DNA of 62,383 nt from an uncultured Gammaproteobacteria bacterium (GTDB taxonomy: Bacteria > Patescibacteriota > Patescibacteriia > CAZGFX01). Below the pieces are notes generated by a model. The model made no database searches. It was not told where the DNA came from and saw only the letters and a program-made list of their open reading frames with translations. Positions within the stretch are counted from its first letter, which is position 1; each line of letters starts with the position of its first letter. The DNA is taken from NCBI GenBank assembly GCA_964524845.1, contig CAZGFX010000001.1:1-62383 (forward strand), in the 5' to 3' direction. The position numbers and the translations under genes are program-made. Of this stretch, positions 1 to 62,383 are shown piece after piece.

Positions 1-212
1 TACGGTCTATGGTAACGGGAGAATTATATGCTTTTGGTAAGAATGTGTCAATATTGGAAAATGGTTGGAAATAGTAGTCTGGATTTGGTAAAAATTCCAG
101 AAGCCTAAAACATATTATTCCAAATAAAAAGGCAGAAAAGGAAGGGGTTTAAAAAGGATTTTTGCAGTTTATTTGGGTTTCATTCTCAAAACTTTTCGGC
201 GGGACGGCGGGA

Positions 213-1967
213 CTACTTTTCAATTTCTAAAATCAATAATTCGATTAACTCCAAAAAATGTTTTTTGTATAATTTCTTCCGTTCAGAATCCCCGCAAATC
301 TTTTTTATTTCTTCGCTTTCAATCTCCGCTTTTATTTTTTCTAACTTTTCTTTTCTAACTTTTTTCTCTATTGATTTTATTTGTTCTTCTGTGTAGCTTC
401 CCCAATTTTTAGATTCATCTTCGCTTAAATTATCTTTATAAATCCTGAGTATCGGCCAAAAATGAAAGAATTTAAGGATAATTTGAATAGTTTCCTCTTT
501 TTGTGAAATTTCTTTTATATTCATCATTTCAACAAGTTTTTTATCTCGATCTTCTTCGCTTTCATCAACAGATTCAGACCATAACACACTTACATCTAAA
601 ATGTAAAAATTAGGTTCTTTTTCTAGGGCATATTTTATTTCACTTTGGAAAAACAACATCAGGAAAGCTCTAAATAACGACGAATGCACATTTGGAAAGA
701 TTCCATTTATCACCTCTGTCAAATCCTTGTCAAAGTTTTCCTCGTTTTCTTTTTTGAAAATACGATCTCTCGACCATTGTAAAAATTCAGGCAAGATAAC
801 ACGAGCTATCATGTTATCTTTATTAGCAATTGTTATCTTCCACTCTGTAGGAAAATCGTGTTCCCAAATTCCATAACTTGACAACGCGCTATTTATTTCA
901 TTAAAAAAAGTAGGGCAAAAGTTAGTAAAAAGCCCAGTAATGTAATCCAAATAATTTTCTTTCTCTTTTTCATCTGTAATTTTTCCTAATTTCTTTTCGC
1001 TTTCCTCAATATGTTTCTTAAATGAATAAAAAAGCTGATATGGTCTATGTCTGTCCTTTAGCAGTATTTTAATTATTGCTTGAAAAAATTCTCCGCCAAA
1101 ATAGTGCCAATTCCAAAAACGCTCACTCTTTGAATTCAGTTTTTTATAAATCTTCAAAGTCCAACCTCCGAAAGTCGTAAAATGTTTTTGAGAAAAGAAA
1201 TTTTGAATTCTTTTCTCCGTATCATATGTTTTTAGCCAAAGTTGTTGTTTATTCCAAAGAATCTCGTTCCACTCAAAAATCTTTGGCAGAATTTCATAAC
1301 CGATTAAAAAACTATCTCGCTTTTCAATGTTGTTTACGTAAACTTGTGCAAGTTGAACGGTAAGATCAAGTTTCCCGAATTTTATGGAGTCGTCAACGTG
1401 AGATATAAAAATACTTATAAAATCTCTTTCATTTATTTCTGATTTTTCTGACCAAAAAGAATTCCACGATCGGAATATTTTTTCTGCCCTGTTTTTGTTT
1501 TTAAAATTGAAAAACTTCGAAAAACTTAGTTTTTTCAAAAAAGGTATTTCAAATTCTGACTTATATCCTTCTGAAAATCTCAAAATTTTCTTAAAAGGTT
1601 TCCAAAAAAGGTAAATTAAAATTATTGCGACAATTATAGACACAATTTTTGCTGACGACGAAGTATCAACACCAGAAAAAAATGCAAAAAATACTATACC
1701 AACAACAGAAAGACAAAAGACCTTTTTCGTTCCTAGCACTTCATCATTTAAAACCATTTTTTCAAATTCGCTTCTTTTCTCCTTTTTGGAATTCAAAATA
1801 TCTGTAAGAAAAACAATTGCAAAAGGAATAAAAATTGCCAAAACACCCAAAATAATATTTTGGAAAAACGAGGGATCAAGTCTTTGTAAAAAAGGATTTA
1901 AAAAATCTTCAAAACATTGCAAAAAGCATGTCAGTGATATCCATAATTTTTGAATTAACTCGGTCAT
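213..1967 (-). CDS. Hypothetical 584-aa membrane-anchored protein; last gene of the R-M-linked operon
   Basis: Long uninterrupted ORF that starts 13 nt after the res stop on the same strand. Hydrophobic segments are ILGVLAIFIPFAIVFL, VFCLSVVGIVFFAFF and IVSIIVAIILIYLFW. The following ~440-aa K/E/W/F-rich soluble part has no motif I recognise. Confidence 0.6.
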   Translation of the reverse strand: MTELIQKLWISLTCFLQCFEDFLNPFLQRLDPSFFQNIILGVLAIFIPFAIVFLTDILNSKKEKRSEFEKMVLNDEVLGTKKVFCLSVVGIVFFAFFSGVDTSSSAKIVSIIVAIILIYLFWKPFKKILRFSEGYKSEFEIPFLKKLSFSKFFNFKNKNRAEKIFRSWNSFWSEKSEINERDFISIFISHVDDSIKFGKLDLTVQLAQVYVNNIEKRDSFLIGYEILPKIFEWNEILWNKQQLWLKTYDTEKRIQNFFSQKHFTTFGGWTLKIYKKLNSKSERFWNWHYFGGEFFQAIIKILLKDRHRPYQLFYSFKKHIEESEKKLGKITDEKEKENYLDYITGLFTNFCPTFFNEINSALSSYGIWEHDFPTEWKITIANKDNMIARVILPEFLQWSRDRIFKKENEENFDKDLTEVINGIFPNVHSSLFRAFLMLFFQSEIKYALEKEPNFYILDVSVLWSESVDESEEDRDKKLVEMMNIKEISQKEETIQIILKFFHFWPILRIYKDNLSEDESKNWGSYTEEQIKSIEKKVRKEKLEKIKAEIESEEIKKICGDSERKKLYKKHFLELIELLILEIEK

Positions 1968-1980
1968 ATTTAATCTTCGT

Positions 1981-4668
1981 TTAAAACACCATTGTTTTTC
2001 TAAACGCCTCCGCCAATTGTTTAAAACTAGTCGGCTTATATTTATCCCATTCTTCCTGCTTCACATAAAGCATTTTGTATACAATCTTTTTCTGTCTCTC
2101 GCTTGCGTCCTTGCACCACTGTTCCAGTCTCTTTATCTTTTCAATATCATCTAAATCTTCTCGTCCCTTTGTTTCCACAATATAAATCGTTTTGTTATCC
2201 GTTTTTATGAAAAAGTCGGGATAATAACTGGAAATTGCGCCACTAGCATTTTTGTAATCAATTTTGAAATGAATTTCATAATAATTTTTTGCGAAGGAAA
2301 TCACATCATCAGCATCTTCCAAAAAGTCGGCAAATTCTAACTCAAAATCACTATCGCCAACAATTTTATTGAATACACTCTTTTTGGGTAGCAAATATTT
2401 TTTATCAGTAACAACAAACGGTTTCGCACTGCTTATTTTGAGATAATTTTTTATTTCCGTGTCTCCAACATCTTGCACAGTCAAGTTATTTATTTCTTTT
2501 TTGAATGTTTCCACGATAGTTTTAACTGCTTCCAACTCGGATAAATTTCTCAAAATATTTGCGTCATTTAGATTAACTTTTTCATTAAATAAATCGTCGC
2601 CGATAAATTCTTTTACTTTGCCGAAAAGTATATCGTAGCACCCAAAAAGACGCAGTTCTTTCATTATTCTTTGCACAAAAAACCCGACGACGCTTTGGTA
2701 GTTTGGTTCAATAGTGCTATTTAAAATTGTTGTGTGATGAAGTTTGTCGTCAATCACTTCCTTAAAAACAATTTCTTTCTTTTCTTCTTCCGAAAATTGT
2801 TTTATTGATATTTTTTCGTGCTTAAATCCGGCAACATTCAATAAATTAAGATTTTTATATTCTCTCTGTATTCTCGGCGTTAAAACCGGCAATTCAATAT
2901 CTAAATTTTCAATGTCTTTTTTTACATTCTGATTATCAACTTCAATAACTGTCGGTGTAATTGGCGAGCCTGAACGATCCATTTTTCGTTTTTCCAACTC
3001 AACGCCTTCGGCTTTGATAGATTCCACAAACTCCATAAAGGCAGGCGTACCGATAACGCTCACATATTCCTCAACATCTTGGCCGAAAAACATTCGGCGA
3101 AGACCACGACCCAGTGTTTGCTCCGGTAATATCTTTGAATCTGAACCAAAAGGGCGCAAACCAACGATTGTCGTTACATTTTTAACATCCCAACCCTCTT
3201 TAAGCATTAAAACGGAAACTATCACCTTGTAGGGGCTTTCCATGCTGTCTATCTCATTGGCTTTCTTTCTCAAATCTTGCAGTTCTTTTTCTTTTTTGCC
3301 GGTAACTGTTTCCGATATTTCACCGCTCTTGTTTGTATGAATGGTTAAAACCGCGCCTTTTAATTGCGGATAGCTTTTTTCCAAAAACTCCGCCACGTCA
3401 TCGCAATTTTTCGTGTCATCAGTCATTATGAAAAGAATTGATTTTTTGCCTGTCGGCTCAAGTTCTTTATATGTTTTTTCCCATTCTTCAACTCCTAGCC
3501 GGATATAGTCTTCATATTTTTCGGAAAATATAGAACTTTGTTTTTCTTGTAGCTTCGCTCGGCTGGCTTGATCCGGCAAAACCGGATTTTTTACCACTCC
3601 CTGATGTATTGCTTCAACCAAAGGATAATCAGAAACAGTTTGCACAAAAATTTCCCCACGATTATTTTTTGGCGTAGCCGTAACATCAATTTGCAAAGCT
3701 AATTTTTTGCCCTTTTGCAATAATCTATTATGTATATCTTCAATAGATTTAAACCACGCCATTTTTGGATCGTGGATATGGTGGGCTTCGTCGTTGATAA
3801 CCATTAATTCATCAACATCGCGGACTATTTCGCCCAAATCAATTTTTGAATCATTGGTTTTGCCGACAACTTTACTTCCCAAAAAATAATCCGATGTGTC
3901 TTCATCTTCAAAACTCGCTTCGTCGATACTGCCTTCATAAACTCTGTGAATGTTGGTAAGAAAAATATTTCCCGATTTTGAAATTGTGCCGACTTCGTCC
4001 TGTAAGTGCAGTTTGATTTGAAAATCATCTTGCCAATTTTGCCCACAATATCCGTTATCTGGTAAAATCGGATCTTCGTAAAATATTTTTAATCCTTCAA
4101 AATCAGTTTTTATCCTATCCAAAACAATAATGTTCGGGGTGATAAGCAAAAAGTTTTTAGACAGCTCTGAGTTTTCCTCGTAGAGCTTATGGAAATATGA
4201 CCAAGCCAAGAGCAGGCTCATAACTTTTGTTTTTCCGCTTCCTGTCGCCATTTTTATCACAAAACGGAGCCAATCCTCGGTAAACATATTCGGACTTACC
4301 CGCCCTAATTTATCAAACTTGATCAAATCGTATTTGTTGGCGACTTTCTCAAAATCATAAATCCAAATAATCGTTTCTACCGCCTCTCTCTGGGCGTAAT
4401 AATATTGGAAAGCAATACTTGTGCCGTCTTTGGCAAAAATTGTGTGTGGTTCTTTAAACCACCAATTCAAAAGAGCTTTTGAAGTTTCACTTGCGCCATC
4501 ATAATTATTTTTTCGCCACTCTGCTACCTTTTCCCTCAATTCCGGCACAAAAGGAGGCAAAAGCTTTTCATAACCCTCCTTGCGCAAATCCTCATCAGCC
4601 GGAAACCACCTGATTGATGGATCAAGGATTTGAAATTTATCTTTTGGAAAATTTTTATGTAGTGCCAT
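1981..4668 (-). CDS. res: Type III restriction enzyme Res subunit (SF2 helicase plus C-terminal PD-(D/E)xK nuclease)
   Basis: Helicase motifs are MATGSGKTKV (Walker A), INDEAHHI (DEAH), VTATP and QTLGRGLR. The C-terminus has YYPDFF...IYIVETKG, a nuclease-like motif. The gene is co-oriented with and downstream of a Mod-type methyltransferase. Confidence 0.85.
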   Translation of the reverse strand: MALHKNFPKDKFQILDPSIRWFPADEDLRKEGYEKLLPPFVPELREKVAEWRKNNYDGASETSKALLNWWFKEPHTIFAKDGTSIAFQYYYAQREAVETIIWIYDFEKVANKYDLIKFDKLGRVSPNMFTEDWLRFVIKMATGSGKTKVMSLLLAWSYFHKLYEENSELSKNFLLITPNIIVLDRIKTDFEGLKIFYEDPILPDNGYCGQNWQDDFQIKLHLQDEVGTISKSGNIFLTNIHRVYEGSIDEASFEDEDTSDYFLGSKVVGKTNDSKIDLGEIVRDVDELMVINDEAHHIHDPKMAWFKSIEDIHNRLLQKGKKLALQIDVTATPKNNRGEIFVQTVSDYPLVEAIHQGVVKNPVLPDQASRAKLQEKQSSIFSEKYEDYIRLGVEEWEKTYKELEPTGKKSILFIMTDDTKNCDDVAEFLEKSYPQLKGAVLTIHTNKSGEISETVTGKKEKELQDLRKKANEIDSMESPYKVIVSVLMLKEGWDVKNVTTIVGLRPFGSDSKILPEQTLGRGLRRMFFGQDVEEYVSVIGTPAFMEFVESIKAEGVELEKRKMDRSGSPITPTVIEVDNQNVKKDIENLDIELPVLTPRIQREYKNLNLLNVAGFKHEKISIKQFSEEEKKEIVFKEVIDDKLHHTTILNSTIEPNYQSVVGFFVQRIMKELRLFGCYDILFGKVKEFIGDDLFNEKVNLNDANILRNLSELEAVKTIVETFKKEINNLTVQDVGDTEIKNYLKISSAKPFVVTDKKYLLPKKSVFNKIVGDSDFELEFADFLEDADDVISFAKNYYEIHFKIDYKNASGAISSYYPDFFIKTDNKTIYIVETKGREDLDDIEKIKRLEQWCKDASERQKKIVYKMLYVKQEEWDKYKPTSFKQLAEAFRKTMVF

Positions 4669-4673
4669 AATAT

Positions 4674-5081
4674 TTATTTTTTCTTATTACATTGATCGAG
4701 AATATATTTAGACATTTTTTCAGCATCAGTACTTATTTTATTGTGCTTGTTCTGAAAATAACTGATCGAAGACGCGATTATACTCCTATAGAATGCATAA
4801 ATAGATATTAATATTGCAAAAGATATATACGCCCCTAAAACAACTTCTGACGAGACAGAAAAAATATTTTTAAAATTTGAAGTAAAAATCGGAACCCAAA
4901 CTGCAGCTAATGTTATTAGCAAAGAAAAAATTGAATCAAATGAAAAAGCTTCCGCAACGGCTTTTTTAAATTTTTCTAATTGTATTTGAAGTGATGATCT
5001 CTGTATCGATATATTTTCTGATTTTGGAAATTCATATTTAACATCACTAGATTCACTTATTGTTGGTTTTATAACTGACAT
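4674..5081 (-). CDS. Small hypothetical protein with two predicted TM helices (~135 aa)
   Basis: The ORF track gives 4674..5162. I prefer the internal Met (MSVIKP...) at 5081, which removes the 65-nt overlap with the upstream zinc-ribbon ORF. Hydrophobic stretches are IFSLLITLAAVWVPIF and VVLGAYISFAILISIYAFY. The stop lies 5 nt before the res start. Confidence 0.45.
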   Translation of the reverse strand: MSVIKPTISESSDVKYEFPKSENISIQRSSLQIQLEKFKKAVAEAFSFDSIFSLLITLAAVWVPIFTSNFKNIFSVSSEVVLGAYISFAILISIYAFYRSIIASSISYFQNKHNKISTDAEKMSKYILDQCNKKK

Positions 5082-5097
5082 ATCATTAAGTTTTATT

Positions 5098-5382
5098 CTA
5101 CTTTTTACTCTCTTCTTTATTCTCTTCCTTAGTCGGCAAAAGGCCAAAATTTCCAGCGGCAAATTCCAATAAATAACCGCAATTTTTACATATTAATGGA
5201 ATTGTCGGAATATTTATACCACCAATTGACCGGCTTTTTAAATCTTCTTGTAAATCATGTGCAAAATATCCGCCGCCAAAATCAAAATTTTTACCATGAC
5301 AAATTGGACATTCTAAATTTGGAGCTTTTTTTAGCAACTCCTCAATTATTTTTTTCTTGTTGTCTTCAAATTTTGTTTCCAT
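5098..5382 (-). CDS. Small zinc-ribbon protein (94 aa), hypothetical
   Basis: Two CxxC pairs (CPICHG ... CKNCGY). The start is 5 nt after the mod stop on the same strand. The C-terminal tail is K/E-rich. Confidence 0.55.
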   Translation of the reverse strand: METKFEDNKKKIIEELLKKAPNLECPICHGKNFDFGGGYFAHDLQEDLKSRSIGGINIPTIPLICKNCGYLLEFAAGNFGLLPTKEENKEESKK

Positions 5383-5387
5383 ATATT

Positions 5388-7532
5388 TTAAATATTAATT
5401 TCAATTAGTTTTGTCGTATCATTCCCAAAAATATCAATCACTTTAACAGCGATTTTTAGCTTACCCTTTCCGACCTCCTTGAAAGCCGAAGTTAGCTCAA
5501 GCGATCGGTCTTTTTTGGTTCTAAACGATTGCCATTCGTTTTCAAAAATATAACTTCCAGTCCATTCCTCTTTTTCTTCGCTTGTTTTTTCGTCAACTAC
5601 GCGGACAATTTCTTTCTTGCTTTCGAAATCAAAATCCACTGACCAATAATCAATCCAATCCGTCCATTTTTTTGTTAAAATTTCTCGCTCAATAATATCC
5701 GTATTTTTATCTTTAGAAATTTTTATCACTTGTCCATTTTCAATCACAATTTTACTTCCTCCGGATTGTAGTTTTTCTTCCACTTCGCCGGTATTGTCTT
5801 GGTTATAGAAAACGGAAAAGTCAGTCAGCTCAATCGCTACTTCTTTGGAATTGCCTCGTCCGCGAATAATCGGCTTAACCTCAATATAGGCGACATCGTA
5901 AAATTTAACCTGTCCTTTTTCAATCGCTTTTTTATCAAACACTTCGCGTGGAATAACCTTGAATTGAACATCTATACCAAGTTTTTTCGCGCTTTCAAAA
6001 TCAAGCCCCATTTCATAATCAAATCCCAAAACATCTGCTTTAGTAATGTTCTTTTCCTTACATTCGATGATTATTTTATCCAAAAAGTCGTTCGTTACGG
6101 GCATGTCAACTTGTCCTACAGCGACCAATCTATCCCTTTTCTTGCCGACAAAAGTATTGAAAGAATTAACCGGTTCGGCTTTGTAGGCGGATAAAATAAG
6201 TTTGATAAATTCTTTTTCTTTTTTATTAGCAATTTGTTGTTGAATGAATTGTCTTGAATTAACTTCATATTTTAATTCTTTGTCTATAGTAGTATTATTA
6301 ATATAGTATTGACGCTCATATTTACCGATGTTCAAAATTTCAAACGCCCGAAAATCCTTACCCGCTTTTTTGAGCTCTCTTTGTACACCAATCATTCTTT
6401 TGCGGGTGGTATGAATTGAAAACCTGCCCAAGTCCGAGCCAATCCATTTTCTGCCCAGTTTTTCAGCCACCGCCAAAGTCGTCCCTGAACCTGCAAAGAA
6501 GTCAGCAATGAGATCACCTTCGTTGGATGAGGCTTTGATGATACGTTCAATTAACTCTTGTGGTTTTTGAGTTGGATAGTCTAATCTTTCTCCACTTGTT
6601 GAAGCTATAAATGGTATATTCCAAACATCGTTAACTGTTATATCATATGACAAGTCATAGATTATCTTCCCAGAATTATCTCTTGCCCGCATGTTCTTTT
6701 TATCCTTCCATACGCGTTTACTTTGTTTGACTGGTGTATCGCGTAATTCCTTTTGTTCATTAAAAATATTTGTTTCTGATTTAGAATAAAATAAAATGTT
6801 ATCTTTAAATTTTGGGTAATTAGAACTACTGCGACTCATCTTATTCGGATAATACCAAATTATTTCGTTTCTAAAATTATTTTTCCCAAAAATCTCATCC
6901 ATAATCATTCTTATGAAACTATTCACTCTCCAATCACAATGTACATAAATACTCCCATCCTCCGCTAAAAGTCCGTGCATTAGTTTCAATCGTTCATAAA
7001 TCATGGCGATAAAACTATCAGCACCTTTACCCCATGTGTCGCGGTAGGCGATTTCTTCAATCACGGATGGCTTTTTGGTAAAACTTTCCACTTGTCCTGA
7101 GCCTATCGAAGGATCGCCGATTTCTATATTCATCGAAAAATCCGCACCAACATCAAACGGCGGGTCAATATAAATCAATTTCAGTCCGCCTTCGGCTTCG
7201 ATTTGTTTTCTAAGCGGGCCATTTTTAAGCGATGACAAAATCAGTTTATTGTCGCCCCAAATAAGTTTGTTTGACCAGCCCTTGATCTGTCTGCCCGAAG
7301 TATCAAACAAAGTGGTTTGTGCCGTGATTTTTTCTTCGCTTCTCGGTTCGTCAATATGTTCAATTGTTTGAAAAGGTAAAACAGTATTTTCCACTTCATC
7401 TGTTTTTCCATTCCATAAAAGCTCAACTTCTCGATCTATATCAAAAAGCAAAAAACGATATTTATCCGGCAACGGTTTGCCTGATTCTAAATATTTTATA
7501 ACATCTCTTTTTTCGTTATCTGTGAGCTTCAT
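5388..7532 (-). CDS. mod: Type III-like DNA methyltransferase Mod subunit (N6A/N4C beta-class)
   Basis: Motif IV (IYIDPPFDVG) precedes the AdoMet motif I (FFAGSGTTLAVAEKLGRKWIGSDL), which is the beta-class order. A ~330-aa C-terminal extension has no assigned function. The start overlaps the upstream stop in an ATGA. Confidence 0.85.
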   Translation of the reverse strand: MKLTDNEKRDVIKYLESGKPLPDKYRFLLFDIDREVELLWNGKTDEVENTVLPFQTIEHIDEPRSEEKITAQTTLFDTSGRQIKGWSNKLIWGDNKLILSSLKNGPLRKQIEAEGGLKLIYIDPPFDVGADFSMNIEIGDPSIGSGQVESFTKKPSVIEEIAYRDTWGKGADSFIAMIYERLKLMHGLLAEDGSIYVHCDWRVNSFIRMIMDEIFGKNNFRNEIIWYYPNKMSRSSSNYPKFKDNILFYSKSETNIFNEQKELRDTPVKQSKRVWKDKKNMRARDNSGKIIYDLSYDITVNDVWNIPFIASTSGERLDYPTQKPQELIERIIKASSNEGDLIADFFAGSGTTLAVAEKLGRKWIGSDLGRFSIHTTRKRMIGVQRELKKAGKDFRAFEILNIGKYERQYYINNTTIDKELKYEVNSRQFIQQQIANKKEKEFIKLILSAYKAEPVNSFNTFVGKKRDRLVAVGQVDMPVTNDFLDKIIIECKEKNITKADVLGFDYEMGLDFESAKKLGIDVQFKVIPREVFDKKAIEKGQVKFYDVAYIEVKPIIRGRGNSKEVAIELTDFSVFYNQDNTGEVEEKLQSGGSKIVIENGQVIKISKDKNTDIIEREILTKKWTDWIDYWSVDFDFESKKEIVRVVDEKTSEEKEEWTGSYIFENEWQSFRTKKDRSLELTSAFKEVGKGKLKIAVKVIDIFGNDTTKLIEINI

Positions 7533-7927
7533 ATATTGTAATTTTTAAAAGTGTTTACGACAACAGGACGTTTTCTATCGGGATAAATTAAAACACCTGT
7601 AATTTTACATTTAGGACAATGATAAAACTCGGGATTGCCACATGGTAACATTCTTATTGTTTTTTTCTGATCATCCCAACAACACGAACAATATGGCCCA
7701 TCTTTCTTTCCGTCTTTTGATTTCCAACAAGCGTTATTTTCATAAATCAAATCATCTTGAAATTCAAGACTGTCTTTAATTTTTTTGTTTTCTATCTCAA
7801 GACTATCTATCTTTTTCTGCATTTCTAAAATCTGCTTTTGTAAATCCGAAATAACACGATATTGCTCAATCTTTCCAACTTCTTGAAAAACTTTCCAAAT
7901 TGATTTTAATTTATCAAAAATCACCAT
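7529..7927 (-). CDS. Hypothetical coiled-coil plus Cys-rich (zinc-ribbon-like) protein, 132 aa; first gene of the operon
   Basis: The N-terminal segment is heptad-like (LQKQILEMQKKIDSLEIENKKIKDSL). The C-terminal segment is CSCCWD...LPCG...HCPKC. The stop overlaps the mod ATG by 4 nt. Confidence 0.6.
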   Translation of the reverse strand: MVIFDKLKSIWKVFQEVGKIEQYRVISDLQKQILEMQKKIDSLEIENKKIKDSLEFQDDLIYENNACWKSKDGKKDGPYCSCCWDDQKKTIRMLPCGNPEFYHCPKCKITGVLIYPDRKRPVVVNTFKNYNI

Positions 7928-7948
7928 AAAATATTCATTACACTTAAT

Positions 7949-7976
7949 ATTCTACACCTATTCTAAAAAAACTCAA
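7949..7976 (-). promoter_or_regulatory. Sigma70-like promoter candidate for the six-gene operon (TTGAGT-N16-TAGAAT)
   Basis: Minus-strand TTGAGT lies at 7971-7976 and TAGAAT at 7949-7954, with a 16-nt spacer, about 20 nt upstream of the start codon at 7927. The same motif recurs at 9235-9262 and in decayed form near 8203-8220. Confidence 0.35.
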
Positions 7977-8015
7977 CAATAAGCCATTTTTGAGGTGTGG
8001 GGTTTTATAAAAATT

Positions 8016-8144
8016 TTATCTTTTTCCACAAAATGCTTTTGTATAGCCAAAAATAGTTTCCGCATCAGCAATGTAAGTTTCTATTATTTTTCCGTCAGCA
8101 GACGGCAATTTCAGGTGGTCACATTTTGTGACCAACTCACTTCC
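8016..8144 (-). pseudogene. Decayed fragment of a second DinD/Bro-N-like gene
   Basis: A stop-bounded minus-strand frame reads GSELVTKCDHLKLPSADGKIIETYIADAETIFGYTKAFCGKR*. By eye it aligns with LLIDTEGGKQKINCANIEGIF of the intact neighbour at 8346..9191. There is no start codon and upstream frames are broken. A copy of the shared upstream motif sits at about 8203-8220. Confidence 0.35.
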
Positions 8145-8345
8145 TTCATTCTTTAGACGGTTTTTTAGTATGATCCAATATGTTTTTGCCCTCTTAATAA
8201 TCTAAAAACTCAATAATAATGGAATTGAATGAATAGTTTGTAATTTTAAACCATTTCTGTGGAGATAATACGAAACTATTAGAACCAACTTCATTTCTAA
8301 ACTGGTCGAATTCGACCCCTTTGAAATTTGGGTTGTTTAAAAAAA

Positions 8346-9191
8346 TTATTTCAATTTCCTCGCTGATTTTTTTGGTAAATAGTTCTTTTTAGATACCACC
8401 GATCTGCCAATTTCTTTTTCCAGTTCTTTTCTGGCTATTCCGGCGATCTTACCTCCTCTCTTTGCGTCTTTTTTTAATTTTTCTTTTCCTTTGGAACATT
8501 CCGTTCTGTGAATTTCCGTGGTAGATCTTTCTCCTAGCATAGTAAAAATAAGTTCGAAGTCATCCATATGATCTCGCAAATTTTCTCGCTTTAAGCCTTT
8601 GATCTCTTTATATTCATTTGGCGTTACACCAAAAGTTGCTTTGGAAATTTCAGCTGTCAAAATTTCATAATCTTTTTGTTCCTTTGCTCCTCGTTTTTGC
8701 CATTCATCAGTAAGCTCTTCGCGTATAGCGATACCCCTCATTCTTTTTTCAATCCAATCATCAGAATACCCTTTTAATTTATAAAGCATCCTTGTTCTTT
8801 TGGTTGCAAGTTCAGGATTCTCAATTTCCTGGACTCTTTCGTAACCGACTTTCGCCAACCAACGCTTAAACGGCTCGGCTTTGGGCGATGGGATAGATTG
8901 TATAATGCGAAAAATGCCTTCAATATTTGCACAATTAATTTTCTGCTTCCCTCCTTCTGTATCAATCAAAAGGGGGTGTTCAATTTGAACCCACCCTTTG
9001 GCCAGTTCTTCGTCTCGGTTTAACATGTTTTTTAAATATTGTTTCGGGTTAGCCGAATCCGTCAAAACTCCTATAATATCAACAATTACAAACCACCACT
9101 CATTTTGAAAAAGTGTTTTTCTGATTTTCTGGCCTTTAAAAAAAGCGATCTTTGTTGTTTCTGCTGGTGTTAATTTCTTTGATTCACGCAT
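8346..9191 (-). CDS. Bro-N domain / DinD-like (DNA-damage-inducible protein D family) protein
   Basis: The N-terminal part is Bro-N-like (FQNEWWFVIVDIIGVL...INCANIEGIFRIIQSIPSPKAEPFKRWL). The C-terminal part (KGLKRENLRDHMDDFELIFTMLGERSTTEI) resembles E. coli DinD (KGLKKNQKILDHMGSTELAANLF). Confidence 0.7.
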   Translation of the reverse strand: MRESKKLTPAETTKIAFFKGQKIRKTLFQNEWWFVIVDIIGVLTDSANPKQYLKNMLNRDEELAKGWVQIEHPLLIDTEGGKQKINCANIEGIFRIIQSIPSPKAEPFKRWLAKVGYERVQEIENPELATKRTRMLYKLKGYSDDWIEKRMRGIAIREELTDEWQKRGAKEQKDYEILTAEISKATFGVTPNEYKEIKGLKRENLRDHMDDFELIFTMLGERSTTEIHRTECSKGKEKLKKDAKRGGKIAGIARKELEKEIGRSVVSKKNYLPKKSARKLK

Positions 9192-9234
9192 AATTTAGAT
9201 CATGTAATTTATTATGTGGTTTTACTGTAATTCA

Positions 9235-9262
9235 ATTCTACTCTCATATTGCAAAAACTCAA
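9235..9262 (-). promoter_or_regulatory. Sigma70-like promoter candidate for the DinD-like gene (TTGAGT-N16-TAGAAT)
   Basis: Same hexamers and spacing as 7949-7976. It also shares the flanking block TTATTNTTGAGTTTTT. Confidence 0.35.
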
Positions 9263-9276
9263 TAATAACTTCGAGA

Positions 9277-9304
9277 TTCACGATTTTGTCAACATAATCG
9301 TGAA
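9277..9304. promoter_or_regulatory. Inverted repeat TTCACGATT-N10-AATCGTGAA, candidate operator
   Basis: Perfect 9-bp arms, located 15 nt upstream of the -35 element of the DinD-like gene promoter candidate. Confidence 0.3.
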
Positions 9305-9430
9305 AAATAGATAAAATTTCTATATTTTCACGCTTTTGGCTATAATTTTCCATTAAAAACCCTTTTCAACACGGTTTTTTTAACTCTTCTAAACTTACTA
9401 ATTTTTGTTTTTTTGGTGGCGGAGCCAAAA

Positions 9431-9453
9431 CAAAAAACCCCTCTTTCGAGGGG
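9431..9453 (-). terminator. Rho-independent terminator after rplA
   Basis: Stem CCCCTC/GAGGGG with a TTTC loop, followed on the minus strand by TTTTTTG. It lies about 27 nt downstream of the rplA stop. Confidence 0.7.
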
Positions 9454-9479
9454 TTTGTGGTTTTAAAATACCAAAAAAA

Positions 9480-10163
9480 TTACCAGGAGATTTTTATACC
9501 GGGACTCATCGTAGAACAGACCGTTACCATTTTTATATAATTACTCTTTACAGATTCAGGTTTCATCTTTTTTATATCATCAACAAATATTTTGCAATTT
9601 TCAGCTAGCTTGTCCGCGCCGAAGGAAATCTTGCCTATAATTTGATGGATATTTGCCGTACTGTCGTTTTTAAACGCCACCTTGCCTCCTTTGAGCTCTT
9701 TTACAGCACTTGCCACATCGTCAGTGACTGTTCCGTTTTTTGGATTAGGCATAAGTCCTTTCTGGCCAAGAATACGAGCAATCGGAGCAAGTGCTTTCAT
9801 CATATCAGGAGTCGCTATTGCAATATCAAAATCACACTTTTCAGTGGTTTTTATTTCGTTAATAAGCTCCTCTCCTCCTACAATTGCAGCGCCGGCCGCT
9901 TTTGCATTTTTTTCCTGATCAGGACCGCAAAACACAACGACTTTTTTATCTTTACCAGTTCCATGTGGAAGTGTTACGGTACCTCGCACCAACTGATCTC
10001 CTTTTCGAGGATCAATTCCGAGGCTTATATGTATTTCAACAGATTCATCAAACTTCGCCTTATTTACCGAAGACGTAAGAATTGCCATAGCATCAGCAAT
10101 TGAATAACGCTCGGTTCTTTTGATTGTGCCACGATATGCCGTGGTTCTCTTCGAGTGTTTCAT
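9480..10163 (-). CDS. rplA: 50S ribosomal protein L1
   Basis: Typical L1 sequence (FDESVEIHISLGIDPRKGDQLVRGTVTLPHGTGK) and position after rplK. Confidence 0.95.
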   Translation of the reverse strand: MKHSKRTTAYRGTIKRTERYSIADAMAILTSSVNKAKFDESVEIHISLGIDPRKGDQLVRGTVTLPHGTGKDKKVVVFCGPDQEKNAKAAGAAIVGGEELINEIKTTEKCDFDIAIATPDMMKALAPIARILGQKGLMPNPKNGTVTDDVASAVKELKGGKVAFKNDSTANIHQIIGKISFGADKLAENCKIFVDDIKKMKPESVKSNYIKMVTVCSTMSPGIKISW

Positions 10164-10237
10164 AAGTGTAATTTATTGTGGTCAAACGGATATGCAGACA
10201 AGCGTATCCTCCCACGTGATTTTTAAATATAAATAAT

Positions 10238-10660
10238 TTAATCAGTAACTATTAATCCCATTTGACGTGCAGTTCCTTCTACTATCTTCATCGCCTTCTC
10301 AACATCTTTTGTGTTGAGGTCAGGAAGTTTCTTTTCCGCAATTTCACGAACTTTTGCACGCGAGATCGATCCTATTTTTTCCTGCAATGGTTTCCCTGAT
10401 CCTTTTTGTATGTTCGCTGCTTTTTTCAGCATGTCAGGTACAGGAGCGATTTTCGTAATAAATGTATATTTTCGATCGTCATAAATAGTCACAACGGTCG
10501 GAACTACCTCGCCCATTCTGTCCTTCGTAGCTTCGTTAAACTTAGTACAAAATTCCTGCATATTAACACCGGTTGGACCGAGTGTCGTACCAAGTTGTTG
10601 CCCAGGAACAGCCTTGCCTCCCGGTAATTGAAGCTTTAAAACCTTTACTACAATAGCCAT
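10238..10660 (-). CDS. rplK: 50S ribosomal protein L11
   Basis: [33 protein letters not shown]-type N-terminus. Sits in nusG-rplK-rplA synteny. Confidence 0.95.
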   Translation of the reverse strand: [140 protein letters not shown]

Positions 10661-10672
10661 ATATTTTCTTGA

Positions 10673-11221
10673 TTAACTTGTCTTCTGAACTTGGAGAAAA
10701 TCGAGTTCTACCGGAGTCTCGCGACCAAACATATTTATCAATATTTTTAGTTTACCGCGAACATTGTCGATATCTACGATCTTCCCTTCGAAGTCTTTGA
10801 ATGCACCATCAACAACCTTTACGATGTCGTCCACCTGAACATCCAGATTGTATTTCGGTTCTTCAACTCCCATACGGCGCATAATATCCTTTACCTCGTC
10901 TTCTGAAATCGGCGTCGGTGTATTTCCAACTCCTATAAATCCGGTTACATTCGGAGTATTGCGAACAACATACCAAGAATCATCATCAACAAGAAGATTG
11001 ACAAGTACATAGCCAGGAAAAATTCTCTCGCGTACCGTCTTCTTTTTCCCATTACTGATTTTGATTTTGGTTTCTGTCGGTACAATTACATCAAATATTT
11101 TGTCTTCCATGTCTAGTGATTCGATACGTTGCTTTAAATTACTGCAAACACTTTCCTCGTATCCGGAAATTGTATGGATGACATACCAGTTTCGTCCACG
11201 TGTAGGATCTTGCTTTCCCAT
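10673..11221 (-). CDS. nusG: Transcription termination/antitermination factor NusG
   Basis: NGN domain (WYVIHTISGYE...FPGYVLV) plus a C-terminal KOW (VKVVDGAFKDFEGKI). Follows secE. Confidence 0.95.
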   Translation of the reverse strand: MGKQDPTRGRNWYVIHTISGYEESVCSNLKQRIESLDMEDKIFDVIVPTETKIKISNGKKKTVRERIFPGYVLVNLLVDDDSWYVVRNTPNVTGFIGVGNTPTPISEDEVKDIMRRMGVEEPKYNLDVQVDDIVKVVDGAFKDFEGKIVDIDNVRGKLKILINMFGRETPVELDFLQVQKTS

Positions 11222-11253
11222 ATGTTTTTTTGTATTTTTTTCTAATTAAAATC

Positions 11254-11463
11254 TTAAAACTTCTGCAAGAGAGTACTGAGTATTCTATCAATGCCAAAAT
11301 CAAGAAGACCAAGATAGGCGGCAACAAGCAATGATCCAATAATAACAATAATCGAATCACTGATTGTTCGTTCCTTGCTCGGCCATGAAACTTTGCGTAT
11401 TTCAATTATTGCTTCTCTGAAATACTCAATACTGGATCTAAATCCAGCTGTAATTTTTGACAT
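11254..11463 (-). CDS. secE: Preprotein translocase subunit SecE
   Basis: 69 aa, with EIRKVSWPSKERT followed by a single TM helix. Lies directly upstream of nusG. Confidence 0.8.
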   Translation of the reverse strand: MSKITAGFRSSIEYFREAIIEIRKVSWPSKERTISDSIIVIIGSLLVAAYLGLLDFGIDRILSTLLQKF

Positions 11464-11660
11464 AATTTTAAAATATAGATAAAAAACAACAATACCGTCT
11501 TATAGAGAGGCATCGGTATTATGTTAGCTAATTTAATTTAAATAATCAAGTAATTTCTACGAAAAACAGAAGAATTCGATTTTTTGTTCGTTAAAGATAT
11601 TTTTGAATAAATGATAAATTGAACAATTTTATTCTTCAGATATAAACAATGGGATATTGG

Positions 11661-13757
<2,097 letters not shown>

Positions 13758-13979
13758 TTAAAAATCAAATTTACGCTCTAATATTAGCAAAAAAATAGGT
13801 TTTTTTCAAGAAATAAGTGGGTAAATATGTGTATAAAAAACTTTATTTTTAGCCATTTTTTATTAGTTATCAACTCTTTACGAACCCACTTATTTGACAT
13901 TAAAGCAATATAGATGTATAAATATATGATAAACATAATAGTCAAAATTTAATCAAAAATATAAAAAGTGAGGTGTGTG

Positions 13980-14360
13980 ATGAATATTTTAAATAAACGC
14001 ATTTTGATGATTGAGACAGACGAACCAACACATGTCGTTTTAAGTAAATTACTTCAACTGTCTCTTTGTAATTATGGTATCGAGTTCGAATTCGCATCAA
14101 ATAAAGATGATGCGATAGAAAAGATTCAGACCAGAAAATATGATTGCATCATCATTGACAACGAAGTATACGAAAATAATTTTTCGCTCAAGGTCGGATT
14201 GTTTGGCAATGAAATTGCCGAATTCGCTCGTAAAAAAACAAAAAATATTATCGCATTCGCCGGAAAACCGTGGATGCTGAACAAGGAACTTTTTTACGCC
14301 GTCTTTAACAGAATGGATTACAGTTCTTTTAAAGAATCATTAATCGGTTTTGTGGCATAA
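13980..14360 (+). CDS. Stand-alone receiver (CheY-like REC) domain protein with a degenerate acidic pocket
   Basis: ILMIETDEP ... YDCIIIDNEV ... AGKPW, which matches the D57-like Asp and the K-P pair. GAGGTG lies upstream of the ATG at 13980; the ORF track starts at a GTG at 13968. Confidence 0.55.
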   Translation: MNILNKRILMIETDEPTHVVLSKLLQLSLCNYGIEFEFASNKDDAIEKIQTRKYDCIIIDNEVYENNFSLKVGLFGNEIAEFARKKTKNIIAFAGKPWMLNKELFYAVFNRMDYSSFKESLIGFVA

Positions 14361-14370
14361 ATCTCTAAAC

Positions 14371-14402
14371 AAAAAGCGTGTTACTCTCTAACACGCTTTT
14401 TT
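14371..14402. terminator. Bidirectional rho-independent terminator (REC gene / pheT)
   Basis: Stem AGCGTGTTA/TAACACGCT with a 5-nt loop, flanked by an A-run and a T-run between convergent genes. Confidence 0.6.
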
Positions 14403-14420
14403 AATACAAAAAAATAAAAT

Positions 14421-16865
14421 TTATCTAGGAACTACAGCGCCACACTTCGACTCAAGTGCCTTAATCACTCCTTCAAATATATCATCAATTTCTGATGACT
14501 CCCATGTTTTGTCGTCTCGGCGCATAAAGAACCGTACAGTAACAGACTTTTTATCCCCTTTTTCAAAAACCCCAACAAGATCTATTTTGATAATCCTAGG
14601 ATCAACTGTTAAAATTGTTTTTTCAATCATCTTATAAGACACTTTTTTATCAACAAGAGGAGAAAGATCCCTTTTTACAACCGGATAAAGTGGCAACTCC
14701 TTAAATGATTTTCTCTCTGATGCGCCATCAAGAATCTGGTCAAGATCAAACTCGCAAACATAAGTATTTTTTTTGAGGCCGAGCTTATCTAATACATTTG
14801 CGGAAAGAGCTCCTATATATCCGACTGTTTTTCCTTGAACCAGAACGTTTCCATAGCTACCTGAATTAATATATGCCGGAGCTGATTCAGGTGCTTGTTC
14901 AACTACAATATTCTCATTACATATGCGCGAAATATCATTCAAAATATTTTTTATATTTTGAATTCCATTTTCATTTCCATATAAAACAATACTTGTGTGA
15001 TATGGTTGATATGGTAGATTGTGTTTAGATTCAGGATACTGATCATCGTCGCCTTCTTTTTTTATAAACACCCTTCCTATTTCAAAAAAACTCAGGGCAT
15101 CTGCTCTATGCATATTATCAGATAGTGATTGCGCCAGGTTTGGTAATAAAAGTGTACGAAGGTTTGTCGCCTCTGCATTAATTGCATTTCTTACTCTGAT
15201 ATGACCATCAGCTGATAGCGAGAAAGCATTCACAAGAGAATCGTTGATAAATGGATATAAAGATTGTTCTGTACAATTATATCGAAGCGCTAGAAGATTT
15301 TTTATACTTCTAACAAGATATCTTTTTTGATCGTTTTGGGGTCGTTCTATTTGCATAACCGGAAGTTTTACCGGAATATTCTCATATCCATACATGCGAG
15401 CAATTTCTTCAATCAAATCGCTTTGTATTGATATGTCTTTTGTTGCTCTCCACGAAGGAACCGTCACACTCAAAACTCCTTTCTTTTCTTTAACATCAAA
15501 ACCAAGTCTATCAAGAATATTTTTTGATATAGATGCAGTAACTCTGTCATCTCCGATTGCAGATTTGATTTGTTCTTCTGTGATATTAATTACCTTAGGA
15601 ACATAAGATAACTTATTTTCATCAATGTATGCATCAATCGTAGCACCTGGAAACAATTCTTTGATAATACATATTGCCCGACAGATCGCATTCTCTGGAA
15701 AATAAGGATCCAGGGCTTTTTCAAAACGAGCCGAGGCATCCGTACGAATTCCTAAATTCATAGATGCTCTACGAACAGCAACCGCATCAAAAGCGGCCGC
15801 TTCAAGTACTATTGTGTTTGTTGAATCGTTGATACTGTCATTTTTTCCTCCAATTACTCCTGCAATCGCTACTGATTTTTCCTTGTCAGCTATTACCATA
15901 ATAGATTGGTCGAGTTCGTATTCAACATCATCGAGAGCAATAATTTTTTCTTTGTCTTCTGCCTTTCGAACAATAATTGATCCATCTGTTATCTTATTAT
16001 AATCAAAAGCATGAAGAGGATTTCCGTACTCAATCATGACATAATTAGTCACATCGACAAGTATATTTCTAGGACGCATCCCAGCCTTCAAAAGACGCTC
16101 TTTCATCCATACTGGCGACTCAATAGGAGCAACTCCAGATATTACAGCGCCAATATATCTCACGCACCTGTTGTCTTTGATCGTAACAGATAATTTTTTG
16201 CTTTTTGTAACAGATGATAATATTTTTTTCGTTGGTATTGAAAAAACACTCTCATACGACACGAGATTTGCCTTATACAAAGCGGAAACCTCTCTAGCAA
16301 TACCGTACTGAGACCATAAATCAGGCCTGTGATTTATTGATTTATTATCGATATCTATAATTGCATCATTTTTTCCAAAAACATCAGCAAGAGGTGTTCC
16401 TGGTTTAACATTAAAAGAAGTTAGATCCGCTATTCCTCCTTCTGGTTCCGCAACAATACCATCAAGTCCTATTTCTTTAGCAGAACAAATCATACCAAAT
16501 GATTCTACTCCTCGAACTTTTGCCGCCTCCAAAGTTATCAAATCCCCTTCGCCGTGCCATCTGACACGAGCCCCTGGTAATGCCAACGCGACGATTTGTT
16601 TCTCGCAAAGATTGTTTCCACCACACACAACGCTCACATTGCCCAATTTTCCTGCATCTACTGTAACTAGCGAGAGTCTGTCTGCGTTTGGGTGTTTATC
16701 AATATGAAGTATGCGACCACATATAATATGATCAAATAACTTTCTTTCATCAACCACACCATCAACCTCAACAACGGAACGCGTTAAGCGATCGACTAGC
16801 TCTGAAATCGAAACATCGTTCGGTATTTTTACAAAATCTTTAAGCCATGAATATACTACCTTCAT
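14421..16865 (-). CDS. pheT: Phenylalanine--tRNA ligase beta subunit
   Basis: N-terminus MKVVYSWLKDFV, tRNA-binding domain, ~800 aa, immediately downstream of pheS. Confidence 0.95.
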   Translation of the reverse strand: MKVVYSWLKDFVKIPNDVSISELVDRLTRSVVEVDGVVDERKLFDHIICGRILHIDKHPNADRLSLVTVDAGKLGNVSVVCGGNNLCEKQIVALALPGARVRWHGEGDLITLEAAKVRGVESFGMICSAKEIGLDGIVAEPEGGIADLTSFNVKPGTPLADVFGKNDAIIDIDNKSINHRPDLWSQYGIAREVSALYKANLVSYESVFSIPTKKILSSVTKSKKLSVTIKDNRCVRYIGAVISGVAPIESPVWMKERLLKAGMRPRNILVDVTNYVMIEYGNPLHAFDYNKITDGSIIVRKAEDKEKIIALDDVEYELDQSIMVIADKEKSVAIAGVIGGKNDSINDSTNTIVLEAAAFDAVAVRRASMNLGIRTDASARFEKALDPYFPENAICRAICIIKELFPGATIDAYIDENKLSYVPKVINITEEQIKSAIGDDRVTASISKNILDRLGFDVKEKKGVLSVTVPSWRATKDISIQSDLIEEIARMYGYENIPVKLPVMQIERPQNDQKRYLVRSIKNLLALRYNCTEQSLYPFINDSLVNAFSLSADGHIRVRNAINAEATNLRTLLLPNLAQSLSDNMHRADALSFFEIGRVFIKKEGDDDQYPESKHNLPYQPYHTSIVLYGNENGIQNIKNILNDISRICNENIVVEQAPESAPAYINSGSYGNVLVQGKTVGYIGALSANVLDKLGLKKNTYVCEFDLDQILDGASERKSFKELPLYPVVKRDLSPLVDKKVSYKMIEKTILTVDPRIIKIDLVGVFEKGDKKSVTVRFFMRRDDKTWESSEIDDIFEGVIKALESKCGAVVPR

Positions 16866-16871
16866 ATGTGT

Positions 16872-17909
16872 TTATGAAAATTGTTCTAAAAATCGAATAT
16901 CGCCTCCTCGAAGAAGTCTAATATCGTTAATACCATATCGCATCATAACGAGTCGCGTAAGACCAAGTCCAAACGCAAATCCGGAATAAACATCAGGATC
17001 AAGTCCTCCTGCACGAATCACATGCGGATGAACCATACCGCAAGGCATGAGCTCAACCCAACCGCTTTGTTTACATACTGAACACCCCTTACCTCCGCAA
17101 ATAAGACATTTAATATCTAGCTCGAATCCTGGTTCAACGAAAGGAAAAAAACCTGGTCGAAGACGTATATCCACCTCGCGTCTAAACATTCCTGTCAAAA
17201 GCTCTTTCATGACAGCTATTAAATTACTTATTGAAAGACCCTTATCAACTACGAGTCCTTCCATTTGATCAAATGTATGTTCATGTGAAGCATCTGTGCT
17301 TTCGTTGCGAAACACGGTTCCAGGAACAATTGCTCGAATAGGAGCTCCATATGCGCGCATTGCACGAACCTGCACTGTAGATGTGTGACTTCGAAGTACA
17401 AGTTTTTCTTCATTATTAAATACTGATTCAATATAAAAAGTATCTTGCGACTCACGAGCCGGATGATGATCTGGAATATTAAGAGCATCAAAATTATAAT
17501 ATTCCGATTCAAGTTGCGGTCCATCAAGCACGCGAAACCCCATGGCAGAAAACAAATCTTCTAATTCGTACTGAATTTGATAAACAGGATGTATCGATCC
17601 GCAAGTATTGTTTGCCGGAATAGTCACGTCTTCTTGTTCGTCCGAAGAAGATGTTCCATTCGATTTAAGAACAAGATCTTGTCTTATTTTTTCAATTTGT
17701 TCTTCGATGGTTTTTTTTATGGTGTTTGCAAGCTCTCCAACCTCTTTTCTAATTTCCGGTGCAAGGTCTCGAAGCCCACGAAGAACCGATGATAATTCAC
17801 CTTTTTTACTCAAAAACTCCTGTTCGAATTTTTGCAGGTCATCGTGCGAAACTATAGATTCAAGACGTTTAAGCGCCTTTTTTTCGAGCTCGTGTAGCGT
17901 ATTTTTCAT
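16872..17909 (-). CDS. pheS: Phenylalanine--tRNA ligase alpha subunit
   Basis: Class II aaRS motifs (HPARESQDTFY, FRNE, GFAFGLGLTRL). Confidence 0.95.
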   Translation of the reverse strand: MKNTLHELEKKALKRLESIVSHDDLQKFEQEFLSKKGELSSVLRGLRDLAPEIRKEVGELANTIKKTIEEQIEKIRQDLVLKSNGTSSSDEQEDVTIPANNTCGSIHPVYQIQYELEDLFSAMGFRVLDGPQLESEYYNFDALNIPDHHPARESQDTFYIESVFNNEEKLVLRSHTSTVQVRAMRAYGAPIRAIVPGTVFRNESTDASHEHTFDQMEGLVVDKGLSISNLIAVMKELLTGMFRREVDIRLRPGFFPFVEPGFELDIKCLICGGKGCSVCKQSGWVELMPCGMVHPHVIRAGGLDPDVYSGFAFGLGLTRLVMMRYGINDIRLLRGGDIRFLEQFS

Positions 17910-17927
17910 AAAATTAAACGTGAGTAC

Positions 17928-17956
17928 ATTGTACTGTATATACCGAAAAACGTCAA
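17928..17956 (-). promoter_or_regulatory. Promoter candidate for pheST (TTGACG-N17-TACAAT)
   Basis: Near-consensus hexamers with a 17-nt spacer on the minus strand. The -10 element is about 19 nt upstream of the pheS ATG, implying a very short leader. Confidence 0.4.
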
Positions 17957-18083
17957 AGCACAGCCATTTTCATTTTTATAATAATCGTAGTATACTCATA
18001 AACGATAAAATACTTTAAAAATATATAATTTAACAAAAAAATAAACAAAAAGACTCTTTATTAAAGTCTTTTGGAGGCATAAT

Positions 18084-18731
18084 ATGCTTGTTATACGCAC
18101 ACGAGGAATGCTCACTGTTATATATGGGATAATGTTTTCGGGAAAAACAGAAACACTTCTTAAAATTCTCAGACTTTTAGAAGAACGTTCTAAAAAAAGA
18201 ATAATATGTTTTAAACCAAAAGCAGATACTCGAAGCGAAGAAACTTATATTGAAGGTCGCGATGGGAACAAAAGACACGCATTTATCATCAATGAAAAAG
18301 ATCCAATTGAAATAATCAAAATCCTAAAAGAACAAGAAGCACAAAAAGGGTATCGTTTTGATTATGTAGGATTTGATGAAGTACAGTTTTATCCGATCGA
18401 AGGAAAATTCTTCCGAATCGTTAGAGATCTTTTAAATAATGGGTACAATGTTATTGCTGCTGGGCTTGATTTTGATTTTAAAGGCGACCCTTTCGGACCA
18501 ATAGGAGCTCTTGCGCTTCTTGCAGACAAACAAATACGCGGAGACGCTTTTTGTTCTAAATGCGGAAAAGAGGCAATTTACACACAAAGAATTATAAACG
18601 GAGAACCTGCTAACATTAATTCAAGTATTATATTCACAGATGATCATACAAAACTGGAAAAACAAACAGAGTCATACGAGGCACGGTGTGAAGATTGCTA
18701 CACTCTTCCGGGCAAAGAGATCTTCTGGTAA
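18084..18731 (+). CDS. tdk: Thymidine kinase
   Basis: P-loop GIMFSGKTE, FDEVQF, and C-terminal CSKCG...CEDC zinc site. GGAGG lies 6 nt upstream of the ATG. Confidence 0.9.
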   Translation: MLVIRTRGMLTVIYGIMFSGKTETLLKILRLLEERSKKRIICFKPKADTRSEETYIEGRDGNKRHAFIINEKDPIEIIKILKEQEAQKGYRFDYVGFDEVQFYPIEGKFFRIVRDLLNNGYNVIAAGLDFDFKGDPFGPIGALALLADKQIRGDAFCSKCGKEAIYTQRIINGEPANINSSIIFTDDHTKLEKQTESYEARCEDCYTLPGKEIFW

Positions 18732-18744
18732 TTTTATAAAAAAA

Positions 18745-18774
18745 CCTCATGAACAACGCGTTCATGAGGTTTTC
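18745..18774. terminator. Bidirectional rho-independent terminator
   Basis: 10-bp stem CCTCATGAAC/GTTCATGAGG flanked by an A-run and a T-run, between convergent genes. Confidence 0.7.
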
Positions 18775-18791
18775 AATTTGCTGTAAATAAA

Positions 18792-19205
18792 TCAATATTT
18801 GTGTTCAGATGACCTATTATTAAGCATATGAGCACTATATGAAGCCATAAAATACTCTATGAAAGCGGAACAAATTATCAATAAAGCAGTGAGCCACCAT
18901 GTAAGATAGTGGTTTTTCTGAAGAATAAGAATGATGACCATTAGAAAAGAAAGAAACATCGCTTGTCGAAAAGAAGTCGAAACTTGCCTATAAACGAGTT
19001 CTTCCGAATTAATTAATCTCCTTATACCATACCCGATAAATGTCGCAATACCAAGAACGGACATAAAAAATACAATATAAAAAAGACCTATAACCAAACC
19101 ACTTGCAGTAAATGGATCAATTAATATTATCATACTAACTAGACTGGCAATTGATCCAATTGTTGCAAAAATACTCAATAAAAAATATATCTTAGAGAAT
19201 TGCAT
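18792..19205 (-). CDS. Hypothetical integral membrane protein (4 TM)
   Basis: 137-aa ORF dominated by hydrophobic helices. Tightly spaced with the upstream gene. Confidence 0.55.
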   Translation of the reverse strand: MQFSKIYFLLSIFATIGSIASLVSMIILIDPFTASGLVIGLFYIVFFMSVLGIATFIGYGIRRLINSEELVYRQVSTSFRQAMFLSFLMVIILILQKNHYLTWWLTALLIICSAFIEYFMASYSAHMLNNRSSEHKY

Positions 19206-19208
19206 ATA

Positions 19209-19502
19209 TTAATATTCTATCATAATTTTTTCGACTCGTGATCCACCACACTGTGTATTGATTTCTCGAATAATATCCGCCGATCTTTTCGACACCTCGG
19301 CAGACGCAGGTCCAGACACGACCGCTATTTTTAATACGCCATTATCAAATGAGACTGGGTGCATATGATCTAGAATATCCGGGCCCCAAATACTCATGCA
19401 TGCATCCTTTGCTTTTTTTACTATTGTAGCGGCGTCAATTTCTTTTTTAAAAGGAGCAAACTTGCTTCCTCTTCCAATAACATCTTTTATCTGTGTAAAC
19501 AT
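19209..19502 (-). CDS. DUF721/DciA-like small protein
   Basis: 97 aa. The pattern ...HPVSFDNGVLKIAVVSGPASAEVSKRSADIIREIN...VEKIMIEY resembles the DUF721 layout. This is a by-eye call only. Confidence 0.45.
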   Translation of the reverse strand: MFTQIKDVIGRGSKFAPFKKEIDAATIVKKAKDACMSIWGPDILDHMHPVSFDNGVLKIAVVSGPASAEVSKRSADIIREINTQCGGSRVEKIMIEY

Positions 19503-19514
19503 AATTTATTTATG

Positions 19515-20576
19515 TTATTTCTTTGCAGCAAGTTGCCCACATGCGGCATGTATCTGTTCCCCGAAACTTCTGCGCACAGTCACGGGCACGTTTTCGTGCT
19601 CTAGTGTTTTAACAAAAAGCTCAACAGCACGCTGGTCTGATGGAGCAAAAACAGATTTTTCCTCACGAGTATGTGCGTGGTATCTTATAAGATTCACATG
19701 GTACAAAGGGTTTGTCTTCATAAGTGTCGCGAGCGCGCGTGCGATCGATGGCGTGTCATTAACTCCCTTGAGTAAAACATATTCAAAAAATATTTTCTTG
19801 TTAGTTAAGTGTACAAAATCATCGCACGCGCGCATGATTTCCTTGATTGGAAAACGATCATTAACTGGCATGAGCTTCGAACGAAGTACATCATCTGGAG
19901 CGTGAAGAGAAATTGCGAGATTAACTTGTGGCAACTCCTTCGCATGACGCTTAATACCATCAATAATTCCACACGTTGATATTGAAAAATGTCTCCATCC
20001 CAAATTAAATCCTTCGGAATCGTGAAGCACTGTAATTGCTTTTTTGACAGCATCAAAATTTAACATAGGCTCACCCATTCCCATAAAAACAATGTTCGTA
20101 ATTTTTTCGTTTGTTTTTTTCAAAAAACGTGCCATATACATTACCTGTTCATATATTTCATATGATTCTAAATTTCTAGTAAATCCCATTTTTCCTGTAG
20201 CACAAAAAGAGCACTTCATCGGACATCCAATCTGAGAAGAAACACATACCGTTCTCCTACCATCATCGTGCTTTATAAGAACTGATTCAATAGCTCCGTC
20301 CTCTGTTTTAAATAATGTCTTTACAGCATCTTCCGTTTCCTCTGTTTTTATCGCGTCAATTGTTGACCATGGAAATTTTTCTTTCAGCTCTTCTCTTAGT
20401 TCTTTTGATAGTGTTGTCACATCATCCCAACTATCCCCATACTTCGAAAAATACATATCAAAAACCTGGCTTCCTCTGAATTTTGGAAGTCCTTTTTCGT
20501 CGAAAAACTTATACACAGATGATATATCCATATGACCCGATAAGTATGTCATATATAAATAAAAATGTCTAAACAT
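19515..20576 (-). CDS. rlmN: 23S rRNA/tRNA (adenine-C2)-methyltransferase RlmN (radical SAM)
   Basis: GCPMKCSFCATG radical-SAM cluster motif, GMGEPMLN, and C-terminal CGQL. The start may be an internal Met. Confidence 0.85.
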   Translation of the reverse strand: MFRHFYLYMTYLSGHMDISSVYKFFDEKGLPKFRGSQVFDMYFSKYGDSWDDVTTLSKELREELKEKFPWSTIDAIKTEETEDAVKTLFKTEDGAIESVLIKHDDGRRTVCVSSQIGCPMKCSFCATGKMGFTRNLESYEIYEQVMYMARFLKKTNEKITNIVFMGMGEPMLNFDAVKKAITVLHDSEGFNLGWRHFSISTCGIIDGIKRHAKELPQVNLAISLHAPDDVLRSKLMPVNDRFPIKEIMRACDDFVHLTNKKIFFEYVLLKGVNDTPSIARALATLMKTNPLYHVNLIRYHAHTREEKSVFAPSDQRAVELFVKTLEHENVPVTVRRSFGEQIHAACGQLAAKK

Positions 20577-20675
20577 GGCTGTTTTTAGATCCTAAGCTTG
20601 ATTTTTCTATATAAAAGTGCTATAATTAAATGAATAAAATGAATAAAATAAATAAAATAAAAAAAGGAGTTTGTC

Positions 20676-21509
20676 ATGAAAACGTTATTTTTCGCAATTT
20701 TGATAATCATTTTTTCTACGATTTTAAGTACAGAAACTTGCTACGCTCAGGGTCAGCTCGATTATGAATGTTGCTATCACGACGAAGTCGTGAAGGGTGC
20801 ATTCGCCGGCGGTATGTACAAAGCCGATGCTTATGATGAGCATAGAACCGGAGGAGGATACTTCTTCGGATACTATGATAAAAATCATAAGCAGTTTCGT
20901 GCAGATGTTCTCGCAACACTCGATGCGTATCCGAATAACAGAGACGAATTCCGAAACCATTCTGTTGCACAGATGACGGCACGATATGCTTCAGAAGAAA
21001 CTCTTGAGCAAGAAAATGATTGGACGATACCGAAATGGATTTTGTATCGAACGACAGTGATCGCACGCGCAACATATGGCTCGTATGAGAGGAGTGTTGC
21101 CGGAGGCATTGGCTTATCGTTTGAGAACAAAAAGGGTGGAATGTTATCGCTCGCTCAAACGTGGGGACGAGGAATCGGATCAAACTCGTCGCTAAGATAT
21201 CCAAAAGATGCTTTCGCAGGATTTAATCTGCGATACATCATGGATCGCTTCGGAGCAGAAGTGGAATTTAATCGCTTCATAAGTTCCGAAAACGGTGGAC
21301 ACGCGAGACAGGCATACGTCAGAATTCATTATCTGACAGTGCTAGTCGACCGTCCGATTCATATCTGGCTTTCGACGGATTACTTCAATCCGTCCGAATC
21401 GACAAACCCGATAACAGGACAAAGAAGCATACAGGGGAACAAGTACAACCATCCCCTCTTCCAAGCCGGTGTCGGAATCGGGCTATGGAGCGTTGATTTC
21501 GTGGAATAA
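20676..21509 (+). CDS. Secreted hypothetical protein (signal peptide; Gly/Tyr/Arg-rich, beta-rich appearance)
   Basis: AAGGAG lies upstream of the ATG. The N-terminus MKTLFFAILIIIFSTILSTETCYAQG looks like a signal peptide. The body is visibly GC-richer than its neighbours. A terminator hairpin follows. Confidence 0.7.
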   Translation: MKTLFFAILIIIFSTILSTETCYAQGQLDYECCYHDEVVKGAFAGGMYKADAYDEHRTGGGYFFGYYDKNHKQFRADVLATLDAYPNNRDEFRNHSVAQMTARYASEETLEQENDWTIPKWILYRTTVIARATYGSYERSVAGGIGLSFENKKGGMLSLAQTWGRGIGSNSSLRYPKDAFAGFNLRYIMDRFGAEVEFNRFISSENGGHARQAYVRIHYLTVLVDRPIHIWLSTDYFNPSESTNPITGQRSIQGNKYNHPLFQAGVGIGLWSVDFVE

Positions 21510-21562
21510 CGCTTTATAAAAAAGAAAACAAAAAATCATCAGCTAATATGTTGATGATTTTT

Positions 21563-22672
21563 TTATTCTTCAGTATCAAGTGGCTTATCAATTTGGAGCA
21601 GGTCTACGTTTCCACCAGCCTCTCCGTCAGAAAGTTTATAAATATCCTTATCCACCTTCCCAAACTCCTTATACGCCGTATTGTATGTATTCACAGCGGT
21701 TCCGAGATGGCCACCAAGTTTCTGCATATATCCCTCGTAAGTCACAAGGTGTTTATTGAGCTCTTGAACGCGTTTAAGAATAATATGAACATCCTTCTCC
21801 ATTTGGAGTGATCGAAGTCCATGAATAACAGTTTGTAAATATGCGAAAAATGATGTTGGCGATACTATAATCACACGTTTCTTAAAAGCATACTCTATTA
21901 AATCCTGCGAACTCACATCTGCTGTGCCAACCTTGTACATAAGCAGATTATAATATACTCCTTCGGCCGGAATAAACATAAATGCAAAATCAAGAGTGTT
22001 CTCTCCCGGACGAATATACTTACTTGTCTCATCGATGCGCATCTTCACATCTTTTTTAAACTCTTTTGCAAGATTCTCTCGTTGTTCTTTGTGTTCTTCC
22101 ATCTGCATGAGATTGTATTTCTCTAGAGAGAATTTCGCGTCAATTGGAATAACCTTATTATCAATAAACACAACGCAATCTACAATTTCTCCGTCTGAAA
22201 ACTTGTACTGCATCTGATACTGCGTAGGAGTAAGCACATTTGCTAAAATAAGTTCGAGTGATATTTCTCCAAGCACACCTCGCTGTTTCGGGTTTTTCAG
22301 AACATTTTCAAGACTTTGAAGTTGTTTTGAAAAATCAAGCACTTGCTTGTTCGTCTCGTCGAGCTTTCCAAGTCTATCTGTAACATCTTTGATAATAGTC
22401 GCGCTCTGCACGAACTGTTTCTGCACAGAATCAGATGAGTGTTGAAGACCTTTCTGGACCTGCTCTGATATACGATCAAGTCTGTCCTGAAGCTCCTGAC
22501 GCGACTTGCCTGTCTGATCTGTTATCTCGTGACGAAGAGAATCAATCATAGCGAGAAGAATTTTGTGTGTTTCTGATCCTCCTGAATCTTTTTGTTTAAT
22601 AACAAAAAAGACGGCTCCTACAATAACAACGAGCACAAGTATTACAACGGCTATGATTAAAGCAATTTCCAT
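21563..22672 (-). CDS. rmuC: DNA recombination protein RmuC
   Basis: N-terminal TM helix, long coiled coil, and a C-terminal nuclease-like core (DFAFMFIPAEGVYY, VIIVSPTSFFAYL). Confidence 0.85.
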   Translation of the reverse strand: MEIALIIAVVILVLVVIVGAVFFVIKQKDSGGSETHKILLAMIDSLRHEITDQTGKSRQELQDRLDRISEQVQKGLQHSSDSVQKQFVQSATIIKDVTDRLGKLDETNKQVLDFSKQLQSLENVLKNPKQRGVLGEISLELILANVLTPTQYQMQYKFSDGEIVDCVVFIDNKVIPIDAKFSLEKYNLMQMEEHKEQRENLAKEFKKDVKMRIDETSKYIRPGENTLDFAFMFIPAEGVYYNLLMYKVGTADVSSQDLIEYAFKKRVIIVSPTSFFAYLQTVIHGLRSLQMEKDVHIILKRVQELNKHLVTYEGYMQKLGGHLGTAVNTYNTAYKEFGKVDKDIYKLSDGEAGGNVDLLQIDKPLDTEE

Positions 22673-22849
22673 GCGAGTAGTATAGCAGTTTTTTTATCCG
22701 TGTGCCATGAGGAAAAACTGGCAAAAAAAGACTACTTTAAAACATTTCTACACAATTAAGTTTGACAAATACAAATACAAGTGTTATCATTCTTAGATAA
22801 AAAACAACAACCAACAAACTAAAACAGCTTTTGGCTGGAAGGAGAAAAA

Positions 22850-23206
22850 ATGAATTTATTAGATTTATTAACAAATCCTTTTGTTATAACCATTTTTTAT
22901 GCGTACTTTATCATTATAATTATTTTCTCTTTCAGAAAGACGTATAAAAATAGAATAACGAAAGACCAAAAAAAGTACGATCTGAAAAGCCCGCTCTATT
23001 ACGAACTTGTTTTTATAGGAGCGTCTTTATTGATTGTTATTGGAATTCTTTTTCTTTCTCTTATTAACGAATCTTTATGGAATTTAATTTTGGTAAAATT
23101 TGTTGAAATAAGAGAAATAACTTTTTTTGAGGCATTTAATATAACAATTATTATTTCCTCGATAATTCCTATCTTCAGATTTATTAAAAAATTCTTTAAG
23201 AAATAA
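22850..23206 (+). CDS. Hypothetical small membrane protein
   Basis: GGAGAA lies upstream of the ATG. There are three hydrophobic helices and a strong terminator follows. Confidence 0.5.
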   Translation: MNLLDLLTNPFVITIFYAYFIIIIIFSFRKTYKNRITKDQKKYDLKSPLYYELVFIGASLLIVIGILFLSLINESLWNLILVKFVEIREITFFEAFNITIIISSIIPIFRFIKKFFKK

Positions 23207-23211
23207 AAGCT

Positions 23212-23245
23212 ATCTCGTCTCATTATTTATGAGACGAGATTTTTA
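23212..23245 (+). terminator. Rho-independent terminator
   Basis: 11-bp stem ATCTCGTCTCA/TGAGACGAGAT followed by TTTT. Confidence 0.65.
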
Positions 23246-23295
23246 TTATAAAAAACCGCCTCGTGTAAGAAGCGGTTAAGATTCGAATTAATTTC

Positions 23296-24132
23296 TTATT
23301 TTTTATTGAGAGAAGTTAGTGTTCTTTCGAATTTATCACTAGCCTCCTTCCCTTTTACTCTTTCTAATTCCGAAATTATTTTTTTCTTGAATATCTTCAT
23401 ATTCGAATATTTGCTAGAAATTCTGGCAATAAGATCCTCTGGAAAATATTTAACGAGCGCTGATTCGTTTCTTATCGTATAATAATAATCACACATCATA
23501 TATCTAATATCAGGATCTGGGTCATTCACGAAACGCTCACGCATTTTTTCAGAGATTTTTGACACAATATCCATTTTCTCATCATAGTTTATTAAATCTC
23601 TTTCTGAACCCATGTTATATGATAAAAGTAGATTTTTTACACTTTTTTCGTCTTTATATAAGTCTGGGAATTCTTGAAGAAGAGCTCTGATAAACTCCTT
23701 ATCATACAAAATATTTATATCTTGATGAATTGGCATTTTGTATTCCAAAAGCTTTGTCACAGGATCTCGCCAAGGATTCCACGCATTAAGAATTTCTATA
23801 ACATCAGACGCAGTTGCATCAGGTAATAATTTACATATTCCTCGAATAGGATTTTTCGTGTCTGGAATTTCGATCATCCCAATCATTATTTTGGATTTGG
23901 TTACAAGTGTATCAATAAATATACCAATTGTGTCTGCTTGTGCTTCTCTGTCTATGTTTCTTAAACTAAAATTTGGAATATCATCTTGTGTTTTTTTTGA
24001 ATTTGACGGAGATTTTTCGTTTTTTTCCGATGATCTCTTTGTAACATCATGAATGACTCCTGCTAAAAAAACAACTGTGAAACCAATCAGCACAAACCAC
24101 ACAAATCTCGAGACTTTTTTTCTTAATCTCAT
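23296..24132 (-). CDS. Hypothetical protein with an N-terminal TM anchor
   Basis: 278-aa ORF. FVWFVLIGFTVVFLAGVI forms the anchor. No motif recognised. Confidence 0.55.
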   Translation of the reverse strand: MRLRKKVSRFVWFVLIGFTVVFLAGVIHDVTKRSSEKNEKSPSNSKKTQDDIPNFSLRNIDREAQADTIGIFIDTLVTKSKIMIGMIEIPDTKNPIRGICKLLPDATASDVIEILNAWNPWRDPVTKLLEYKMPIHQDINILYDKEFIRALLQEFPDLYKDEKSVKNLLLSYNMGSERDLINYDEKMDIVSKISEKMRERFVNDPDPDIRYMMCDYYYTIRNESALVKYFPEDLIARISSKYSNMKIFKKKIISELERVKGKEASDKFERTLTSLNKK

Positions 24133-24249
24133 AAAAAACTCCTGTTTTTTGTTTAAAACAATTTTTTATATTAATTTTTTAATTTTGTTTTATCAAAAAA
24201 GCTTAACAATAATATATATGTTTGTCAAATATCGTCTTTTTTATAAAGG

Positions 24250-25353
24250 TTATAATCCTTCTTCTTTCAATTTCTCCATCAAAACCTTCTGTTCTTTAGA
24301 GAGTTTTTGAGGAGTTTCAATAACCACTCTCACGAGATGATTCCCTCTGCCGCCACGACGAAGATGATGAATTCCCTTCCCTTTAAGTACAAACACCTGT
24401 CCTGATGCTGTGCCAGCCGGTATCTTTAAATCAACTTTTCCGTCAAGTGTTTGTATTTCTTTTTTTCCTCCGAGCACCGCGATTGAAAAATGAATTAATT
24501 CTTCTGAAACAACGTCATAGCCATCTCTTTTAAAATGCTTATCCGGATTAACACGGATATGCACATAAAGATCTCCCGCGGGCGCGCCATGCGCGCCCGC
24601 CTCTCCCTGTCCTGATAAACGAAGGGTCTCTCCATTGTCAATTCCTGCTGGAACAGAAATTTTTATAGTTGATTTCTTTTTCTCTGTTCCTTTACCATCA
24701 CACTCATTGCATTTTTTATCATATAATTTTCCTGTTCCATGACACGTATGACACTCCGAGACTGTTCGCATGCCTCCTAGAATAGTATTACGTACATGCT
24801 CTGTGCGCCCCTTTCCTCCGCAATGATCACACGTATGCATTGTTGATCCTGGTTCTGCTCCTGTTCCGTGACACTTCGAGCATTCGGAAAGTCGATTAAG
24901 AGATATATCTCGATCCACACCAAACGCCGCTTCTGAAAAATCAATATCAAGTTCTATCTCCAAATCCCTTCCTTTTCTGTTTCTTTTTGATTGTTGTTCT
25001 GGTCCAAAACCTCCTCCAAACATACTTGAAAATACATCTTCAAACCCAAAATTAACGTTATCAAAATTTATATTAAAGCCGCCGGCATTAAAACCTCCTC
25101 CCTGAGCAAAATCCTGCCAATTAAAACCAGCTCCACTCGCTCCATCAAAAGTGGTTCCAAATTGATCATATTGTTTGCGTTTTTCCTCATCACCAAGCAC
25201 CTGGTATGCTTCGTTTATCTCTTTAAATTTCTCCGCATCACCTCCTTTTTTATCAGGATGATATTGGTGAGCGAGTTTATAAAAAGCTTTCTTTAGCTCG
25301 TCTTTTGTAGCTGTTTTCTCAACGCCTAATATACTATAATAATCTTTTGCCAT
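24250..25353 (-). CDS. dnaJ: Molecular chaperone DnaJ
   Basis: J domain with YHPDK, a G/F-rich linker, and four CxxCxG zinc repeats. Confidence 0.95.
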   Translation of the reverse strand: MAKDYYSILGVEKTATKDELKKAFYKLAHQYHPDKKGGDAEKFKEINEAYQVLGDEEKRKQYDQFGTTFDGASGAGFNWQDFAQGGGFNAGGFNINFDNVNFGFEDVFSSMFGGGFGPEQQSKRNRKGRDLEIELDIDFSEAAFGVDRDISLNRLSECSKCHGTGAEPGSTMHTCDHCGGKGRTEHVRNTILGGMRTVSECHTCHGTGKLYDKKCNECDGKGTEKKKSTIKISVPAGIDNGETLRLSGQGEAGAHGAPAGDLYVHIRVNPDKHFKRDGYDVVSEELIHFSIAVLGGKKEIQTLDGKVDLKIPAGTASGQVFVLKGKGIHHLRRGGRGNHLVRVVIETPQKLSKEQKVLMEKLKEEGL

Positions 25354-25365
25354 ACAATCTATAAA

Positions 25366-26046
25366 TTATGACCAAGGCCCTCGTTTCCATACAATTCCAT
25401 CGGAACGAAGCATACACACACACGAATCTCCTCCTGTTTCCGTACGATGCGGAATTACAGAAGCAATATCAATCGTGGTTTGTATACACGTATGTGCGAA
25501 TCGTACAGCATCAATAGCGCTCATTGTTTGAAAATTAATCGGAAGAGTTTGTTTCGTCCCATTAATATCAAGCGGGAGCATTAAGCGCGTAATAATTTCA
25601 CCATCTCCGCTCCATGTCATCGCATACTGTTCCTTGTTCTCTGAATTATGAATACGAGCTAGTGTGTGTTCTCCAGCGATGCCTTTAAAAATGATTTGGT
25701 AACAATGTTGTAAACCACCTCGATAAGAACACACATAGAGAATTAGACGAGTCAATGGATACTTTTCGCCAATGTCTTTGGCGATCACATGCGCGATTGA
25801 TTCTACAGAATCAATCGCGCAGTGTTTTTCCAAAAGCTCACGAAGCACTTGAGCTGTCGGAGTACCTCCTAACACATCATCAATAACATATGAGATTACA
25901 ATATCTCCGTGTATTATAATGCGTTCCGCTCCATCTGAATATGCTGGAGTTCCAGAAACATTTTGTTGTTCTACTGTAAATCTAGCTCTGCTGTCAGAGG
26001 CCATTATGATCGCATGAGGAGCTGTAATGACAAGACTTACACCCAT
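25366..26046 (-). CDS. Proteasome-beta/HslV-like (Ntn-hydrolase fold) protein, possibly non-catalytic
   Basis: By eye, SLVITAPHAIIMASDSRA aligns to the proteasome beta N-terminus (TTIVGV..GVVLGADTRAT). ERIIIH aligns to EKIHYI, and ETGGDSCVCMLRSDGI to the C-terminal SGG...dG pattern. The positions matching Thr1 and Lys33 appear to be Gly and Arg. Confidence 0.4.
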   Translation of the reverse strand: MGVSLVITAPHAIIMASDSRARFTVEQQNVSGTPAYSDGAERIIIHGDIVISYVIDDVLGGTPTAQVLRELLEKHCAIDSVESIAHVIAKDIGEKYPLTRLILYVCSYRGGLQHCYQIIFKGIAGEHTLARIHNSENKEQYAMTWSGDGEIITRLMLPLDINGTKQTLPINFQTMSAIDAVRFAHTCIQTTIDIASVIPHRTETGGDSCVCMLRSDGIVWKRGPWS

Positions 26047-26055
26047 ATAATATTT

Positions 26056-27966
26056 TTATTTTTTCTCTTCGAACTCAGCGTCAACTGTTTTATTTTCATT
26101 CGTCGTTGATGTATTCTGTGCTCCTTCGTCGACTTTTTCTCCACCTGTTGTTGGTTGTTCTGTTTGTGCATTTTTATACAATGCTTCTCCTAATTTCATA
26201 ATTGTATCAGAGAGATCTTTGAGCGCGGCTCTAACTTTTGCAAGATCAGCATCGTCTTTTACTGCTTTGAGCGCATCTAATTTTGTTTGAATCTGTTCTA
26301 TTAGCGTCTTGTCCGCTTTATCTTTGTGTTCGGTAATTGTTTTTTCTGTCTGAAATATAACTCCTTCAACCTCATTGTGTAGATCAACTGCTTCGCGTTT
26401 CGCTTTATCAGCAACAGCGTTTTCTTCCGCCTCTCGTTTCATCTTTTCAACTTCTTCTTTTGAAAGTCCCGATGATGCTGTTATTGTTATTTTTTGTTCT
26501 TTTTGTGTTGCTTTGTCTTTTGCTGTCACGTGTAAAATACCATTTGCGTCTATATCAAATTTTACCTCTACCTGAGGAACTCCTCGTGGCGCTGGTGGAA
26601 TACCTTCCAAAATAAACTTGCCTAAGGTCTTATTATCAGCCGCCATCTCACGTTCTCCTTGTAATATGTGAATCTCTACCGATGTTTGATTATCAGCAGC
26701 TGTCGAAAATACCTGACTTTTTGATGTTGGAATTGTCGTATTACGCTCTATAAGCCTGGTAAAAACACTGCCTAATGTTTCAATACCAAGAGAAAGAGGT
26801 GTAACATCTAGAAGTAGTACGTCGTGTACATCTCCTTGAAGTACGCCAGCTTGTACAGCAGCCCCAGTTGCCACCACTTCGTCTGGATTTACTGATATGT
26901 TTGGTTTCTTTCCAAAAAATTCTTCTACTTTTCTTTGAACAAGTGGCATACGTGTCATACCACCAACAAGCACAACCTCATCGATATCTGCTTTTGATAT
27001 TCCTGAATCCTCTATTGCCTTTTTACAAGGGCCCATAGTCTTGTCCACTAAGTGTGCTATAAGCTCTTCGAGTTTTGCTCGAGTCAGTGTCAACACCAAG
27101 TGTTTTGGTCCTGTATCATCACTTGTAATAAAAGGCTGGTTGATATCAGTTTGAGGTGTGGATGAAAGTTCTATTTTTGCTTTTTCAGCGGCATCTTTAA
27201 TACGTTGAAGCGCTAGAACATCTTTTGAAAGATCGATTCCTGTCTCTGCCTTAAATGATGATACTATCCAATCAATAATTACATGATCAAAATCATCTCC
27301 TCCGAGATGCGTATCTCCATTTGTTGATTTAACTTCAACAGTATTATTTGAAACTTCGAGTATTGAAACATCAAATGTTCCTCCGCCAAGATCATACACT
27401 ACTATTTTCGCATCTTTTTTCTTATCAAATCCATAAGCAAGCGCTGCGGCTGTTGGTTCGTTAATAATACGCTTTACATCAAGACCCGCTATCTTACCAG
27501 CATCTTTCGTCGCTTGACGCTGAGAATCATCAAAATAAGCAGGCACTGTAATTATTACCTCAGTAACTGGAGATCCGAGCCTAGCTTCGGCATCTGCTTT
27601 TACTTTTTGTAATATCATAGCTGAAACTTCCTGTGGAGTATATTCCTTATCTCCCATTTTTACCTTTACACCATCTCCTGATTTTACAATTTCAAAAGGA
27701 GAATTTTTTATATCTTGTTGAATCATCGGATCTTCCCATCTTCGTCCGATAAGACGCTTAATGGAAAAAAGTGTGTTTTTTGGATTCGTGACAGCCTGAC
27801 GTTTTGCTGATAATCCTACAAGTCTTTCTCCTGATTTCGAAATAGAAACCATTGAAGGAGTAGTTCTTTGTCCTTCCGAGTTCTCCAAAATTTTTGGTTG
27901 GCCTCCTTCCATCACCGCAAACGCGGTATTGGTAGTACCAAGATCAATTCCTATAATTTTACCCAT
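26056..27966 (-). CDS. dnaK: Molecular chaperone DnaK (Hsp70)
   Basis: Begins [18 protein letters not shown] at 27966. The ORF-track extension to 28020 is a hydrophobic artefact. [10 protein letters not shown] and the EEVD-less acidic tail are typical. Confidence 0.95.
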
Positions 27967-28312
27967 ATATTTTCTGTAATAACAAATGATTATGTGAATT
28001 ATTAAAGTAGTTAACAACATCTATCACATCGTTTGAGGATATGCCTCGATCACCCATCTTATTCGAAATATCGTGGTATATCTTCAAAACCTCTTCAAAC
28101 GAAAGATCAGTGATAACTGCATTTCCAACTATTCCACCACCAAAAAAATCTATTCGTGCAAAAAGTCGTGCATTACATGTCTTACACGAAAGATACGCGC
28201 ACAAACGAGCTGATTCCTGTGAAACAAGTTGTACATTAAAACTCTGCTGTGCGTTACACACAGGACATACATCAATTATTTTCTCGCTCATACGTCGCGG
28301 ATCAAGATTCAT
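27959..28312 (-). CDS. Hypothetical zinc-ribbon protein (117 aa) inside the heat-shock operon
   Basis: CPVCNAQ ... CKTCNA. The stop overlaps the dnaK start by 8 nt, and the gene follows hsp20 by 5 nt. Confidence 0.5.
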
Positions 28313-28317
28313 ATATT

Positions 28318-28662
28318 TTATTTTTTTATTTCTATTCGTACAATGCCATTTTTAACATTTGGGGCACTGATACGTCCTGTAATATATATTTCAGGAATTG
28401 AAACCTCTCTTTCGAAATAACCGTTTTTCACTTCCTTTCGATAATAATATTCATCATCTATTTCAGTTTCTTTTTTTATTTTTCCAGAAATAACTAGATT
28501 TCCATCACGAATCACAACAGTAATATCGTTCTGATTAACTCCTGGTAGCGCTGCATCAACAGTCAGTGTTTCGTCGTGTTCGTACATATCAATGGCCGGG
28601 AAATTTTTTCGTATAATTAACGCGCCAATTCTAGAAAACAATCCTAAGCTTTTTTCAAACAT
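28318..28662 (-). CDS. Small heat-shock protein (Hsp20/alpha-crystallin family)
   Basis: Alpha-crystallin-like core: DMYEHDETLTVDAALPGVNQNDITVVIRDGNLVISG...FEREVSIP...NGIVRIEI. Confidence 0.8.
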   Translation of the reverse strand: MFEKSLGLFSRIGALIIRKNFPAIDMYEHDETLTVDAALPGVNQNDITVVIRDGNLVISGKIKKETEIDDEYYYRKEVKNGYFEREVSIPEIYITGRISAPNVKNGIVRIEIKK

Positions 28663-28667
28663 ATGTA

Positions 28668-29288
28668 TTATTTATTCTCGGTTGTTTTATCAGAAACAAT
28701 TGTGTCAGATATATTAAATGATGGTTCTTTTTCTTCTTTTTCAACATAAACTACAACTCCTGCTGGACGTACAATCATATCTCCAAGTACATATCCGTCA
28801 CGCAGAACACGAGCTATCGTATGGTGTTTTTTCGGATCATTACTTATTTCAGTATTTAATGCTTCATGTTTCGTATAATCTAAAGTGTCGCCTACATTTG
28901 GCCTAAACAATACGACTCCATAACTACGAACAAGATCCTCAAGTTGTTGTTTAATATAGCCTATTCCGACAATACTCGGTTGTTTTTTTTCATCTTCTGA
29001 AAGATGATTCCATGCCGATGACCAATTATCCAGTATTGGGAGCAAATCACCGATTATATCTGCTTTAAGCATAAGCGCGACATCTGATCTGTTTTTTTCG
29101 ACTTCTTTGCGAAAATTATCATAATCAGCCTTCATACGAAGCGACACGTCTTTATAGCGTTCAAGTTCTTCTGTGATTTTTTTAACATTACTAGAAGCAC
29201 AAGAACATTCTTTGTGAGATAAAATATCGTCTACGCCTTTTTGGTTATTCACTCCTTGACCATGGTCTTTGTGTAACGAATGTGACAT
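28668..29288 (-). CDS. grpE: Nucleotide exchange factor GrpE
   Basis: Coiled-coil region then RMKADYDNFRKE...LLPILDN...HEAL...V.RDGYVLGDMIVRPAGV. Follows hrcA. Confidence 0.9.
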   Translation of the reverse strand: MSHSLHKDHGQGVNNQKGVDDILSHKECSCASSNVKKITEELERYKDVSLRMKADYDNFRKEVEKNRSDVALMLKADIIGDLLPILDNWSSAWNHLSEDEKKQPSIVGIGYIKQQLEDLVRSYGVVLFRPNVGDTLDYTKHEALNTEISNDPKKHHTIARVLRDGYVLGDMIVRPAGVVVYVEKEEKEPSFNISDTIVSDKTTENK

Positions 29289-29318
29289 ATATAATTCTGT
29301 TTACATGATTAATATTGA

Positions 29319-29999
29319 TTATTGTGAACGAAAGAATTCTTTGAAAATTCTTACACATTTTCGTGCTTCGTCGTACTTCATGCGAATTGGTCCCAGAATT
29401 CCAAAAACCTTATCTCGACCTACACGACCAACGACAGCTGAACAACTTGGTCCAAAGAAATGGTCATCACCTATAATAATAACCTCGCTGTCTTTAAGCG
29501 TATATGTTATATCGAGCACAATATCATCAATCTCATCAACGACGCGTCCAATATGTTCCAGTATTCCGTGATGAAAAAATTCCGGTTTTTTAAGAAGATG
29601 TGATATCCCCGTATAATATGTTCCGAGTCCTCCTGTTGTTAGAAAAACAGCATTATCTGTTACACGTGCAATTTCTTTCGCAAGAGTTTTTTCGTCCACC
29701 GCACTTTGTCGAAAAAGTTCTGTGTCGTGCGATTTTATAATAGGTTCATCCAGAAGATAATCAACATAATATCTATATCCTTGTACTGTTGGTATACGTC
29801 CGGAAGAAGTGTGTGGCTGATGTATTAATAAACCGTCTTCTAGAGCTGCCATTTCATTTCGAATAGTCGCCGAACTTACCTTAATCGACAAGCGATTCAT
29901 GATACTTGCGGAACTTACAGGAGTACAATCATCAACAAACATGTCAACGATGTTTCTCAAGATAATCTCTTTTCTTTTATCAAGACGAATATTATGCAT
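29319..29999 (-). CDS. hrcA: Heat-inducible transcription repressor HrcA (short form)
   Basis: N-terminal winged helix (PVSSASIMNRL..SSATIRNEMAALEDGLLIHQPHTSSGRIPT..GYRYYVD). A CIRCE element lies upstream and grpE-dnaK-dnaJ downstream. Confidence 0.8.
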   Translation of the reverse strand: MHNIRLDKRKEIILRNIVDMFVDDCTPVSSASIMNRLSIKVSSATIRNEMAALEDGLLIHQPHTSSGRIPTVQGYRYYVDYLLDEPIIKSHDTELFRQSAVDEKTLAKEIARVTDNAVFLTTGGLGTYYTGISHLLKKPEFFHHGILEHIGRVVDEIDDIVLDITYTLKDSEVIIIGDDHFFGPSCSAVVGRVGRDKVFGILGPIRMKYDEARKCVRIFKEFFRSQ

Positions 30000-30019
30000 A
30001 ATATATTATGCGCACGCAT

Positions 30020-30048
30020 AGTATACGAAATAATAAAAAAATTAGCAA
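30020..30048 (-). promoter_or_regulatory. Promoter candidate of the hrcA operon (TTGCTA-N17-TATACT)
   Basis: Good hexamers with a 17-nt spacer on the minus strand. The -35 element lies inside the promoter-proximal arm of CIRCE. Confidence 0.5.
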
Positions 30049-30068
30049 TCCCCTATGTGAATTGCTAA
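30042..30068. promoter_or_regulatory. CIRCE-like HrcA operator (TTAGCAATC-N9-AATTGCTAA)
   Basis: 9-N9-9 inverted repeat with the outer TTAGCA/TGCTAA identical to the consensus TTAGCACTC-N9-GAGTGCTAA. It lies 42 nt upstream of the hrcA ATG. Confidence 0.75.
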
Positions 30069-30081
30069 AAAATGTCTTTTT

Positions 30082-31149
30082 TTATTGATTTCTAGAGACC
30101 TTTTTGATTTCTTCAATAATACGATTTACACTATTTTTTGGAAGTATTTTATCTATTTTTTCTTCAAGAGAGTTTCTAAATGGCACATCAGAAACGATGC
30201 GCATAATTGTTGGAACAAGGTCGTTATGAATTGATGACTCTGAAATAGCAACAATTGAGTCTCCGAATCCTTTCAAATTCGCCTCTTGGTGAGTGTTTTC
30301 CATTGGAATAATAATTGATGCTTTCCCTAAATACGAAAGTTCTGTCAAAGATGATAAACCGGCTCTGCTAATAACAACCGTAGCACCGCGCAGTAAACAC
30401 GGTACCTCTTCATAAAGAAATTCAAATTTATGATATCCTTTTGCTATTATTGATGACGATTTACCTTTTCCTGTAAGATGAACGACCTCGCACATCTTGG
30501 TAATTTCCACTATATTACTATAAATACATTGATTGATTTTTTCCGCACCTGTTCCACCACCCATAATCACAACAAGTGGCCTATTCGTATCTATTCCAAG
30601 AGTGTTTAATATTTTTGTACATTCTAACTTATCATATTCTCGAATGTTTTTTCTAACAGGATTTCCTGTTTTTACAACATGGTATTTTTTGAAATAAGAA
30701 CGATGATTATCAAATGTACACGTAATAACAGATGCGAAAGGAGCCATAAGCTTGTTTGCAAGTCCAGGTAAATAATCCTGCTGATGAATCAATATTGGAA
30801 TTCCCATACATCGACCAATAATTACAGGAAGAACAGAAACATATCCGCCTACACTCAAAATAATATCAGGGCCAAAGGAACGAAGTGCCGAAATAATTTT
30901 TGGAATACTTGTAATACCTAGGAAAAACTCTGTTATCAGTCTCCACGTAAGAAATCTATGTAATTTAAAAGCATGAACAGTAATAAATGGAATTGAATAT
31001 TTTTCAACAATGCTTCGCACGGGGCCTTGTTCATCTCCTATCCACAAAGCCTTATATTCTTTCTCTTTGCACAATTCTTCGTGTAATGCAATCAAAGGTA
31101 TCACCGGCCCCGCAGACCCAGATCCTGTATAAATTACCTTCATACTCAT
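30082..31149 (-). CDS. murG: Lipid II synthase MurG (UDP-GlcNAc:lipid I GlcNAc transferase)
   Basis: GT28 layout (GSGSAGPV..., GGYVS, GGGTGA, TELSYLGKASIIIP). Sits in ftsW-murG synteny. Confidence 0.88.
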   Translation of the reverse strand: MSMKVIYTGSGSAGPVIPLIALHEELCKEKEYKALWIGDEQGPVRSIVEKYSIPFITVHAFKLHRFLTWRLITEFFLGITSIPKIISALRSFGPDIILSVGGYVSVLPVIIGRCMGIPILIHQQDYLPGLANKLMAPFASVITCTFDNHRSYFKKYHVVKTGNPVRKNIREYDKLECTKILNTLGIDTNRPLVVIMGGGTGAEKINQCIYSNIVEITKMCEVVHLTGKGKSSSIIAKGYHKFEFLYEEVPCLLRGATVVISRAGLSSLTELSYLGKASIIIPMENTHQEANLKGFGDSIVAISESSIHNDLVPTIMRIVSDVPFRNSLEEKIDKILPKNSVNRIIEEIKKVSRNQ

Positions 31150-32303
31150 TTTGTATGACGCGATATATTAAGAAGTATTCCCATAGCACACATTGTAGCA
31201 GCAAGCGATGATGATCCATAACTGATGAATGGAAGAGTCACTCCTGTAAACGGAAGAAGTCCTACCATGGCACCGATATTCATACACGCCTGAATAACAA
31301 TCCATGTCGTAATACCAACCGCAACAAATTTTCCGAATAAATCGGGTGTTTTTTTCGCAATCATATACCCACGGTATGCAATAAAAATAAATGCCACTAT
31401 AACAATAATGGAAACAAAAAAACCCATTTCCTCGCCGATGATCGCGAAAATACTATCACTCGGAGCCTCTGGAAGATAACTGAACTTCTGTCTAGACTGT
31501 CCGAGTCCTACTCCAATAAGACCACCAGACCCTATAGCAATAAGAGCTTGATTAATATGGTAACCCACATTAAGCGGATCGAGATCAGGATTCATAAATG
31601 CACGAATTCTGTTCATTCTATATGGTGCAACAAGCACTAGTCCCCAAAAAGCACTCACACCAACAGCACCAAGTCCAACAAGATGCGCAATTGAAGCGCC
31701 AGCAACAAAATACACAGCCAAAGATAGTGCTATAAGTATTGAAAGAGTCCCTAGATCAGGTTGCGCAAGAATAAGACCCGACACGATTAACAAAACAACA
31801 ATGAATGGTTTTAATCCTGCATTAAAATCTTTTATTTCATGTACCCTACGCCCCTCAAACCAAGTCGCAAGATATATTAGAAAAGTAAGTTTTACAAACT
31901 CAGTTGGCTGAAGAGAAAAACCGAAAATCGATATCCAGCTTGTAGAATCGTGCACTGTTTTTCCAAGTCCTGGAATAAACACAAGAACGAGCAATATAAT
32001 TGTTATAACAAGTGCTTTGAGAGCATATTCTCTCCATGTTTTATAATAAACCGAGTACGTTACTAAAAAAAGAATTCCGCCAACTATAACTCCCTGAAAC
32101 ATTTGACGCTTTAAGAAAAAATATGGATCATTGAACTTCTCATATCCCAATACGAAACCAGCGGAACTAAGCACAAGAAGTCCAAACACAATGAGACAAA
32201 TAAAAACGAGACGAAGCGCTTTATCAGGTTCGTGACCGGAACGCGCCTGCCCTCCAAAAATTCCATGAAGCCATGTTTGCCATCTTTGGCGATGAATCAT
32301 CAT
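31146..32303 (-). CDS. ftsW: SEDS-family peptidoglycan polymerase FtsW/RodA
   Basis: About 10 TM helices with QPTEFVKL, PDLGT and SDSIFAIIGEE motifs. Lies between mraY and murG and overlaps murG by 4 nt. Confidence 0.85.
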   Translation of the reverse strand: MMIHRQRWQTWLHGIFGGQARSGHEPDKALRLVFICLIVFGLLVLSSAGFVLGYEKFNDPYFFLKRQMFQGVIVGGILFLVTYSVYYKTWREYALKALVITIILLVLVFIPGLGKTVHDSTSWISIFGFSLQPTEFVKLTFLIYLATWFEGRRVHEIKDFNAGLKPFIVVLLIVSGLILAQPDLGTLSILIALSLAVYFVAGASIAHLVGLGAVGVSAFWGLVLVAPYRMNRIRAFMNPDLDPLNVGYHINQALIAIGSGGLIGVGLGQSRQKFSYLPEAPSDSIFAIIGEEMGFFVSIIVIVAFIFIAYRGYMIAKKTPDLFGKFVAVGITTWIVIQACMNIGAMVGLLPFTGVTLPFISYGSSSLAATMCAMGILLNISRHTK

Positions 32304-32355
32304 ATATAATTAATAGATATACACAAGCAATATGATACCGATGCGATACAAAAAA

Positions 32356-33426
32356 CTAAAAATAAATTGTAAATCCGTGCTGATCAATAAATGCAATAAT
32401 CAGACCTAGCATTGTCGCGATAACACCAATAATCCAAAAACGCATGACTATTTTTGTTTCCGGCCAACCAATTGCTTCAAAATGATGATGAATTGGTGTA
32501 ATTTTGAATACTCTTTGGCCATTTCTAAGTTTATAAGAAACCTTTTGAATAATTACAGAAACCGACTCCATTAGATATACGAAGCCAATTATTGGAAGAA
32601 GAAATCCGTAATTTGTAAGCATCGCGACCACTCCAAGCACAACTCCTAAAGTCATTGCTCCTGTGTCTCCCATAAAAAATTTCGCTGGATTAATATTGAA
32701 CCACAAGAAAGAAAGAAGTGCACCGACAATAACCGCGCAAAACGCAGCGAGATCGAAACGCCCCTGAAGAAAAGATATAATTCCAAAAGCCGTAAAGGAT
32801 GCTATAAGCGTTCCTCCTGCGAGACCATCCAATCCATCCGCCTCATTAACAGAAAAAGCAGTTGCAAAAACAATAAAGAAAAACACAGGAATATACCAAA
32901 TTCCAATATTATAATTACCAAGAAGCGGAATATGAATAAGATCCCAATCAAGTTTAAAATAAAACCAAAGTGCCGCAACAAAAATAACCCCTGCATATAT
33001 AACAAGACGATGAGAAAGCGATAATCCTCCTCCCTGCCCCTTGTCTCCTTTTCCTCTAACATTGAGATAATCGTCTACCAATCCTGCGATCGCCGCAAAA
33101 ACAAGCACCCCCAATGGCAAAAGAGTCTCCGATCGTGATAAAAAATTAAGAAAACCAAGTGTACTGTCTGTATATGCATCAACAATACTAAACAAAACAA
33201 TAAGTATAATTAATGGAAGCCAGATAAGTACACCTCCCATTGTTGGTGTCCCTGCCTTAGCGGCATGCATTTTCATAAGCAAGGCGGCTTCGGAACGAAG
33301 GTTTTTTCCTATTTTGTATTTATACAAAATCGTAAGCCACCATGGAGTAAGAGAAAACGAAATAATAAAAGCGAGAGTTGCTAGGACGAGAATCTTTATA
33401 ATTGATAAATAAACTGTTGCATCCAT
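32356..33426 (-). CDS. mraY: Phospho-N-acetylmuramoyl-pentapeptide transferase MraY
   Basis: GTPTMGG, DDYLNV, NEADGLDGLA, GDTGAM and PIHHHFE motifs. Confidence 0.95.
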   Translation of the reverse strand: MDATVYLSIIKILVLATLAFIISFSLTPWWLTILYKYKIGKNLRSEAALLMKMHAAKAGTPTMGGVLIWLPLIILIVLFSIVDAYTDSTLGFLNFLSRSETLLPLGVLVFAAIAGLVDDYLNVRGKGDKGQGGGLSLSHRLVIYAGVIFVAALWFYFKLDWDLIHIPLLGNYNIGIWYIPVFFFIVFATAFSVNEADGLDGLAGGTLIASFTAFGIISFLQGRFDLAAFCAVIVGALLSFLWFNINPAKFFMGDTGAMTLGVVLGVVAMLTNYGFLLPIIGFVYLMESVSVIIQKVSYKLRNGQRVFKITPIHHHFEAIGWPETKIVMRFWIIGVIATMLGLIIAFIDQHGFTIYF

Positions 33427-33431
33427 ATTAT

Positions 33432-33803
33432 TTATTGTATTCTAGTAAGAATGTACATATATACGACTAATAAAAAGTTATATAAAAGAGCTCCGACCGC
33501 CCACCATACGGCTAGAAGACGGTATTTCGTAATTGAAAAATACGTACACACAAGATTAAAAACACCAACAATAATTCCTGAAGATACGATCCAATACAAC
33601 TTATCAATTGAATCAATCCATGTAATTCCGAAAATAACCGAATATTTAAGAGCATATACTTCTCCACCAGGAATTTTAATAAACTTAATAAGATTCCAAG
33701 CCACAATATTGCACAATACCGTCACGAGCCATATCACAACAAATGTATAATTCGCGACAAATAATTTAAACTGTTTCGGAACAATATAATGTATAGTTGC
33801 CAT
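33432..33803 (-). CDS. Hypothetical membrane protein (4 TM)
   Basis: 123-aa hydrophobic ORF, 5 nt upstream of mraY. Confidence 0.5.
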   Translation of the reverse strand: MATIHYIVPKQFKLFVANYTFVVIWLVTVLCNIVAWNLIKFIKIPGGEVYALKYSVIFGITWIDSIDKLYWIVSSGIIVGVFNLVCTYFSITKYRLLAVWWAVGALLYNFLLVVYMYILTRIQ

Positions 33804-33808
33804 ATTAT

Positions 33809-34048
33809 TTAAGGCGTTTCAACTTTTTTTACAAAAGGAAGTACTTTTTTTATTTCTTCTTCTATTCCCATCTTGAGTGTGACCTGGGCGAAACTACAAT
33901 GAGCACAAGCCCCAACAAGTTTTACAAACAATGTTCCTGTTGATTCGTCAAACCTAACAAATTCAACATCCCCGCCATCTGCTTGCATAAATGGTCTAAC
34001 TTTCATAAGCGCATTCTCTATTTCTTCTTTGTACTTCGTATTTTCCAT
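33809..34048 (-). CDS. NifU C-terminal-domain (Nfu-type) Fe-S cluster protein
   Basis: VRPFMQADGGDVEFV...GACAHCSFAQVTLKMGIE is the typical Nfu/NifU-C signature. Confidence 0.8.
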   Translation of the reverse strand: MENTKYKEEIENALMKVRPFMQADGGDVEFVRFDESTGTLFVKLVGACAHCSFAQVTLKMGIEEEIKKVLPFVKKVETP

Positions 34049-34145
34049 CGTGTTTATATTATCAAAAACGGCTTAAAAATGCAAAAACAAGAGTATTTAA
34101 CGAGACTTATATACAAGTTTATTTTAAATGACTTTTGATATATTA

Positions 34146-34173
34146 TTGACTTTGTTGGTATATATAGTATTAT
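34146..34173 (+). promoter_or_regulatory. Promoter candidate for rpmA (TTGACT-N16-TATTAT)
   Basis: Hexamers read directly from the sequence, about 45 nt upstream of the rpmA ATG. Confidence 0.4.
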
Positions 34174-34217
34174 GTTCTCGTTATCAATTTTGTAAATTGG
34201 CTTAAGTAGTAATAGAT

Positions 34218-34502
34218 ATGGCACACGTCAAACAAAAAGGAGCAAGTAGTAAAAACGGCCGAGATTCCGTTGCGAAACGTCTTGGGGTCAAGCTCTTTGA
34301 TGGACAGTTTGTAAAAACAGGCGATGTTATAATTCGTCAGCGCGGAAGCAAGTTCCGTGCCGGTACTTCTGTTCGTGTTGGTGGAGATGATACTTTATAC
34401 GCCGAAACAAATGGCACGATCAAATTTTCAAATAAAAAAATAAAGAAGTTCAACGGACAACTACAACCAGCGACATTTGTTAACGTAATACCTCAGGCGT
34501 AA
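34218..34502 (+). CDS. rpmA: 50S ribosomal protein L27
   Basis: [17 protein letters not shown]...[19 protein letters not shown]. Confidence 0.95.
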
Positions 34503-34528
34503 TTATTCGATTCTTTATAAAAAAACAA

Positions 34529-34553
34529 CTCGCGATCCCCGCGAGCTTTTTTT
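34529..34553 (+). terminator. Rho-independent terminator after rpmA
   Basis: Stem CTCGCG/CGCGAG with a 5-nt loop, then a T7 run. Confidence 0.7.
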
Positions 34554-34583
34554 ATCTTATTATTATCACACCGAACAAACATC

Positions 34584-34730
34584 GTCATCCTAAACCGCTT
34601 CTATCATCCTGAACCATGTCGTCATGAACAATGTCATCCTGAACAATGTCATCCTGAACTTGTTTCAGGATCTATATATCTGTTTCAGGATCTATGGATT
34701 TATTTCAGGATCTGTATCTGTTTCAGGATG
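34584..34730. repeat. Two-armed short-repeat array: 5 direct GTCATCCTGAAC-like units facing 4 inverted GTTTCAGGAT units
   Basis: Left-arm units start at 34584, 34603, 34618, 34633 and 34648, mostly with a 15-nt period; the last two 15-mers are identical. Right-arm units lie at about 34662, 34682, 34702 and 34720, with an 18-20-nt period. The shared 8-bp core is ATCCTGAA/TTCAGGAT. The region is non-coding, between convergent rpmA and ftsX. Confidence 0.8.
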
Positions 34731-34757
34731 AAGTTATTTCACAGGGTAAATTCGTAA

Positions 34758-35675
34758 TTATTTAATATACTTCGACACGGCGAATGAGCTGGTCACTATG
34801 TTTACTGCGATTGAGACAAAAAGCTGGCCACCAAAAATAAGCCCGAAGTTCTGATTTATAAACACTATAATATCAAAATTATACCCGCTCAAAAAACCAT
34901 GAAACATACTTTGTAAAAAAGATCCCGCAAAATACACAATTGGCACAACAATAATAATTGCAGTGACCGAATACAAAACCGATTGCAAAATAAACGGCAC
35001 CTTCACAAACCAAGCATCAGCACCAACTAGACGCATAATTCCAATTTCCTCACGTTGTGAGTACACTCCTATTTTTATAGTATTTGCCAATACAATAAGA
35101 GAATAAACTATAAACGCAAGTACTATTATAAAAGATATGTTTGTAATTGTGTTTGATAAAACAATAATTCTTTCACGAAGACGTTCGTAATCATCTTGAT
35201 TGCTGGTATCGAGATATATGAATGGCGCGAAATTATCTCCACGAATAATCGTATTTAATTCTGTGTATTTATCTTTATCAACAAGCGTAACAACAAATGT
35301 CGTTCCAAGAGGATTCTCTCCGAGTGTATCAAGCGCAGATAAGATCGTTTCATTATCTTTGAATTCTTCTTTAAAATGAGCAAGAGCATCATCAGGAGTA
35401 ATTTCATCAACTTGTTTCACTGTTGAACTTTTTTCTAAAATTTCTTTCAAAACCGAAACCTGCTCAGGAGCAGTATCCGTTTTAAGATAAACGCTTACAT
35501 CAAGCTTTTCGTGAAATTGTCCTATAACATGATCGAATGCCCCATTAAAAATAATCGCCATGCTAATAAGAACAAGCGTTACAACAATTGTGAAAACAGT
35601 TACAAATGTGAGCCATAAATTACGAGCATAATTTATAAGCGCAAATTTCCATATTCTATATAATCCTGTAATCAT
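34758..35675 (-). CDS. ftsX: Cell-division ABC transporter permease FtsX
   Basis: An N-terminal TM helix, a periplasmic/extracellular domain and three C-terminal TM helices. Directly downstream of ftsE. Confidence 0.85.
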   Translation of the reverse strand: MITGLYRIWKFALINYARNLWLTFVTVFTIVVTLVLISMAIIFNGAFDHVIGQFHEKLDVSVYLKTDTAPEQVSVLKEILEKSSTVKQVDEITPDDALAHFKEEFKDNETILSALDTLGENPLGTTFVVTLVDKDKYTELNTIIRGDNFAPFIYLDTSNQDDYERLRERIIVLSNTITNISFIIVLAFIVYSLIVLANTIKIGVYSQREEIGIMRLVGADAWFVKVPFILQSVLYSVTAIIIVVPIVYFAGSFLQSMFHGFLSGYNFDIIVFINQNFGLIFGGQLFVSIAVNIVTSSFAVSKYIK

Positions 35676-35679
35676 ATTT

Positions 35680-36363
35680 TTATAAAATGTACTTGCCAGC
35701 CAATTCCTGATCCGATACTACACATCCTCGATCAAGTGTTATGACCCTCTTTTTAATCCGGTTCACAATATCACGATCATGACTCACAAGAAGTACCGTT
35801 GTGCCGAGAGAGTTAATTTTACGCAACAAATCAATAATTTCTTTTGAATTAATCATATCTAGATTCCCTGTTGGCTCATCGGCTATAAGAAGTTTTGGTT
35901 TGTTAACAAGCGCGCGAGCAATCGCTACGCGTTGCTGCTCGCCGCCAGAAAGCTCGTATGGATAATTTCCTGCCTGACGTTCAAGATTAACGATTTTGAG
36001 CAGTTGTGGCACTGTTTTCCGCACGTCGGCGAGCGGCGCGCCGCATACTTCAAGCCCAAACGCTATATTTTCAAATACTGTTTTCTTGTGAAGTAATTTA
36101 TAATCTTGGAAAACAACTCCTATTTGTCTACGATAAAAAGGCAGATCTCGTTTACGAATATCAGTAACATCCCATCCGCCTACTATGATGCGGCCCGCAC
36201 TCGCGCGCTCCTCGGCAATTATAATTTTTACGAGACTTGTTTTTCCTGTCCCACTCTGACCAACCAAAGAAACAAACTCCCCGGGCTTGATATGAATTGA
36301 CACTGTATCAAGCACCTTTGTGTCTTTGTTGTAATATTTTGAAACATTTACAATTTTGATCAT
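35680..36363 (-). CDS. ftsE: Cell-division ABC transporter ATPase FtsE
   Basis: Walker A GQSGTGKTS, signature LSGGEQQR, and Walker B LLIADEPTGNLD. Confidence 0.9.
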   Translation of the reverse strand: MIKIVNVSKYYNKDTKVLDTVSIHIKPGEFVSLVGQSGTGKTSLVKIIIAEERASAGRIIVGGWDVTDIRKRDLPFYRRQIGVVFQDYKLLHKKTVFENIAFGLEVCGAPLADVRKTVPQLLKIVNLERQAGNYPYELSGGEQQRVAIARALVNKPKLLIADEPTGNLDMINSKEIIDLLRKINSLGTTVLLVSHDRDIVNRIKKRVITLDRGCVVSDQELAGKYIL

Positions 36364-36770
36364 ATGCCTCCGAAAAAAAACTTAAGCCACCTTAACGGAT
36401 TCGATTCTTTGTTTGATGAAGACTGAACAGAAGATTCGCTTGTCGATGACGAGAAGTCTCCTGTAACACCGTCCGTACTGAGCACAAGCACAGATTCACC
36501 TGCTTTTTTATATCCTAGTTTCGTACGGGCTTGTTTTTCAACATACTGTTCTGATTGAAAAAAAGAAACCATGTCACCTAGATCTTTGTTGTTTTGATTG
36601 ATTCGATCAAGTTCGGACTGTGCCTTTTTCACTTCGTGTCCAATCGCAGTATTTCTTCTTGTTTCTTTAAATACACTAACGGACAACAAAACAAAAATTA
36701 TCAGCAATGCAAAAAACACATAATTGCTGTTAAAAAAAGAAAATTTTCGACCTGTTCGAGCGTACTGCAC
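36360..36770 (-). CDS. Septum formation initiator (FtsB/DivIC-like) protein
   Basis: Single TM helix followed by a short coiled coil and ...EKQARTKLGYKKAGE. Overlaps ftsE by 4 nt. Confidence 0.55.
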   Translation of the reverse strand: MQYARTGRKFSFFNSNYVFFALLIIFVLLSVSVFKETRRNTAIGHEVKKAQSELDRINQNNKDLGDMVSFFQSEQYVEKQARTKLGYKKAGESVLVLSTDGVTGDFSSSTSESSVQSSSNKESNPLRWLKFFFGGI

Positions 36771-36836
36771 GTGAGTATTGTACCATAAATAAGACGTTTT
36801 TTAAAATACAAAAAGACGCTCTATACAATGAGCGCC

Positions 36837-37448
36837 TTATTCTTTTAAACCAAGTAATTCTTCGAGTTCCTCGCGTGGAAATCTTTGTCTTAAAAGTCTA
36901 ATTGTCTTCAGAAGATCTGCTGTTGGCACCTCATCTAGTTCTTTGTTCTTAAAAGATTCTTGTTGAATTTCCACAAGTTTTTTCTGCATCTCCTCTGGAG
37001 CATACACGTATTCCATATCAAAAATTCTTCCTCCTCCTGCAGTAGTAATTCTTATTGTTCCGTATTTCCACAATGATTGCGCTATTCCACTTTGCTCACA
37101 AACCACATCTTGAATATTTTTAAGAAGTGCTTCTGACATTACTCTTTGAAAAAGTGATTTTTGATCAATATCTATGATTCGTTGATCTGTTACAATAACA
37201 ATATCATAAAGCCAAAGAAGATATGCGCGAGTAAGAAGTATCACGCTCAAAATAACCAAAATGAAAAAAACATATACACCCCACGCACCTTGTGCAATCA
37301 ATGCATACATGAAAAAGAACGAAATAACAAGAAGAATAATTGGAATAATAAACATAGGACTTCTAGGAAGCCAATATCCTCTATGAATAATTCGAACACT
37401 TTCCCCATCGTGAAGTATTTTTTTTACAAAACCGGCATAATCCGCCAT
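36837..37448 (-). CDS. Membrane protein with a bacterial PH (bPH_2/YdbS-T-like) domain
   Basis: A hairpin of two TM helices followed by VIVTDQRIIDIDQKSLF...IQDV...YGTIRITTAGG. Confidence 0.6.
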   Translation of the reverse strand: MADYAGFVKKILHDGESVRIIHRGYWLPRSPMFIIPIILLVISFFFMYALIAQGAWGVYVFFILVILSVILLTRAYLLWLYDIVIVTDQRIIDIDQKSLFQRVMSEALLKNIQDVVCEQSGIAQSLWKYGTIRITTAGGGRIFDMEYVYAPEEMQKKLVEIQQESFKNKELDEVPTADLLKTIRLLRQRFPREELEELLGLKE

Positions 37449-37556
37449 ATGTGTTTATATTAAAACATCGGAGCAATCAGCATCACGATAAGTCCAATAA
37501 TCACAAAAATGGAGAAAATTTTCCAAATCTTTTTTACCATATGTATACATTATTAA

Positions 37557-39332
37557 TCAACGCTTCAACAAAGTCAAAAATGCTTCTTGAGGTATACGAA
37601 CACGACCTGTTTCTTTCATGCGTTTTTTACCTTTTTTCTGTTTCTCAAGAAGCTTTCTACGACGAGTTGGGTCTCCTCCATAAAGATGCGCTGTAACATC
37701 TTTTCGAAGAGCAGAAAGTCTTTCTGATGCGACTACCTTACCACCTATTTTTGCTTGTATTTTTACTTCAAACATCTCTCTTTTGAGGGTTTTTTTGAGT
37801 GCCTCAACTATTGCTCGCCCGATCCTTTGTGCGTCGTCACGATAAACTATACAAGAAAGAGCCTCCACATCATCTTCTGCAACAGATATATCCATACGCA
37901 CAACATCAACTGGGCGATATTCTTTAAAAGAATAATTAAGCGATGAGTATCCTGTGGTGACACTTTTCAATTTATCATAAAAATCAGTAATCATCATGGA
38001 AAGAGGAATATCATAATATAAAATAACGCGCTGATCATTAATATATTCCGTATTTTTATATAAAGCCTTCTTCGCGCTCATGAGCTCCATGACTCCACCA
38101 ATATATGTTGCCAGAGTGAATATCTCAATCGCCATAAATGGTTCCTCAATATGATCAATATAATTAATATCGGGCATGTCATGAGGATTATAAGCAATAT
38201 ATGGTTCTCCAGAGCCGTTTGGATATACTTTGTAAGCTACGGAAGGAACGGTGATAATAACATCTAAGTTATATCTGCGTCTTAGAAGCTCGCGAAATAC
38301 TTCAAGATGTAAAAGTCCTAAAAAACCACACCTAAAACCAAAGCCCAATGCTTTGGACTGTTCGGACTCGAAAGAAAGACTCGAGTCAGAAAGTTTCATT
38401 TTTTCAAGAGCATCTCTAAGTGATTCATAACTATCCCCCTCTTTCGTATATATGCCCGCAAAAACCATTGGTTTAACCTCTGTAAATCCAGGAAGCGCTA
38501 CCGCCGGGTGAGAAAGATCAACAACAGTATCGCCTACTTTTGACATTCCAAGCTCCTTGATTCCTGTAACTACATATCCGATTTCTCCCGCATTGAGCTC
38601 ATTAATTTTCTCAAAACGAGGCCTCAAAACACCAACTTCAAGCACTTCTGTAGGAAATTTTGTTGCTGAAAATTGTATTTTTTGATGAGCGCGAAGCGAT
38701 CCATTCATAACGCGCACATAAGTAATAACACCTTTATAATTATCAAACTGTGAATCAAAAATAAGTGCCTGTAAAGGACTTTTTGTTTCTCCTTTAGGAG
38801 AACGAACGCGCTCTACAACTGCATCTAGAATAGACGAAACATTTTCGCCTGTTTTTGCTGAAACCTTAATAATATCTTCACGCGCGCACCCAATAAGTTT
38901 TATAATTTCTTCCGTAACTCCGTCGACATGTGCGGCAGGTAGATCTATCTTATTTATTACTGGTATTATATCGAGTCCGAGATCAAGCGCTAAATATAAG
39001 TTCGCAATTGTTTGGGCCTCTACTCCCTGAGTCGCATCAACTATGAGAAGTGCCCCTTCACAAGCCACGAGCGAACGAGAAACCTCATAAGCGAAGTCAG
39101 CGTGACCAGGAGTATCAATAAGATTTAATTCATACCCCTTCCACTGCATACGAACTGGTTGAAGTTTAATTGTAATACCACGCTCACGTTCAATATCCAT
39201 GCTATCAAGCACCTGTTCCATCATTTCTCTTTTGTTTATCGTTCCTGTTAATTCCAAAAGACGATCGGCAAGTGTCGATTTTCCATGATCAATATGTGCA
39301 ATAATACAAAAATTTTTTATCTTACTATTCAT
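37557..39332 (-). CDS. lepA: Elongation factor 4 (LepA)
   Basis: GTPase motifs AHIDHGKST, DTPGHADF and NKIDL, plus the LepA-specific C-terminal domain. Confidence 0.95.
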   Translation of the reverse strand: MNSKIKNFCIIAHIDHGKSTLADRLLELTGTINKREMMEQVLDSMDIERERGITIKLQPVRMQWKGYELNLIDTPGHADFAYEVSRSLVACEGALLIVDATQGVEAQTIANLYLALDLGLDIIPVINKIDLPAAHVDGVTEEIIKLIGCAREDIIKVSAKTGENVSSILDAVVERVRSPKGETKSPLQALIFDSQFDNYKGVITYVRVMNGSLRAHQKIQFSATKFPTEVLEVGVLRPRFEKINELNAGEIGYVVTGIKELGMSKVGDTVVDLSHPAVALPGFTEVKPMVFAGIYTKEGDSYESLRDALEKMKLSDSSLSFESEQSKALGFGFRCGFLGLLHLEVFRELLRRRYNLDVIITVPSVAYKVYPNGSGEPYIAYNPHDMPDINYIDHIEEPFMAIEIFTLATYIGGVMELMSAKKALYKNTEYINDQRVILYYDIPLSMMITDFYDKLKSVTTGYSSLNYSFKEYRPVDVVRMDISVAEDDVEALSCIVYRDDAQRIGRAIVEALKKTLKREMFEVKIQAKIGGKVVASERLSALRKDVTAHLYGGDPTRRRKLLEKQKKGKKRMKETGRVRIPQEAFLTLLKR

Positions 39333-39333
39333 A

Positions 39334-40824
39334 CTATTTTCGAAATCTCAAAAATACCAATTCAACATATTTCATTCCAGAAAGATGGCTACAGTATAAA
39401 AAAATCACTCCTGCCGGAATCCAATATACTAGAGAGATGAGCGCCTCCATCGTTTGAGAAACATTTCCTATAGGAACAATCATTTTTACCACATACCAGG
39501 CACATACTGCAATACCAGTATTAACTATTAGAATAGCCAAGTTACATACTATTCTTTTCAAATCAAGAGCTATCTTATATTTCAAAAACAAAACAATTAA
39601 CATGAGAAAATACTGAATAATAATTGTACTCGTGTATACCAAAGCTACCCACTCAGACGATCCGACCACAGGTACCCACTGAAATATGGCTATCATCAAA
39701 ATCAACATAATACAATTTATAATAAAAGGACGAATGGTGTCTTCGAGCGCATAAAACGCCTTTGCCAATATATAAACACCTCCTTGAAACGGAAGTGATA
39801 AACTCAGCCAAGCAAGTGTTCGGGCCGTTTCTTGAATATGTCCACCCTCCCCATACAAAACAACAATCAATGCCGCACCACTTATAATTGATAAGGCTGT
39901 AAATGGAATTGTAAAAAATAACGTATCATTAAATGCTTCTGTAACAACTCTTCCTAAAGAAGTGTCACGCGCCGCTCGCACTAATCTAGGAAAAATAGTT
40001 GTACTAATTGAAATTATAAATGTACCAATAACTACATAATATATATTGTTAGCGAGATAAAACATAGTAATACTTCCAATAATCGCAAATGACAGATAAT
40101 AATTAATAACAAATATATTAAATTGTAACGTTATTCCTGACAAAAAACGTGGAATCATTTTTTTTAGAAGCTGTAAAAAATCCAAATAATTAATATGTAT
40201 ATTAGGGCGCCATCCAGTCTTCAGAACAGGAGAAATTTGCACACACATATGAAGTAATGCTCCTAATACTACGCCATATGCGAGTCCAGGAAGTCCGAAT
40301 ACTGGCACAAAAAAATAAAATCCCACGATAATTCCTATATTATAAAGTATCGGGGCTAGCGCATACGCACCATATCGTTCAACAGCATTGAGAACACTTG
40401 AAAAAACATTGCTTATCGTAAAAATTAATATAGAAACACTCATAATTCTTATAAGCTCAGCTAAACGAACCAGTGCTTCCGAAGAAAAACCCGGTGATAC
40501 GATTCGTGCGAGCGGCGTAGCGCCAAAAAATATTCCAAGAGATCCTATTCCCATTATAATCAAAAAACCAATAAGTATAGTATTAAGAAAATTACCTCGC
40601 TCATCTTCTTCTTTTTTAAGATATACTGGAATAAATACAGCGGAAAGAACTCCAGCAATAAATATTCCGAATACGAAATCAGGAACTTTAAACGCTGACA
40701 AATAAATATCAAGTTCCTCATGAACACCAAAATGTTGAGTTAATATCCTGTCGCGCAAAAGTCCTAATAGCCTACTTGCAAGAGAAGATACAACAAGCAA
40801 GATAGTTCCTTTCCATATACTCAT
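39334..40824 (-). CDS. murJ: Lipid II flippase MurJ (MviN)
   Basis: About 14 TM helices. The N-terminus ...SRLLGLLRDRILTQHFG is typical of MurJ. Confidence 0.85.
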   Translation of the reverse strand: MSIWKGTILLVVSSLASRLLGLLRDRILTQHFGVHEELDIYLSAFKVPDFVFGIFIAGVLSAVFIPVYLKKEEDERGNFLNTILIGFLIIMGIGSLGIFFGATPLARIVSPGFSSEALVRLAELIRIMSVSILIFTISNVFSSVLNAVERYGAYALAPILYNIGIIVGFYFFVPVFGLPGLAYGVVLGALLHMCVQISPVLKTGWRPNIHINYLDFLQLLKKMIPRFLSGITLQFNIFVINYYLSFAIIGSITMFYLANNIYYVVIGTFIISISTTIFPRLVRAARDTSLGRVVTEAFNDTLFFTIPFTALSIISGAALIVVLYGEGGHIQETARTLAWLSLSLPFQGGVYILAKAFYALEDTIRPFIINCIMLILMIAIFQWVPVVGSSEWVALVYTSTIIIQYFLMLIVLFLKYKIALDLKRIVCNLAILIVNTGIAVCAWYVVKMIVPIGNVSQTMEALISLVYWIPAGVIFLYCSHLSGMKYVELVFLRFRK

Positions 40825-40875
40825 ACTCTCTATTTTGTTCTAAATTACATTAATTAAAATTCACCGAGACGAACA

Positions 40876-41009
40876 AGGAGCCGTGCCATACATGTACTAC
40901 TCTTATGAATGCGTGCGATATGGAAGAGAGAGTTTTGTGAGCCTTTCGTTGAAAGCTCAACGCACGGCATACGCGTACTACATTTTCGTATGGAACGGCT
41001 CCTTATCCG
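40876..41009. ncRNA. Candidate structured RNA / cis-regulatory leader (family unknown)
   Basis: 17-bp closing helix AAGGAGCCGTGCCATAC (40876-40892) / GTATGGAACGGCTCCTT (40993-41009), 16/17 complementary. It encloses a CGTGCG/CGCACG helix and a GAGCCTTTC-GTT-GAAAGCTC hairpin. The element is locally GC-richer than its flanks. On the minus strand it would sit between the stop at 41014 and the murJ start. Confidence 0.35.
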
Positions 41010-41013
41010 CCGT

Positions 41014-41904
41014 CTATTTTTCAGATGGACGATTACTGTTCCAATATTGTGAAAGCTCCGGAACCCTTGAAATCACCTGTTCCGCCTGATATTCAAGATT
41101 GTTTTTTGCATCTTGAAAATTAGTGATTTCTTTATTTATAAGTTTTGTTTCTTCTTTTAACAAGCGTTTTATAAGGGCGAGAAATGTGATCGGATTTTGT
41201 CGCTCTGACATATACAAAGGATCCATTATTTTGCTTTGATATACTGATCTCCATCGTTTTGTTTTTCCTATAAATGGAGTTGTTCCTTGTATTAAGCCGA
41301 TGGCACCGCGATTGAAAATAGGAGCAAATTCCGCCAAAACAATTGTTATTTTAAAAAGCCATGATATGCTATAAAGAAGAAAAACAGCAACAGACAGAAG
41401 CTCAAGAGAGTTTTCAACTCTTTTGAAATCTTTTTGATCTATGAGGATATTTTTATTTTCATCAATTCTGTTATTCATATCACCTAATATACCATCGAGA
41501 GCATTTGTTCCTTGTGAGATGTCATTTTGTTTCACTTTTGACTCATAAGATTGTACGCCTACAGCCATCAGCTGCGCGGCATGCATTAGTTTATAACGTT
41601 CAAACTCTGTTCTGTTTTGATCATCCTCCTCTTCTTTTCTTCCTCCTCTTGCACGATTAAGCTCGCGAGTCCGGTCAAAATCTGACATTGATGTAATAGG
41701 TTCTTCTTCATTATACTCATCTTTATCATCTCTTTCGAAGTCCATACCACTATCAGTACCAACACTACTCTGACGACGAAGTTCTTCTTCGTGTGCTTGC
41801 TCCTCTGCTTGCTCTTTTAAAGTATAATCAACTCCACCCCCAGGCTGAAAATCATCGGGTCTTTCTTCTTTCTTTGGAATATTAAATCCTCCACCAAGAC
41901 TCAT
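41014..41904 (-). CDS. Hypothetical protein: acidic low-complexity N-terminal half plus a central TM hairpin
   Basis: 296-aa ORF. The first ~95 aa are D/E/R-rich. Hydrophobic LLSVAVFLLYSISWLFKITIVLAEF. No motif recognised. Confidence 0.55.
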   Translation of the reverse strand: MSLGGGFNIPKKEERPDDFQPGGGVDYTLKEQAEEQAHEEELRRQSSVGTDSGMDFERDDKDEYNEEEPITSMSDFDRTRELNRARGGRKEEEDDQNRTEFERYKLMHAAQLMAVGVQSYESKVKQNDISQGTNALDGILGDMNNRIDENKNILIDQKDFKRVENSLELLSVAVFLLYSISWLFKITIVLAEFAPIFNRGAIGLIQGTTPFIGKTKRWRSVYQSKIMDPLYMSERQNPITFLALIKRLLKEETKLINKEITNFQDAKNNLEYQAEQVISRVPELSQYWNSNRPSEK

Positions 41905-41983
41905 AAAATTATATTCAGAACCAGTGTATTATACCACAAAAACAAATAATAAAAAATATCAAGTTATTTTTTGAAAGAAAAAA

Positions 41984-42991
41984 TTAATTCAAAAGAGACC
42001 TTTTATATGCATCAAGATTTTCGAGTGCAATTCCTGTACCACGAACAACACAAAGCTGAGAGTGTTCTGAATTATAAGCAGGAACACCTGTTCCGTCAGT
42101 AATAAGAACATTGTAATTACGAAGCTGTGATGAACCACCGGACAATATCATACCCTTCTCCATAATATCAGCAGCAAGCTCAGGAGGTGTTTCATTAAGT
42201 ACTGATTTTATCGCGCCAATCACCATATCAAGCGAATTCTTAATAGAGTGTGTTACATCATCAGATGTTACTGCCATAGAACGAGGCAATCCAGCAATTA
42301 GATCTCTTCCTTTTATTTCCATCTTTAGAATATCATCATTGTGAAGTAGTGTAGCGGATCCGATTTGAATTTTTATTTGTTCTGCTGTTCGTTCACCAAT
42401 GGCAAGATTATATTTCTTTTTTATATATTCAACTATATCCAAATCGAACTTATTTCCACCAACACGAATTGATTTACAAGCTACCATACCACCTAAAGAT
42501 ATGACTGCAATTTCTGTTGTTCCTCCTCCCATATCAACAATCATATGCCCAGATGCTGAACCTATTGGAATTTCTGCTCCAATTGCAGCGGCAATCGGCT
42601 CTTTGATAATATAAGCTGATTTTGCACCAGCAGAAAGCGTTGCATCAATAACAGCTCTCCTTTCTGTCGATGTAATTCCACCAGGTACCGCAATCATAAC
42701 TTCTGGTTTAAAAAAACGAAAAGAACCGAGTGCTTTATTAATAAAATATCGAAGCATTACCTCTGTTGTCTTATAATCAGCAATTACACCATCCTTCATT
42801 GGACGTTTCGCAATAATACTATCAGGTGTTCGTCCTATCATTTCTTTTGCTTCGTTTCCAACAGCTAATATTTCATTATCAATCGTCGAAATAGCAACAA
42901 CTGATGGTTCATTAAGAACAATCCCTTTTTTTGGTACGTACACTTGTGTTGTTGTTGTACCTAGATCAATTGCAATTTTTTTTGAAAACAT
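41984..42991 (-). CDS. mreB: Rod-shape-determining actin homologue MreB (copy 2)
   Basis: IDLGTTTT, NEPSVVA, DMGGGTTEIAVISLGG and ILSGGSSQL motifs. Confidence 0.9.
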   Translation of the reverse strand: MFSKKIAIDLGTTTTQVYVPKKGIVLNEPSVVAISTIDNEILAVGNEAKEMIGRTPDSIIAKRPMKDGVIADYKTTEVMLRYFINKALGSFRFFKPEVMIAVPGGITSTERRAVIDATLSAGAKSAYIIKEPIAAAIGAEIPIGSASGHMIVDMGGGTTEIAVISLGGMVACKSIRVGGNKFDLDIVEYIKKKYNLAIGERTAEQIKIQIGSATLLHNDDILKMEIKGRDLIAGLPRSMAVTSDDVTHSIKNSLDMVIGAIKSVLNETPPELAADIMEKGMILSGGSSQLRNYNVLITDGTGVPAYNSEHSQLCVVRGTGIALENLDAYKRSLLN

Positions 42992-42995
42992 TATA

Positions 42996-43457
42996 TTATA
43001 TTACTTTACGAATATTATACATCACTGATCCGTTTGGACCAATAAATTCGACGTCTTCTCCTTCTTTGTGTTCAAGAAAAGTTTTTGCAAGAGGAGAATC
43101 ACAAGATATTTTTCCATTAGAAGGATCTGATTCGTTTGCTCCAACAATAGTATATGTGTACTCCTTGTCCTTCGTAGAAATTGTTATGATTGAACCAATT
43201 CGAACGATTCCATCAGATGCCTTCTTTTCTATAACTTGAGCATTTTTCAACAACGTCTTAAGATCAAGAATTTTACCATTTATAATACCCTGTTCTTCTC
43301 GTGCTGCATGATATTCAGCGTTTTCACTCAGATCACCATGAGCGCGCGCAGAAGCTATGCGCTGTGCTATCGCAGGCATAATTTCTTTTTCATAACGATC
43401 AAGTTCTTGTTTTGCTTTCTTAAAACCTTCTTTTGTAAGAATAATTGTATCGCTCAT
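42996..43457 (-). CDS. greA: Transcription elongation factor GreA
   Basis: ARAHGDLSENAEYHAAREEQ coiled-coil tip plus a C-terminal FKBP-like domain. Confidence 0.9.
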   Translation of the reverse strand: MSDTIILTKEGFKKAKQELDRYEKEIMPAIAQRIASARAHGDLSENAEYHAAREEQGIINGKILDLKTLLKNAQVIEKKASDGIVRIGSIITISTKDKEYTYTIVGANESDPSNGKISCDSPLAKTFLEHKEGEDVEFIGPNGSVMYNIRKVI

Positions 43458-43536
43458 ATTGACAAATACTATATTAAATACATATTAGAGTGTAAACGAA
43501 AAAAGCTTAAAAAGCAAGCATTAAATATCTAGTATA

Positions 43537-45510
43537 TTACTCTTTTTCTTTATTAAAATAATACTGTAGAAAACTTTCAGCAATTGGAACCGCGTATCTA
43601 TCGCCTCCTCCACCAACATGTTCTAACATAAAAACAAAAGCGACTTCAGGATTCTCGTACGGAGCAAACCCCGCATACCATGCATTATACTTTCCTTTGT
43701 TTCCAACCTGAGCTGTAGCTGTTTTTCCAGCAGAAGAAATAGAAAGTAATGAGAGTTGCTTGGCGGATCCAGAACGAACAGCCTCTCTCATACCTTCTTG
43801 TATCGCAATAAACGTATCAGAATCAATTCCAATAGAAGTTGGATGAACATCATACTCAGAAACAACTTTTTCACCTTCTTTTATACGTGCTAGTAAGTGT
43901 GGAACATAATACATTCCTTTGTTTGCAATTACAGAAATAGCCGCAACAACCTGTAATGGAGAAACCGTTAAATAACCTTGTCCGATTGAAAGATTATACG
44001 TATCACCTAAATACCAACGTTCTCCAATTTTTTCTTGTTTCCACTCGTTTGTTGGAACATTTCCTGCGACCGCACCAGGAAGATCTGTTTTAGGTAATTC
44101 TCCAAATCCAAACTTTTTAGCATATGAAACAATCGCATCGTGTCCTATACCCTCATGATCTCCGAACCCGCCTCCAATCGTGTAAAAATATGTATTTATA
44201 GATTCTGCAATTGCTTTTGTAAGATTTGTAATTCCGTGTCCACCGGCTTTCCAATCCTTAAAAAAACTATTATTTACTTGTATTCCTCCTGTACTCATTA
44301 CAGTCCAAGTTTTTGTAATTGTATGCATATCAAGGGCCCCTGCGGCAACAAATAATTTAAAAATAGACCCGAGTGGATATGCCGCAGAAATTGCTCTATT
44401 AAAAAATGGTTGCTTATCTTTATCTTCAATTAGTTTTTTTATTTTGTCTTTTTCTTTTTCAACAGTAAGTATATTCGGATCAAAATAAGGAACACTCACA
44501 AGTGCTAATATCTCTCCGTTCCATGGATTTACAACAATTCCTGCTCCACCTCGTGCACCATATTGACGCACATACTCTGTCATTACCTCGGCAATATATT
44601 TTTGAAGATCAGAATCAATAGTAAGTACCAAACTCTTCCCCTCGACAGATATCTCTCTGGCAATATGTTTTACAACCTGACCGGACGAATTAACTTCAGA
44701 ATGTATATAACCGTTTTTTCCTTTAAGATCCTTCTCATATGATGCTTCTACTCCATTTTTCCCGACTATGTCATACCTATCATATCCTTTTTTTACATCT
44801 TCATCTGTCACAGAACCAACATATCCAATAACATGCGCAATTGATGGAATATCCTCATATTTTCTAGTAGCACGAACATTAATTTCGATTCCGGGAAGAT
44901 CAGCCGCGCGCGCCTGAATATATACAACATCCTTGTAATCAATATTATTTTTCACGAGCACCGGAGTATATGCTGTCGGCTCTGAGGCGCGCGCGAACAA
45001 TTGTAAAAACTCTTCCTTCGAAACCTTTTCCTCCTCTGAAAAAACAGATAAAATTGTATCTTGAATATTTTTCATTTTTTCTTCGTCTTTTTTTGGAAGT
45101 TCAGATGGGATGACCCACAATGAATATTGTGGAATGTTTTCAACAAGAGGCGTTCCATTTCTATCAAACAGCAATCCCCTGTTTGCATATAATACCTTCG
45201 TCTTTGTACGATTGTGTTCAGCAAGCGAAGAATAGTGATCATATCTAACTACTTGCAAGTACAAAGAACGTGCTCCTAGTACAAAAAGTCCAAACAAACA
45301 ACAAAGAGATATTATTAAAAGTCTGCGTGCGTCAATCGGAGCACTCATACGTTCATTCGTACTATCGCCAAACCAAAAAAAACTTCCATCATCACGTGTT
45401 TCGGAAAAATCACGAACCGCCCAACCACTTTCATTGGATGATAATGGAGTAAATATATCAAAACCATCATCTTTATACTGATGTTTTTTTTGCATTATAA
45501 AAATTTTCAT
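43537..45510 (-). CDS. mrdA: Penicillin-binding protein 2 (elongasome transpeptidase)
   Basis: N-terminal TM helix, dimerisation domain, and transpeptidase motifs (SIFK = SxxK, SIN-like, KTAT ~ KTG). Downstream of mreC-mreD. Confidence 0.85.
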   Translation of the reverse strand: MKIFIMQKKHQYKDDGFDIFTPLSSNESGWAVRDFSETRDDGSFFWFGDSTNERMSAPIDARRLLIISLCCLFGLFVLGARSLYLQVVRYDHYSSLAEHNRTKTKVLYANRGLLFDRNGTPLVENIPQYSLWVIPSELPKKDEEKMKNIQDTILSVFSEEEKVSKEEFLQLFARASEPTAYTPVLVKNNIDYKDVVYIQARAADLPGIEINVRATRKYEDIPSIAHVIGYVGSVTDEDVKKGYDRYDIVGKNGVEASYEKDLKGKNGYIHSEVNSSGQVVKHIAREISVEGKSLVLTIDSDLQKYIAEVMTEYVRQYGARGGAGIVVNPWNGEILALVSVPYFDPNILTVEKEKDKIKKLIEDKDKQPFFNRAISAAYPLGSIFKLFVAAGALDMHTITKTWTVMSTGGIQVNNSFFKDWKAGGHGITNLTKAIAESINTYFYTIGGGFGDHEGIGHDAIVSYAKKFGFGELPKTDLPGAVAGNVPTNEWKQEKIGERWYLGDTYNLSIGQGYLTVSPLQVVAAISVIANKGMYYVPHLLARIKEGEKVVSEYDVHPTSIGIDSDTFIAIQEGMREAVRSGSAKQLSLLSISSAGKTATAQVGNKGKYNAWYAGFAPYENPEVAFVFMLEHVGGGGDRYAVPIAESFLQYYFNKEKE

Positions 45511-45952
45511 TATAAGAAAACACGCGAGAAAGAATCCACCAAAGAACCATACTAATAATTATATTAACGACATATACATACCATTCATACAACACAAAAG
45601 GGACATCAACAAACATTACGCGTATAACATACTCAACAACACAATAAACAATCATGTTTGCAACACTTAAAAAAAGAGCGTTTATATATATATTATGATA
45701 ATTAATGATTCTTTTTATAAATGGAAACAAAAAAACCAATATGAGTGTGGCGCAATGCAAAAAAGGATGTGCCACTTGTTCGCGACGAAGAAATACCAAT
45801 ACAGCAACGAGTGCATACATTGATACCGGCGGGAATACCAGTAGAGCTGCACTTATAATATAATAATCTGGCATAAGTACAACACCACTTACTGATCTTA
45901 TATATATAGTGCAAACCAGAACGATTAGAATGATAATCCATGCTAACACCAT
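45473..45952 (-). CDS. mreD: MreD-like membrane protein
   Basis: 159-aa polytopic membrane ORF between mreC and PBP2. The call is mainly by position. Confidence 0.5.
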   Translation of the reverse strand: MVLAWIIILIVLVCTIYIRSVSGVVLMPDYYIISAALLVFPPVSMYALVAVLVFLRREQVAHPFLHCATLILVFLFPFIKRIINYHNIYINALFLSVANMIVYCVVEYVIRVMFVDVPFVLYEWYVYVVNIIISMVLWWILSRVFSYNENFYNAKKTSV

Positions 45953-45956
45953 ATGA

Positions 45957-46784
45957 TTATTGTATATAAACTTTTACAACATCAAAATAATGAACAAACC
46001 GCTCATGTGTATCAACAAGCAACATCTGAAAAAGATCGCCCTCTTTATACACGGCATCTCTGACAGTACCTACTGGTATTCCCGCCGGAATACGTTCTTC
46101 TTGACCGGATGTTATAACACTTTCTCCATTATTTGTTTTTTCAGTCGCTGGAAGTTTTTCAACATTCACTCCAAACTCAAGATCTCCTACCAGAAGCCCG
46201 AGAGATCTTCCTGCATTTAATACGGTTACAGAAACTTTGCTTATTGTACTATCAAGAGAACGAACTATTGAATATTCTGGAAAAACTTCGGCGATTTTTC
46301 CAATCATAACACCAGTATCCGTTATAACGGCGTTACCTTTTTTTATAAGTTGTTTTGATCCGATATTAATTCTATAATAAGTTCCTTCTGGATAATTTAA
46401 TATTTCAGTAATATAACCCGAAGCGGTTTTTACACCTTTTATAGAAGTGATTGAAGCTGACTTTTCAAGTGATGTTATTCGAATCTCATCTTCTTGAATT
46501 TGTGTCTTGAGAGACACTATGCTTTCTTTAAGTTTTTCATTTTCTTTTATTGTATTATAAACAGATTTTCCATCTTTAAGAAAAGTATATATAGTCTTGG
46601 CGCGCATTCCATTAAATGCAACTTTGTCTAATGTTTTAGAATCAAAGTATTGTAATCCACGAGAAATCATACTTCCTCCAGCAATAATATCAACAAAAAT
46701 AAGTATTAACACACACAAACAAGATATGGCAATATATCGTATACTACGCTTTCGTATCTGAGAACGCGGAGAAATATATTTCAT
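45957..46784 (-). CDS. mreC: Rod-shape-determining protein MreC
   Basis: N-terminal TM helix, coiled coil (ENEKLKESIVSLKTQIQE), and beta-barrel repeats ending VITSGQEERIPAGIPVGTV. Confidence 0.8.
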   Translation of the reverse strand: MKYISPRSQIRKRSIRYIAISCLCVLILIFVDIIAGGSMISRGLQYFDSKTLDKVAFNGMRAKTIYTFLKDGKSVYNTIKENEKLKESIVSLKTQIQEDEIRITSLEKSASITSIKGVKTASGYITEILNYPEGTYYRINIGSKQLIKKGNAVITDTGVMIGKIAEVFPEYSIVRSLDSTISKVSVTVLNAGRSLGLLVGDLEFGVNVEKLPATEKTNNGESVITSGQEERIPAGIPVGTVRDAVYKEGDLFQMLLVDTHERFVHYFDVVKVYIQ

Positions 46785-46823
46785 ACAATGGTTTCAATTT
46801 ATAAAAAAGACAAAAAACAAAAT

Positions 46824-47846
46824 CTACTCGATATTTGCAAGTAAAATTTCTCCGAGTGAATCAAGATCCTCCAATACAGCCCCTGATCCACGTACTACCG
46901 ATGTCAATGGATCATCGGCAATATATACAGGAATTTTTACTCTATTACTGATAAGTTTATCTAGGCCTCGTACATATGCGCCTCCTCCGGAAAGTACAAT
47001 ACCTCGATCATATAGATCAGCCACGAGTTCCGGTGGTGTTCGTTCAATCGTATCTTTTACGGCTTCTGTTATTATTGAAAGTGTTTTTGATAAAGCCTCG
47101 CGTATCATTGTGTCAGTAATTACAATTTCTTTTGGAAGACCGGTCAAAAGATCTCTACCTTTAATAGTTGATTCGAGTGGTGTATCAAGTTCTACAGCTG
47201 ATCCAATTTGAATTTTTATATTTTCGGAAGTTCTCTCACCCAATAACATATTAAATCGTTCTCTGGCGTAATCAATAATATCATTGTTTAACGCATCTCC
47301 CGCGAGCTTGAGCGATGTGCTAGTAACAATTCCTCCTAATGATATCACAGCGATCTCTGTTGTTCCTCCTCCTATTTCAACAATCATGTGTCCTCCTGGG
47401 TCTTGTATATTAAGACGGCATCCTATTGCTGATGCGATTGGTTGTTCGATAAGAAAAACTCTTCTTCCTCCTCCTGACAAAACCGCATCTTGCACGGCCT
47501 TTCGTTCAACCTCAGTAACCTCAGACGGAATTCCTATAATTACCCTTGGTTTTGGATTGAAAAAAAGACTTTTTTTCTGTATGGCTTTTTCAATAAAATA
47601 TTTAAGCATTTTTTCAGTAACTTCAAAATCTGAAATAATCCCATTAACCAAAGGACGCACAGCAACAATATGTTGTGGTGTTTTTCCAACCATTTTTTTC
47701 GCTTCAACTCCTACAGCAAGTACAGTATTTGTTTTTGTATTAATAGCTACGACAGAAGGTTCATTAATAATAATACCCTTCCCTTTGCTATACACAAGGG
47801 TGTTTGCTGTACCGAGATCAATACTTAAATCAAGAGAAGAAAACAT
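46824..47846 (-). CDS. mreB: Rod-shape-determining actin homologue MreB (copy 1)
   Basis: IDLGTANT, NEPSVVA, VEIGGGTTEIAVISLGG and VLSGGGAYVRGL motifs. Heads the mreBCD cluster. Confidence 0.9.
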   Translation of the reverse strand: MFSSLDLSIDLGTANTLVYSKGKGIIINEPSVVAINTKTNTVLAVGVEAKKMVGKTPQHIVAVRPLVNGIISDFEVTEKMLKYFIEKAIQKKSLFFNPKPRVIIGIPSEVTEVERKAVQDAVLSGGGRRVFLIEQPIASAIGCRLNIQDPGGHMIVEIGGGTTEIAVISLGGIVTSTSLKLAGDALNNDIIDYARERFNMLLGERTSENIKIQIGSAVELDTPLESTIKGRDLLTGLPKEIVITDTMIREALSKTLSIITEAVKDTIERTPPELVADLYDRGIVLSGGGAYVRGLDKLISNRVKIPVYIADDPLTSVVRGSGAVLEDLDSLGEILLANIE

Positions 47847-47867
47847 ACGTATCCGATTATATGGTAA

Positions 47868-49298
47868 TTAATAAGAACGAGCAAACAAGACCTGAAATAA
47901 GGCTTTTTTACCTGTATAAAAACATTTGTGCGACCCTTTTTCGTTATCAGAGAGAATACATCTAATAGTTGCTTTGGTGTCTTCTTTTATTTTCTTTTCT
48001 AAATCTTCATCATTACACCACCAAACTCTCAAAAAACCACCCTCCTCAATCTTGTCCTTGAACTCATCATAAGATGTTATGTCAATGGTCTTTTTTTCAA
48101 CCATCGATCTGTGTTCATTATATAAATCATTTTGAATCTTATCGAGACCGCTTATAACACTAGAAACAACTTCAGCGCGCGGCACACTCGTTTTAACACC
48201 GTCAAATCGATCAACAAGCACGACCGCTTCTTTTTCTATGTCTTTCGGTCCAACTTCGATACGAATTGGAACTCCTTTCAGTTCGTATTCATTAAATTTA
48301 AAACCTGGCGTTATATAATCTCGAACATCTGTATGAACACGAACACCGGCAGCAATAAGATCTTTTTCAATTTTTTCCGCATAAGAAACAGATGCCGCGC
48401 GCGACGAGTCGTCTTTGTATATAGGTATAATCACGACCTGTGTTGGAGCAATTTTTGGTGGTAAGCGCAACCCTTTGTCATCTCCGTGTGCCATAATAAT
48501 TCCTCCGATAAGACGAGTTGATACACCCCAAGATGTTTGATATGGATATTTAAGAATTCCGTCTTTATCACTATATTGAATACCAAAAACTTTCGCAAAA
48601 CCATCTCCTAAGTGATGAGATGTGCCCATTTGCAATGCCTTCCCATCTCGCATAAGTCCTTCAATTGAATGCGTATATTCTGCTCCGGCGAATGTCTCAG
48701 CGCGAGTCTTTTTTCCTGGAATAACATGAATCGCGCAAAATTCTTTTGCGAACCTCTCATACATCGCGAGAGCTCTTTCAACTTCTTTCGCCGCTTCTTC
48801 GTGTGATGCATGTACCGTGTGTCCTTCTTGCCATAAAAATTCCGTAGTACGCAAAAAAAGTCTTGTTCTTTTTTCCCAACGAACAACATTCGCCCATTGA
48901 TTGATTAATAACGGAAGATCACGATAAGAGTGTATCCAGTTCGCAAATGTATCATACATGATTGTTTCAGATGTCGGACGAATAACAAGTTTTTCAGCAA
49001 GTTCTTTGTCACCTACGTGTGTTACAGTCAAAAGCTCTGGAGCAAACCCCTCAACGTGTTTTGCCTCTCTTTCAATAAATTCTTTTGGGATAAACAATGG
49101 AAAATAAGCATTTTGAACTCCGGCGGCTTTTATCATTCCGTCGAGTGTTTGTTGAATACGCTCCCATAATGCATATCCGTATGGTTTTATAACCATACAT
49201 CCTCGCACAACAGAATTTTCTGCAAGATCCGCTTCTTTCACGACTTGCTGATACCACTCAGAAAAATCTTCTTTTTGTTTTATTGTTATTCCAGCCAT
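47868..49298 (-). CDS. proS: Proline--tRNA ligase (archaeal/eukaryote-like type)
   Basis: Class II core (FRTTEFLWQEGHT), no INS editing insertion, and a C-terminal domain ending ...FARSY with the terminal Tyr typical of that type. Confidence 0.88.
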   Translation of the reverse strand: MAGITIKQKEDFSEWYQQVVKEADLAENSVVRGCMVIKPYGYALWERIQQTLDGMIKAAGVQNAYFPLFIPKEFIEREAKHVEGFAPELLTVTHVGDKELAEKLVIRPTSETIMYDTFANWIHSYRDLPLLINQWANVVRWEKRTRLFLRTTEFLWQEGHTVHASHEEAAKEVERALAMYERFAKEFCAIHVIPGKKTRAETFAGAEYTHSIEGLMRDGKALQMGTSHHLGDGFAKVFGIQYSDKDGILKYPYQTSWGVSTRLIGGIIMAHGDDKGLRLPPKIAPTQVVIIPIYKDDSSRAASVSYAEKIEKDLIAAGVRVHTDVRDYITPGFKFNEYELKGVPIRIEVGPKDIEKEAVVLVDRFDGVKTSVPRAEVVSSVISGLDKIQNDLYNEHRSMVEKKTIDITSYDEFKDKIEEGGFLRVWWCNDEDLEKKIKEDTKATIRCILSDNEKGSHKCFYTGKKALFQVLFARSY

Positions 49299-49300
49299 AA

Positions 49301-49606
49301 TTATATAGTTTGTAAAATAGTATAAATCCTTTTCATCTCAGTTTCAATCAACGGACCCGAATATTCGCCAGAGTGAGCCGTATTTTCTCCATACGTATGT
49401 TGTTTATGGTCTATATGCAGATCCAAAATCCAGCCCTTTGGATCACGTTGCATTACATAAACGTGAAATTTCGGAAAAAAACCGGATCCAAGACGCCTAC
49501 TATAACTTACCTTTTTTGTTCTGTGATCAATATATTCGGAATATCCGCACCTTCTCATAAAAGAGCTTGGTGTTGTCGATAAATAATCAAATATTTCTAA
49601 TTTCAT
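49301..49606 (-). CDS. Hypothetical protein (~101 aa)
   Basis: I prefer the Met at 49606 (MKLEIFDY...), just after the rseP stop at 49611, over the ORF-track start at 49663, which overlaps rseP. His-rich (HIDHKQHTYGENTAHSGEY). No family assigned. Confidence 0.45.
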   Translation of the reverse strand: MKLEIFDYLSTTPSSFMRRCGYSEYIDHRTKKVSYSRRLGSGFFPKFHVYVMQRDPKGWILDLHIDHKQHTYGENTAHSGEYSGPLIETEMKRIYTILQTI

Positions 49607-49610
49607 TTTT

Positions 49611-50711
49611 TTAAAACAATCTCGTAAAATTATTCCATATTTGCGCCCCATACACTCCAACATCTTTGAATGTCACCATAATAACCAGAATCATGAGTAA
49701 TGCATATCCGGTCAAATGAACAATGTTTTCAACCTGCTCATCATTTGGTTTTCGGCGAATCATTTCAATAAGAACAAAAAGTATTCTTCCTCCATCCAGT
49801 GCGGGAATCGGCAAAATATTCAACACAGCTAGATTAACCGAAAGCAATGCGATGAAACTTATAAAATACGCCAATCCGTACAAAGCAGCCTCTCCTGTAA
49901 TTACAACGAGCCCGACTGGACCGGTCAGAGATTCTGGAAATCCATTGCCTGAAAGAACATTCCAAATCAAACTACCAAAAGCCTTAAAAGTCATACCAGT
50001 ATATAAAATAGTATCTTTAATACCATTATATACAGCCAATACTGGACCATATGAGACTACACCAGTATCAACCAAACTAAGACCGACAACAAGATTGTTA
50101 TTAAATGAAAATATTTTTGCCGTAACGTCTTTCTTCTCAGCTCCTCTTTCAATAAAAAGCTTAACTGTATCCACACCTGACCGAGTAGCAACATATGATT
50201 TAAAATCTGTTATATTTTCTACTTTTTGTTCATCAATACGAGTGATTATATCTCCTTGTTTTATATCAATTCCAAAATTCGGTGATTCTTTCATAATTTC
50301 AAGCACACGAACCTGTCTGTTTTCTATGTGCGCTGATGACGATATATTATGAAGTCCTTTTGGAACTCCTATCATATATGCGATTGAGAAAAAGATCATT
50401 GCAAGAAGTATGTTCATGAGTACTCCGGCCGCGAGTATAAACATTCTTCGTCCAAAGCCCTTACTCACAAAACTTTCGGGATCTGATCTGTCTTCTGATC
50501 CTGTCTCGCCTTTTATTTTTACAAATCCTCCAAGTGGAATAAGGTTAATAGAATAAAGCGTTTCTCCGACTTTTTTGCCCCAAAGTCTCGGTGGAAATCC
50601 AAATCCAAACTCATCAACACGGACTCCTGCGCGTTTCGCGGCAATAAAATGACCAACCTCGTGCACAAGAACGAGGATAGCCAGAACAATAATAAATAGC
50701 AAAATTGACAT
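49611..50711 (-). CDS. rseP: Site-2 zinc metalloprotease RseP (M50 family)
   Basis: HEVGHF zinc motif, a PDZ-like middle region, and NILPIPALDGG. Confidence 0.85.
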   Translation of the reverse strand: MSILLFIIVLAILVLVHEVGHFIAAKRAGVRVDEFGFGFPPRLWGKKVGETLYSINLIPLGGFVKIKGETGSEDRSDPESFVSKGFGRRMFILAAGVLMNILLAMIFFSIAYMIGVPKGLHNISSSAHIENRQVRVLEIMKESPNFGIDIKQGDIITRIDEQKVENITDFKSYVATRSGVDTVKLFIERGAEKKDVTAKIFSFNNNLVVGLSLVDTGVVSYGPVLAVYNGIKDTILYTGMTFKAFGSLIWNVLSGNGFPESLTGPVGLVVITGEAALYGLAYFISFIALLSVNLAVLNILPIPALDGGRILFVLIEMIRRKPNDEQVENIVHLTGYALLMILVIMVTFKDVGVYGAQIWNNFTRLF

Positions 50712-50715
50712 GGTA

Positions 50716-51270
50716 TTATACGGTCATTATTTCTTTTTCTTTAGATTCGCTGATTTCAGCAAGTGTAGCATTGTGTTCTTTTATTACTTCATCGACATCT
50801 TTAAGATATTTAAATTTTTCATCTTCGGAAATTTCTTTATTTTTCTCAGCATCATTTATTTCCTCACGAATTTTTTCACGAATATTTCTAAGTGCCACTC
50901 GATTTTCTTCAATATGCTCTTTCATGAGTTTTACAAGTTGTAACCGGCGCTCCTCCGTAGGCTGTGGAATTGATAATCTAATAATAGTGCCGTCGACGTT
51001 CGGCAAGGCACCCAGCTCCGCCTTCGTTAGACCTGTTTCGATTGCCTTAACAAGAGATTTGTCCCAAGGCTCAATAACAAGTGTTCTATTGTCCTGTGCT
51101 TTAATATTCGCGACCTGTTTTACAGTCATTTGGTTTCCATACGCTTCAATAAATACGCCCTCGACCAAACCGGGGTGAGCTCTTCCTATGCGAAGAGAAT
51201 TTAGTTGTTCGTGCGTATGTGAAATCACCTTATCAAGTGACTCTTTGTGCGATAAAATAAAACGATTCAT
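50716..51270 (-). CDS. frr: Ribosome recycling factor
   Basis: LRIGRAHPGLVEGV ... IPQPTEERR ... RNIR. Confidence 0.95.
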   Translation of the reverse strand: MNRFILSHKESLDKVISHTHEQLNSLRIGRAHPGLVEGVFIEAYGNQMTVKQVANIKAQDNRTLVIEPWDKSLVKAIETGLTKAELGALPNVDGTIIRLSIPQPTEERRLQLVKLMKEHIEENRVALRNIREKIREEINDAEKNKEISEDEKFKYLKDVDEVIKEHNATLAEISESKEKEIMTV

Positions 51271-51275
51271 ATGAT

Positions 51276-52325
51276 TTACTTTAGTTTTGCTACTCCTAAA
51301 TAAACGATTGAAGGAGTATTTGGGTGAACCAAAAGTCGGACACCCGTACGTTTACTTGGAAGATTTCTCGGAATCCAAGTTTGCCCTCCGTCTTTTGTAT
51401 GATACAAACGATCATTGCTTATAAAAAACAATTCTTTGTTATTGATCGAATTAACACCAATTGCATATATATTTACAGAACTTCCGACAATTGTCTCGAT
51501 TGGTTGCCATGTTGTTCCTGCGTCATTTGTTTTTAATAGTCCATATTTAGAAGCATAAATAAGCGTATTTGGTTCATTACTATCAATATAAACATCACGA
51601 TAAACATTTGCACCGTTATAATTTGATAAGCCTCGATCAAGCGACTTCCAATTAAGTCCGCTATCATCTGAAAGATAAATACCTTTCGAACGCATAAATA
51701 CATATATACGATTTGGTGTCTTGTCATCGAGAAGAATTTTTTCAATACTGTCATCAAATGTACGGACAAGTTCCCACGAATCGCCGAAGTCGTTCGAGAC
51801 CAAAAAACTTCCTGCGTTTGTACCGATAAATATCTGTGCCGGATTCAAACGATTGATTGCAACAGAGTTGGTTTGGGTTGTTTTTTTCGTATCAATAAAA
51901 ACATCGCTAAATGTGCGAGCACAATCATTCGATCTTTTAAGCACATTCCCTGTTGCAACAGTAATAAAACATTTTGCTGCAGGACTCACAGCAATGTCAT
52001 TAATTTGTTCATCATCAAGCACCGTCGCCGACCATGAGTTTCCACCATCAATCGTATAAAAAAGTCCGTTTGCATATGTTCCGAGATATAGTGTCTCTGG
52101 GTCCTGAGGATCAAACGTAATCGTCTTCGTATTGACGCCTTCTATTGATCGTGTTCCTCCAGCAGTTAGTACGGCGTTTTTTCTATCCCAAGTTTCTGCA
52201 TTATTAATACTTTTATACACGCCACCCTCTATTGTGGTTTGTTTTGCGCTTTGACCAAGACACCCGGTCAAACCGAGTAAAATAACACACACGACACTTG
52301 ATACGGTAATTAATCGCGATTTCAT
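51276..52325 (-). CDS. Lipoprotein with a BNR/Asp-box beta-propeller (Ycf48/sialidase-like fold)
   Basis: Lipobox LLGLTGC after a signal peptide, taking the Met at 52325 as the start. Six SxDxGxTW-like repeats are present (TIDGGNSW, SNDFGDSW, SDDSGLNW, TNDAGTTW, TKDGGQTW). Confidence 0.7.
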   Translation of the reverse strand: MKSRLITVSSVVCVILLGLTGCLGQSAKQTTIEGGVYKSINNAETWDRKNAVLTAGGTRSIEGVNTKTITFDPQDPETLYLGTYANGLFYTIDGGNSWSATVLDDEQINDIAVSPAAKCFITVATGNVLKRSNDCARTFSDVFIDTKKTTQTNSVAINRLNPAQIFIGTNAGSFLVSNDFGDSWELVRTFDDSIEKILLDDKTPNRIYVFMRSKGIYLSDDSGLNWKSLDRGLSNYNGANVYRDVYIDSNEPNTLIYASKYGLLKTNDAGTTWQPIETIVGSSVNIYAIGVNSINNKELFFISNDRLYHTKDGGQTWIPRNLPSKRTGVRLLVHPNTPSIVYLGVAKLK

Positions 52326-52434
52326 AAGGTTTTTACTTATTATAAAGCACCAATATTGTATCACCAAACACGAAAAAAACAAGTAATGTACCTTGTTTTA
52401 TGAACACAAAAAGCTTTTAGAAATTAATGAGAAA

Positions 52435-53328
52435 TCACCTCCTCCCCAAAACTATGTTTTCTAGAATTATGCGTGGATTTATGTTCCTTCTAACTAAATT
52501 GCCTGATTTTATAATTAGATTAATAAAGTCCTTGTTCATGTCTTTGTTTTCGAACTTCATGACTGATATTATAATATGCAAAAATTCTGAAAACGAGAAT
52601 CCAAAAAAATCTTTTTTTATACATTCATCAATCTCTCTAGATGCATCTGGAAACGGTATGGAAAAAATATGTTTTGTCCATTCGTATACATCTATATATC
52701 TCTGTCGCATTAAATCATCTTTTGTGAATGAAAAAACAAATCCCGGCTTTCCTTCTGAAACATAAATACAAAACGGGTGAAGCGATGAGATAACATCTTT
52801 TGGAAAATCAGAACTTGAACACAGCTCGAATTCAAACTTCATAACACGAGAAAGAATAGTTAATGGTATTGTATCGATCCTAGACGAAATTAGAATAAAA
52901 TGCGTGTAAATAGGAACGTCTTCGAGAAGCTTGAGAAGACTGTTTGCAGATTCTTCTTGCAAAAGATGCGCATTATCTATAATAACCGTCTTTATTCCAC
53001 CAAAAAAACAAGATGTCATTAGAGAACTTTTTAGATTTCTTATTTGATCAATTGATATTCCTGTGCTTTCGGGCTCTCGATCAATTACAAAATGGTCTGG
53101 ATGTCCACCGGAAACAAATAATTTACATGATTGACACTGATCACATCTTTCTCCCACACCTTTTTCTTTACAATGAAGATGTGAGCAAAATAAATCGGCA
53201 AGAGTGCGCTTTCCTACGTGTTCTTCCCCAATAAACAACATAACACGAGGACGTTTATCACTCCCCTCGAACATGCGAAGCGCATCAACAATATGCGCAT
53301 TTCCGATAAATTTATCGTATACGTTCAT
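52435..53328 (-). CDS. holB: DNA polymerase III delta-prime subunit
   Basis: AAA+ clamp-loader N-terminus (LFIGEEHVGKRTLA), a Cys cluster (CDQCQSCKLF..GGHPD) and IIDNAH. The 297-aa length fits delta-prime rather than tau. Confidence 0.7.
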   Translation of the reverse strand: MNVYDKFIGNAHIVDALRMFEGSDKRPRVMLFIGEEHVGKRTLADLFCSHLHCKEKGVGERCDQCQSCKLFVSGGHPDHFVIDREPESTGISIDQIRNLKSSLMTSCFFGGIKTVIIDNAHLLQEESANSLLKLLEDVPIYTHFILISSRIDTIPLTILSRVMKFEFELCSSSDFPKDVISSLHPFCIYVSEGKPGFVFSFTKDDLMRQRYIDVYEWTKHIFSIPFPDASREIDECIKKDFFGFSFSEFLHIIISVMKFENKDMNKDFINLIIKSGNLVRRNINPRIILENIVLGRR

Positions 53329-53333
53329 TGTAA

Positions 53334-53750
53334 TTATAATTTCTTTGTTTCCGCATCAATCGCTTTATTAACCAGCTCATCTGCACGAGCATTACGCGCG
53401 CGCGGCACGTGTGAAAAAGTTATATTATCAAAAATACGAATATGATTACAAACTTCTTCGTAAAGTGGTTTTAAACCGACATCCTTCACCTTATATTCCC
53501 CATTAATTTGTCTAACGATAAGTTCACTATCCAAAAAACAAGATATGCTATTGATCTTGTGCTTATGTGCCAAGCTTAATCCTTCGAGCAACGCACGATA
53601 CTCGGCCTGATTATTTGTAGCAACTCCAATATATTTTGAAACATTTCCAATTTCGTTTTCACTGCACAACAAAACAGCTCCTACTCCTGCCGGTCCAGGA
53701 TTGCCGCGCGCGCCACCGTCCGTAAATAATTTATATGTATCAGTGCTCAT
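53334..53750 (-). CDS. rnhA: Ribonuclease HI
   Basis: DEDD catalytic pattern: FTDGGARGNPG, NNQAEYRAL, DSELIV and NARADELVN. Confidence 0.9.
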   Translation of the reverse strand: MSTDTYKLFTDGGARGNPGPAGVGAVLLCSENEIGNVSKYIGVATNNQAEYRALLEGLSLAHKHKINSISCFLDSELIVRQINGEYKVKDVGLKPLYEEVCNHIRIFDNITFSHVPRARNARADELVNKAIDAETKKL

Positions 53751-53756
53751 ATATAA

Positions 53757-55475
53757 TTACAATATCATATAATCCAGCATTCGCATACGAATAGAACGCT
53801 CTCCATTCCATTCGTTTTCATCAATTGAATACACGATGTCCATATTCTGTGCATGCGAAATTTCATCGGTCACACTTGGCGCAACATCAAAAGCTATAAC
53901 CGTCTGCTTTGTATTTGATGCATCGCTTACCTTAAATAAAATATGTTTTTTATCAGCACCAAGTGTACGCACGTCACTCACAAAAACATTTCTGGTAATA
54001 AATTTTGGTTCCGGGTTTTCCATACCAAATGGGCACATCATATGTATTTCTTTCTTAACCGGCCACGATATATCATTAAGAGAAATTTCCGCATCAATAT
54101 CCAAGACAGGAATCATATCAGCCTGTGTTAAATTTTTTGTAAAATAATCATTCGCACACGTTATAAATTCATCATAATATTTATATTCCATGCTAAATCC
54201 ACACGCCATACGATGACCTCCATATCTTGTAAATAAATTTTTATTGGAATAAAAAAAGTCCATTATATCATGCCTTTGGACCGTGTTTCTTCCTGAGCCA
54301 ACTATCGTATCACCATTCTTTCCCATGATAAAAGTTGGTTTGTTATATCGTTGAGCGATCTTACCAGCAACAAGCCCTACTACACCGAGATTCCACGATT
54401 CATTAAATGCGTATGCCCAAAGTGAATCTGATGATTGTTTTTCAATGTTTTCAATCGCTTCTTTAAAAATTATATCTGTTATTGATTTACGTTTTGAATT
54501 ATTTTGTTCAAGCTCACGAACATATGCCAATGCGGTATCGTTGTCATCGGAGATAAGTGCGTTAAATGCTATATCAGAATGATCCATACGTCCGGCCGCG
54601 TTAATACGAGGACCGATTTGATACCCTATTGTATGTGTGTTTATATTTTCTGTATTAATTCCACCAATTTCATACATGTGTTTTAAGCCAAGTGTTTTTG
54701 TTTTTGGAAGAACCTTAAGTCCATAATAAACGAGAAGTCTGTTTTCTCCGATAAGAGGAACCATATCGGCAACAGTACTTATGGCAACATGATCTAGAAG
54801 CCATTTTTCAAACGCGATGTATTCGGATTCTTTCATATTACTTCGCCTAAGCAATGCCTGAGCAATTTTAAATGCTACACCACCTCCAGATAAATGTTTA
54901 AACGGATATGGCTCATCTTTAAGCCCAGGATGAATAATCGCATACGCAGGAGGCAGTATTTCCGGAGCCGCATGATGGTCTGTGATAATAACATCCATTC
55001 CACACTCTTTCGCATATGAAACTTCTTCTACTGTACTGATTCCACAATCGCACGTGATAATAAGTTTCGCATTGCGCGCGCGCATAAAATCAATAGCGTA
55101 ATTACTTAAACCATACCCTTCACGTTCACGGTGTGGAAGATATACTTCAATGGCGCGCGCGCCTATTGCTCGAAGTGTTTTATACAAAATTGCCGAAGCA
55201 TTTACGCCATCGGCATCATAATCTCCGAAAATAAAAATTGTTTCTTCATTTTTAATCGCATTATAAATCCTTTCAACTGCTTTTTCCATATCAGCAAATA
55301 AAAAAGGGTCGTGGTTTTTTTCATATGAAAAAGACACGAATTTTTCCACGCCTTCTCTTGTTAGACATCCTCTGTTCCACAAACACTGAGCGAGAACGTG
55401 GCCATATTCAGATATAGACGATCTAAATTTCGCGTCACAAACAGGACGCACTTTCCATGTATATCTCGATGACAT
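53757..55475 (-). CDS. recJ: Single-stranded-DNA-specific exonuclease RecJ
   Basis: DHH family motifs GDYDADGV, TCDCG and ITDHHA, plus DHHA1 GGHRMACG. Confidence 0.9.
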   Translation of the reverse strand: MSSRYTWKVRPVCDAKFRSSISEYGHVLAQCLWNRGCLTREGVEKFVSFSYEKNHDPFLFADMEKAVERIYNAIKNEETIFIFGDYDADGVNASAILYKTLRAIGARAIEVYLPHREREGYGLSNYAIDFMRARNAKLIITCDCGISTVEEVSYAKECGMDVIITDHHAAPEILPPAYAIIHPGLKDEPYPFKHLSGGGVAFKIAQALLRRSNMKESEYIAFEKWLLDHVAISTVADMVPLIGENRLLVYYGLKVLPKTKTLGLKHMYEIGGINTENINTHTIGYQIGPRINAAGRMDHSDIAFNALISDDNDTALAYVRELEQNNSKRKSITDIIFKEAIENIEKQSSDSLWAYAFNESWNLGVVGLVAGKIAQRYNKPTFIMGKNGDTIVGSGRNTVQRHDIMDFFYSNKNLFTRYGGHRMACGFSMEYKYYDEFITCANDYFTKNLTQADMIPVLDIDAEISLNDISWPVKKEIHMMCPFGMENPEPKFITRNVFVSDVRTLGADKKHILFKVSDASNTKQTVIAFDVAPSVTDEISHAQNMDIVYSIDENEWNGERSIRMRMLDYMIL

Positions 55476-55478
55476 ATA

Positions 55479-56765
55479 TTACTCAGATTTAACTTTTACT
55501 GATGTTTTGCTATGAGGTAAGTTTTCTTCTCCTTCTTTTATTGGAACTCGTATGCGTTCTTTTTTCTTCATAAGAATGGCGTTTGTGTGCCACCATAAAA
55601 CCACTAATACAAAAAGTGCGAGAATACTTATAATCACCCAGAGCATCCAGTTTCCGGGATTAAAAAAACTTATAGAAAGTTCAACGCTTTTTACCGTGTT
55701 GTTTCCATAATTATCTCTCACGTTTAGTGTTACAACGTATGATCCCCATCTTCTATATGTGTGTACAGGACCACTAAAAGTGCTTGTCGCACCATCCCCG
55801 AAATCCCAAGCAAAAGAAAGACGATCGCCATATTTTCCTCCTAGAACAGGAGTGAACAAATATCTATTCCACTCTTGTTTTGTCACATCAATTACAATAC
55901 TCAAAGTCTCGCTTTCTAAAACATCGAGCGGATTTTCATTTTGAAACGGTATTATTTCTTTACACTTAAGTTCGCATGCGTGATTTACACAACGTGCATC
56001 AGCGTCACAAGATTTTTCCTTATCTATAACACTTGCGCAATCAGCGTCTGTTTCACAATATAAGGGTTCTTTTTTGTCTGTTGTGTTTTGATCAGAAATT
56101 GGAGTTACAGGATCAGGAGTTGGGGTCGGTGCTGGTTGTGGCTTTGGTTTTGGTGTTGGCTTTGGAATACTAGTATCTTTCGATTTGGTCGAATCAAGTG
56201 GAAAAGCATCGTTTACATCAAGAACTCCATCATTATCATCATCGGCGTCACAAACATCTCCTTGGGTATCATTATCTGTGTTCTTTTGATCTGCGTTTGC
56301 GGCCAAAGGACAATTATCCTCGTCGTTTATTATTCCATCCTTATCATCATCTTTAATAGGAATAATAATCGGAGTTATGGCAACATTATTCGATAAATTT
56401 TGATCTGTTTGAGGAGAAAAATTATTAAGTTCAGCTCGAATATTAAAAGCACCATTCGGAACTGTCCAATCAACAAAAACCTCGTCATCAAGTCCGTTTG
56501 CTCTGATTGAAACAGTTTCCGAATCTCCTATTTTCTGCTGACCTTGATAAAAAGTTACTTTTGCTGTCATGTCCTTTTTACCGACATTCCTAACAAGTGC
56601 ATACACACGCGCAAAATCACCTGATACAAGCGTTCCTTTTGAAAAATAAATATTTCCGCCTTGTACCTCAAGATCATAATCAAGCTTTTCCGCCGCATAT
56701 ATGCTCGACGGAAAAATAAACATCACACACAGCACGCTTATAAAGAAGGTTTTTATCTTGCGCAT
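55479..56765 (-). CDS. Cell-surface protein with thrombospondin type-3 Ca-binding repeats and a PKD domain; C-terminal TM anchor
   Basis: Signal peptide, D-rich TSP3 repeats (DDDKDGIINDEDNCP...DQKNTDNDTQGDVCD.DDDNDGVLD), a Pro/Thr linker, and PKD-like FAWDFGDGATS...HTY...G.Y.VTL.V.D. Confidence 0.7.
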   Translation of the reverse strand: MRKIKTFFISVLCVMFIFPSSIYAAEKLDYDLEVQGGNIYFSKGTLVSGDFARVYALVRNVGKKDMTAKVTFYQGQQKIGDSETVSIRANGLDDEVFVDWTVPNGAFNIRAELNNFSPQTDQNLSNNVAITPIIIPIKDDDKDGIINDEDNCPLAANADQKNTDNDTQGDVCDADDDNDGVLDVNDAFPLDSTKSKDTSIPKPTPKPKPQPAPTPTPDPVTPISDQNTTDKKEPLYCETDADCASVIDKEKSCDADARCVNHACELKCKEIIPFQNENPLDVLESETLSIVIDVTKQEWNRYLFTPVLGGKYGDRLSFAWDFGDGATSTFSGPVHTYRRWGSYVVTLNVRDNYGNNTVKSVELSISFFNPGNWMLWVIISILALFVLVVLWWHTNAILMKKKERIRVPIKEGEENLPHSKTSVKVKSE

Positions 56766-56949
56766 ACTTGGCCTTTTATACGCACATTATATCAAAACAA
56801 CTCAAAAATATCTAACAAGAGCTTTTTATTGGTGTTTTTTACATTGACGATCGTTTGAATTATATAGTACACTTATATGAAAATAACACTTAAAGATATT
56901 TACAACAAATTTAAAAAAACCTGCTATAAACAGGAGAACGGAGCTTATC

Positions 56950-58281
56950 ATGCAGAACTTTATTATCAATGGCGGAAAACAACTTCGTGGATCAGTGTCT
57001 GTTGGTCATTCAAAAAACGCAGCGCTTGCTATACTTCATGCGGCGCTACTTACGAAAGGAACAACAACACTTCATAATGTTCCTGATATAGAAGATATTC
57101 GTATTGTTCTTGAGGTTTTTAAAAAGATTGGGGTTAAGGTGAAAACACATCCATTAGAAACAGGTCCGTTAAAAATTACCCCTCCGGATCAATATGACGA
57201 GACGCTTGTCAACGGCATCATTGGGGGAAAAATACGCTCAGTCCTCTATCTTATGGGATCGCTTATTCATTGTCTTGATTCATTTTCAATTCCTCAGCCC
57301 GGAGGATGTGCTCTTGGAGATCGGACAATTGTCGCTCATACTGATACGTTCAAAGAAATGGGAATCAATGTTAGTGAAACGTGCGAACAAATACGAATTG
57401 AAAAAACCAAAAGCATTTCCAAGGATCGTAATGTGCGTATAGTCATGATCGAGGCAAGTGATACAGGAACGTGCAATGCGATACTTGCGGCGGTTCTCAT
57501 GCCAGGAACCACGACTTTAGTGAACGCCTCATTTAATTATATGGTTATAGATCTGTGTGTTATGCTCAAAAAAATGGGCGCAAACATAACAATTACACCA
57601 CAGGAAATAATCATTGTTGGGGTTTCCAAACTGATGCCTGTTGAATATTTTATTATGCACGATCCGATTGAAGCTTTCTTTTTTATCGCTGTTGGAATAA
57701 CAACCAAGTCATGTATCGCGATTCATCATTGTCCTCTGTGGTACATTGAGTCTGAAATAAAAATACTAAAATTTATGGGGGCTCATTTCGAAATATCTAA
57801 ACCTTACAGACTAGAAAACAATGAAGACTCTCCGATTGTTGATATCATAATAAAAACAACGGACATACGCGGACTTCAAAAGGGTGAAAAAATAAAAGCT
57901 CGCGCAGGAGGATCTGGAATTAATGTAGATAATTTAATTATGTTTGCCCCAGTAGTGGCAAGCGCGCGAGGAACAACGCTTATCCATGACGATTTATACG
58001 AAAAGAGAATCGTGTATCTTGAAAAAATGTCTCATTTTGGGTGTGAGTTGTATATAGATGGCATTCATAAAGCACTTATAACAGGTCCTACAAAATGGCA
58101 TTCTGCTGATGTAGAATCACCCGAAGGACTTCGTCCTGCAACAAATCTGCTTATCTGTGCGCTTGCCGCACCAGGAAAATCAATAATCCGAAACACCAGG
58201 CAGATTAACAGAGGATATCAGGATATAGTAAAAAAACTTAGAGAAATCGGAGCAGATATATCCATGTCTGATGACATCTGA
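56950..58281 (+). CDS. murA: UDP-N-acetylglucosamine 1-carboxyvinyltransferase MurA
   Basis: INGGKQLRGSVSVGHSKNAAL and the catalytic loop PGGCALGDR. Length is ~440 aa. Confidence 0.9.
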   Translation: MQNFIINGGKQLRGSVSVGHSKNAALAILHAALLTKGTTTLHNVPDIEDIRIVLEVFKKIGVKVKTHPLETGPLKITPPDQYDETLVNGIIGGKIRSVLYLMGSLIHCLDSFSIPQPGGCALGDRTIVAHTDTFKEMGINVSETCEQIRIEKTKSISKDRNVRIVMIEASDTGTCNAILAAVLMPGTTTLVNASFNYMVIDLCVMLKKMGANITITPQEIIIVGVSKLMPVEYFIMHDPIEAFFFIAVGITTKSCIAIHHCPLWYIESEIKILKFMGAHFEISKPYRLENNEDSPIVDIIIKTTDIRGLQKGEKIKARAGGSGINVDNLIMFAPVVASARGTTLIHDDLYEKRIVYLEKMSHFGCELYIDGIHKALITGPTKWHSADVESPEGLRPATNLLICALAAPGKSIIRNTRQINRGYQDIVKKLREIGADISMSDDI

Positions 58282-58302
58282 TGACACAAAAAAATATAAA
58301 AC

Positions 58303-58338
58303 AAAAAACCCCGCTGGAAAAAATCAGCGGGGGTTTTT
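58303..58338. terminator. Bidirectional rho-independent terminator (murA / tsf)
   Basis: Stem CCCCGCTG/CAGCGGGG flanked by A6 and T5, between convergent genes. Confidence 0.7.
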
Positions 58339-58360
58339 ATCTGTTGAAAAAACTTTGAAA

Positions 58361-58942
58361 TTACATCGAGTAACGAACGAAACGAATCACTTCAATCTTT
58401 TCCCCTAATTTCAATGTATATTCCTCAATTAAGGAATTAATTTTTTTTGAATCATCTTTTACAAACACTTGTTCTAATAGACAATTCTCCATATAAAACT
58501 TACTTATCTTTCCTTCAAGTATTTTCTCAATCATCGCCTCTGGTTTTCCTTCTTGTTTGAGCGCCTCTGTTTCAATTTCTTTCTCTTTTGTAATAACATC
58601 AGAAGGAACATCGTCTCGTTTAATATACAAAGGATTCATAGCTGCGATATGAATACAGAGCTCATGCGCCAGCTCTTTAAAAGAATCGTTGCGTGCAACA
58701 AAATCAGTCTCACAATTCAACTGGAGAAGAACGCCGATCTTTCCGTTACCGTGAATATATGAATCAACCATCCCTTGTCCAGCGACACGATCTTGTTTCT
58801 TAGCAGCCACTTTCTGACCATGTTTACGTGCAATTTCAATTGCGGCATCAAGATTGCCTCCTGATTCATCGAGAAACTTCTTTGCGTCCGATATTCCAAC
58901 TCCTGTGATTTCGCGCAATTGTTTAATAAGTTCAATACTCAT
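58361..58942 (-). CDS. tsf: Elongation factor Ts (short form)
   Basis: Starts MSIELIKQLREITGVGISDAKKFL (UBA-like); the ORF-track start at 58957 adds 5 aa. Downstream of rpsB. Confidence 0.85.
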   Translation of the reverse strand: MSIELIKQLREITGVGISDAKKFLDESGGNLDAAIEIARKHGQKVAAKKQDRVAGQGMVDSYIHGNGKIGVLLQLNCETDFVARNDSFKELAHELCIHIAAMNPLYIKRDDVPSDVITKEKEIETEALKQEGKPEAMIEKILEGKISKFYMENCLLEQVFVKDDSKKINSLIEEYTLKLGEKIEVIRFVRYSM

Positions 58943-58996
58943 AAAGATTATGTGCAATTAGTAATAATTTCGGTAATAAAAATGTATGGAAACGCG

Positions 58997-59713
58997 TTAT
59001 TTTGCGGCAGCTGCTTTTTTGCGAGCATCTTTACCAGACTTAATCGCATCAGCAATTTTCGCTACAAATAATTCGACCGAACGAACAGCATCATCATTGC
59101 CAGGAACTCCATATTGTACTAAATCCGGATTTACTATTGAGTCAATTAGAGCAATGACGGGAATACAAAGTTTTTTTGCCTCGCGAATAACACTACGCTC
59201 TTTCTTAATATCAATAACAACAACCGCTTGAGGGAGTTTGACCATATTACGAATTCCACCAACTGATTCTAGAAGCTTCTTGTGTTGTTTTTCGAAATCC
59301 ATTATTTCCTTCTTAACAAATTTTTTCTTTGTTTCAGGATCAGCAAGAAGACCTTCTAACCTCTGAAGTTCTTTTACGAGAGTTATGATGCTAGAAAAAT
59401 TTGTGAATGTGCCTCCAAGCCATCTACCAATAACATATGGCGCATCAGCTTCTTTTGCATAACGTTCTATGCATTCTCTTGCTTGTTTTTTTGTACCAAC
59501 AAAAAGAACAATTCCGCCTTGAACTATAATTTTTTCTACAAAATCAAGTGCAGCTTGAAACAATAAAGTTGATTGTTCAAGATCAAAAACATCAATACCG
59601 CCGCGTGTCATTTGAATAAACGGCGCCATTTTCGGATATCGTCGAGCCTTGGTATGTCCAAAATGCGTTCCAACATCCAACATTTCCTTTATATCAGGAG
59701 CTTGTACTGGCAT
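58997..59713 (-). CDS. rpsB: 30S ribosomal protein S2
   Basis: LDVGTHFGHTKARRYPKM ... GTKKQA ... RWLGGTFTNF. Confidence 0.95.
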   Translation of the reverse strand: MPVQAPDIKEMLDVGTHFGHTKARRYPKMAPFIQMTRGGIDVFDLEQSTLLFQAALDFVEKIIVQGGIVLFVGTKKQARECIERYAKEADAPYVIGRWLGGTFTNFSSIITLVKELQRLEGLLADPETKKKFVKKEIMDFEKQHKKLLESVGGIRNMVKLPQAVVVIDIKKERSVIREAKKLCIPVIALIDSIVNPDLVQYGVPGNDDAVRSVELFVAKIADAIKSGKDARKKAAAAK

Positions 59714-59821
59714 ATATGTTTCCTTCTATACGTATTAAAGAAAAATAGCTTCGTATCGCCATTTTTCATAAATTATTACCTAAAAATAGTTAACGCACTA
59801 CATAATAGGATATATATCAGA

Positions 59822-59905
59822 AAAATCAAGTGTTTATGGTGTTTTTCCCACATTTTATCAAATTAAAAAGTCTTTTGGTTTTTTGTGTTATAAACACTTG
59901 ATTTT
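59822..59905. promoter_or_regulatory. Perfect 16-bp inverted repeat AAAATCAAGTGTTTAT / ATAAACACTTGATTTT, spaced 52 nt, overlapping the rpmE promoter candidate
   Basis: Arms lie at 59822-59837 and 59890-59905. The right arm contains the TTGATT of a TTGATT-N17-TATCAT promoter-like element just upstream of rpmE. Confidence 0.4.
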
Positions 59906-59934
59906 GGTAAAAAAGATTGCTATCATACGCCCGT

Positions 59935-60222
59935 ATGAAAAAAGAAATACATCCAGATTATCACACCGATGCTGTAATTCGTTGTGCGTGCGGAGCAACA
60001 CTAAAAACAGGATCTACGACCAAAGAGATCCATGTTGATATTTGCTCAACATGCCACCCTTTCTACACTGGAAAGCAAAATCTTGTAGATACAGCTGGTA
60101 TCGTTGATAGATTCCGTGCACGCGATTCAAAAAAGACAAATATCAAAACAGGAAAAGCAGTAAAAAAATTGAAAACCGCAAGCAGAAAGAAAATCGCGGA
60201 CACGAAAAAACCAAAGGCGTAG
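59935..60222 (+). CDS. rpmE: 50S ribosomal protein L31 (Zn-binding C+ form)
   Basis: MKKEIHPDY ... RCACG ... [13 protein letters not shown] prefer the Met at 59935 over the ORF-track start at 59917. Confidence 0.9.
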
Positions 60223-60240
60223 CTTCGGTAAGATTATAGA

Positions 60241-60269
60241 ACACCCTTTTTACAGGGTGTTTTGTCTTT
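60241..60269 (+). terminator. Rho-independent terminator or attenuator after rpmE
   Basis: Stem ACACCCT/AGGGTGT with a 6-nt loop, followed by TTTTGTCTTT. Confidence 0.55.
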
Positions 60270-60307
60270 GAAAAAGATAGGAAACAAAATTTTATATAAC
60301 AATTGGT

Positions 60308-61387
60308 ATGCTTATTGATATAACAAAAGAAAAAAATATTATATCTGAAAAAGAAAAAAAACTGCAGAAAGAACTGCAGAATCCTTTGATTACAAAAGAT
60401 ACAAAACGTTTTGCATCGATTTCAAAAGAATATTCAGAAATTACAGAAGCCCTTGAAAAACTTACCTCGTTAGAAAATATGATATCAGCACTCAATACTG
60501 CACGCACCGAACTTCAACAAAGTATAGATCCTGATATGAAAGCATTGGCCGGAGAAGAAGTTTTGCGTCTTCAAAAAGAAATATCCGAACTCGAAAATGA
60601 ACTCTTTGATTATCTCTACCCTGCTGATCCATTAGATAAAAAAGACACCATCATCGAAATTCGCCCAGGAGCAGGAGGAGATGAATCAGCGCTTTTTGCA
60701 GGAGAATTATACAGATCATATAAAAAATTTGCCGATCAGATGAAGTGGAAAATGGAGCTCATTTCAGCAAATCAGACAGGTATTGGAGGATTTAAAGAAG
60801 TTATTTTTTCAATCAAAGGAAAAAACGTATATAGCACCATGAAGTTCGAGGGAGGAGTACATCGTGTCCAACGTGTTCCTGAAACAGAAAAATCAGGAAG
60901 AGTTCACACTTCTACAGTTACGGTGGCCGTATATCCGGAAGCAGACGAAATTGATATGACGATAGATCCAAAAGATCTTAGGGTTGATACTTTTTGCGCG
61001 TCAGGACACGGTGGACAGAGCGTCAATACCACATACTCTGCTGTTCGAATAACTCATCTTCCTACAGGGCTCGTCGTTAATTGTCAGGACGAAAGATCAC
61101 AGATACAAAACAGAGAACGTGCGATGCAAGTGCTTCGTACGCGTCTTTATGATTTGGAAATACAAAAACAACGCGAATCACATAGTCAAAAGATGAAATC
61201 AATGATTGGAACAGGAGATCGAAGCGAGAAGATCCGCACATACAACTTCCCTCAGGATCGCGTAACCGATCACAGAATAAAAGAAAGCTGGGGAAATATT
61301 GCACATATAATGGAGGGAAATATCGGAGATATAATCAATACTCTAAAAAATCGTCAGCGCGAAGAACGTGTAAACACACCCTCATAA
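60308..61387 (+). CDS. prfA: Peptide chain release factor 1
   Basis: PxT-type tripeptide ([10 protein letters not shown]) and the GGQ motif ([11 protein letters not shown]). Followed by prmC. Confidence 0.9.
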
Positions 61388-61392
61388 TCACA

Positions 61393-62274
61393 ATGCCCGA
61401 AACAACAATAAAAAAGTGGTACGCATACGCAATTGAAAAACTGACTTCAAAGAGCAACTCTCCTGATCTCGATGCTAGGTGTATTATATCTCATGTATTA
61501 GGAGTTAGCTCTGAATACGTTTTTGTTTACCCTGAAAATAAAATTGACAACATAACACATGCGAAACTAGAAAGGATTCTTAAAAAACGAATCACAGGAA
61601 CTCCGATCGCATACATCACTAATTCAAAAGAGTTTTTTGGTAAAAAGTTTTATATTGACGAGAGAGTCCTCGTACCAAGACCAGAAACAGAGCTTCTTCT
61701 AGAGTTGTGTCTTTCAGCTATAAAAAACACTCTTTTGAAAAAAAACAAAACATCTTCATCGCCTATTATTATTTCTGATATATGCACGGGTTCCGGTTGT
61801 CTTGCTGTTTCATTATCGTGCGAGCTCGCGTCTCTTAATATACCACATCATATATACGCGACAGATACATCAAGTGACGCGCTTGCTGTTGCAAAAATAA
61901 ACGCGAGCTCGCACCAAGTTGAAAATAATATTTCATATATCAAAGGAGATCTTCTTCTACCACTTATACATGAAAATATTTGTCCCGATTTTATTATTTC
62001 AAATCCTCCTTATGTAAGTGAGGAAGAATATATAAAATCACCATCTATAGCACATGAGCCAAAAGAAGCTCTCGTTTCTTCAGAGAATGGCACTACTCAT
62101 CTCGCTCGTATCATAGAACAATTAAAATCTTTTCCTGATTCGCGTGCGTTTATCGAAATAGGTTCACTTCATGGAAAATACATATTTGATAAAAGCGCTA
62201 AATATAATTTAAGTGCAATAATTCACAAAGATCTTGCTGGACTGGACAGATACGCTGAAATAATAAAAATATAA
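61393..62274 (+). CDS. prmC: Release-factor glutamine N5-methyltransferase PrmC (HemK)
   Basis: AdoMet motif DICTGSGCLAV and catalytic NPPY. Confidence 0.85.
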   Translation: MPETTIKKWYAYAIEKLTSKSNSPDLDARCIISHVLGVSSEYVFVYPENKIDNITHAKLERILKKRITGTPIAYITNSKEFFGKKFYIDERVLVPRPETELLLELCLSAIKNTLLKKNKTSSSPIIISDICTGSGCLAVSLSCELASLNIPHHIYATDTSSDALAVAKINASSHQVENNISYIKGDLLLPLIHENICPDFIISNPPYVSEEEYIKSPSIAHEPKEALVSSENGTTHLARIIEQLKSFPDSRAFIEIGSLHGKYIFDKSAKYNLSAIIHKDLAGLDRYAEIIKI

Positions 62275-62292
62275 ACACTATTAATCTAGTTA

Positions 62293-62370
62293 ATCCCACT
62301 ATATATAAAATTTTTGTCCGTTTATGAGCGAAGCGAAATAAAGGACCAAAAATTTTATATATAGTGGGAT
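62293..62370. repeat. Long hairpin / inverted repeat (~27-bp arms, 23-nt loop) downstream of prmC
   Basis: Arms are ATCCCACTATATATAAAATTTTTGTCC (62293-62319) and GGACCAAAAATTTTATATATAGTGGGAT (62343-62370), complementary except for a 1-nt bulge. The loop is GTTTATGAGCGAAGCGAAATAAA. Confidence 0.7.
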
Positions 62371-62383
62371 GTTTTACAATTAC

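Follow-up and report, generated by a model that had tools for sequence, protein, structure and literature searches.

Two conserved small genes between mod and res in a Patescibacteria type III restriction-modification locus: one composite defence system or a mosaic of travelling modules?

Introduction

[quoted passage not shown] The locus considered here, which lies in a 62,383-nt stretch of DNA that was analysed as a whole (the window), has a mod and a res gene of this kind, together with two small genes between them and one further gene at either end. A sequence-only reading had proposed that all six genes make up a single composite defence system. The question raised by the locus is whether they do, and, if they do not, what the extra genes might be and why two of them should sit between the genes for the two halves of a restriction enzyme.

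Layout of the locus

All of the open reading frames in question are present, as six co-oriented, tightly spaced genes on the minus strand at positions 213-7927 (Table 1). The junctions along the block, when read again from the sequence, comprise an ATGA overlap followed by gaps of 5, 16, 5 and 13 nt, in agreement with the order and spacing first reported; the same is true of the start proposed for the 135-aa protein at Met 5081 (the maximal reading frame begins at 5162), which can be taken as correct because its homologues begin at the aligned position. Between rplA and rplJ, in the genome of a member of the Patescibacteria (CPR), a defence island would have been inserted, with a terminator-like hairpin at its upstream edge and, at its downstream edge, a perfect sigma-70 consensus that presumably drives rplJ. 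A gene for L10 follows M584 in a contig that is identical over the six-gene block.

Table 1 Coordinates of the features discussed, numbered from the first letter of the window.
Feature	Position	Strand	Description
Sigma-70 consensus	23..51	(-)	perfect TTGACA-17-TATAAT, 3' of block; downstream island edge
M584	213..1967	(-)	584-aa membrane protein, three N-terminal TM helices (predicted)
Res	1981..4668	(-)	895 aa, type III-like restriction subunit
TM135	4674..5081	(-)	135 aa, two TM helices (predicted), second gene of embedded pair
Zn94	5098..5382	(-)	94-aa zinc-ribbon protein, first gene of embedded pair
Mod	5388..7532	(-)	714 aa, type III DNA methyltransferase
A132	7529..7927	(-)	132 aa, leader gene, overlaps mod by ATGA
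Promoter-like box	7949..7982 (box 7976-7949)	(-)	TTGAGT-16-TAGAAT, before six-gene block
Exact copies of TTATTRTTGAGTTTTT	7967-7982, 8204-8219, 9253-9268		in promoter regions
Bro-N domain gene	8346..9191	(-)	neighbour in island; matches PADLOC candidate PDC-S13
Terminator-like hairpin	9435..9456	(-)	after rplA; upstream island edge

The promoter-like element from which the whole block was suggested to be transcribed is indeed there, but matches of this type are no commoner in the window than in shuffled sequence. It falls in a 34-nt stretch of which a second copy (9235-9268) lies upstream of the neighbouring Bro-N gene, and within it is a 16-nt motif, TTATTRTTGAGTTTTT, that has three exact copies, all of them inside the island (shuffled sequences gave a mean of 0.83 matches at ≤2 mismatches). 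No copy of this putative operator box was present in any of the loci retrieved.

The restriction-modification core

That the locus has a type III core was confirmed, the domains and motifs of both subunits being intact. Mod matches PF01555 (1.5e-48) and the PADLOC model MTase_III (2.9e-119), and its motif IV (DPPF, 123) precedes its motif I (FAGSG, 346), as is the case in type III methyltransferases including those of EcoP1I and EcoP15I; its ends are conserved and its middle is variable. In Res, as in its counterparts in those two systems, an SF2 helicase is joined by a PD-(D/E)xK nuclease at the C-terminus (GSGKT 143, DEAH 293, QTLGR 517 and PD...ETK 817; domains ResIII, 4.6e-17, and RE_endonuc, 1.2e-05). 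Res matches the PADLOC REase_III models weakly (1.9e-20) and stays below the cut-off of NCBIfam BPTD_3080 (283 vs 800 bits), and 580 relatives of it were found in species-representative genomes. The order and strand of the two genes are also the canonical ones, mod lying upstream of res; the difference is that in this operon they are not adjacent, Zn94 and TM135 being placed between them.

The four partner genes

The four partners, A132, Zn94, TM135 and M584, may be regarded as real genes, since homologues were found for each (at least 239, 21, and 18 to 50+ loci) and all four are under purifying selection, with dN/dS values of 0.05-0.2. The earlier statement that none of them could be placed in a known defence family also stood up to profile searches, which gave no match above noise for any of the four in Pfam, NCBIfam, PADLOC (PADLOC-DB v2.0.0 models) or PHROGs; fold searches returned only generic zinc-ribbon or helical-repeat noise, and among known effectors, sensors, toxins and holins no homologue of any partner was identified. 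A known toxin-antitoxin family was considered for the pair Zn94/TM135 and rejected, there being no Pfam, NCBIfam or PADLOC match. In these searches no SLATT or holin family model matched TM135, for which the sole hit was a sub-threshold one to DUF4481 (E 0.049).

A132, which occupies the leader position of the operon, starts with a coiled coil and has, towards its C-terminus, a zinc ribbon with an invariant CxxC...CPxC; its dN/dS is about 0.13. In about 14 of 50 homologue loci the gene lies directly upstream of a DNA methyltransferase gene, the methyltransferases in question belonging to several families. It is a candidate for a controller-like regulator, albeit of a non-HTH kind: as with the controller (C) proteins, one has a small leader gene overlapping the methyltransferase start, and small HTH proteins are encoded at this position in sister loci, whereas A132 itself has no helix-turn-helix match and its family also occurs in chaperone operons, upstream of dnaK/dnaJ, and before other genes.

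M584, at the other end of the block, is predicted to have an all-alpha cytoplasmic domain of ~460 aa after its membrane helices, and the structure model is likewise all-alpha (pLDDT 83.5). No conserved catalytic-looking motif was found in it; in distant members of the family (393 clusters) conservation is confined to aromatic residues together with E180 and R217. The gene is found 3' of at least four kinds of R-M operon (type III here, and three others), usually at a distance of ≤40 nt. This family could be one of generic defence or sensor genes, either associated with R-M systems or able to stand alone, for which co-transcription is an advantage.

One system or a mosaic

Genes so closely spaced, behind a single promoter-like element and with no convincing terminator found inside the block, would suit the composite defence system of the sequence-only reading, taken as one fixed, co-evolved set of six. 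The distribution of the genes speaks strongly against this. Zn94, TM135 and M584 are all absent from the 80 closest Res loci; loci that do have the Zn94/TM135 cassette hold other genes, or nothing, after res; and M584 stands after other R-M types on further contigs, while none of its 14 loci from the genome collection showed a recognisable homologue of this Mod or Res, the only hit being a marginal one of 86 aa in the nuclease region of Res (E 0.006). The full six-gene combination was found elsewhere on only one contig, identical over the block, so that the locus looks to be a mosaic, and a single six-component system is now highly improbable. Conserved linkage of the accessory genes to mod and res does hold for Zn94 and TM135 but not for M584, and A132, with its varied methyltransferase and chaperone neighbours, is no fixed part of the set either. 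The reading preferred here, to which, taken together with the roles suggested for its modules, we would give a probability of roughly one half, is of an intact type III core accompanied in a defence island by three modules that travel independently, namely the cassette, M584 and A132.

The mod-res junction as a cargo slot

In 42 of 67 related Mod/Res loci there are same-strand genes between mod and res, and these inserts fall into about 40 unrelated families or clusters, many of them defence-like; because of this the junction in this Mod/Res family is, judged by its contents, a general variable cargo slot, and the two genes described as wedged between mod and res, which are certainly present and conserved, become one case of something much more general. 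The Pfam matches among the cargo include NYN, KTSC, Schlafen AlbA_2, HEPN_Apea, AAA_15/21 with OLD TOPRIM, DUF3800, ClpP, DUF4145, Bro-N, IrrE with PIN, and KilA-N, and the PADLOC matches include AriA, Old, GajA, AbiLi, HEC-01A/02A/09 and PDC-M38A. The flanks of the slot, at the 3' end of mod and the 5' end of res, are conserved (Mod 561-714 at 73-90% identity, Res 1-150 at 85-95%), and cargo is probably exchanged by recombination within them. The type III pair would act as a scaffold offering three variable positions, one ahead of mod, one at the junction and one behind res, which in this genome are taken by A132, the cassette and M584 respectively. Since Res can be 95% identical across loci whose cargo is quite different, there is no sign of its co-adapting to the cassette.

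The Zn94/TM135 cassette

Zn94 has the features CPxC...CxNC and GGYFAHDLQ (its structure model is of moderate quality, pLDDT 69.7), while TM135 has a conserved N-terminal motif, predicted to be cytoplasmic, followed by its two helices and a basic C-terminal tail, both soluble parts being predicted to lie on one side of the membrane. Homologues of these genes proved to be strongly linked to mod and res elsewhere: of the informative contexts, 16 of 18 have Mod upstream and 15 of 16 have Res downstream. The pair is conserved and translationally coupled. Its junction varies between an overlap of 47 nt and a gap of 40 nt, with values of -29 to +16 nt, two exceptions apart, in the 22 loci for which a start was called. 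Around 20 distinct contexts are known, two divergent Mod/Res lineages among them, with dN/dS for the cassette at 0.05-0.11; no relatives were found in IMG/VR. In one comparison (L117 with L116) Zn94 is 87% and TM135 84% identical, as against 46% for the Mod C-terminus and about 48% for the Res N-terminus, and comparisons of this kind indicate that the cassette has moved between Mod/Res lineages only about 40-47% identical, to the same slot each time. Its near-exclusive embedding could partly reflect transfer linkage instead of functional dependence.

One way to understand the pair would be as built-in accessory subunits, or regulators, belonging to the type III enzyme itself, in which case no separate immune effector would be involved; they might, for instance, hold Mod/Res at the membrane at the point of entry of foreign DNA, or keep Res activity delayed or limited. 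The almost exclusive position between mod and res, the coupling and the long association with both divergent lineages would all fit, as would the one-sided topology of TM135, whose conserved N-terminal motif could dock a partner. Most close relatives (Res 86-95% identical), however, have other cargo or none in place of the pair, and the enzyme therefore does not need it; moreover, two copies of the cassette lie outside any mod/res context, one adjoining a serine recombinase (L122) and one after a ribonucleotide reductase gene (L127), so the pair can persist without the flanking enzyme. With the other occupants of the slot being typical stand-alone defence or abortive-infection genes, the subunit explanation seems rather unlikely.

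The neighbouring recombinase, on the other hand, is one of several features that would suit a quite different explanation, that of selfish or neutral passengers: the accessory genes, comprising a small pair of the toxin-antitoxin or addiction type and a number of hitch-hikers, would build up in R-M loci as in a genomic sink, since such loci tolerate insertions and spread horizontally. The pair is small and overlapping and its membrane protein could be toxic, the content of the slot turns over rapidly, and M584 and A132 are promiscuous. Against this must be set the strong purifying selection on all four genes, the return of the cassette to the same junction in divergent systems and the lack of any match to a known toxin-antitoxin family; nor do any of the hallmarks of a mobile element (integrase, transposase or repeats) flank the genes within the window. 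This explanation, too, is doubtful.

For the cassette as one of the modules of the mosaic, the likeliest role, by analogy with PrrC, would be that of a restriction-linked sensor and membrane effector. Soluble Zn94, the presumed sensor or adaptor, would respond to the condition of the restriction complex, or to that of a phage factor attacking it, and would then control TM135 as an abortive-infection or back-up effector or anchor at the membrane. It may be, and we suggest this only tentatively, that the two genes form a guardian dedicated to type III enzymes, which watches Mod-Res and kills or arrests the cell via the membrane once a phage disables restriction. If that were so, type III systems would gain in this pair their first described partner of the sort, and the junction in this widespread CPR R-M family would amount to a catalogue of dozens more undescribed defence genes.

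Comparison with known systems

In architecture, though in nothing else, the pair is reminiscent of RexA/RexB of phage lambda, a two-gene module in which a soluble sensor and a membrane effector bring about abortive infection through the membrane. In both cases a small multi-TM protein has a cytoplasmic partner; RexB, however, possesses four TM helices, and RexA far exceeds its counterpart here in size.

A closer resemblance is to the published pattern of embedded defence genes, a theme that the present locus would extend. PrrC is an embedded R-M guardian (PMC12707154), TgvAB is embedded in a type I R-M operon of Vibrio cholerae (PMC11411939), and the "guilt-by-embedding" study of Payne et al. 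2024 concerns genes embedded in type I R-M, BREX, DISARM and Hma, the systems it analyses not including type III R-M (bioRxiv 10.1101/2024.01.29.577857). Zn94 and TM135 similarly lie, on the same strand, inside the gene set of a modification-based defence system; they recur in independent systems, and no family match marks them as mobility or housekeeping genes. A132 and M584 flank the R-M system and are not embedded in it. The diverse, fast-turnover cargo of the slot is also akin to that of the preprint, with relatives of known defence proteins making up much of it (OLD/Gabija/PARIS-like ATPases, NYN/HEC-09, GmrSD), the differences being that the host system is type III, that the hosts are mostly CPR bacteria, and that the families of Zn94, TM135, M584 and A132 have no PADLOC-DB v2.0.0 match.

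With PrrC of the EcoprrI type Ic R-M locus the cassette shares its place inside an R-M operon and its almost exclusive occurrence there. The logic proposed for PrrC is that of a back-up that fires once the restriction enzyme is neutralised (PMC12707154; bioRxiv 10.1101/2024.01.29.577857), and PrrC-style silencing by the R-M system, with activation on its inhibition, might be extended to Zn94 and TM135 from their position only. In contrast to PrrC, the host system is type III instead of type I and the cargo is a zinc ribbon with a two-TM protein; no sequence or fold similarity to PrrC was found in either, and identity as a PrrC-like ABC ATPase-anticodon nuclease was rejected, neither protein having an ABC ATPase or nuclease domain. 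Proteins of PrrC type (AAA_13) do occur in two sister loci (L008 and L072), where they are encoded after Res.

The block and its core enzymes

The six minus-strand open reading frames at 7927-213 are arranged head to tail (see the table), and the junctions described in the sequence-only reading, an ATGA overlap followed by gaps of 5, 16, 5 and 13 nt, were found to be the same on reading the DNA. Mod is a type III methyltransferase (PF01555, 1.5e-48; PADLOC MTase_III, 2.9e-119) in which a DPPF motif (residue 123) precedes FAGSG (346), while Res comprises ResIII and RE_endonuc domains with the motifs GSGKT, DEAH, QTLGR and, for the nuclease, PD...ETK; its best NCBIfam match, under the curated cut-off, is the BPTD_3080 restriction endonuclease family. 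As a type III R-M core, the pair is intact. As for the four partners, none of which could initially be placed in a known defence family, profile scans agree, since neither the leader A132, nor the 94-residue zinc ribbon Zn94, nor the membrane proteins TM135 and M584 matched any family above noise in Pfam, NCBIfam, PADLOC or PHROGs. TM135 has two predicted hydrophobic segments, and M584 three, all within residues 1-125.

Coordinates of the block genes and neighbouring features
Feature	Position	Strand	Description
A132	7927-7529	-	ORF, block leader
Mod	7532-5388	-	ORF
Zn94	5382-5098	-	ORF
TM135	5081-4674	-	ORF
Res	4668-1981	-	ORF
M584	1967-213	-	ORF
Bro-N gene	9191-8346	-	281 aa; PADLOC candidate PDC-S13 2.6e-109; phrog_15286 1.1e-84
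Terminator-like hairpin	9456-9435	-	3' of rplA
Perfect sigma-70 consensus	51-23	-	TTGACA-17-TATAAT; after block, before rplJ

Two observations concern the core enzymes themselves. The middle of Mod (residues 121-400) is only 41-68% identical among close relatives, as against 85-95% and 73-90% for its ends, a pattern that would fit swapping of the target-recognition region and hence differing methylation specificities in otherwise near-identical systems. Res shows 86-95% protein identity across the sister loci L001-L020, with almost saturated synonymous sites (dS about 1.3 where amino-acid identity is 95%; dN/dS about 0.02). The bins that carry it are classified to many CPR classes as well as to Atribacterota, Gammaproteobacteria and a Pacearchaeota archaeon (bin assignments of small contigs, where mis-binning is possible). 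Since so much protein identity is retained despite near-saturated synonymous sites, Res appears to be under unusually strong constraint, beyond what recent transfer alone would give.

A mosaic of modules

The suggestion that the six genes form one composite defence system did not survive comparison with other genomes. Among the best 80 of 580 Res relatives in species-representative genomes (63-95% identical to the Res studied here), Mod lies upstream of Res at every locus with upstream sequence, while Zn94, TM135 and M584 occur at none of the 80 and A132 at only one; apart from the source genome, the exact combination of six genes turned up in a single contig only, one that is identical to the source over the block. 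Linkage of the partners to mod and res elsewhere, which the composite proposal had implied, does hold for Zn94 and TM135 (Mod is immediately 5' of the pair in 16 of 18 contexts with enough flank, and Res is 3' of it in 15 of 16, at times beyond extra cargo) and fails for M584, for which none of 14 loci from the genome collection contains a recognisable homologue of this Mod or Res. What the comparison shows is a mosaic: the modules of the locus move independently, and one of them, the Zn94/TM135 cassette, has become embedded between mod and res repeatedly and specifically. For this account as a whole, inferred steps included, we would put the probability at roughly one half.

The mod-res junction as a cargo slot

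That two genes are wedged between mod and res is real here, as originally noted, but it is not peculiar to this locus. Among 67 related loci where both Mod and Res were recovered, 22 have the two side by side (gap at most 20 nt) and three have them 84-196 nt apart with no ORF between them, while in the remaining 42 they are 381-2384 nt apart, these large gaps holding 1-4 ORFs each, nearly all on the same strand and falling into about 40 unrelated sequence clusters. The junction is a cargo slot, and with some 40 cargo families in only 42 loci it offers a compact place to look for new defence genes in organisms not yet cultured. Pfam matches of the cargo include NYN, KTSC, Schlafen AlbA_2 with HATPase_c_4, HEPN_Apea, AAA_15/AAA_21 with an OLD-type TOPRIM, DUF3800, a ClpP-like protease, DUF4145, Bro-N, an HTH-IrrE protein with a DUF4411/PIN partner, and KilA-N; PADLOC matches are to AriA, Old, GajA, AbiLi, HEC-01A, HEC-02A, HEC-09 and PDC-M38A. 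The flanks of the slot are kept despite differing cargo (Mod 561-714 at 73-90% identity, Res 1-150 at 85-95%), and recombination there would let cargo be swapped.

Other positions also vary. A close same-strand ORF follows Res in about 40 of 61 loci, such genes including PrrC/RloC-like AAA_13 proteins, AAA_15/21 ATPases, GmrSD and a KAP NTPase, and a small HTH protein precedes Mod in about 10 of 48. In two sister type III loci the AAA_13 proteins (L008:2614-4890, 8e-131; L072:12708-15062) begin 11-16 nt 3' of Res. AAA_13 is, we take it, the family of the PrrC/RloC anticodon nucleases, and its presence after Res is a direct hint that guardian-type genes, that is, back-up effectors of the kind represented by PrrC, attach to this R-M family.

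The Zn94/TM135 cassette

Zn94 has 21 database relatives (55-87% identity), which share the invariant pattern CPxC...GGYFAHDLQ...R..GG.NIP..P..C.NCG and which genome, metagenome and contig look-ups place in about 20 distinct contexts. In every context that reads through downstream, a TM135-type protein of 121-156 residues lies directly 3' of Zn94, and of the 22 loci with a callable TM135 start, 20 have a junction of -29 to +16 nt (the outliers being L127 at -47 nt and L123 at +40 nt). TM135 relatives have in common an N-terminal motif, predicted to be cytoplasmic (Y.FPKSE.I.I.RSDLQIQLEKFK), two TM helices and a C-terminal motif, EKMA..ILEQC. Both proteins are under purifying selection (dN/dS 0.05-0.11 against their closest relatives). 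Zn94 retrieved nothing from PDB sequence profiles, and a Foldseek search of its AlphaFold model against the PDB returned generic zinc ribbons (best E 0.2).

The extra cargo sometimes found between the cassette and Res consists of a trypsin-like protein with WYL and NYN proteins in one locus (L101) and a DUF3800 protein in another (L102). One exception to the mod-res position, L127, has the cassette after a ribonucleotide reductase gene. In a second (L122:1-2566) the pair stands alone, divergent to an adjoining large serine recombinase; neither mod nor res lies within 6.5 kb, and the pair may have been caught in transit on a mobile element. A further Mod-Zn94-TM135-Res locus, L104:1-4320, gives long single tblastn alignments (Res 1-872, 61%) and yet has its genes called as many short ORFs, so that it is either a decaying locus or one using an alternative genetic code.

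Cassette and flank identities disagree. Between L117 and L116 they are 87% for Zn94 and 84% for TM135 as against 46% for the Mod C-terminus and about 48% for the Res N-terminus, while between the present locus and L116 the corresponding values are 71%, 43%, 68% and 72%. From this disagreement it follows that the cassette has moved between divergent type III lineages, arriving at the same junction each time, and such fidelity to the slot suggests a functional dependence.

Proposed mechanism and precedents

The nesting of extra defence genes within R-M and related systems is established. PrrC lies inside a type Ic R-M locus and is switched on by a phage peptide that blocks the enzyme (PMC12707154); TgvAB is embedded in a type I operon of Vibrio cholerae (PMC11411939); and a guilt-by-embedding survey covering Hma, BREX, DISARM and type I R-M found 96.7% of cases in the same orientation, the cargo including many OLD/PARIS/Gabija-like and GmrSD genes, and PrrC almost only in the embedded position (10.1101/2024.01.29.577857). 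Zn94/TM135 shares with PrrC this near-exclusive embedding in an R-M locus. Our literature search returned general precedents only and gave no report of such embedding in type III systems, nor any of these four families, and the novelty therefore lies in the type III scaffold, the new cargo families and the slot-faithful cassette, the concept of embedding having precedent. Embedded genes of type I R-M, BREX, DISARM and Hma have already given confirmed new anti-phage systems, an approach that has apparently yet to be extended to type III systems or to the CPR bacteria from which most of these loci come.

The comparative signal is strong; the mechanism is read from position. Zn94 might act as a cytoplasmic sensor or adaptor through which the condition of the restriction complex, or a phage measure directed against that complex, would be signalled to TM135, which would then act at the membrane to stop the infected cell. 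Taken alone, a guardian or back-up effector role for the cassette is a tentative proposal, suggested by analogy and position and somewhat doubtful. Its main rival sees the cassette as an optional component of the enzyme, either subunit or regulator, for example a membrane tether, and a selfish addiction pair is also possible. Given the near-exclusive mod-res position, a guardian or partner role is directly testable. A phage origin was considered and set aside, IMG/VR containing no relative of Zn94, TM135 or M584 and one distant relative of A132.

The outer genes A132 and M584

The A132 family, characterised by an N-terminal coiled coil and an invariant CxxC...CPxC, was found at 50 loci in species-representative genomes. 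At roughly 14 of them, as well as in L046 and the present locus, a DNA methyltransferase gene begins between -8 and about +70 nt downstream, the enzymes belonging to three Pfam families: N6_N4_Mtase (the family of Mod, together with shorter enzymes), N6_Mtase/HsdM and EcoRI_methylase. A controller-like role for A132 is possible on this pattern of neighbours. Members also occur 5' of dnaK or dnaJ, RadC and Mur ligase genes and beside an Mrr-type nuclease. In several CPR genomes (L139, L158, L159) homologues at about 6001-6400 lie 28-45 nt 5' of dnaK or dnaJ in an hrcA-grpE-dnaK-dnaJ cluster, a second recurrent context that is unrelated to R-M.

M584 has at least 239 close relatives, and its family forms 393 clusters in a library of 1.84 billion proteins. 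The sole match to Mod or Res in the 14 loci is a marginal one (L091, 86 aa against the Res nuclease region, E 0.006). At six loci M584 comes 2-38 nt after an EcoRI-like methylase and a GmrSD_N-HNH nuclease, with a small HTH leader gene in some; its two closest relatives (83% and 78%) come 5-26 nt after an HsdR-like helicase-nuclease and a fused N6_Mtase/specificity protein; two others sit 3' of Schlafen-group-3 helicases, and still others 3' of a TraG/HerA-like ATPase, a RhuM protein or small membrane proteins. This is, then, a membrane protein family of about 400 clusters found behind at least four kinds of R-M operon.

The AlphaFold model of M584 is of high confidence (pLDDT 83.5) and wholly helical; PDB sequence profiles yielded nothing for it and Foldseek against the PDB only helical-repeat noise (best E 0.03, TM below 0.25). 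Assignment as an HD-type phosphohydrolase, from an "EHD" and other His/Asp positions, was rejected on finding that these positions vary in distant members. Since only aromatics, E180 and R217 are kept in such members, and no Pfam domain was found in ten of them, it seems unlikely that M584 is an enzyme; more plausibly it serves as a sensor, scaffold or effector anchored in the membrane.

The island and its putative control elements

The promoter-like element proposed at 7976-7949 (TTGAGT-16-TAGAAT) is present, though the number of promoter-like sites overall is not above that in shuffled sequence. It falls within a 34-nt stretch, a second copy of which precedes the neighbouring Bro-N gene. The 16-nt core, TTATTRTTGAGTTTTT, has exactly three copies in the 62-kb window, all intergenic within the island formed by the Bro-N gene and the block (7967-7982, 8204-8219 and 9253-9268 (-)), and no further site in the 62 kb matches it at fewer than two mismatches. 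At the promoter-like sites 5' of A132 and of the Bro-N gene, the box and the -35 element overlap. The box was found in none of the 182 fetched loci and may be an operator. No credible terminator was seen inside the block, which would be co-transcribed from the 7976-7949 promoter.

Because the ribosomal protein L10 gene directly follows M584 in the public contig identical over the block, the island, of about 9 kb, is placed within the conserved rplKAJL cluster, with rplA on one side and rplJ on the other (edges taken from window 1-212, window 9435-10163 and L095:8113-8610); no integrase or flanking repeats were seen at it. A possible remnant of a second Bro-N gene in the 420-bp spacer 7928-8345 was discounted when tblastn with the neighbouring Bro-N protein found nothing there. 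Relatives of the genes come overwhelmingly from Patescibacteria (CPR) genome bins, and Bro-N/KilA-N proteins also occur as mod-res cargo in the sister loci L065, L080 and L009.
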